Of a stretch of DNA of 10,448 bases, positions 1 through 10,448 are shown piece after piece. Positions within the stretch are counted from its first letter, which is position 1, and every line of letters begins with the position of its first letter. Origin of the DNA: a virus. The stretch is from the UHGV virus genome UHGV-0227753; one strand, written 5' to 3'. The notes beneath the pieces were generated by a model. The model was given only the letters and a program-made list of their open reading frames with translations. It had not been told where the DNA came from and made no database searches. The position numbers and the translations under genes were made by a program.

Positions 1-1563
1 ATCTTTCGGTGTTAATGTTATATCCGCAGTCAGTGCTTTCCCGTTAACTTTTCGGTTAGATGGTACCCTGCCATTCGCATTGTCATTCGCTGCTTTAACT
101 GCCTTCGGTGTCGCGGCAAGCGTTTCAGATGTGCTGTTGGTTGCACTACTGAGCTGGACTATCCCCTTTTTCGTCGTGCTCGCATCCTCAAGCGCCACGG
201 CGGATGCAATATCCTCTGCCCGTTTTGCCGCTGTCTCAGCGCGCGTTGCTGCGGATTCTGCCGTACTTTTGCTCTGTGCTGCCGCCGTCGCACTGCCAGC
301 AGCCTCTGTTGCCTTCGTGGATGCCGTCGTGGCGCTGCCCTTCGCTGCTGACGCCTGTCTGGTCGCCTCATCTTTTGAAGCAGACGCCGATGAGGCCGAT
401 GACGCCGCCGAACTGGCGGACGATGCGGCAGCCGTTTTTGAGGATTCTGCGCTGGTTTCCGACGCTTTCGCGTTCGTTTCGGATGTCTTCGCTGCGGAAG
501 CTGACCTCGCTGCTGCGCTGGCCTGTTCAGTGGCTTCGCCAGCCTTCGTTGTGGCTGTTGAAGCGGATGATGCGGCGCTTTCTGCCGATTTTCCGGCGGC
601 GATGGCACTGGCTGAGGCCTGCCCGGCACTTGTTGACGCGGCACTGGCAGACGACGCAGCCGCTGTTTTTGAGCCTGCCGCAGCTGAGGCGCTCTGTCCC
701 GCTGCCGTCTCAGAAGACCTGGCGTTCGTCTCGGACGTTTTTGCCGCCTTCGCGGAATTTGCTGCCGCCGTTGCCGAGGAAGCTGCGCTGCTGGCGCTCG
801 AGGATGCGTTCGTTTCTGATGATTTTGCCGCCTCTTTTGAAGCCGACGCATCCCGGGCTGAGGTGGCAGCTTCTGACGCTTTCGTAGTCGCGGTGGATGC
901 AGAAGTGGCTGCTGATTGTTGTGACGCTGCAGCATTCGTTTCTGACGTTTTCGCGGCACTGGCACTGGTAGCTGCCGCGCTTTTTGAGGACTCTGCAGCG
1001 GCAGCACTTTTTTCCGCTTCAGTGGCCTTTGTTGATGCCGTTCCTGCGCTGGAAGACGCTGACTGAGCCGACGAAGCGGCCTGTCCGGCTGACGTGCTGG
1101 CTGCGCGTGCTGAGCCTGCAGCATCAGTCGCATGGGTTGCCGCCTCACGGGCAGATGTGCCGGCATCGCCGGCTGACTTCTTCGCGGCTGCCGTGTTCTG
1201 TGCCACTGCGGACGCGTTACGCGCCACCTCTTCCACCATCAGTTCAAAACGTCGCAATGCCTCCGGACGGGCATCATCCTCCGTCATGGCACCGAGAAAA
1301 TCATTCAGCGTACCGGGTTGAGAATCTTCATACACGGTGATGGTCCCGGCATGTGACGGCGGGAATCCCTCCACCAACAGAATAACGCTGTACTGACCGT
1401 ACTCAACGTCCATGCTGTAACGCCCGGCTTCATCCGGATTTTCTGAGGCCAGCGTGTTCACCACCACCGTGGTGCTGTTACGTTTTGCTTTCAGCTGGAT
1501 TGTGCAGTTCTGTACCGGTTTTCCTGTGCCGTCTTTCAGTACACCTGAAATCTTTACTGCCAT
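1..1563 (-). CDS. stf: Side tail fiber protein Stf, N-terminal ~521 codons; 3' end continues beyond window position 1
   Basis: Hand translation of the minus strand from ATG at 1563..1561 gives MAVKISGVLKDGTGKPVQNCTIQLKAKRNSTTVVVNTLASENPDEAGRYSMDVEYGQYSVILLVEGFPPSHAGTITVYEDSQPGTLNDFLGAMTEDDARPEALRRFELMVEEVARNASAVAQNTAAAKKSAGDAGTSAREAATHAADAADSARAASTSAGQAASSAQSASS..., matching the lambda Stf N-terminus as I recall it. The same frame (codons at plus positions 3k+1..3k+3) has no stop in the segments I checked (1..360 and 1051..1563), and 121..360 reads ...RQASAAKGSATTASTKATEA...AGSATAAAQSKSTAESAATRAETAAKRAEDIASAVALEDASTTKKGIVQLSSATNSTSETLAATPKAVKAANDNANGRVPSNRKVNGKALTADITLTPKD. It is absent from the ORF track only because its stop lies outside the window. 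Confidence 0.9.
   Translation of the reverse strand, partial: MAVKISGVLKDGTGKPVQNCTIQLKAKRNSTTVVVNTLASENPDEAGRYSMDVEYGQYSVILLVEGFPPSHAGTITVYEDSQPGTLNDFLGAMTEDDARPEALRRFELMVEEVARNASAVAQNTAAAKKSAGDAGTSAREAATHATDAAGSARAASTSAGQAASSAQSASSSAGTASTKATEAEKSAAAAESSKSAAATSASAAKTSETNAAASQQSAATSASTATTKASEAATSARDASASKEAAKSSETNASSSASSAASSATAAANSAKAAKTSETNARSSETAAGQSASAAAGSKTAAASSASAASTSAGQASASAIAAGKSAESAASSASTATTKAGEATEQASAAARSASAAKTSETNAKASETSAESSKTAAASSASSAASSASSASASKDEATRQASAAKGSATTASTKATEAAGSATAAAQSKSTAESAATRAETAAKRAEDIASAVALEDASTTKKGIVQLSSATNSTSETLAATPKAVKAANDNANGRVPSNRKVNGKALTADITLTPKD
240..1200 (-). repeat. Low-complexity Ala/Ser/Thr-rich repeat region inside stf, with imperfect direct DNA repeats
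   Basis: Imperfect direct repeats of the form GCRTTCGTYTCBGAYGTYTTYGC at about 471..495, 723..746 and 932..956 on the plus strand. On the minus strand they encode the recurring Stf peptide motif (KTSETNA-like). High GC and Ala-codon bias leave long open frames in several wrong frames on both strands. Boundaries are approximate. Confidence 0.6.
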
Positions 1564-1574
1564 ATTCACCCCAC

Positions 1575-1600
1575 AAAAAAGCCCGCCTGAACCGGCGGGC
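1575..1600 (-). terminator. Intrinsic (rho-independent) terminator-like hairpin between lom and stf
   Basis: Minus-strand sequence GCCCGCC-GGTTCA-GGCGGGC followed directly by TTTTTTG: a 7-bp GC-rich stem, 6-nt loop and T-run, 4 nt... more precisely the stem is plus 1581..1600 and the T-run is the plus A-run at 1575..1580. It lies 27 nt downstream of the lom stop and about 11 nt upstream of the stf ATG. Confidence 0.6.
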
Positions 1601-1627
1601 TGTCATAACACTGTGTTACCTGGCTAA

Positions 1628-2227
1628 TCAGAACTTATAACCGACACCCACGATGAAACCGTCAGTGCGCCAGTCGCCACTGCCGGAGCCTTCATAAGCA
1701 ATATCAATGGCCACGGACTCGGTCGGGTTAAACTGCACGCCAGCCCCCCACGCCAGAGACGTGTTGCTGTGGCGACCGTCATCACTTCCGGTCAGCACGT
1801 CGTGCGTTTTCCCCTTGTTGTCAGTTACGCGGAGATAATCCCCGGAGAAAGTCGACACACGGCTGTAAGCCATACCCGCCATCGCATACGCGCTGAACCA
1901 TTCATTCACGCGCACAGACGGCCCCACCATCACGCTGAACCAGCGGTTACGCACGGAATCTTCATGCCAGCGGGTATCGCTGTAACGGGTAAGCTGGCGA
2001 TTCTTGTCTCCTGCATAGCTGAATGACGTCACCAGCCCCAGTGTGTCCGTAAACTCATAACGGTATTTCACGTTAATCCCGTTAAGATCATCGCTGCCGG
2101 GAACGTTCGTCGAGGCATGAAGATACCCCGCGCTCAGCGTGGACTGATGTTCAGATGCCCATGCAGGCGCACCGGATACGGCCAGACAAATGGCTGCGGA
2201 CAAAATGGCGGCATAAAGTTTACGCAT
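1628..2227 (-). CDS. lom: Lom outer membrane protein (Ail/Lom/PagC family beta-barrel), lambda-type moron
   Basis: 199-aa [33 protein letters not shown]...[10 protein letters not shown], near-identical to lambda Lom as recalled. N-terminal signal peptide with an AWA-SE cleavage site and a C-terminal aromatic residue (…GYKF) typical of outer-membrane beta-barrels. A GAGAGG Shine-Dalgarno sits about 5 nt upstream of the ATG. Position between J and stf matches lambda. Confidence 0.95.
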
Positions 2228-2251
2228 AATTACCTCTCGCTTTTCTGCAAT

Positions 2252-2275
2252 AAAAAAGGCACCATTTCTGGTGCC
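2252..2275 (-). terminator. Intrinsic terminator-like hairpin downstream of J, upstream of lom
   Basis: Minus-strand GGCACCA-GAAA-TGGTGCC followed by TTTTTTATT: 7-bp stem (plus 2258..2264 and 2269..2275), 4-nt loop, T-run (plus A-run 2252..2257). It lies 21 nt after the J stop codon (2297..2299). Confidence 0.6.
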
Positions 2276-2296
2276 CTTATATGGGTTATAACAATT

Positions 2297-5200
2297 TCAA
2301 CGAATACTGATGCCGGAAGCGGCTTTTTTGGTCACAATCACCGTACAGTCGGTGATATTACCTGCCCACTGATTGCCTTTATGGAAAACCTTAAACTCCA
2401 GAGTGACGCTTCCCCTGCCACTCGGCATATCAATAACCGCACTGTAGCTACCGGGAATGGCCCCTTTAGTTTCTCTGGATGCGATTAATACACCGTTTTT
2501 GCGAACTTCAAAACCATAACCCGTGTATCTTGTACCTCCCGGGTTATTACCACTTCCCGGATCGCTATACGCTATTCCGTTAAAGATAATGGGCGGAATA
2601 ATGATTTGACGGTCAAAGTTATGATCATCGCTGATGGTGACTGTAACCGTCCCGTTTGGTGTTTCCGTGTTACCCCACGTACCAGCCTGTTTCGGAAATG
2701 ATTTGGATACAGCTTTAACGAAGTCACCTCTGACCTGAGTCGCCTCCAGCATGCCCTTAATCGTACAGTTTTCATTTACCGTGACATTGTTGAGCGTCCC
2801 GGCGTTCGCATTCACACTGCCACTGATATCCGCATTTTTAGCGGTCAGCTTTCCGTCTGATGTCAGGGAAAATACCGGAGGACTGCCACCACTGGTAATG
2901 GTGGGAGCCGTCAGGCGCTTCAGGAACACGTCGTTCATGAATATCTGATTGCCCTGCGCCACAAACATCGGCGTTTCATTCCCGTTTGCCGGGTCAATAA
3001 ATGCGATACGGTTAGCGGCAACCAGAAACTGACTCAGTTTGCCTTCCTCCGTGTCCTCCATGCTGAGGCCAATACCCGCGACATAATGTTTGCCGTCTTT
3101 GGTCTGCTCAATTTTGACAGCCCACATGGCATTCCACTTATCGTTGGCGTCCTTCCACTCTTTCGAAAACTCCTCCAGTCTGCTGGCGTTATCCTCCGTC
3201 AGCTCGACTTTTTCCAGCAGCTCCTTGCCGAGATGGGATTCGGTTATCTTGCCTTTGAAAAAATCCAGGTAACCTTCCGCATCATCGCTCGCCCGACCGA
3301 CGGCCTCCACGAATGCCGATTTGCCAACGGTGTTCACACTGCGGATATAAAAGTAATAATCATGGCCCGGTTTGATATTGATACTGGCGGCTATCCAGTA
3401 CAGCGCCGTGCCAAGATAGCGGGCTGTGGTTTCAACCTGCCTGATATCCGCAATCCGCTTTTCCGAGAACCAGAACTCAAACTGTACCGTCGGATCATAA
3501 ACGGCAAGATGCGGCGTTGCGGTTATCTGAAAATAGCCCGGCGTCAGCTCAATCCGCGACGGTGCTGCCGGTGCGGCAATCCGGAACGATACCGATGCCG
3601 GATCGCCCTGCTGCCCCCAGGCATTTGCCGCCCGGACTGTCAGCCTGTAGTTTCCCAGCGCCAGTTGCGTGAAGCGGTATGTGGTTTCCGTCGTCCGGGC
3701 CGTGCTGACCAGCCGCTCACTGCCGTCATCCGCTGTTACGGTCAGACGGAGCAGGAAGCTCACGCCCTTCACCACCTTCGGCGTGTCCCAGCGCGCCAGC
3801 ACCTGATATTCCCCGCTGTCTGCGGTGACTTCGGCGGTCAGGTGCTGCACCGCTGGCGGCGTGACACCATTCACCGTGCCGCTCTGGTCGCCGTCAAAGT
3901 GCGCCCCGTTATCCACGATGGCTTCTTTTTCCGGTACATGCTGCACGGCGGTGATGGCATACGTGCCGTCATCGTTATCACGGATACTCACACAGCGGAA
4001 CAGGCGCTGACGCAACGTCGGCAACTTCAGCCCCCACACACTGTATTCTGCAACGCCGTCAGGAACCCGGTTCACTTTCACCTTAAGTCCGTCGGTGACG
4101 GACTGAACCTCCACGCTGACCGGATTACCACTTCCGTCAACCAGGCTTATCAGCGTGGTACCGGAGGATGGCAGCGTGATTTCACGGTCGAGCGTCAGCG
4201 TCCGGGTCTGGCTGTTTACCGCCAGCACGCGCCCGCCGGTGCGGATACCGGCATAGTCATCATCACAGATTTCAATGACATCGCCCGGTACATGGCGAAG
4301 CCCTTCTGCGCCCACGCTGAAGTCCACGGTCTGCGTTTCCAGCAGTTCTGTTTTAATCAGCCACAGCCCGGCGCGGTGTGCCTGCCCCCGGCTGGTACAG
4401 CCAAAAGCATCCATCTTCGTGACGTTACGACCGTAACGGGCAATGGCCTGCGTGTCCTCCACAAGCTCTGTTGCCGTCTCCCAGCCATTGTCCGGGTCAA
4501 TCCAGTTCACCTCAACGGCATTATGGCGGTCCTTCAGGGCGCTGAAGCTGTAGCGGAACGGCGCGCCATCATCCGGCATCACCACATTACTGCGGTTATA
4601 GGTCCACACCTTATCCGACGGTCGGTCCTGCACGAACGTCAGCGTCTGCCCGTTCCATACCGGCATACAGCGCATCGCCGAGCAGAAATCACTGAGCACA
4701 TCCCACGCCTTGCGCTGCGTGGTCAGCCAGGCATTACAGGTGATGCGCGGCTCCGTGCCGCCAAAGCCGTCCGGCACCGACTGGTCGCAGTACTGGCCGA
4801 TGACATACAGCGCCCATTTATCCACATCCGCCGCACCAAGACGTTTCCCCATGCCGTAGCGCGGATGGGTCAGCATATCCCACAGACACCAGGCCGGGTT
4901 GTTGCTGTATGCCGGTTTTAACGTTCCGTCCCAGATACCGCTGTATTGCCGCGTCTGCGGGTTATAGTTCGACGGCACCTGCAGAATGCGCCCGCGAAGA
5001 TGATAATTACGGCTCACCTGCTGGCTGCCGAACTGCTCCGAGTCCACCTGCACGCCGACCAGTACCGTGTTCGGGTAGCACTGTTTCACATCGATGATTT
5101 CGGTGTATGACGACCAGAGCGTTTTGTTCTGCAGCTGGTCTGTGGTGCTGTCCGGCGTCATCCTGCGCATCCGGATATTAAACGGGCGCGGCGGCAGGTT

Positions 5201-5710
5201 ATCCACCACCACCGAGGCCAGATACTGCGACGTGGTTTTGCCCTTAATGGTGATGTCTTTTTCCGTCACCCAGCCACCGTTACGTTGTATCTGAACCAGC
5301 AGGCGGACTTCCGACGGATTCCGGTCACCCTTTGAGGTGGTTTCCACCAGTGCCTGCACACCGAAGGTAAAGCGCAGACGGTCGATGTTTGCAGACGTGA
5401 TGGTCCGGGTAATCGGCGTGTCGTACTTCACTTCCGTACCCAGCACCGTCTCGGAGCCGGAGGATTCAAATCCCTCCGGCGGTGTCTGCTCCTGCTCACC
5501 TGCCCGGAAAACCACCGTGACACCGGAGATATTGGTATTCCCCTCACTGTCCAGCACTGGCGTACTGTTCAGCAGCACACTTTTTAATCCGTCCACCGGA
5601 CCTTCAATCGGCCCTTCACTGATGGCGTCTATCACGCTCAGCATCTGGGATGATTTCAGGTTGTCCTTCGCTTCGCGCGGGGTATGCCCCTTACTGCTGC
5701 CTTTACCCAT
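2297..5710 (-). CDS. J: Tail tip attachment / host specificity protein J (central tail fiber)
   Basis: 1137-aa ORF starting [54 protein letters not shown]..., collinear with and near-identical to lambda J (1132 aa as recalled) over roughly the first 1000 residues. Position after I and before lom matches lambda. The C-terminal ~100-160 residues do not match the lambda sequence I recall. Confidence 0.97.
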
Positions 5711-5732
5711 TCCTCACGCTCCAGAAACGACA

Positions 5733-5752
5733 AAACCGCCCTGAGGCGGTTT
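5733..5752 (-). promoter_or_regulatory. Stem-loop in the 60-nt I-J intergenic spacer (possible attenuator or RNA stability element)
   Basis: Plus AAACCGCC-CTGA-GGCGGTTT: an 8-bp stem with 4-nt loop. On the minus strand it is followed by a U-rich stretch (TGTCGTTTCTGG) and then the J start region. Function is not established from sequence alone. Confidence 0.25.
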
Positions 5753-5770
5753 CACATAAAACGTTTTTCA

Positions 5771-6442
5771 TCAACGACCAATCACCACAACCTGACCACC
5801 GTCCCCCTCGTCTGCCGTGCTGATCTCCTGAGAAGCCACCCGCGACCCCACGCGCATTTCACCGTACAGAACAGGCAGAACATTGCCCTGGGCAACCATG
5901 TTATCCAGTGAGGAGAAATAGGTGTTCTGCTTACCGTTATCCGTTGTCTGTGTACGGGGAGTTCTAGCTTTCGGTGCCAGCATCTGCGCCACACCACCAA
6001 GTACCATACTGGCACCGAGAGAAAACAGGATACCGGTCATACCACCGGCCCCAATGGCTGCCCCCCATGCTGCAAGGGTGGCTCCGGCAGTAAAGAATGA
6101 TCCGGCAATGGCGGTAGCCCCCAGAACAATCTGGAATACGCCCCCTGACTTGGCCCCGGCGACTCTGGGAACAATATGAATCACAGCGCCGTCAGGCAGA
6201 ACCTCATGTAACTGCGCCGTCAATCCGGACGTGCTGACGTCCCGCCCGGCAATCCGTACCTGATACCAGCCGTCGCTCAGTTTCTGACGAAACGCCGGGA
6301 GCTGTGTGGCCAGCGCCCGGATGGCTTCAGCCCCCGTTTTCACACGAAGGTCGATGCGGCGGCCAAATCGTTGTAAATCCCCGTAAAGGCAGATGCGCGC
6401 CATGCCCGGTGACGCCAGAGGGAGTGTGTGCGTCGCTGCCAT
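5771..6442 (-). CDS. I: Tail tip assembly protein I
   Basis: 223-aa ORF MAATHTLPLASPGMARICLYGDLQRFGRRIDLRVKTGAEAIRALATQL...VVVIGR; length and sequence match lambda I as recalled. Its start overlaps the 3' end of K by 103 nt in a different frame, as in lambda. Confidence 0.95.
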   Translation of the reverse strand: MAATHTLPLASPGMARICLYGDLQRFGRRIDLRVKTGAEAIRALATQLPAFRQKLSDGWYQVRIAGRDVSTSGLTAQLHEVLPDGAVIHIVPRVAGAKSGGVFQIVLGATAIAGSFFTAGATLAAWGAAIGAGGMTGILFSLGASMVLGGVAQMLAPKARTPRTQTTDNGKQNTYFSSLDNMVAQGNVLPVLYGEMRVGSRVASQEISTADEGDGGQVVVIGR

Positions 6443-7083
6443 TTGTCGGTATACCTCTCTCGTTTGCTCAGTTGTTCAGGAATATGGTGCAGCAGCTCGC
6501 CGTCACCACAGTAAATGGCGGCATGATTCGGCACCGATGAACCAAAACAGCACAGCAGCACATCGCCCGGTTGTGCTGATGACAACGGCACCTGATACAG
6601 CCCTGTGGCCTCCAGATTATCCAGATAGAGATTCTGACCGTGACGCCACCAGTCATCCCCGCGATGAAAATCCGGCATCTCAATCCCCGCCAGATGATAA
6701 GCATCCCGGAACAGCGTGTAACAGTCCGTCACCCCGTGCTCAAAGCGCCGCCCGGTAAGATGTGGCACACAGCGGAACTTGTAAATCGCCCCCCGGCAGA
6801 CCAGCCACCACGGCAAATCACTCTGCACCTGCAGCCGCCGATCGGCCTCACTCAGCCAGGGCAGACCACCGGGGTGACTGTGGACCAGCGCCACAATCTC
6901 ACCCTGCATCTCTGCCCGCAGCCAGTCCTCCGGCGACATCCGGAAATACGCCTCCGGCTCACCGGAGATATTCACGCAGGGAAAATATCTTTCCCCCTTC
7001 GGCGTTCTCACCACGAAGCCACACGACTCCGCTGGCGCACATCGCCGGGCGTGCGCCAGAATCGCTGATTCTGTCTCTGTCAT
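6340..7083 (-). CDS. K: Tail tip assembly protein K (MPN/JAB + NlpC/P60 two-domain protein); start ambiguous between 7083 and 6939
   Basis: Stop at 6340. The classical lambda-style start (MSPEDWLRAEMQGEIVALVHSHPGG..., 199 aa) is the ATG at 6939..6937 and has a GGAGG about 11 nt upstream. The frame stays open upstream, and an in-frame ATG at 7083..7081 (MTETESAILAHARRCAPAESCGFVV..., 247 aa) lies 4 nt after the L stop. The HSHPGGLPWLSEAD segment fits the JAMM H-x-H-x7-S-x2-D metalloprotease motif. Confidence 0.9.
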   Translation of the reverse strand: MTETESAILAHARRCAPAESCGFVVRTPKGERYFPCVNISGEPEAYFRMSPEDWLRAEMQGEIVALVHSHPGGLPWLSEADRRLQVQSDLPWWLVCRGAIYKFRCVPHLTGRRFEHGVTDCYTLFRDAYHLAGIEMPDFHRGDDWWRHGQNLYLDNLEATGLYQVPLSSAQPGDVLLCCFGSSVPNHAAIYCGDGELLHHIPEQLSKRERYTDKWQRRTHSLWRHRAWRASAFTGIYNDLAAASTFV

Positions 7084-7087
7084 GGGA

Positions 7088-7786
7088 TTACTGCGAAAGT
7101 TTGTTAATGGAAAGGAAGCCGCCAAAGTTGCCGACATTATTGCGAAACTTACAGCCACTCAGGCATTTACTGCATTTATCTTTCGTGATATCGGACGTCG
7201 GCTGGTCATATTCATCCGCGACAGCCGGACCGCTATAACCGCACTCATCACCGCGATAGGTCCAGGTACAGGTGTTGGCCAGCATGATGCGCCCCGGAAA
7301 AACAGCGCCATCCGTTTCCGTCGGCGTGGACAGTACAAAAGAGGCGCTCACCGCGCTCAGTTCGCTGCACTGCTCGATGCGCCAGCGGCTGATCACCTCC
7401 TGCTCCGGATCGGCATCGCTATTTCCGTTGACGAAGTTCACCGCATCCAGAAAACAGGCGTAAACCTTACGCCTGACCACCGTTCCTCCGACCAGACTCT
7501 GCAGGTCTTCCGCCATCCCGGTGACCATGCCGTGCAGATTAGAGACTTTCAGCGTTGGCCTTGCACTGGCTCCTTTGCCGTTCATCTCAAATCCACTTCC
7601 CTGAATGGGATAGGCCTGATACTGCCGCCCCTGCCAGGTGACTGGTTCACCTTTTTCGTTCTGCTCATTACAGAAGAAATAACGATCTCCGCCGACCTCT
7701 GTCAGATCGATTTCCCAGAGCACCACGCTGGCAGACTGCTCCGCACGGGTGCATTCATTCAGTGTTTCCTGTCGGATATTCTGCAT
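7088..7786 (-). CDS. L: Tail tip assembly protein L
   Basis: 232-aa ORF MQNIRQETLNECTRAEQSASVVLWEIDLTEVGGDRYFFCNEQNEKGEPVTWQGRQYQAYPIQGSGFEMNGKG...SINKLSQ; length and sequence match lambda L as recalled. Cys-rich C-terminal region. Its ATG (7786..7784) overlaps the M stop (TGATG). Confidence 0.95.
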   Translation of the reverse strand: MQNIRQETLNECTRAEQSASVVLWEIDLTEVGGDRYFFCNEQNEKGEPVTWQGRQYQAYPIQGSGFEMNGKGASARPTLKVSNLHGMVTGMAEDLQSLVGGTVVRRKVYACFLDAVNFVNGNSDADPEQEVISRWRIEQCSELSAVSASFVLSTPTETDGAVFPGRIMLANTCTWTYRGDECGYSGPAVADEYDQPTSDITKDKCSKCLSGCKFRNNVGNFGGFLSINKLSQ

Positions 7787-8115
7787 CAGTTCACCACCTG
7801 TTCAAACTCTGCGCTGAACTCAACACGCAACATACTGACCCGCGACGACCATTTTGCGCAGGTCACCTTTATCTGCCGGTAGCCATAAGGCGGCGTCCAC
7901 AGAAAGGCCTTCCAGCCCCCGTGCTCAGCCAGAAACGATTCCAGTGCCGTGGCCTCCTCGCGGGGAACAGAAAGCGTCACGCTGTACGTTTTCAGGTCAG
8001 CGTTCAGCCCGGCAGGCGCACGCTGAGAATAGCCATCACCAAAGCGCACCTTTATTACGGAAGGGGCCGAAGCCACATCCATACCGGGTTTCACTTTCCA
8101 GCGGAAGGTTTTCAT
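7786..8115 (-). CDS. M: Tail tip assembly protein M
   Basis: 109-aa ORF MKTFRWKVKPGMDVASAPSVIKVRFGDGYSQRAPAGLNADLKTYSVTLSVPREEAT...EFEQVVN, matching lambda M (109 aa) as recalled. A strong GGAGGTGG Shine-Dalgarno lies just upstream. Its start overlaps the H stop in an ATGA arrangement. Confidence 0.95.
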   Translation of the reverse strand: MKTFRWKVKPGMDVASAPSVIKVRFGDGYSQRAPAGLNADLKTYSVTLSVPREEATALESFLAEHGGWKAFLWTPPYGYRQIKVTCAKWSSRVSMLRVEFSAEFEQVVN

Positions 8116-10448
8116 CGTCCACCTCCGGAGAACAGACCACCATCACGGGACTGCTGTTGCATAAAGTCCGCTGCTGCTTTTTTCCCGAGGTCATAAACCA
8201 CCTTCAGGGCAGCCGGACCTATCTGCCCGTTCGTGCCATCGTTATTGATCTCGATGTTGTACTGCGGGGCAAACATCGCCATACCTGAACCACCAATATC
8301 CGCCACAACCCCCAGCTTACCGTCAGCACCACGACGCAGAGGCAGAATGGCTTCAGGCCCAGCTTCCCCCATCACACCTGCACCTTTTGCAAAAGCAAAA
8401 AACGTCGGACGGTTAACCACCGTGCCACTGTAGCGACTCAAATCAGCAGACTGATAAACACCACCATCAGCATTGGGCGTCACACTGGCAGTTGCTGCAC
8501 TCCCCCAGCCAAACGCCGAACCAATCCCCTTAACTGCCTGCATCATGGACATCTGAGCCATGATTTTTGCCAGATCAGAAAGGAGCGAGGCGGTAAAAGA
8601 TTTGAAGTTCAGTTTTCCGGTGGTACAGAATGTAGCCAGTGCATTACCTGCACTATTAAATGCCGCTGTAAGCATCTGCTCCGCAGTGCCTGCCGCATTA
8701 TCCGCATCTGCCGTGAAATTCTGAAACGCCCGCATGGCACCGTTTTTCCAGTTACCCTGAGCAATTTCAAGCTGTTGCCAGTAACGGCGATTCTCATTCA
8801 GTTGCCTGTTCAGGCTCTCCGTCAGCGCCTGCTCGGCCTTTCTGTAGTCATCCGTGTTATATGTCCCTTTCTGCTCACTATCCCGCCTCAACTGCTCCAG
8901 CTGTTGCTGGTATTTCTGGCGAAGGCTCAGTTGTACCTGATATCGCTGCCGCTGCTGATCACCCATACCCACCGTGGCGATATCCAGGTCATGTTGCTGA
9001 CGCTGAGCGCGCTCTTCTTCAGCCAGTTGACTGGTCAGCTGAATTGTTTTTTTCTTCAGATCGTTGAGTGCCGTCTGTTTCTGAAGCTCCTGCTGTTTTA
9101 CATCCAGCAGCGTCAGTGCCTGAATCAGTTCATCTTTACGGGCCAGCACACTCTTTTCATCTGCCGTCAGTTTTTTCCCGTCCAGGTCGCTGATGCGCTG
9201 CTGCAGAGCCAGAAGCTGTTTATGCGCTTCTGTCATCCTGTCAGTGGCAATGCCTGCTGACTGTCTGGCAGCAGCAATCTGTCCTTCCACCTGTGCCTGT
9301 TGCTGGCTGTACTGCAGCAATAACCGGGTGGCCTCATCATTACGGGTTTCGCGTGTTTTTTTCTTACCGGATGCCAGGGCTTTCTCGTAACGTTCATTTT
9401 CACGTTGTATCGCCGCATCCCTGACAGCCTGATCGGCGTACTGCATGGCATTAATACGCGCAATTTCACGCTGATGTCGTGCTGCTTCCGTTTCATTCAT
9501 CCGGTTCAGTGCAGCATTTTCAGCATTACGGCGTTTCTGTTGCTCCTGATAATTCCGCTCTGCCTGCTCTTTTGCATCCTGCAAATCCTTCTGGCGTTTT
9601 TTCTCCTGAAGCTCGTTAAGACGCTGCTGATCGTATTCAACCTGAGAAGATGATGCCGTCCAGGGGAGTCTTTTCGCCCGCGATACTTTCTCCTGCAAAG
9701 TGGCAATCTGCGCATCCAGCGAATCTTCACGACCAATATTCATGGCCGCATCCCAGAACTGCTTCCACCAGTCAGACAAGGTTTGCAGCGTACTACCCAG
9801 CGCATTGAGGTTATTATCAATATCCGCAGTACGCCGACCGGTTTCCTCTGCCAGTGCAGACATGGCTATCCGTGCCGCATCACTGGACCGCCCCTGCTCT
9901 CCAAGGATGCGTATCTGCTCAAGCTGAGTGGCAGTAAGAAAATGCAGCTCATTGTCCAGAGCCTTCGCGGCATTTACAGGATCATCCTTCAGCCGCTTAA
10001 ACTGATTTATGGTATCGCTGATCGACTGGCCAACCGATCGCTCCATCTGTGCGGCAGCTCTCGCCACCATACCGATATCGTTTCCACGAAATGCACCACT
10101 CCCCACCACCTGAGCCAGCGCACCGGCTGCAGCATGTTGCGTGATACCATTCCCGGAAATAGCACGACTGAGCGTCCACAGCTGCCCGGCAGTGACTCCG
10201 GCATAATGCCCCGTCAGCGACAGCTGGCGGTTAAATTCTTCCCCCTCCTTCTGACCGTCATACCAGGCTTTACCCAGACCATAGACGGCCGCGGTAATAC
10301 CGCCAATAACCCCGCCCAGCATCATGCCTTTCGGTGACATCAGTGTGTCTATCCATCCGGCACGGTTAGCCAGCGTTATCCCGGATCCCCTCAGCGCCCC
10401 TAAATTGCCGCGGGCCAGTTCACCTATCAGAACGCCTATCTCCTGGCG
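8112..10448 (-). CDS. H: Tail tape measure protein H, C-terminal ~778 codons; 5' end lies beyond the window end
   Basis: The frame is open from the window edge (10448) to the stop at 8112..8114; I checked 10341..10448 by hand and found no stop. The track start at 10340 is an internal Met. The C-terminus ...NNDGTNGQIGPAALKVVYDLGKKAAADFMQQQSRDGGLFSGGGR matches the lambda H C-terminus as recalled. The body is a long Q/E/R/K-rich predicted coiled-coil typical of tape-measure proteins. Position immediately upstream of M matches lambda. Confidence 0.93.
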   Translation of the reverse strand, partial: RQEIGVLIGELARGNLGALRGSGITLANRAGWIDTLMSPKGMMLGGVIGGITAAVYGLGKAWYDGQKEGEEFNRQLSLTGHYAGVTAGQLWTLSRAISGNGITQHAAAGALAQVVGSGAFRGNDIGMVARAAAQMERSVGQSISDTINQFKRLKDDPVNAAKALDNELHFLTATQLEQIRILGEQGRSSDAARIAMSALAEETGRRTADIDNNLNALGSTLQTLSDWWKQFWDAAMNIGREDSLDAQIATLQEKVSRAKRLPWTASSSQVEYDQQRLNELQEKKRQKDLQDAKEQAERNYQEQQKRRNAENAALNRMNETEAARHQREIARINAMQYADQAVRDAAIQRENERYEKALASGKKKTRETRNDEATRLLLQYSQQQAQVEGQIAAARQSAGIATDRMTEAHKQLLALQQRISDLDGKKLTADEKSVLARKDELIQALTLLDVKQQELQKQTALNDLKKKTIQLTSQLAEEERAQRQQHDLDIATVGMGDQQRQRYQVQLSLRQKYQQQLEQLRRDSEQKGTYNTDDYRKAEQALTESLNRQLNENRRYWQQLEIAQGNWKNGAMRAFQNFTADADNAAGTAEQMLTAAFNSAGNALATFCTTGKLNFKSFTASLLSDLAKIMAQMSMMQAVKGIGSAFGWGSAATASVTPNADGGVYQSADLSRYSGTVVNRPTFFAFAKGAGVMGEAGPEAILPLRRGADGKLGVVADIGGSGMAMFAPQYNIEINNDGTNGQIGPAALKVVYDLGKKAAADFMQQQSRDGGLFSGGGR

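Follow-up and report, generated by a model that had tools for sequence, protein, structure and literature searches.

An stf-like reading frame with a long heptad rod and a non-lambda module at the end of a lambdoid tail operon

Described side tail fibers and the present locus

Ur-lambda carries trimeric side fibers on its virion that give faster adsorption via an outer-membrane receptor, and both the domain map and the mode of assembly of its Stf protein have been described (PMC12617516). Ur-lambda Stf is 774 aa long; in laboratory lambda PaPa, Stf is split by a frameshift into orf-401 and orf-314. Lambda swaps stf/tfa sequence with the Rac and Qin prophages by homologous recombination (PMC3945230), and it is StfR of Rac (E. 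coli K-12, 1120 aa, WP_000279097.1) that is the closest named relative of the gene described here. The S fibers of Mu and P1 and the H fiber of P2 share with it a motif that precedes their variable parts. These fibers belong to contractile-tail phages, have unrelated N-terminal attachment domains and are without the Ala/Ser heptad rod, and their likeness to our protein is limited to shared motifs and modules.

We analyzed a stretch of 10,448 nucleotides of viral DNA (UHGV-0227753; hereafter, “the window”), at one end of which lies an stf-like frame (Table 1). We consider it very probable that this frame is the 5' half of the stf gene of a lambdoid E. coli prophage, and that it is a mosaic of known fiber modules. 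The genes on the minus strand follow the canonical late-operon order (H, M, L, K, I, J, lom, stf), in which stf closes the lambdoid tail operon behind J and lom. Pfam confirms J and Lom, and M, L and I share 93-98% identity with lambda. Full translation of the minus frame gives 521 codons with zero stops, so that the uninterrupted stf frame claimed in the original prediction is borne out, including the middle part (361..1050) that had been left untranslated there. At the other end of the window, the start at 10340 given for the tape-measure ORF in the ORF list is not a truncation: that reading frame stays open up to the edge of the window.

The encoded protein matches WP_208207754.1 (Stf, 1052 aa, RefSeq) with 100% identity over the first 521 aa of the latter, and the 1563 nt of stf DNA occur with 0 differences in four public E. 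coli loci (L001, L007, L008, L012) and with a 1-nt difference in a fifth (L003). WP_208207754.1 and near-identical proteins (E. coli MIN11, strain 205, others) are annotated as “prophage tail fiber N-terminal domain-containing protein”. The prophages that bear them have the same neighboring lom and, in the part of stf that the window covers, no difference beyond 0-1 nt, but slight differences set them apart, namely in the 3' portion of gene I and in an additional 339-bp ORF between I and J; the J allele of the MIN11 prophage is also unlike that of the window. Among public records there is no exact match to the whole window; the best reach 99.2-99.8% identity and show a mosaic difference in the vicinity of gene I. 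A search for an exact match to the window's J protein likewise returned no record. Prophages in ~5000 of 5426 complete E. coli genomes match the window, and the stf frame has more than 6000 relatives in databases. The sequence, family and mosaic evolution of this stf are already documented. It is a common E. coli prophage tail-fiber gene, of little importance beyond its correct annotation.

Between lom and stf, a terminator scan detected a hairpin with an 8-bp stem (7 G-C pairs) that is followed by TTTTTT. The end of the stem lies 17 nt upstream of the stf ATG, with a GGGGTGA ribosome-binding stretch after the T-run; lambda has a hairpin at the same site before stf, with a different loop.

Table 1. 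Features of the stf region, in window coordinates
Feature	Position	Strand	Basis
stf (side tail fiber gene), codons 1-521	1..1563	-	open frame, protein and DNA identity, codon-position pattern
Collar (attachment) domain, aa 1-91	1291..1563	-	within PF08400 match; limits from PMC12617516
Flexible linker, aa 92-101 (inferred)	1261..1290	-	alignment to Ur-lambda Stf domain map (PMC12617516)
Proximal coiled-coil rod (predicted), aa 102-466	166..1260	-	heptad periodicity and homology to lambda Stf
In-frame insertion relative to lambda stf, 315 nt (105 codons, 15 heptads), aa 304-408	340..654	-	blastn blocks
Conserved junction motif GIVQLSSATNSTSETLAATPKAVK, aa 467-490	94..165	-	last lambda-like stretch; shared exchange point between fiber modules
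First 31 residues of non-lambda middle module, aa 491-521, AANDNANGRVPSNRKVNGKALTADITLTPKD	1..93	-	no DNA homology to lambda
Terminator-like hairpin and T-run, between lom and stf	1580..1601	-	terminator scan

Collar and rod

The protein begins with an N-terminal tail-attachment (collar) domain of the Stf/PF08400 family, 93% identical to that of Ur-lambda Stf. PF08400 matches residues 1-134 (E=1.8e-72; 242 bits vs a Pfam cut-off of 26.6), and residues 1-94 align end to end with the Ur-lambda tail fiber chain, i.e., the Stf collar, of PDB 9E7M/9MGH (E=1.3e-52); NCBIfam gave no match for Stf or Tfa. By homology to Ur-lambda Stf, the protein would form trimeric fibers, in which the N-terminal domains would make a collar round the tail at the junction of tube and tip and a short linker would lead into a long Ala/Ser-rich heptad coiled coil. 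Trimerization, collar formation, fiber length and receptor are here extrapolated from Ur-lambda.

The long proximal rod that follows the collar is predicted to be a coiled coil from its heptads and from its homology to the proximal coiled coil of lambda Stf (aa 102-393 in the domain map of PMC12617516). It is rich in Ala, Ser and Thr and repeats the heptad pattern S-A-x-x-A-x-x in a continuous register, with a residue autocorrelation at lag 7 of 0.39 vs 0.20 in shuffles (z=10.9) and high values at lags 14-35 as well. Direct repeats in the DNA of the rod are spaced mostly by multiples of 21 nt. Tandem Repeats Finder reported only three short, trivial arrays; the periodicity of the rod is that of the protein, and its DNA is not a clean tandem repeat.

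The rod also contains an insertion relative to lambda, which is absent from the original prediction. By blastn, nt 1-909 of the window's stf correspond to lambda nt 1-909 and nt 1214-1469 to lambda nt 899-1154, and the heptad register runs unbroken through the inserted stretch. The rod of lambda and Ur-lambda is shorter than the window's by these 15 heptads, an estimated ~15 nm. The same rod length as in the window, with the junction motif at residue 467, is found in Rac StfR and in several 50%-identity cluster representatives. By analogy, the rod would hold the distal, receptor-binding part of the fiber away from the tail.

Stf-type rods fall into discrete length classes, most of them whole numbers of heptads apart (relative to the window, shorter by 15 (lambda), 16, 29, 31 and 32 heptads); six of nine classes are in heptad phase and the other three out of phase. 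We tentatively raise the possibility, which we think rather less than even, that fiber reach is a selected and quantized trait that arises via in-register recombination between degenerate 21-nt repeats and may be adapted to how thick the O-antigen or capsule layer of the host is. An unsystematic literature search found no description of quantized rod length. If such quantization exists, the window would belong to the long (StfR-type) class.

Junction motif and the module beyond it

Homology to lambda at the DNA level, with ~80% nucleotide identity, stops at stf nt 1469 (window position 95, lambda nt 1154), and the protein diverges from lambda directly after AVK (residue 490); blastn finds no DNA homology to lambda in window 1..93. 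The original prediction had proposed a non-lambda segment at 1..130 that follows an LAATPKAVKAA motif. Alignment with lambda confirms that the sequence past AVK departs from lambda and that the non-lambda end is real, but the limit at 130 was ~35 nt too far. The boundary lies at 93-95, and window 94-165 still encodes the conserved lambda-like GIVQLSSATNSTSETLAATPKAVK.

Thirty-two diverse cluster representatives of the Stf type contain this motif, and at least four unrelated continuations come after it. Residues 440-504, which include it, align with residues 90-155 of the phage Mu tail fiber protein S (5YVQ/8JU3, E=1e-9), over a stretch that contains KGxVQLxSATxSxSETLAATxKAVKxAxDNAN. At GIVQLSSATNSTSETLAATPKAVK, the end of the proximal rod and the site of the Ur-lambda hinge, the gene changes to a non-lambda module. 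Functional exchangeability adjoining this junction has been shown experimentally: a lambda-P2 STF chimera with its fusion point at lambda R393, 8 residues past AVK385, is functional (PMC11338833). The natural junctions, which follow AVK in Stf and aa ~990 in J, adjoin the fusion points of engineered lambda-based delivery particles; prophage alleles of this kind therefore offer a readily available supply of exchangeable host-range modules.

The original prediction had also set the open frame against the PaPa frameshift, a contrast that turns out to be inapplicable. The frameshift is at about codon 395 of lambda stf (nt ~1185), 31 nt downstream of the point at which homology ends; since this site lies in the replaced part, the window has no counterpart of it. 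From its sequence, the gene is best read as a typical recombinational mosaic and not as a lambda stf with a repaired frameshift. The lambda frameshift is a poor yardstick for stf genes that change modules before that site.

Ur-lambda Stf and Rac StfR both part from the window's gene, or from its full-length relatives, at this junction. Ur-lambda has the same gene order, and its rod and junction motif are ~85% identical to the window's, but its aa 386-531 (hinge and distal coiled coil) are replaced in the full-length relatives by an unrelated section of ~335 aa (aa 491-825), which is 11% identical to lambda. Rac StfR is 93% identical over aa 1 to ~490, with a matching N-terminal domain and rod, and it likewise stands after lom and before a tfa gene. 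Past AVK, however, StfR continues with a Mu/P1-type segment (SAYDNAEKRLQKDQNGADIPDK…) and the window with AANDNANGRVPSNRKVNGKAL…; its middle section is therefore a different module, and the window's gene is not of the Rac StfR type (SAYDNAEKRLQKDQ… in StfR vs AANDNANGRVPSNRK… in the window). The C-terminal ~355 aa of StfR are 80% identical to those of the full-length relatives.

The window's module occurs at 94-95% nucleotide identity in phage phi458, phage Cyrano and phage CMS-2020a, and in 99 of the database proteins retrieved; it falls into PHROG tail-fiber families 3299, 21552 and 6722. The gene has sub-modules in common with phi458, Cyrano, Rac StfR, ev099 and 9g, and a sub-module further along in the full-length relatives can be aligned with residues 321-415 of Mu S'. 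At lax thresholds, the sole Pfam match to the middle module was a weak one to gp37_C, and the peptide MDETNR was not found in the literature.

The frame runs off the window at position 1, at codon 521 of ~1052 expected, so that the window by itself does not tell whether the whole gene is intact. Judged from genomes with identical DNA, the ~335-aa non-lambda module would be followed by a tip of the lambda/T4 gp37 type, the folding of which would be helped by a downstream Tfa chaperone. We infer that the source genome continues like these relatives, although its stf may have a different 3' end, because the best whole-window records fall short of identity and are mosaic around gene I.

The original prediction suggested instead a different distal fiber or receptor-recognition module. 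In its strong form, the fiber would be wholly different distally, with a receptor-binding domain unrelated to that of lambda that binds another receptor via another fold. The absence of lambda similarity past AVK and the unrelated continuations behind the same motif in other Stf proteins are in keeping with this, as is the fact that proteins with the window-type continuation have several C-terminal architectures (P0032, P0112, P0144 and phi458, the last with an invertible segment) and part into at least four past aa ~673-734. The 29-31 residues visible in the window consequently fail to fix the tip, and, in general, the receptor-binding tip cannot be predicted from the few residues behind the junction motif. 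We nevertheless regard a wholly different distal fiber as unlikely. Every relative with identical DNA has a C-terminal tip of the lambda/T4 gp37 family (PDB 2XGF, E=2.4e-83; Collar PF07484 and His-rich repeats), the tip family that Ur-lambda also has. These tips are 83-86% identical to lambda outside a variable specificity segment of ~75 aa, and the accompanying Tfa is 95% identical to lambda Tfa. In these relatives, the part that differs from lambda is an internal insert and not the tip, and the predicted receptor-recognition module is not borne out. The specificity segment itself is only 32% identical to that of lambda and Ur-lambda, and the receptor may therefore well differ within the gp37-type tip that we favor.

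We also considered that stf is open in the window but broken further on, by a frameshift, IS insertion, deletion or contig break, so that no side fiber is made. Codons 1-521 are all of stf that the window shows, prophage tail-fiber regions are often damaged, and many lambdoid prophages are defective. In K-12 Rac, the lom beside stfR is split by an IS5-like element; the window's relatives have a frameshifted recombinase just after tfa; and the stf of strain 205 carries a RefSeq pseudogene flag (“incomplete”), yet its translation is full length. Such a remnant is very unlikely given that all five of the public loci that match the stf DNA have a complete 1052-codon ORF followed by a 194-aa tfa (Caudo_TAP) chaperone gene, that each of the window's remaining tail genes (H, M, L, K, I, J, lom) has an open frame, and that the substitution pattern of the stf frame points to purifying selection.

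Substitution pattern and overlapping frames

Frame length alone is weak evidence for a gene at this locus, because the stretch is rich in GC and in Ala/Ser and has other frames that stay open over 227-335 codons. In the stf frame, mismatches relative to lambda at codon positions 1/2/3 number 21/21/72, and 63 codon changes are synonymous vs 38 non-synonymous, a pattern that indicates purifying selection on this frame.

Three alternative frames reach the lengths given above, orf206b is annotated on the opposite strand in lambda's own record, some deposited annotations or gene callers place antisense ORFs where stf should be (ev099, phi458, L009), and the antisense frame of ORF 80-1066 has 52 synonymous vs 49 non-synonymous changes; yet it is scarcely credible that the open frame is a compositional artifact of a stretch rich in GC and Ala codons, with the real gene, if any, being an overlapping ORF, since solved-structure homologs, Pfam support and the heptad pattern are confined to the stf frame, which also has the best synonymous to non-synonymous ratio (63/38), since four of the five other frames have 10-14 synonymous vs 87-91 non-synonymous changes, and since the 52/49 value is an expected by-product if the wobble positions of that antisense frame coincide with those of stf, as the substitution pattern suggests.

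The overlapping ORFs 80-1066 (+), 204-887 (+) and 159-1166 (-) were accordingly rejected as genes on their substitution pattern. The Ala/Ser-rich rod gives rise to long spurious ORFs on both strands, by which gene callers and some deposited annotations have been misled.

Reality of the stf reading frame

Full translation of window 1-1563 (minus strand) yields 521 codons with zero stops, and the uninterrupted frame claimed by the original prediction holds, including in the previously untranslated middle. The protein starts with the lambda Stf-like MAVKISGVLKDGTGKPVQNCTIQLKA… and meets the window edge at …LAATPKAVKAANDNANGRVPSNRKVNGKALTADITLTPKD. An open frame is weak evidence by itself here, because the stretch is GC-rich (57-63%) and dense in Ala/Ser codons and three further frames stay open for 227-335 codons. 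That the stf frame is the real coding frame rests on homology, on codon-position mismatches and on the ratio of synonymous to non-synonymous changes. The protein matches Pfam PF08400 (E=1.8e-72) and the Ur-lambda Stf collar (PDB chain, E=1.3e-52) and has >6000 database relatives (E<=1e-20). Over two ungapped blocks aligned to lambda, the 164 mismatches fall 31/27/106 at codon positions 1/2/3. In the first block, the stf frame shows 63 synonymous and 38 non-synonymous codon changes, versus 10-14 and 87-91 in four of the five other frames; the fifth, antisense frame gives 52/49, which would be explained as a by-product if that frame is taken as wobble-aligned with stf.

We rejected the three overlapping ORFs (227-335 aa; Table) as genes and regard them as compositional by-products of the rod. 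Antisense ORFs have been called in place of the stf N-terminus in the deposited ev099 and phi458 annotations and in the gene calls of a further locus (L009), and lambda orf206b is the same sort of call.

Modular structure of the side tail fibre

The window stf is a case of classical tail-fibre mosaicism. Homology to lambda DNA ends at stf nt 1469 (window position 95, lambda stf nt 1154); the non-lambda distal segment predicted at 1-130 exists, with its boundary placed by lambda alignment at 93-95. In lambda PaPa, the orf-401 frame (…DETNRKA) gives way to the orf-314 frame (PLDSPALTG…) at a frameshift near lambda codon 395 (nt 1185). This site is 31 nt past the point where homology ends, so the window has no counterpart at which an intact stf could be told from a frameshifted one. 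Of the proposed contrast between an intact stf and frameshifted lambda, the uninterrupted frame stands, and the comparison does not hold at that site. In full-length relatives, similarity to lambda resumes in the C-terminal part, and the tip matches the T4 gp37 tip crystal structure 2XGF (E=2.4e-83) and contains a Pfam Collar domain. The non-lambda part is thus an internal section, and the relatives' tip, judged by these matches, belongs to the lambda/gp37 family and diverges in its specificity segment. A different receptor-recognition module, as had been proposed, is not borne out by these relatives: the non-lambda segment begins an internal module and is no evidence of another receptor-binding fold. 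As a whole, the earlier interpretation is partly supported. The gp37/Stf tip and chaperone family has already been described (PMC9659904).

Residues 102-~460 form a rod of 35% Ala, 22% Ser and 12% Thr with an unbroken S-A-x-x-A-x-x heptad register. Its lag-7 autocorrelation is 0.39 (shuffles, 0.20; z=10.9), each multiple of 7 up to 35 gives a peak, and its degenerate DNA repeats are spaced mostly at multiples of 21 nt. This periodicity agrees with the 2025 domain map of Ur-lambda Stf, which assigns aa 1-91 to a dodecameric collar at the gpV/gpM junction, aa 92-101 to a linker, aa 102-393 to a proximal coiled coil, aa 394-422 to a hinge and aa 423-525 to a distal domain, and which includes an OmpC-binding receptor-binding domain (PMC12617516). 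The insertion relative to lambda (Table) is exactly 15 heptads and preserves the register. At the textbook value of ~0.15 nm per residue, the window rod would be ~15 nm longer than that of lambda. Among 50%-identity cluster representatives with the same N-terminal domain, the distance from rod start to junction motif falls into nine length classes, three of them out of phase and six sharing one heptad phase (the window's, then 15 [lambda], 16, 29, 31 and 32 heptads shorter). Such heptad-quantised variation is a mildly new point, to be read as a lead and not a finding. K-12 Rac StfR, with 93% identity over aa 1-~490, belongs to the window's rod-length class, and on these grounds the window fragment would be assigned to the StfR type, not the lambda type.

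The proximal rod ends in GIVQLSSATNSTSETLAATPKAVK (aa 467-490), a motif common to Stf-type proteins with at least four unrelated continuations (Table); phage Mu fibre protein S also aligns with it. The window-type continuation leads into a domain KDIGTLNSVT[I/M]SFSGGAGWFKL… in 98 of 99 proteins, which split past aa ~673-734 into several architectures; in one of these, phi458, a Pin invertase accompanies an invertible segment at the fibre end. Parts of the middle section recur at 94-98% nucleotide identity in phi458 (lambdoid), Cyrano and CMS-2020a (108-kb), Rac StfR, ev099, 2H10 and others, and fall in existing PHROG tail-fibre families. A ~170-aa domain within the middle module has a copy of the short motif [V/I]NGK…DI.LTP.[D/N]IG on either side; the window encodes the first copy as its last element, and such repeats could act as in-frame exchange points for the domain. 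Homologous recombination is known to swap stf/tfa sequence between lambda and Rac or Qin, and stf modules are documented to have moved between unrelated phages in the distant past (PMC3945230). Lambda-P2 STF chimeras with their fusion point at lambda R393 (PMC11338833), 8 residues past the natural junction, were functional. RefSeq already contains the protein sequence, and neither the family nor the mechanism is new.

Features of the stf region, its relatives and the neighbouring genes (aa, residues of Stf)
Feature	Location	Strand	Remark
Collar	aa 1-91		93% identical to lambda
Linker and first rod part	aa 92-303		85% identical to lambda, ungapped; DNA 87.5%, nt 1-909
Insertion relative to lambda	aa 304-408		315 nt, 105 codons
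Rod part after the insertion, with junction motif	aa 409-490		85% identical to lambda 304-385; DNA 80.5%
Middle module	aa 491-825		11% identical to lambda 386-531; unrelated
Full-length relative	aa 826-925		86% identical to lambda
Full-length relative	aa 926-1000		32% identical to lambda
Full-length relative	aa 1001-1052		83% identical to lambda
Tfa of relative			95% identical to lambda Tfa
Continuation, lambda type			VVMDETN…PLDSPALTGTPT
Continuation, window type			AANDNANGRVPSNRKVNGKAL…
Continuation, motif-repeating type			AAYDLANGKYTAQDATTAQKGIVQLSSA…
Continuation, Mu/P1-like type			…AEKRLQKDQNGADIPDK
Flanking motif copies	L001 Stf aa 506-523, 714-733		first: aa 506-521 = window 1-48
Rod-length survey items	window 166-1260	-	plus proteins P0121-P0270
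Overlapping ORF	80-1066	+	inside Ala/Ser-rich rod
Overlapping ORF	204-887	+	inside Ala/Ser-rich rod
Overlapping ORF	159-1166	-	inside Ala/Ser-rich rod
Terminator-like hairpin and T-run	1580-1601	-	between lom and stf
Ail/Lom gene	1628-2227	-	bracketed by hairpins 2255-2278 and 1580-1601
J (central tail fibre) gene	2297-5710	-	C-terminal divergence at 2297-2740
Post-tfa region	L001 12911-15547; L003 19046-21682		outside window; adjoins chromosomal prfC

Public relatives and sequence beyond position 1

No record identical to the whole window was found in public data; the best matches reach 99.2-99.8%, with a mosaic difference around gene I. Four public loci (E. coli MIN11 and three draft assemblies) have exactly the window's 1563 nt of stf, and a fifth differs by one base. 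All five carry an intact stf of 1052 codons and, directly after it, a Caudo_TAP tail fibre assembly gene encoding 194 aa. Identity over the window fragment is 100% in fourteen partial database proteins (P0002-P0015, 819-911 aa), and the partial proteins compared directly, P0008 (100% identical) and P0016 (99%), align end to end with the architecture of the full-length relatives. The stf of the window genome is very probably intact.

In the two annotated complete genomes among these five, the genes beyond tfa are a Pin-like recombinase with a frameshift, a defence gene for a TIR-domain reverse transcriptase, a dinI-like gene and prfC. The region of the TIR-domain anti-phage reverse transcriptase is defence-gene cargo at the prophage end, and the remains of the recombinase suggest that a fibre-inversion system resembling those of phi458 and Rac pinR has been lost.

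Neighbouring genes of the tail operon

The window spans, on the minus strand, the distal genes of a lambdoid tail operon (H, M, L, K, I, J, an Ail/Lom gene and stf), in which tape-measure gene H is truncated by the window end with its frame open. Matching prophages occur in ~5000 of 5426 complete E. coli genomes; there are matches in many cultured lambdoid phages too. Over nt 1-2970 (aa 1-990), the DNA for the J product (1137 aa) is 95.4% identical to that of lambda J. Past aa 990 the homology is lost, with identity of only ~30% in the last ~147 residues, so this phage carries a J receptor-binding domain different from lambda's, one that may not bind LamB. The break falls just past lambda gpJ residue 964, the fusion point of engineered gpJ chimeras (PMC11338833).

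The Ail/Lom protein is only 44% identical to lambda Lom, and its two flanking terminator-like hairpins fit a moron-like gene acquired independently; a consensus scan found no sigma-70-like promoter. Lambda has a hairpin at the equivalent lom-stf site with a different loop, and from established knowledge of lambda late transcription we infer that Q-modified polymerase would read through such sites.

Another local mosaic junction spans the 3' part of gene I together with the I-J spacer (window ~5741-6243). The closest prophages, 99.2-99.5% identical elsewhere, diverge in the 3' part of gene I and carry an additional 339-bp ORF between I and J (L003 10721-11059, L007 12059-12397), whose 112-aa product has zero Pfam matches. 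This ORF is absent from the window, whose I protein is 98% lambda-like; the window's arrangement recurs at 99.77% identity in a metagenome contig (L013).

Follow-up and report, generated by a model that had tools for sequence, protein, structure and literature searches.

The C-terminal end of protein J encoded in the window (the whole 10,448-nt stretch of viral DNA that was analysed) is assigned by alignment to the phage-434, or h434, class of J receptor-binding domains. Our overall explanation, to which we give a probability of about 0.82, is that this end was acquired by recombination along with the neighbouring lom gene, was overlaid by a tract shared with Stx prophages, and would form a tip that binds OmpC. 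The best matches to the window are E. coli chromosomes, with up to 98.6% identity over 98% of the window length, which identifies it as prophage DNA.

Gene J occupies window 2297-5710 on the minus strand as an ORF of 1137 codons (1137 aa plus stop in the ORF list and translation), and its product is the tip attachment protein, or central tail fibre. The interval singled out by the first-pass annotation of this DNA (2297-2790) is the 3' end of this ORF, and the translation ends exactly in the 106-residue peptide quoted there. Six Pfam domains were detected above curated cut-offs, in the order FNIII-A_GpJ, Phage-tail_3, Ig_J, Ig_J_second, Phage_Tail_Tip and Ig_GpJ_C, and this full series ending in Ig_GpJ_C places J, by homology, among the lambda-type tip attachment proteins. 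The tail genes lie on the minus strand in the order H-M-L-K-I-J-lom-stf with ORF sizes as expected, and the window is colinear with both lambda and 434 (Table 1).

Table 1. Features of the window, listed from the right-hand edge to the left.
Feature	Window position	Strand	Basis
H	8112 to past window edge (8112-10448 within the window)	-	ORF list, translation
M	7786-8115	-	ORF list
L	7088-7786	-	ORF list
K	between L and I	-	ORF list
I	5771-6442	-	ORF list
J conserved part, residues 1-960 (hub domains, FNIII/Ig domains, fibre shaft)	2831-5710	-	97.3% aa identity to lambda, 98.6% to 434; dN/dS 0.07-0.09
J transition zone, residues 961-1000	2711-2830	-	begins in a conserved 18-residue stretch, then lambda identity decays; 70% aa identity to lambda
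J receptor-binding domain, residues 1001-1136, assigned to 434 class	2303-2710	-	PF12421 Ig_GpJ_C; 34% identity to lambda, 94.9% to 434
Tract 100% nt identical to O157 Stx1a/Stx2c prophages, roughly 400-600 nt	2301-2900	-	identity profile, 100-nt bins
Block without megablast-level lambda similarity (J end, spacer with terminator, most of lom)	1756-2742	-	pairwise blastn/megablast
Terminator-like hairpin and T-run between J and lom	2255-2278	-	pattern scan; terminator annotated in the same place in 434
lom (Ail/Lom outer-membrane beta-barrel, 199 aa), 434 type	1628-2227	-	PF06316 Ail_Lom E 1.4e-119, profile positions 1-199 of 199
Terminator-like hairpin and T-run after lom	1580-1601	-	pattern scan; terminator annotated at that position in 434
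stf N-terminal 521 codons	1-1563	-	ORF list, translation

Some features of the surrounding genes deserve brief mention. The H frame comprises 779 codons without a stop and is open to the right window edge; a reading of H as a shortened tape measure, suggested by a listed 742-aa ORF, was rejected because the window edge merely truncates the gene. Its last ~46 codons (8112-8250) are lambda/434-like and the remainder corresponds to the 1024-aa tape measure of phi458; by this comparison a second mosaic joint lies in H near window 8250, and because most of H has the phi458 match, the tail is probably longer than that of lambda. At the other edge, the N-terminal codons of stf include a long Ala/Ser/Thr-rich low-complexity stretch, the stf region carries long ORFs on both strands (80-1066 on plus, 159-1166 on minus), and parts of it match lambda stf at 80-87%, with additional sequence at about window 350-655. 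Tandem Repeats Finder detected no DNA tandem repeat in the Ala/Ser-rich N-terminal region of stf. Antisense to J runs a 611-aa ATG-initiated ORF (window 3086-4921, plus strand), whose counterpart in lambda has 564 aa (6436-8130, minus strand); codon composition probably accounts for it as a shadow ORF.

The J end aligned with lambda and 434

Over its whole length, J is 89% identical to the lambda reference (J02459). Residues 1-960 agree with lambda J at 934 of 960 positions (97.3%), as expected from the first-pass annotation, which had described the first ~1000 residues as close to lambda. That annotation had also called the ~55 residues preceding the last 106 only partly lambda-like, and residues 976-1031 are 50% identical (28/56). 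For the last 106 residues (1032-1137), said not to resemble lambda, the alignment yielded 36 identities in 112 aligned columns (32.1%); the low identity stands, but the dissimilarity was overstated, given that domain family and fold are shared. When residues 973-1137 are aligned as a unit, identity is 38.6%, with indels. Neither an identity above 90%, at which the claimed divergence would fall away, nor the high identity to lambda J over about residues 970-1132 that would mark the lambda (LamB-binding) class was seen in the pairwise alignment.

The same transition is visible in the nucleotide sequence, where identity to lambda in 90-nt steps is 91-100% up to J nt 2880, 85.6% over nt 2881-2970 and 39-65% thereafter, and where megablast similarity of J to lambda stops at window 2743. 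The drop from 97% to 39% identity is far beyond chance. A phmmer comparison of the J end with lambda gpJ chains gave a full-length alignment (E about 1e-39), and PF12421 Ig_GpJ_C, described as a "C-terminal receptor binding domain", matched J residues 1001-1136 (90.9 bits, E 9.4e-26). Because of these two matches, we regard the diverged J end as a divergent allele of the same domain as that of lambda, not as an unrelated module.

A search with the whole window brought up phage 434 and lambda h434 imm21. The J protein of phage 434 (OL657226) likewise has 1137 aa and is 98% identical to the window J without gaps. Within residues 973-1137, where lambda falls to the value given above, 156 of 165 positions (94.5%) are identical to 434, also without gaps. 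There are 23 amino acid differences between the two proteins in total, of which 10 lie in the last 170 residues and 9 in positions 973-1137. The h434 allele has been a textbook host-range module since the 1970s. It is the classic J host-range allele of lambda-434 hybrids (PMC9119081). The first-pass annotation had pointed to the mosaic J alleles known among lambdoid phages, and the allele found here is one of these, that of phage 434.

Extent, spread and fine structure of the 434-type block

Pairwise blastn and megablast comparisons matched lambda to window 2743-8250 and 655-1755, and matched 434 continuously over window 1214-8250. The non-lambda block does not end at the J stop codon but runs to about window 1756. 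The Lom protein encoded within it is 99.5% identical in amino acid sequence to that of 434 versus 45% to that of lambda. Note that the number of terminator-like hairpins is not above that in shuffled sequence, and hence the two listed in Table 1 draw their support from conserved position only. It was also observed that lom and the J end share one non-lambda block and may be co-inherited; we know of no functional link between them.

To place the allele among its relatives, the 165-aa end was compared by tblastn with 50,697 phage records. Among the 243 records recovered, 74 show at least 90% identity and 169 less than 60%, and no phage record falls between 60% and 90%. The lower classes lie at about 47%, 46%, 43%, 42% and 39% identity, the 39% class being lambda itself, and the lambda, 434/window and A8 ends are mutually about equidistant (38-46% identity). 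The plaque-forming phages Ayreon and PhiR49_1, with E. coli K12 and ECOR13 as their respective recorded hosts, carry an identical 165-aa end, and this end occurs on different J backbones, namely the 1137-aa J of 434 type and the 1165-aa J of Ayreon and phi458. Megablast finds the 494 nt from the 3' end of J in 2114 of the 5426 complete E. coli genomes (about 39%), with 610 records at 99% identity or more. The sharp boundary, the discrete allele classes and the 434 allele itself agree with the swapped C-terminal receptor-binding module that the first-pass annotation had proposed. It was right about the module swap but missed the h434 identity and the co-travel of lom.

A shaft segment at about 2976-3213 on the minus strand (J residues ~833-912) lacks a megablast counterpart in the J of phi458 and Ayreon (1165 aa), with flanks that are 93-100% identical, and by this comparison it represents a further exchangeable J segment. 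Some proteins (P0002, P0008, P0055 and P0060) carry the J end fused to unrelated N-terminal sequence, which in one case is the stf N-terminus joined to the last ~60 J residues; these probably reflect errors of assembly or gene calling, or else remnants of rearranged prophages. Searching the protein database with the 165-aa end brought up mainly fragmentary or chimeric proteins, which served only for within-class polymorphism and for the alignment behind the structural model described below.

A shorter tract is nested within the 434-type end. In 100-nt bins, identity to 434 is 89-92% within window 2401-2800 and 98-100% on both flanks, and against prophage Stx2c_PV98-693 it is window 2301-2900 that is 100% identical, the rest of J being less similar. 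The 494 nt at positions 2297-2790 are 100% identical in 27 Stx1a/Stx2c phage records among the matches listed and in phage Perceval. In comparison with 434, dS is 0.30-0.32 in the receptor-binding region versus 0.10 in the rest of J, with dN/dS values of 0.09 and 0.07-0.09, respectively. A dN/dS of 0.09 indicates that the receptor-binding domain is functional and constrained. We read the tract as an older sub-allele introduced by short recombination, which is under purifying selection and carries no sign of recent adaptive change.

Within the 434 class, represented by 27 cluster representatives, polymorphism recurs at positions 970, 978, 980, 1004, 1008, 1009, 1019, 1049, 1097, 1099, 1108, 1110 and 1115, with several alleles at 1049 (S/D/T/E) and at 1115 (G/R/W). 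The window states V1108, H1110 and W1115 are rarer ones, and W1115 is found in 3 of the 27 representatives.

Predicted fold, receptor and rival readings

An AlphaFold2 monomer model was built for J residues 941-1137 from a shallow alignment of 12 sequences and has a mean pLDDT of 78. Block means are 79-95 at model residues 61-190, which span most of the beta-rich C-terminal domain, and fall to 57 at residues 51-60 and 45 at residues 191-197. A Foldseek search against the PDB gave four clear top matches with E values of 1e-15 to 1e-16: 9wca, 8xck, 8xcj and 9wcb. These entries are A8 gpJ in the closed state, the lambda fibre in the closed state, lambda gpJ bound to LamB, and A8 gpJ bound to OmpC of EDL933, respectively. 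Because the top matches include both LamB-bound and OmpC-bound gpJ, the J end is predicted to adopt the fold that is common to both kinds of gpJ end; structure prediction, put forward in the first-pass annotation as a check, thus recovered the gpJ receptor-binding fold. A PDB sequence search with the J end likewise brought up A8 gpJ (9wca, E 6e-49) and lambda gpJ (8xcj/8iyk, E about 1e-39).

Of the 7 differences from 434 that fall within the Pfam domain, 4 map to predicted loops or turns (S1004, N1019, R1099 and W1115), and the remaining 3 (positions 1008, 1009 and 1049) are modelled in short strands beside loops. Three loop regions of the class carry indels relative to lambda, the loop at about residues 1051-1058 being six residues longer, and the A8 end likewise has a longer loop at this place.

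Several published observations bear on the receptor. Lambda given the 434 J gene has its binding redirected to OmpC, the receptor used by 434 (PMC3509688; PMC11101478), a point for which PMC3509688 cites Fuerst and Bingham 1978. Hantke 1978, as it appears in the reference list of 10.1101/2022.09.30.509847, names protein Ib as the 434 receptor, and a further study takes the central fibre of 434 to target OmpC, with its loops modelled on that porin (PMC12502783). A search of a literature library for receptor data on phages with the identical end (Perceval, PhiR49_1, phi458, mEp332 and others) found no relevant paper there. From the literature on 434 and from the identical end in Ayreon and PhiR49_1, we consider that this J variant probably uses OmpC rather than LamB; we stop short of certainty because porin use in lambda is known to change with small numbers of substitutions in J, a few point mutations being enough to add OmpF as a receptor (PMC11101478). 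The first-pass annotation had argued that a receptor other than LamB was implied, which fits a 434-type end, since OmpC is the published receptor of 434 and lambda h434 and we infer the same here.

For lambda, cryo-EM has shown that the trimeric C-terminal domains of gpJ reach into the LamB trimer with four loops, whereupon the distal ends of these domains spread apart; this spreading twists the beta-prism shaft, flips a helical segment and releases the FNIII strings, and the hub then opens (PMC11101478). The J protein of the window very likely follows the same opening relay, because its N-terminal 960 residues are 97% identical to those of lambda. In the scheme that we propose, a 434-class end would have been gained by homologous recombination in the conserved stretch at J residues ~950-970, together with a 434-type lom, and the shorter tract shared with O157 Stx1a/Stx2c prophages would later have overwritten part of this end. 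The J trimer would serve as the central tail fibre, its three C-terminal Ig-like domains docking on a trimeric outer-membrane porin that for this allele class is most likely OmpC, not LamB. Porin binding would spread the domain tips, and the movement would pass up the fibre until the tail tip opens for DNA ejection.

One can ask whether the nested tract has shifted specificity within the 434 class, so that the range of OmpC variants recognised by this J differs from that of 434 (O157-type against K-12-type, for instance) or an additional porin is used. The 9 residues at which this J departs from 434 between positions 973 and 1137, several of which are modelled in loops or turns and one of which is the rare W1115, are compatible with such a shift, as are the recurrence of class polymorphism at 1004, 1008/1009, 1019, 1049, 1099, 1108/1110 and 1115, the complete identity of the tract to O157 Stx1a/Stx2c prophages, and the finding that the natural OmpC-binding gpJ ends A8 and 1A2 accept different OmpC variants (PMC11338833). 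Nevertheless, we consider this reading unlikely, for a dN/dS of 0.09 combined with a high dS of 0.30 looks like an old constrained variant and not like recent adaptation, and the occurrence of the identical end in Ayreon (K12), PhiR49_1 (ECOR13) and O157 prophages suggests broad use. If it were true, Stx prophages could adjust their host range through short recombination patches within one allele class.

The two other readings that we weighed dispense with module exchange or with function. Window matches to E. coli chromosomes (prophages), along with the many database matches to the J end that are fragments or chimeric partial proteins, would suit a decaying prophage remnant whose J end has no remaining receptor function, yet the J frame is unbroken over its 1137 codons, M, L, I, lom and both terminators are likewise intact and follow the lambda order, and purifying selection and the presence of the identical end in isolated phages also speak against decay, which makes this highly improbable. 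Still less credence, indeed next to none, is given to divergence in place from a lambda-like end by point mutation accelerated under diversifying selection. Such selection commonly acts on receptor-binding domains, and the end remains homologous to that of lambda at 39% identity, but the change in identity is abrupt, the block takes in a non-coding spacer and lom, the classes are discrete with none of the 243 phage records at 60-90%, and dN/dS within the class is 0.09; identical ends on different J backbones (434; Ayreon and phi458) contradict it outright. The preferred reading therefore remains acquisition of a 434-class end by recombination, with a Stx-prophage tract laid over it and OmpC as the probable target.

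Comparison with known systems

The h434 allele, modular exchange near residue 964, the receptor and the structures of sister classes have all been published already, and nothing here is new in kind. The J end predicts the porin that a lambdoid phage needs, and a 434-class label, with its probable OmpC dependence, helps in predicting host range and in reasoning on how Stx prophages with the identical tract spread. Beyond annotation the importance is slight, the finding being real but ordinary for a class carried by about 39% of complete E. coli genomes. The Stx-prophage tract within the class does raise a modest question about fine-tuning to OmpC variants, and solved structures exist for both LamB-binding (8xcj) and OmpC-binding (9wcb) relatives.

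The closest known system is phage 434 J and its lambda h434 derivative (OL657226, OM418627), with which the window shares the J length of 1137 aa, 98% identity, a 434-type lom downstream and terminators in the same places. It differs from 434 in the tract of ~400 nt (2401-2800), which is 89-92% identical in nucleotide sequence to 434 and 100% identical to O157 Stx prophages.

Compared with the lambda J-LamB system (8xcj, 8xck, 8iyk), domain order, residues 1-960 (97.3% identity), Pfam family and Ig-like fold are the same, and trimer-on-trimer docking and opening are presumed to follow the same mechanism, whereas the receptor-binding region is 34-39% identical with indels and the receptor reported for the 434 class is OmpC, not LamB.

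The A8 gpJ chimera on EDL933 OmpC (9wca, 9wcb; PMC11338833) carries the end of a natural E. coli prophage gpJ that uses OmpC, fused to lambda J at residue 964 (PMC11338833). It is the best PDB match of the window J end both by sequence (E 6e-49) and by fold (Foldseek E 1.8e-16), and its fusion point lies in the same junction region as that of the window J. A8 nevertheless represents a different allele class, with 46% identity from residue 973, 41.7% from residue 1001, and a C-terminus (...KKSTAGISIS) unlike that of the window. The possibility that the J end is itself one of the published OmpC-targeting ends, A8 or 1A2, was accordingly rejected, given the endings ...KKSTAGISIS and ...KKATAGITIS in the supplement (PMC11338833) and the 42-46% identity of the A8 chain.

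Finally, the central fibre of phi330, an EHEC siphophage (PMC12502783), is also a lambdoid J-type fibre. Its OmpC dependence was established with a Keio ompC deletion strain and complementation, in a paper that compares it with 434 and lambda (PMC12502783). It differs from the window J in forming a further allele class, judging from the published identities of 35-40% among the lambda, 434 and phi330 domains (PMC12502783).

Follow-up and report, generated by a model that had tools for sequence, protein, structure and literature searches.

To our knowledge, K is the only tail-tip gene of phage lambda without a known role. Its product, gpK, is needed for tail assembly and is absent from the virion (PMC10721106, PMC12617516). 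Iyer, Burroughs and Aravind described K in 2006 as a protein with a JAB and an NlpC/P60 domain, and predicted that the JAB domain cleaves the ubiquitin-like domain off the N-terminus of gpI (Iyer et al. 2006, PMC1779556). Residues 1-100 of gpI are unresolved in virion tail-tip structures (PMC11101478). In the JAMM motif, as described for AfJAMM and Csn5, a Glu positions the catalytic water, and two His and an Asp bind zinc (PMC300881).

A complete K has also been annotated before. A 744-nt K CDS is already present in the PGAP annotation of E. coli ETEC4069 (WP_282834411.1, 'C40 family peptidase'), in phage 21 and in Lambda PV340536, and an intact lambda 247-aa K lies on at least 1,000 public contigs, under names that include 'metal-dependent protease of the PAD1/JAB1 superfamily'.

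The window analyzed here is a stretch of 10,448 nucleotides from the virus genome UHGV-0227753. As judged from its open reading frames and Pfam matches, its minus strand encodes a lambdoid tail-tip operon (Table 1). The K gene of the window is placed between homologues of L (Phage_tail_L) and I (Lambda_tail_I), an order that is also found in relatives. At the DNA level, many E. coli prophages and lambdoid phages match the K region with 97-98.5% identity; matches were found in 269 phage records and in 4,375 of 5,426 complete E. coli genomes. The protein collection does not contain the 247-aa sequence of the window itself, but holds thousands of copies of proteins 96-97% identical to it.

Taking sequence evidence and structure models together, we propose that K very probably extends from ATG 7083 to TGA 6340 and would encode one 247-residue protein with a complete JAMM domain. 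Consequently, our annotation of the window gives K as 247 aa from 7083, not as 199 aa from 6939. The 247-aa K, although correct, is already known, its JAB and NlpC/P60 architecture having been in print in 2003-2006, and K is not a new biological system. The by-product of the analysis is a documented one-base discrepancy, peculiar to the lambda reference, which truncates the canonical lambda gpK entries.

Table 1 Features of the K region and its neighbors in the window (positions count from the first letter of the stretch)
Feature	Position	Strand	Description
Gene H	8112-10340	(-)	
Gene M	7786-8115	(-)	
Gene L, 232 aa	7088..7786	(-)	Pfam Phage_tail_L, 331 bits; putative upstream partner for coupled translation
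L-K junction	7084..7090	(-)	L stop TAA 7090-7088, then 4-nt spacer TCCC, then K start
Gene K, 247 codons + TGA	6340..7083	(-)	Predicted two-domain tail-assembly peptidase: JAMM/MPN+ N-terminal, NlpC/P60 C-terminal
Upstream segment, codons 1-48	6940..7083	(-)	Helix 3-15, strands 21-27 and 30-36 of the predicted JAMM fold
Glu19 codon GAG	7027..7029	(-)	In PAESCG; predicted general acid-base residue of the JAMM motif
GGAGG	6955-6951	(-)	11 nt 5' of ATG 6939; inside codons 43-45 (CCG GAG GCG, Pro-Glu-Ala)
Internal ATG, Met49 ('lambda-style' 199-aa start)	6937..6939	(-)	Here a plain internal codon
Codons 68-81, HSHPGGLPWLSEAD	6841..6882	(-)	Predicted Zn ligands His68, His70, Asp81; plus Ser69, Ser78
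NlpC/P60 catalytic residues	6487..6723	(-)	Cys121 6723-6721, His187 6525-6523, His199 6489-6487
Gene I, 223-aa reading	5771..6442	(-)	Ubiquitin-like tail-assembly protein, predicted substrate or partner of K; Pfam Lambda_tail_I 96.7 bits, residues 14-97; overlaps K 3' end
Gene J	2297-5710	(-)	

The K frame and its two domains

On the minus strand, ATG 7083-7081 and ATG 6939-6937 lie in the same frame, 144 nt or 48 codons apart, and lead to a common stop, TGA 6342-6340. Translation of 7083..6343 gives a product of 247 aa (about 28 kDa), while that of 6939..6343 gives 199 aa (about 22.5 kDa), beginning MSPEDW. Codons 1-48 translate as MTETESAILAHARRCAPAESCGFVVRTPKGERYFPCVNISGEPEAYFR, and the peptides MTETESAILAHAR and CAPAESCGFVVR would mark the 247-aa form.

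An earlier, sequence-only reading of this DNA had pointed out that the K frame stays open for 48 codons above a lambda-style start, and that this segment holds a Glu in an AESCGFVV context about 49 residues before an H-S-H, which it proposed to be the catalytic Glu of a JAMM motif. The sequence and its positions proved accurate. Glu19 precedes His68 of H68-S69-H70 (6882-6874) by 49 residues, and Ser78 (6852-6850) and Asp81 (6843-6841) complete H-S-H-x7-S-x2-D with exact spacing. Glu19, together with His68, Ser69, His70, Ser78 and Asp81, makes up what the sequence predicts to be the canonical E-x(n)-H-S-H-x7-S-x2-D site, and the upstream segment would thus carry the JAMM catalytic Glu.

Profile searches bore out the further claim that the 247-aa product would be a complete MPN domain and that the 199-aa product would lack the Glu. 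On the 247-aa form, Prok-JAB (PF14464) scored 51.8 bits and covered profile positions 4-103 of 114. On the 199-aa form it scored 22.8 bits, under the Pfam gathering score of 25 bits, and covered positions 63-103 only, so the domain is not complete within the short form; profile positions 4-62 map onto the segment of codons 1-48. An NCBIfam desampylase model matched residues 3-92, in the long form only and with a score under the model cut-off, and the solved JAMM protein PDB 2KKS aligns from K residue 7 onwards (LAHARRCAPAESCGFV vs LAHARQALPNEACGLL).

An AlphaFold model of K, with the 70-sequence alignment described below as input, had a mean pLDDT of 97.2 and a pTM of 0.91, with block-mean pLDDT values of 97-98 for residues 1-48. 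In Foldseek, the N-terminal half of K matched PfJAMM1 (5LD9/5LDA), 2KKS, AMSH, CSN5 and Rpn11 with a probability of 1.00. Going by this model, a product starting at Met49 would begin within the JAMM fold and leave the domain incomplete. Profile, motif and modeled fold all place K among the JAMM/MPN+ proteins, as a predicted metalloprotease.

Residues ~108 to 225 are an NlpC/P60 papain-like domain with Cys121, His187 and His199. NLPC_P60 (PF00877) scored 47.7 bits on K, against a gathering cut-off of 23 bits, and covered the entire profile (1-105 of 105). Each of the three residues is kept in 69 of the 70 homologues, and the C-terminal half of the model gave Foldseek matches to MepS/Spr and LytE.

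The 199-aa form and the lambda reference

In the lambda RefSeq entry NC_001416, K is annotated at 14276..14875 with 199 aa, and translation upstream of this start runs into a stop. DNA alignment revealed GGAGGC-TATTTCC in the lambda reference vs GGAGGCGTATTTCC in the window, phage 21 and an E. coli prophage. J02459/NC_001416 is therefore without one G after 14266 (14266/14267), 9 nt before the ATG, which corresponds to window position 6949. The missing G puts the upstream segment out of frame and thus explains the 199-aa lambda annotation. In the window, we read the lambda-style start as a legacy of the lambda reference and not as a biological alternative.

Other lambda records have the G. It is present, with the 247-codon ORF intact, in Lambda PV340536, lambda imm434 OM418626, Lambda_AGU LC730321 and DE3 EU078592, and the MutaMouse λgt10 transgene has been reported with '14266 C>CG' relative to a lambda-based reference (PMC6760142). 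The deletion allele was found in 4 of 50,697 phage records, namely J02459, NC_001416, OR474059, which is an 'unverified' engineered lambda, and OR974322, a 'Lambda' assembled from chicken swabs. It had no exact match in IMG/VR or in the GTDB species genomes, and no match of at least 99% among 5,426 complete E. coli genomes. Conversely, all 240 metagenome and viral contigs retrieved with lambda-type flanks have an extra base at the 14266 site, nearly always G. None of the ten longest, chromosome-scale contigs encoding the exact 199-aa lambda K carried the deletion; many other contigs are 20-50 kb long and probably lambda control DNA. The 76-aa frameshift product is absent from a collection of 15 billion proteins, although such an ORF is rarely called by gene callers.

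The deletion in J02459 has two possible origins: either a base in a G+C-rich run was missed in base calling in 1982, or the stock that was sequenced has a private mutation. If the reference is in error, K would run from 14133 to 14876 in corrected coordinates. We consider it unlikely that the deletion is real in the lambda cI857 Sam7 stock, in which case the reference lambda K would have a split or truncated JAMM domain with the catalytic Glu out of frame. Should it be real, it would amount to a natural experiment on K enzyme function: a phage without an in-frame JAMM N-terminus would be viable, and the Glu-bearing segment would not be strictly essential. Either JAMM activity would then be dispensable for laboratory plaques, or the 76-aa N-terminal and 199-aa C-terminal fragments would reassemble. 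We also considered a programmed frameshift that restores the lambda frame at the deletion, and rejected it since there is no slippery heptamer at GGAGGCTATTTCC.

The short form has spread in two ways. One is annotation transfer, seen in the DE3 and imm434 records, which are annotated with 199 aa despite an intact ORF. The second is that gene callers choose the internal GGAGG-ATG: in three of four metagenomic loci with a 199-aa call, the upstream segment is intact and in frame. For this reason, we did not count the thousands of 199-aa cluster members in favor of a short form.

In several draft E. coli assemblies of chromosome scale, the K frame is shifted at a G5A3 run in codons 28-31 (GGAGGGGGAAAG, about 7002-6991). 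Homopolymer errors of long reads are the probable cause, and the shifts are a further source of 199-aa K calls. In addition, the exact lambda 199-aa K has an entry under Staphylococcus aureus, and a fragment belonging to its cluster has one under Bacillus paralicheniformis; both deposits most likely reflect contamination of assemblies with lambda control DNA.

Our literature search found no paper stating that lambda K is 247 aa long, and none saying that the N-terminus of canonical gpK is truncated by a one-base reference discrepancy. The entries in widest use, NP_040598 and TIPK_LAMBD, start in the middle of the predicted metalloprotease domain, without the catalytic Glu, and a lambda gpK cloned, modeled or assayed from them would have a defective domain. 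The short K is still being passed on by annotation pipelines and gene callers, and a curation note would fix this.

Conservation of codons 1-48 and the choice of start

A search of 1.84 billion cluster representatives with K returned 2,786 matches. Among the matches listed at or below 60% identity, nearly all were 225-275 aa long and placed query residues 1-19 onto their own residues 1-20. The conservation alignment comprised 70 homologues with 33-58% identity, picked from full-length matches. Since it was built in this way, the coincidence of N-termini within it is partly selected, a bias that is moderated by the unbiased representative list, which also aligns from residue 19 or earlier.

Within the upstream segment, E19, inside P-x-E-x-C-G, is conserved in 69 of the 70 homologues, G22 and N38 in all of them, F47 in 69, C21 in 67 and P17 in 65. 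Several of the family's best-conserved positions thus belong to this segment. For the remainder of the predicted JAMM site, H68, H70 and D81 are each found in 70/70, S69 in 67/70 and S78 in 66/70.

Close relatives vary as expected of a coding sequence. The 744-nt ORF is intact in 81 of 83 loci (80 close IMG/VR relatives and three annotated records). The upstream 144 nt has 40 variable sites across 74 distinct sequences, and 26 of these sites are third positions of codons in the K frame (binomial P = 4e-5 against 1/3). The ratio of synonymous to nonsynonymous changes upstream (27:17) is indistinguishable from that downstream (80:54). On these patterns, we conclude that the open upstream frame is not due to chance and that the first 48 codons are, by every sequence indication, translated and under purifying selection. 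Profiles, distant homologues, close relatives, operon layout and the structure model are five independent lines that argue for a coding upstream segment.

The sequence-only reading had named homologue alignments and the pattern of substitutions as ways to check its proposal, and frameshifts or stops in the upstream segment as evidence against it. Both checks agree with its proposal, and such interruptions are rare exceptions: the lambda reference, one scaffold with a TAG codon and homopolymer indels in draft long-read assemblies.

In that scaffold, a metagenome sequence of 1.2 kb, K is disrupted by a change of TAT to TAG at codon 46, and one IMG/VR prophage has a nonsense codon at K residue 60. 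Both copies look like occasional prophage decay. Two small PHROGs families, phrog_7305 and phrog_2635 (76 and 135 positions, respectively), match the N-terminal part of K only; phage records thus seem to contain enough split or truncated K calls for these to make up families of their own.

As competing evidence, the sequence-only reading had listed the clear GGAGG ahead of ATG 6939, the missing Shine-Dalgarno at ATG 7083 and the position of the latter 4 nt after the L stop. All three observations stand, and the sequence has no Shine-Dalgarno-like run ahead of ATG 7083. As an argument they are weak, because the GGAGG consists of Pro-Glu-Ala codons and lies 11 nt off, a spacer that is rather long and above the optimum, because Met49 is mostly Ile in the family, and because the abutting start is conserved. 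The same GGAGG run is also found in relatives that carry the long-ORF annotation. In seven loci with 34-50% identity, found via contigs that encode individual distant K homologues, K starts at -4, -4, -4, -4, +1, +7 and +11 nt with respect to the L stop. This near-abutting layout in distant loci suggests that an abutting start poor in Shine-Dalgarno signal is the ancestral arrangement, which in turn points to translational coupling of K to L.

Two nested products could make use of both starts, as in other nested lambda gene pairs: 247 aa through coupling to L, and a 199-aa isoform without the Glu from ATG 6939. Such an isoform would fit the presence of GGAGG with an in-frame ATG where ATG 7083 has no Shine-Dalgarno, the retention of both GGAGG and ATG in close lambda-type relatives, and the frequent preference of gene callers for ATG 6939 despite an intact frame upstream of it; an internal start would also explain the viable stock, should the J02459 deletion be real. 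However, only 11 of the 70 homologues have Met at position 49. Ile occupies it in 46, and Ile, Leu or Val in 57. Relatives from E. coli and Salmonella that are 69-85% identical to K have Ile there too, among them E. coli prophage K proteins with 85% identity. Given this replacement, there is no conserved short isoform. Moreover, the GGAGG is forced by the amino acids it encodes, its spacer exceeds the optimal length, and the 199-aa form would start inside the JAMM fold with an incomplete domain. We therefore regard a second, nested product as quite improbable.

That K is a 199-aa protein only, with the upstream 144 nt an untranslated L-K spacer left open by chance, is what the lambda reference, UniProt TIPK_LAMBD and derived records (DE3, lambda imm434) would imply, and the Shine-Dalgarno argument also speaks for it. 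Yet protein-level conservation of the segment extends to homologues of 33% identity, four of the best-conserved positions in the family lie in it, and it varies as a coding sequence does. Without the segment, Pfam finds only part of the JAB domain, and a difference of one base accounts for the lambda annotation. A 148-nt untranslated gap between L and K would also be an anomaly in this operon, unique among its tightly packed genes, and L and K abut in distant relatives. We consider this explanation very improbable indeed. A start further upstream, at GTG 7158 or ATG 7137 and giving up to 272 aa, can practically be dismissed: the frame is open up to GTG 7158 (a 272-codon ORF), but the added codons overlap the 3' end of L inside its coding sequence and in another frame, homologue N-termini cluster near Met1 (-8 to +7 residues in 68 of 69), both the Pfam match and that of 2KKS start at residues 4-7, and no such start is found in the records examined (ETEC4069, phage 21, PV340536).

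Predicted role and comparison with known systems

With K read as one 247-residue protein from ATG 7083, the L-K layout suggests that ribosomes ending L would reinitiate at this ATG without a Shine-Dalgarno. We hypothesize that K is a non-virion assembly enzyme. In line with the prediction of 2006, the probable target of its JAMM domain, while the tail tip is being assembled, would be the ubiquitin-like N-terminal domain of gpI. The absence of gpK from the virion and the unresolved residues 1-100 of gpI are consistent with the predicted processing of gpI, and do not prove cleavage. In the literature searched, we found no report of a catalytic activity of gpK, for either domain, or of a substrate.

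Public records start gene I in three ways, at ATG 6442, at ATG 6403 and at a GTG that overlaps the K stop. The first, in lambda style, gives 223 aa and a 103-nt overlap with K (window 6340-6442). The second ATG (Met14) is the PGAP choice, and the GTG gives 190 aa, as in PV340536 and in metagenome gene calls. Since Lambda_tail_I matches the 223-aa form from residue 14 onwards, part of the ubiquitin-like domain would be cut off in the 190-aa call.

The NlpC/P60 half of K resembles the C40 peptidases MepS/Spr of E. coli and LytE of B. subtilis, with which it has in common the Cys-His-His triad and a structural match. In contrast to these enzymes, K has no evident signal peptide or cell-wall-binding domain, and gpK is not in virions (PMC10721106), so any cell-wall role of K is at most putative.

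In its N-terminal half, K has a predicted fold in common with the JAMM/MPN+ isopeptidases (AfJAMM, P. furiosus JAMM1, the Haloferax desampylase, Rpn11, CSN5 and AMSH), and Foldseek superimposed 5LD9/5LDA on the K model with an rmsd of 2.5-2.6 Å over 107-109 residues. The same E-x(n)-H-S-H-x7-S-x2-D motif is found in both, with a conserved Pro and Cys near the Glu, and both are linked in the genome to a ubiquitin-like protein, which for K is gene I. Unlike these isopeptidases, K is a predicted enzyme, is fused to an NlpC/P60 domain, and lies in a phage tail operon without E1/E2 partners.

The lambda reference gpK (NP_040598 / AAA96551 / UniProt TIPK_LAMBD, 199 aa) is the same gene in the same position and is ~95% identical to residues 49-247 of the window K, but lacks residues 1-48. 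The closest match is the full-length lambdoid TAPK of ETEC4069, phage 21 and PV340536. Its DNA is 97-98.5% identical to the window, with the same 744-nt ORF, a start 4-5 nt after the L stop, the gene order M-L-K-I-J and, as in the window, JAB and NlpC/P60 domains. Between these records and the K of the window there is no difference of substance.

Follow-up and report, generated by a model that had tools for sequence, protein, structure and literature searches.

The tape-measure gene H of this phage is best explained as a mEp460-type H of an E. coli lambdoid prophage that was joined by crossover to a lambda-type tail tip and that also records an older exchange of a small patch, a reading to which we assign a probability of roughly 85%. 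Specifically, a non-lambda head and tail-shaft module ending in H would have been joined to the lambda-type tip genes M-L-K-I-J by homologous crossover within a 17-nt stretch, 8–12 codons before the H stop and just upstream of the Shine–Dalgarno sequence and overlapping start codon of M; with the crossover upstream of both, M would thus keep its own translation signals. A second, smaller and older exchange would account for a 60-nt patch (8191–8250) common with lambda, with a 43-nt native island left between the two. Positions throughout refer to the window, i.e., the whole 10,448-nt stretch of viral DNA (UHGV-0227753) that was analyzed.

The Tape-Measure Gene

The 3′ part of H occupies 8112–10448 on the minus strand (2337 nt, i.e., 778 codons plus the stop), ending in a TGA at 8112–8114 and showing no stop codon from there to the window edge. 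The gene is intact within the window and its 5′ end lies beyond 10448, so the window alone does not reveal how long H is in total, as had been anticipated. A start inside the window, suggested by an open reading frame listing (742 aa from an ATG at 10340), was rejected: this ATG is internal, because 10341–10448, read by codon, is stop-free and homologues align from their own residue 247. In alignment to its relatives, the partial protein corresponds to residues 247–1024 of a 1024-aa mEp460/cdtI-type tape measure and, judging from relatives 98–100% identical to it, the full-length protein likely has ~1024 aa (853 aa in lambda gpH).

The domain architecture is that of the lambda tape-measure family, with TMP_2 and Tape_meas_lam_C both above their Pfam gathering scores. 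TMP_2 (PF06791; 9909–10388, minus strand; residues 21–180 of partial H; E = 6.8e-47, 160.3 bits, cut-off 30.2) is cut by the window edge and represented by profile positions 54–208 only; it is complete in the homologue from phage vB_EcoS-813R6, hereafter 813R6 (residues 228–426). C-terminal to it lies Tape_meas_lam_C (PF09718; 8532–8756, minus strand; residues 565–639; E = 7.8e-25, 87.2 bits, cut-off 23). TMP_4 (PF24622; 9108–9341, minus strand; residues 370–447; E = 1.1e-16) includes the motif KSVLARKDELIQ at residue 432 of partial H, the lambda counterpart of which is EKSLLAHKDE at residue 525. Gene position agrees with this assignment (chaperone genes G and T, then H, then M): M overlaps H by ATGA, and G and T, both outside the window here, precede H in the CE10 prophage (essentially identical) and in 813R6. 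Neither the plus-strand open reading frames at 8775–9260 and 9783–10337 nor the minus-strand one at 9233–9496 gave a Pfam match, and 8000–10448 held no Rfam match at gathering score and no tandem repeat detectable by TRF.

In lambda, gpH sets tail length, is cleaved to yield H* and HC, and is ejected to form a channel (PMC12617516). By homology, this H would have the same tail-length, cleavage and channel roles, and, in proportion to the protein, its tail may be ~20% longer than that of lambda (~38 tube rings vs. 32). A literature search found nothing specific on the tail lengths of mEp460-type phages, the phi458 paper covering morphology only.

Lineage and Relatives of H

The original prediction took H to be a homologous but substantially diverged allele, and comparison with lambda (NC_001416; gpH NP_040595.1, PDB 8IYK, 8K35, 9E7M) bears this out: the H body is 24.8% identical to gpH in amino acids (171/690), and blastn detected no nucleotide similarity to lambda over 8251–10448. 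The two proteins are nonetheless homologous (E = 1e-50), with the same domain order (TMP_2, then Tape_meas_lam_C) at an offset of ~175–185 residues and with residues 43–778 here collinear with lambda 110–853. Lambda gpH is ~171 aa shorter, and the surplus of ~171–175 aa in this lineage lies N-terminal to TMP_2, outside the window.

A BLASTP search for the lineage of the H body, as had been proposed, led to the mEp460/cdtI type. Over all 778 residues, amino acid identity is 98.3% to 813R6 (URC10439.1, 1024 aa), 97.4% to phi458 (UYE91770.1, 1024 aa) and 92.0% to mEp460 (1021 aa), as against 25% to lambda. The alignment to these 1021–1024-aa members is collinear at 92–98% amino acid and 93–99% nucleotide identity, with 93–100% identity to mEp460, phi458 and 813R6 in most 100-nt windows of the H body. 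Strict lambda H alleles (853 aa), which are 96–99% identical in amino acids within the lambda/phage 21/PhiR29_1 group, are each 25% identical to this H. The gene is a known mEp460/cdtI-type tape measure and should be labeled as such, not as a lambda H variant. What it lacks of that type is the lineage-native C terminus (RDGGRLSGAY followed by R or S) and the non-lambda M. The same combination is found in 813R6, phi458 and the CE10 prophage (WP_000372004.1), all of which have the H/M junction, the lambda-type M and the RDGGLFSGGGR end seen here, and which share with this phage a recombinant subtype of mEp460/cdtI-type H. Members of this subtype differ elsewhere: the CE10 prophage, essentially identical (100.0% reported) over 2749 nt, has an extra open reading frame between I and J, 813R6 has a diverged central gpI (41–61% nucleotide identity), unlike this phage, and phi458 differs from it in the C-terminal region of J.

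The tape measures of mEp460, cdtI, Ayreon and Tritos (e.g., YP_007112087.1, 1021 aa) belong to the same lineage at 92% amino acid identity. That of mEp460 is 93.5% identical in nucleotides up to 8131, includes a diverged internal patch relative to this H at 8449–8748, and ends in the native RDGGRLSGAYR; its M is a non-lambda allele (55–62% nucleotide identity to the M found here), and in mEp460 the switch to lambda-type tip genes comes close to the M/L boundary, not within H. Further removed, the tape measures of the Salmonella prophages Gifsy-1 (1031 aa) and Fels-1 (1053 aa) share the deep lineage (61–65% amino acid identity over the full length) but come from another host genus and have their own M alleles and C-terminal ends. 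Nor is H an isolated diverged allele. Because Z, U, V, G and T of full-length relatives are also diverged from lambda (50, 53, 54, 33, and 38% amino acid identity, respectively, in the CE10 prophage), H is the last gene of a distinct, non-lambda head and tail-shaft module.

A Mosaic Junction in the Last Codons of H

Gene M (7786–8115, minus strand; Pfam Phage_min_tail, E = 2e-38) encodes a lambda-type distal tail protein and opens the lambda-type tip block M-L-K-I-J. It had been proposed that M, L, K and I are near-identical to lambda. They are indeed lambda-type, at 92.7% (M, 101/109), 95.3% (L), 96.5% (K, 199 aa), and 98.2% (I) amino acid identity, but the wording was somewhat too strong given nucleotide identities of 93.6% for M (309/330), 92.3% for L and 96.6% for I. 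With blastn, the match to lambda runs over 5512 nt (2741–8250) at 94.4% identity. The nucleotide scan against lambda therefore contains a step, identity being neither uniformly high across H nor uniformly low across M to I, and maximum chi-square analysis agrees with the predicted recombination junction close to the H/M boundary, within the 3′ end of H: the breakpoint falls at 8250 against lambda (chi2 = 91; the highest value in 1000 permutations was 16, so none reached it) and at 8134 against mEp460 (chi2 = 124; reached in 0 of 1000 permutations).

The region is resolved into segments, lettered A to E, with differences from lambda of 117/200, 6/60, 26/43, 1/17 and 8/139, respectively, and from mEp460 of 5/191, 0/60, 2/43, 1/17 and 61/142. 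Segment A (8251–10448, minus strand) is the H body of the mEp460/cdtI lineage and has no lambda blastn HSP; its 117 differences in 200 aligned nt are those of the last 190 nt. Segment B (8191–8250, minus strand), delimited by the maximum chi-square breakpoint against lambda, is a 60-nt patch, EINNDGTNGQIGPAALKVVY, common with lambda. PhiR26_1, like lambda, differs from it at six positions and Fels-1 at 12, while the lambda-type H genes of PhiR29_1, phage 21 and mEp332 differ at 20–22. Segment C (8148–8190, minus strand) is a 43-nt island that belongs to the mEp460/Fels-1 lineage and is diverged from all lambda-type alleles (26 differences each from lambda, PhiR29_1 and phage 21; 12 from Fels-1, which has its own lineage-native versions of B and C). 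It corresponds to 14 residues (LGKKAAADFMQQQS here vs. MARKGARDEIQTQM in lambda), and its divergence stands out from that of its flanks (Fisher test, p = 2e-14). Gifsy-1 was left out of the ungapped nucleotide comparison, as an indel puts its register off.

Segment D (8131–8147, minus strand), a 17-nt stretch, CGTGATGGTGGTCTGTT, coding for RDGGL, is common to both lineages and is the putative H/M crossover zone. Here a mEp460-type T is retained at 8136, and the sequence is lambda-type from 8134 downward. The match to mEp460 is identical up to 8135 and then falls to ~57% from 8130 downward, and the match to lambda-type alleles is continuous only from 8147 downward; the identity steps against the two parental types are thus abrupt, opposite in direction and complementary across 8131–8147. 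At the protein level, this H ends in the lambda-type RDGGLFSGGGR, identical to the last 11 residues of lambda gpH, vs. RDGGRLSGAY(R/S) in mEp460 and Fels-1. The crossover zone lies directly upstream of the M ribosome-binding site: the predicted translation-initiation region of M (8113–8126, minus strand) sits within the last H codons, with GGAGG at 8122–8126 and the M ATG at 8113–8115 overlapping the H stop, and in phage 21 a ribosome-binding site is annotated at the equivalent position. The shaft/tip module boundary would therefore be best placed at 8131–8147, in the last 8–12 codons of H and not ~45 codons before the stop, where the link to the tip genes had first been put. Crossover positions such as these are bounded only by the alleles sampled, from which the true parental sequences may differ.

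The proposal that the last ~45 residues of H match lambda closely holds on average (35/46, or 76%, vs. 25% for the H body) but not uniformly, given the 14-residue island; these residues are a three-piece composite of patch B, island C and a lambda-type end from 8147 down. A MAFFT global profile gives 69% identity to lambda in 8149–8248, a value that is itself a composite of the near-identical patch and the diverged island in the ungapped view, on which grounds we rejected its reading as alignment noise.

Could a single breakpoint ~45 codons before the H stop suffice, with everything downstream (the last 45 residues and M to I) one contiguous lambda-derived block? Both blastn and maximum chi-square do start lambda similarity at 8250, and the step from 25 to 76% amino acid identity falls there as well. 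We nevertheless consider this explanation unlikely: such a block is broken by the island at 8148–8190, with its 26 differences in 43 nt from lambda-type alleles and only two from mEp460; and phage 21 and PhiR29_1, close relatives of lambda, are without patch B (20/60 differ). Moreover, mEp460 lacks a lambda-type M and yet is identical across 8191–8250, and because of this, patch B is older than, and independent of, the H/M junction. These data suggest that patch B was a separate small exchange, with the mEp460 type possibly the donor and lambda the recipient. The H genes of lambda and phage 21 are 98–99% identical save for 47 mismatches within a 112-nt patch (H nt 2356–2467, or 2131–2242 in reverse-complement coordinates, wrc, where window position = 10449 − wrc), and in the 3′ part of this patch (wrc 2199–2242) lambda resembles the mEp460 type.

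The Conserved C-Terminal Helix

The codons at 8127–8222 (minus strand) match the C-terminal helix of lambda gpH (residues 818–849): by phmmer, residues 743–774 align to a 32-residue tape-measure fragment (PDB 9e7m chain Ha; E = 1.3e-6), and the alignment to 8iyk_H ends at residue 853. Eighteen of the 32 positions in this gpHC docking helix are identical to lambda, and the 14-residue stretch that differs (gpH 829–842) falls in its second half. In lambda, three copies of gpH 818–849 associate as a coiled coil that sits on the gpI trimer inside the lumen of the tail tip, gpI residues 134–222 providing the docking surface (PMC10721106, PMC12617516). Docking of this H on the gpI trimer is plausible, as its gpI is 98.2% identical to that of lambda. 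We considered and rejected a strict rule by which gpI and the C-terminal island of H are co-adapted, the island occurring with lambda-type gpI (here and in phi458) and with diverged gpI (813R6 and mEp460). Two cases weaken a docking account of the junction sites: mEp460 has its shaft/tip joint at M/L and not in H, and 813R6 combines the same H end with a diverged central gpI. The H end, M and I are thus not tightly co-inherited.

The tape measures of lambda, phage 21, Stx2_95, mEp460, Gifsy-1 and Fels-1 all carry the motif I-(N/Q)-ND-x-x-NG-x-x-GP-x-x-(L/M)-(K/Q)-x-VY...RDGG. It is conserved in both tape-measure lineages and makes up much of the likeness of the last 46 residues to lambda. Being conserved as protein in Fels-1, Gifsy-1, Stx2_95 and phage 21, it makes part of this C-terminal likeness explicable without recombination.

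That no recombination occurred inside H at all—strong purifying selection alone having preserved the docking end of a homologue that diverged long ago, with the module edge at the H/M gene boundary—is very improbable. Such selection would fit a C-terminal motif present in both lineages though the bodies are 25% identical, and the motif residues are those ordered on gpI in lambda structures. Yet in 8191–8250 this H matches lambda at 54/60 nt, more than it matches Fels-1, a member of its own lineage (48/60), and far more than the phage 21 type (40/60), and four of the six differences from lambda there are synonymous, so third positions are largely common. In addition, the last eight codons are lambda-type (LFSGGGR) and not the lineage-native RLSGAY(R/S), and the transitions between segments are sharp and backed by the statistics.

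Recurrence and Viability of the Junction

Both the parental and the recombinant arrangements are found independently: many phages pair lambda-type H with lambda-type M, 14 phage records pair mEp460-type H with the M of that lineage, and the junction itself, taken as at least 80% coverage of a 401-nt query spanning it, occurs in four phage records and in 90 of the 5426 complete E. coli genomes. In other records, breaks fall at the same few sites (wrc 2199, 2295, 2302 and 2318, i.e., window 8250, 8154, 8147 and 8131). The recombinant is viable, in that phi458, which carries the same H/M junction as this phage, is a plaque-forming siphovirus (PMC9701743). A search of the literature found nothing specific on this particular H/M junction.

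That two prophages of the same cell were fused artificially during sequencing or assembly is a reading to which we give next to no credence: E. coli genomes do offer a setting for mis-joins (a median of two and up to seven places matching the query; roughly 3900 complete genomes have a match), and the whole 10.4-kb window has no 100% match in complete E. coli genomes (98.6% at best, in three pieces), but several closed genomes, 4/1-1 and CE10 among them, are 100% identical over 2749 nt that run from the H body across the junction and M into the start of L, the junction recurs in the genomes and phage records counted above, and all reading frames are intact.

Implications for Lambdoid Mosaicism

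Lambdoid phages are mosaics that exchange modules at gene or domain boundaries, and the joining of a mEp460-type H to a lambda-type tip is ordinary lambdoid mosaicism, of a kind already known and catalogued. As in lambdoid mosaicism generally, abrupt transitions from unalignable to >90% identical DNA lie at or near gene boundaries, with short common stretches at the joints; there is no difference in kind, and the extra detail here is that several joints fall within the last 140 nt of H. For HK97 and HK022, such pervasive mosaicism was reportedly described by Juhala and colleagues in 2000, and linker sequences in lambdoid modular exchange are said to have been treated by Clark and colleagues in 2001. 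Recombination between diverged sequences of the Red/Rad52 type, reportedly the subject of work by Martinsohn and colleagues in 2008 and De Paepe and colleagues in 2014, is likewise part of this background. As for why crossovers cluster at the H 3′ end, we infer that they do so because the C-terminal ~45 residues are conserved in both lineages, which would give otherwise unalignable H genes one of their few tracts of nucleotide homology.

A broader reading, which we hold only tentatively and at less than even odds, is that the last ~140 nt of lambdoid tape-measure genes are a true recombination hotspot, that docking-helix codons serve as a homology linker for shaft swaps, and that lambda itself carries a 45–60-nt mEp460-type patch in the gpHC helix. 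Consistent with this are at least four recurrent breakpoints within 120 nt (8250, 8154, 8147 and 8131), classes drawn from BLAST tables and not from a null model of breakpoint density, and the fact that lambda and phage 21 H differ chiefly in the 112-nt diverged patch.

The finding matters mainly for correct annotation, i.e., for the type of H and the placement of the module boundary. Were the hotspot real, it would be a structure-anchored case of protein docking elements doubling as DNA homology linkers in temperate phages, and shaft modules with only ~25% protein identity would be exchangeable onto one tip module. The gpHC helix would then be a natural splice point for chimeric siphovirus tails, combining shaft length with tip host range.

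Gene content and lambda similarity

The window carries all of its large genes on the minus strand, arranged in lambda tail order and with every reading frame intact: the partial tape-measure gene H (8112-10448), M (7786-8115), L (7088-7786), K in a 247-aa form (6340-7083), I (5771-6442), J (2297-5710), lom (1628-2227) and the start of a side-tail-fibre gene (below ~1560). There are 778 H codons present; an H start at ATG 10340 (a 742-aa ORF call) was rejected, as 10341-10448, read codon by codon, is stop-free and the frame leaves the window. Plus-strand ORFs overlapping H gave no Pfam matches, the H region had zero Rfam matches at gathering score, and no tandem repeats were found in it. Long alanine-/arginine-rich ORFs at 80-1340 (plus strand; 328, 335 and 227 aa), which overlap one another in several frames and on both strands, span the GC-rich start of the minus-strand side-tail-fibre gene and look like incidental products of coding sequence that is repetitive and GC-rich, not genes.

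Against lambda (NC_001416), blastn (word 11) found zero similarity across 8251-10448 and a single alignment over 2741-8250 (5512 nt, 94.4%), which begins 139 nt ahead of the H stop and extends into J. The H body is clearly homologous to lambda gpH and collinear with it (blastp E 1e-50; phmmer E 3e-45 to PDB 8IYK chain H) yet shares only 24.8% amino acid identity (171/690), bearing out the original prediction of a homologous but strongly diverged gene; the motif quoted there sits at H residue 432, its lambda counterpart (EKSLLAHKDE) at lambda residue 525. M through I, described there as near-identical to lambda, are lambda-type (amino acid identities of 92.7% for M, 95.3% for L, 98.2% for I, and 96.5% for K over lambda's annotated 199 aa), but reach only 92-97% at the nucleotide level. 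K is intact at 247 aa in the window (MTETESAILAHA...). One G present in both the window and mEp460 is missing from the lambda reference (GGAGGC-TATTTCC) near window ~6949 in K (L/K region 6900-7110), and lambda's annotated K has 199 aa because the absence of that G breaks the 247-aa frame, which starts 5 nt after L.

The H lineage

Among the best phage matches to H were vB_EcoS-813R6 (98.9% nt, 98.3% aa) and phi458 (96.8% nt, 97.4% aa), each with a 1024-aa H; mEp460, cdtI, Ayreon, Tritos and relatives matched at ~93.5% nt (mEp460: 92% aa, H of 1021 aa). The alignment to these H proteins (813R6/phi458/mEp460-type) runs from their residue 247 to the C-terminal end. Salmonella prophages Gifsy-1 and Fels-1 are remoter members of the same lineage (61-65% aa identity). 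Closed E. coli genomes, 4/1-1 and CE10 among several, share with the window, at 100% identity, a stretch of 2749 nt that begins in the H body, crosses M and reaches into L; at least 80% of it is covered at one place in 1813 of 5426 complete genomes. H in the CE10 prophage, which is reported as 100.0% (essentially) identical to the window from the H 3' end across M to the L 5' end, measures 3075 nt (1024 aa). Pfam domains TMP_2, TMP_4 and Tape_meas_lam_C keep the lambda order with a shift of ~175-185 residues, so the residues that H has beyond lambda's 853 aa precede TMP_2 and fall outside the window.

H is indeed diverged, but so is more than H: the whole upstream shaft module is non-lambda, with CE10 Z, U, V, G and T at 50, 53, 54, 33 and 38% identity to lambda, and the CE10 head genes are of another type (a ClpP-protease/capsid fusion). 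H does not stand alone as a diverged allele; it closes a head and shaft module of a different kind, as that module's last gene. Within its own lineage H is internally patchy: over 9749-9848 its identity to 813R6, phi458 and mEp460 is only 86%, and at 8449-8748 mEp460 falls to 54-70% while 813R6 remains at 100%. Between I and J the CE10 prophage also has a hypothetical ORF of 339 nt (its 13721-14059), which the window lacks.

Fine structure of the H 3' end

Five segments, A to E, were resolved in an eight-genome alignment covering the final 330 nt of H plus the 120 nt that follow its stop (within M); for each we give differences over aligned nucleotides. Segment A (above 8250) differs from lambda at 117/200 and from mEp460 at 5/191; segment B (8191-8250) at 6/60 from lambda, 0/60 from mEp460, 12/60 from Fels-1 and 20-22/60 from PhiR29_1, phage 21 and mEp332; segment C (8148-8190) at 26/43 from all lambda-type alleles, 2/43 from mEp460 and 12/43 from Fels-1. 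Segment D (8131-8147) is common to both lineages (1/17 from each of lambda and mEp460), and segment E (8130 and below) is lambda-type (8/139, versus 61/142 for mEp460). Segment C is distinct from its flanks (Fisher p = 2e-14), and in maximum chi-square scans the highest-scoring breakpoint lay at 8250 in the comparison with lambda (chi2 91) and at 8134 in that with mEp460 (chi2 124), with 0 of 1000 permutations as high in either case.

The window H ends ...EINNDGTNGQIGPAALKVVYD LGKKAAADFMQQQS RDGGLFSGGGR and lambda H ...VINNDGTNGQIGPAALKAVYD MARKGARDEIQTQM RDGGLFSGGGR; mEp460 ends ...RDGGRLSGAYR and Fels-1 ...RDGGRLSGAYS. The predicted lambda-like C-terminus thus holds as an overall identity of 76% over the last 46 residues (35/46), but it is composite, given segment C: it combines conservation across the family, a short patch that is shared and an island native to the lineage.

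The H/M junction

Judging from these alignments, a crossover within segment D joined the mEp460-type H to the lambda-type M. On its upstream side the sequence is mEp460-type, including a diagnostic T at 8136; downstream, the last eight H codons, the GGAGG Shine-Dalgarno (8122-8126) and the M start (8113-8115, overlapping the H stop) are lambda-type, so M moves with its own translation-initiation region. A junction near the H/M boundary was therefore right in kind, although in effect it falls among the final 8-12 codons rather than ~45 codons before the stop. In contrast, the M of mEp460 is a non-lambda allele (55-62% nt identity with the window M, nearer to Gifsy-1 M), and mEp460 turns lambda-like only near the M/L boundary, so in related phages the boundary between shaft and tip sits one gene later.

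The junction is very unlikely to be an assembly artefact: the full 10.4-kb combination has no 100% match among complete E. coli genomes (best 98.6%), but the exact junction is covered at least 80% in 90 of 5426 such genomes and in four phage records, the frames are intact, and the same junction is carried by phi458, a spontaneously induced, plaque-forming siphovirus (PMC9701743). The H/M crossover is a textbook lambdoid mosaic junction, and the prophage tape-measure allele is common and already annotated.

At the J 3' end (2297-2741), lambda nucleotide similarity ends abruptly at 2741, and the C-terminal ~150 residues (the receptor-binding end) are non-lambda and 91-96% identical to mEp460; phi458 J departs from the window further upstream (~2949-3248, 57-66% identity). 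Lom (1628-2227) is only 46.5% identical to lambda Lom, and over 655-1755 lambda nucleotide similarity (87%) is back, from 1755 within the lom 3' end into the side-tail-fibre N-terminus, a further intragenic mosaic junction. Central I (5949-6248; gpI residues ~65-165, part of the domain holding the tape-measure C-terminus in lambda) is lambda-like in the window and phi458 (91-98%) and diverged in mEp460 and 813R6 (41-68%).

The docking element as a possible site of exchange

The ~45 C-terminal residues are the only part of H well conserved between both lineages; the motif also occurs in Gifsy-1, Fels-1, phage 21 and Stx2_95, and H window residues 743-774 match a 32-residue tape-measure fragment of PDB 9E7M. 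In lambda, gpH 818-842/849 forms a three-helix coiled coil inside the tip lumen, seated on residues 134-222 of the gpI trimer; it belongs to gpHC, the C-terminal fragment left once gpH is cleaved to gpH* (PMC10721106, PMC12617516). Such a conserved docking element would give genes that cannot otherwise be aligned short tracts of identical nucleotides, and recombinants formed there would keep a working shaft and a working tip. Phage Rad52-type recombinases tolerate divergence, and given such tracts homology-dependent recombination (e.g., by these enzymes) could act at the H 3' end. BLAST tables for a 401-nt junction-spanning query fit recurrent use of this site, with matches grouped in a small number of classes, beginning at reverse-complement coordinates (wrc; 10449 minus window position) 2199, 2295 or 2302 or ending at 2318 (window 8250, 8154, 8147 and 8131). 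Coupling between the H end and gpI is loose, since in 813R6 and mEp460 the same H end accompanies a gpI whose central part is diverged, and mEp460 breaks at the M/L boundary; we do not claim strict co-adaptation.

Segment B also occurs in mEp460, and so predates the H/M crossover as a separate event. Identity between the H genes of lambda and phage 21 is 98-99% throughout, save for one 112-nt patch with 47 mismatches (lambda H nt 2356-2467, wrc 2131-2242) that ends just before the gpI-docking helix; in the 3' part of this patch (wrc 2199-2242) lambda resembles the mEp460 type. At segment B, phage 21, PhiR29_1, mEp332 and Stx2_95 have IQNDG(T/I)NG(LP/QA)GPQ(M/L)(L/M)K, and Fels-1 has a lineage-native version. 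The more economical reading, its direction inferred, is that a subset of lambda-type alleles, including lambda, took the patch from an mEp460-type gene. It is possible that the gpHC docking helix serves as a recurrent recombination linker and that lambda itself bears a foreign patch there.
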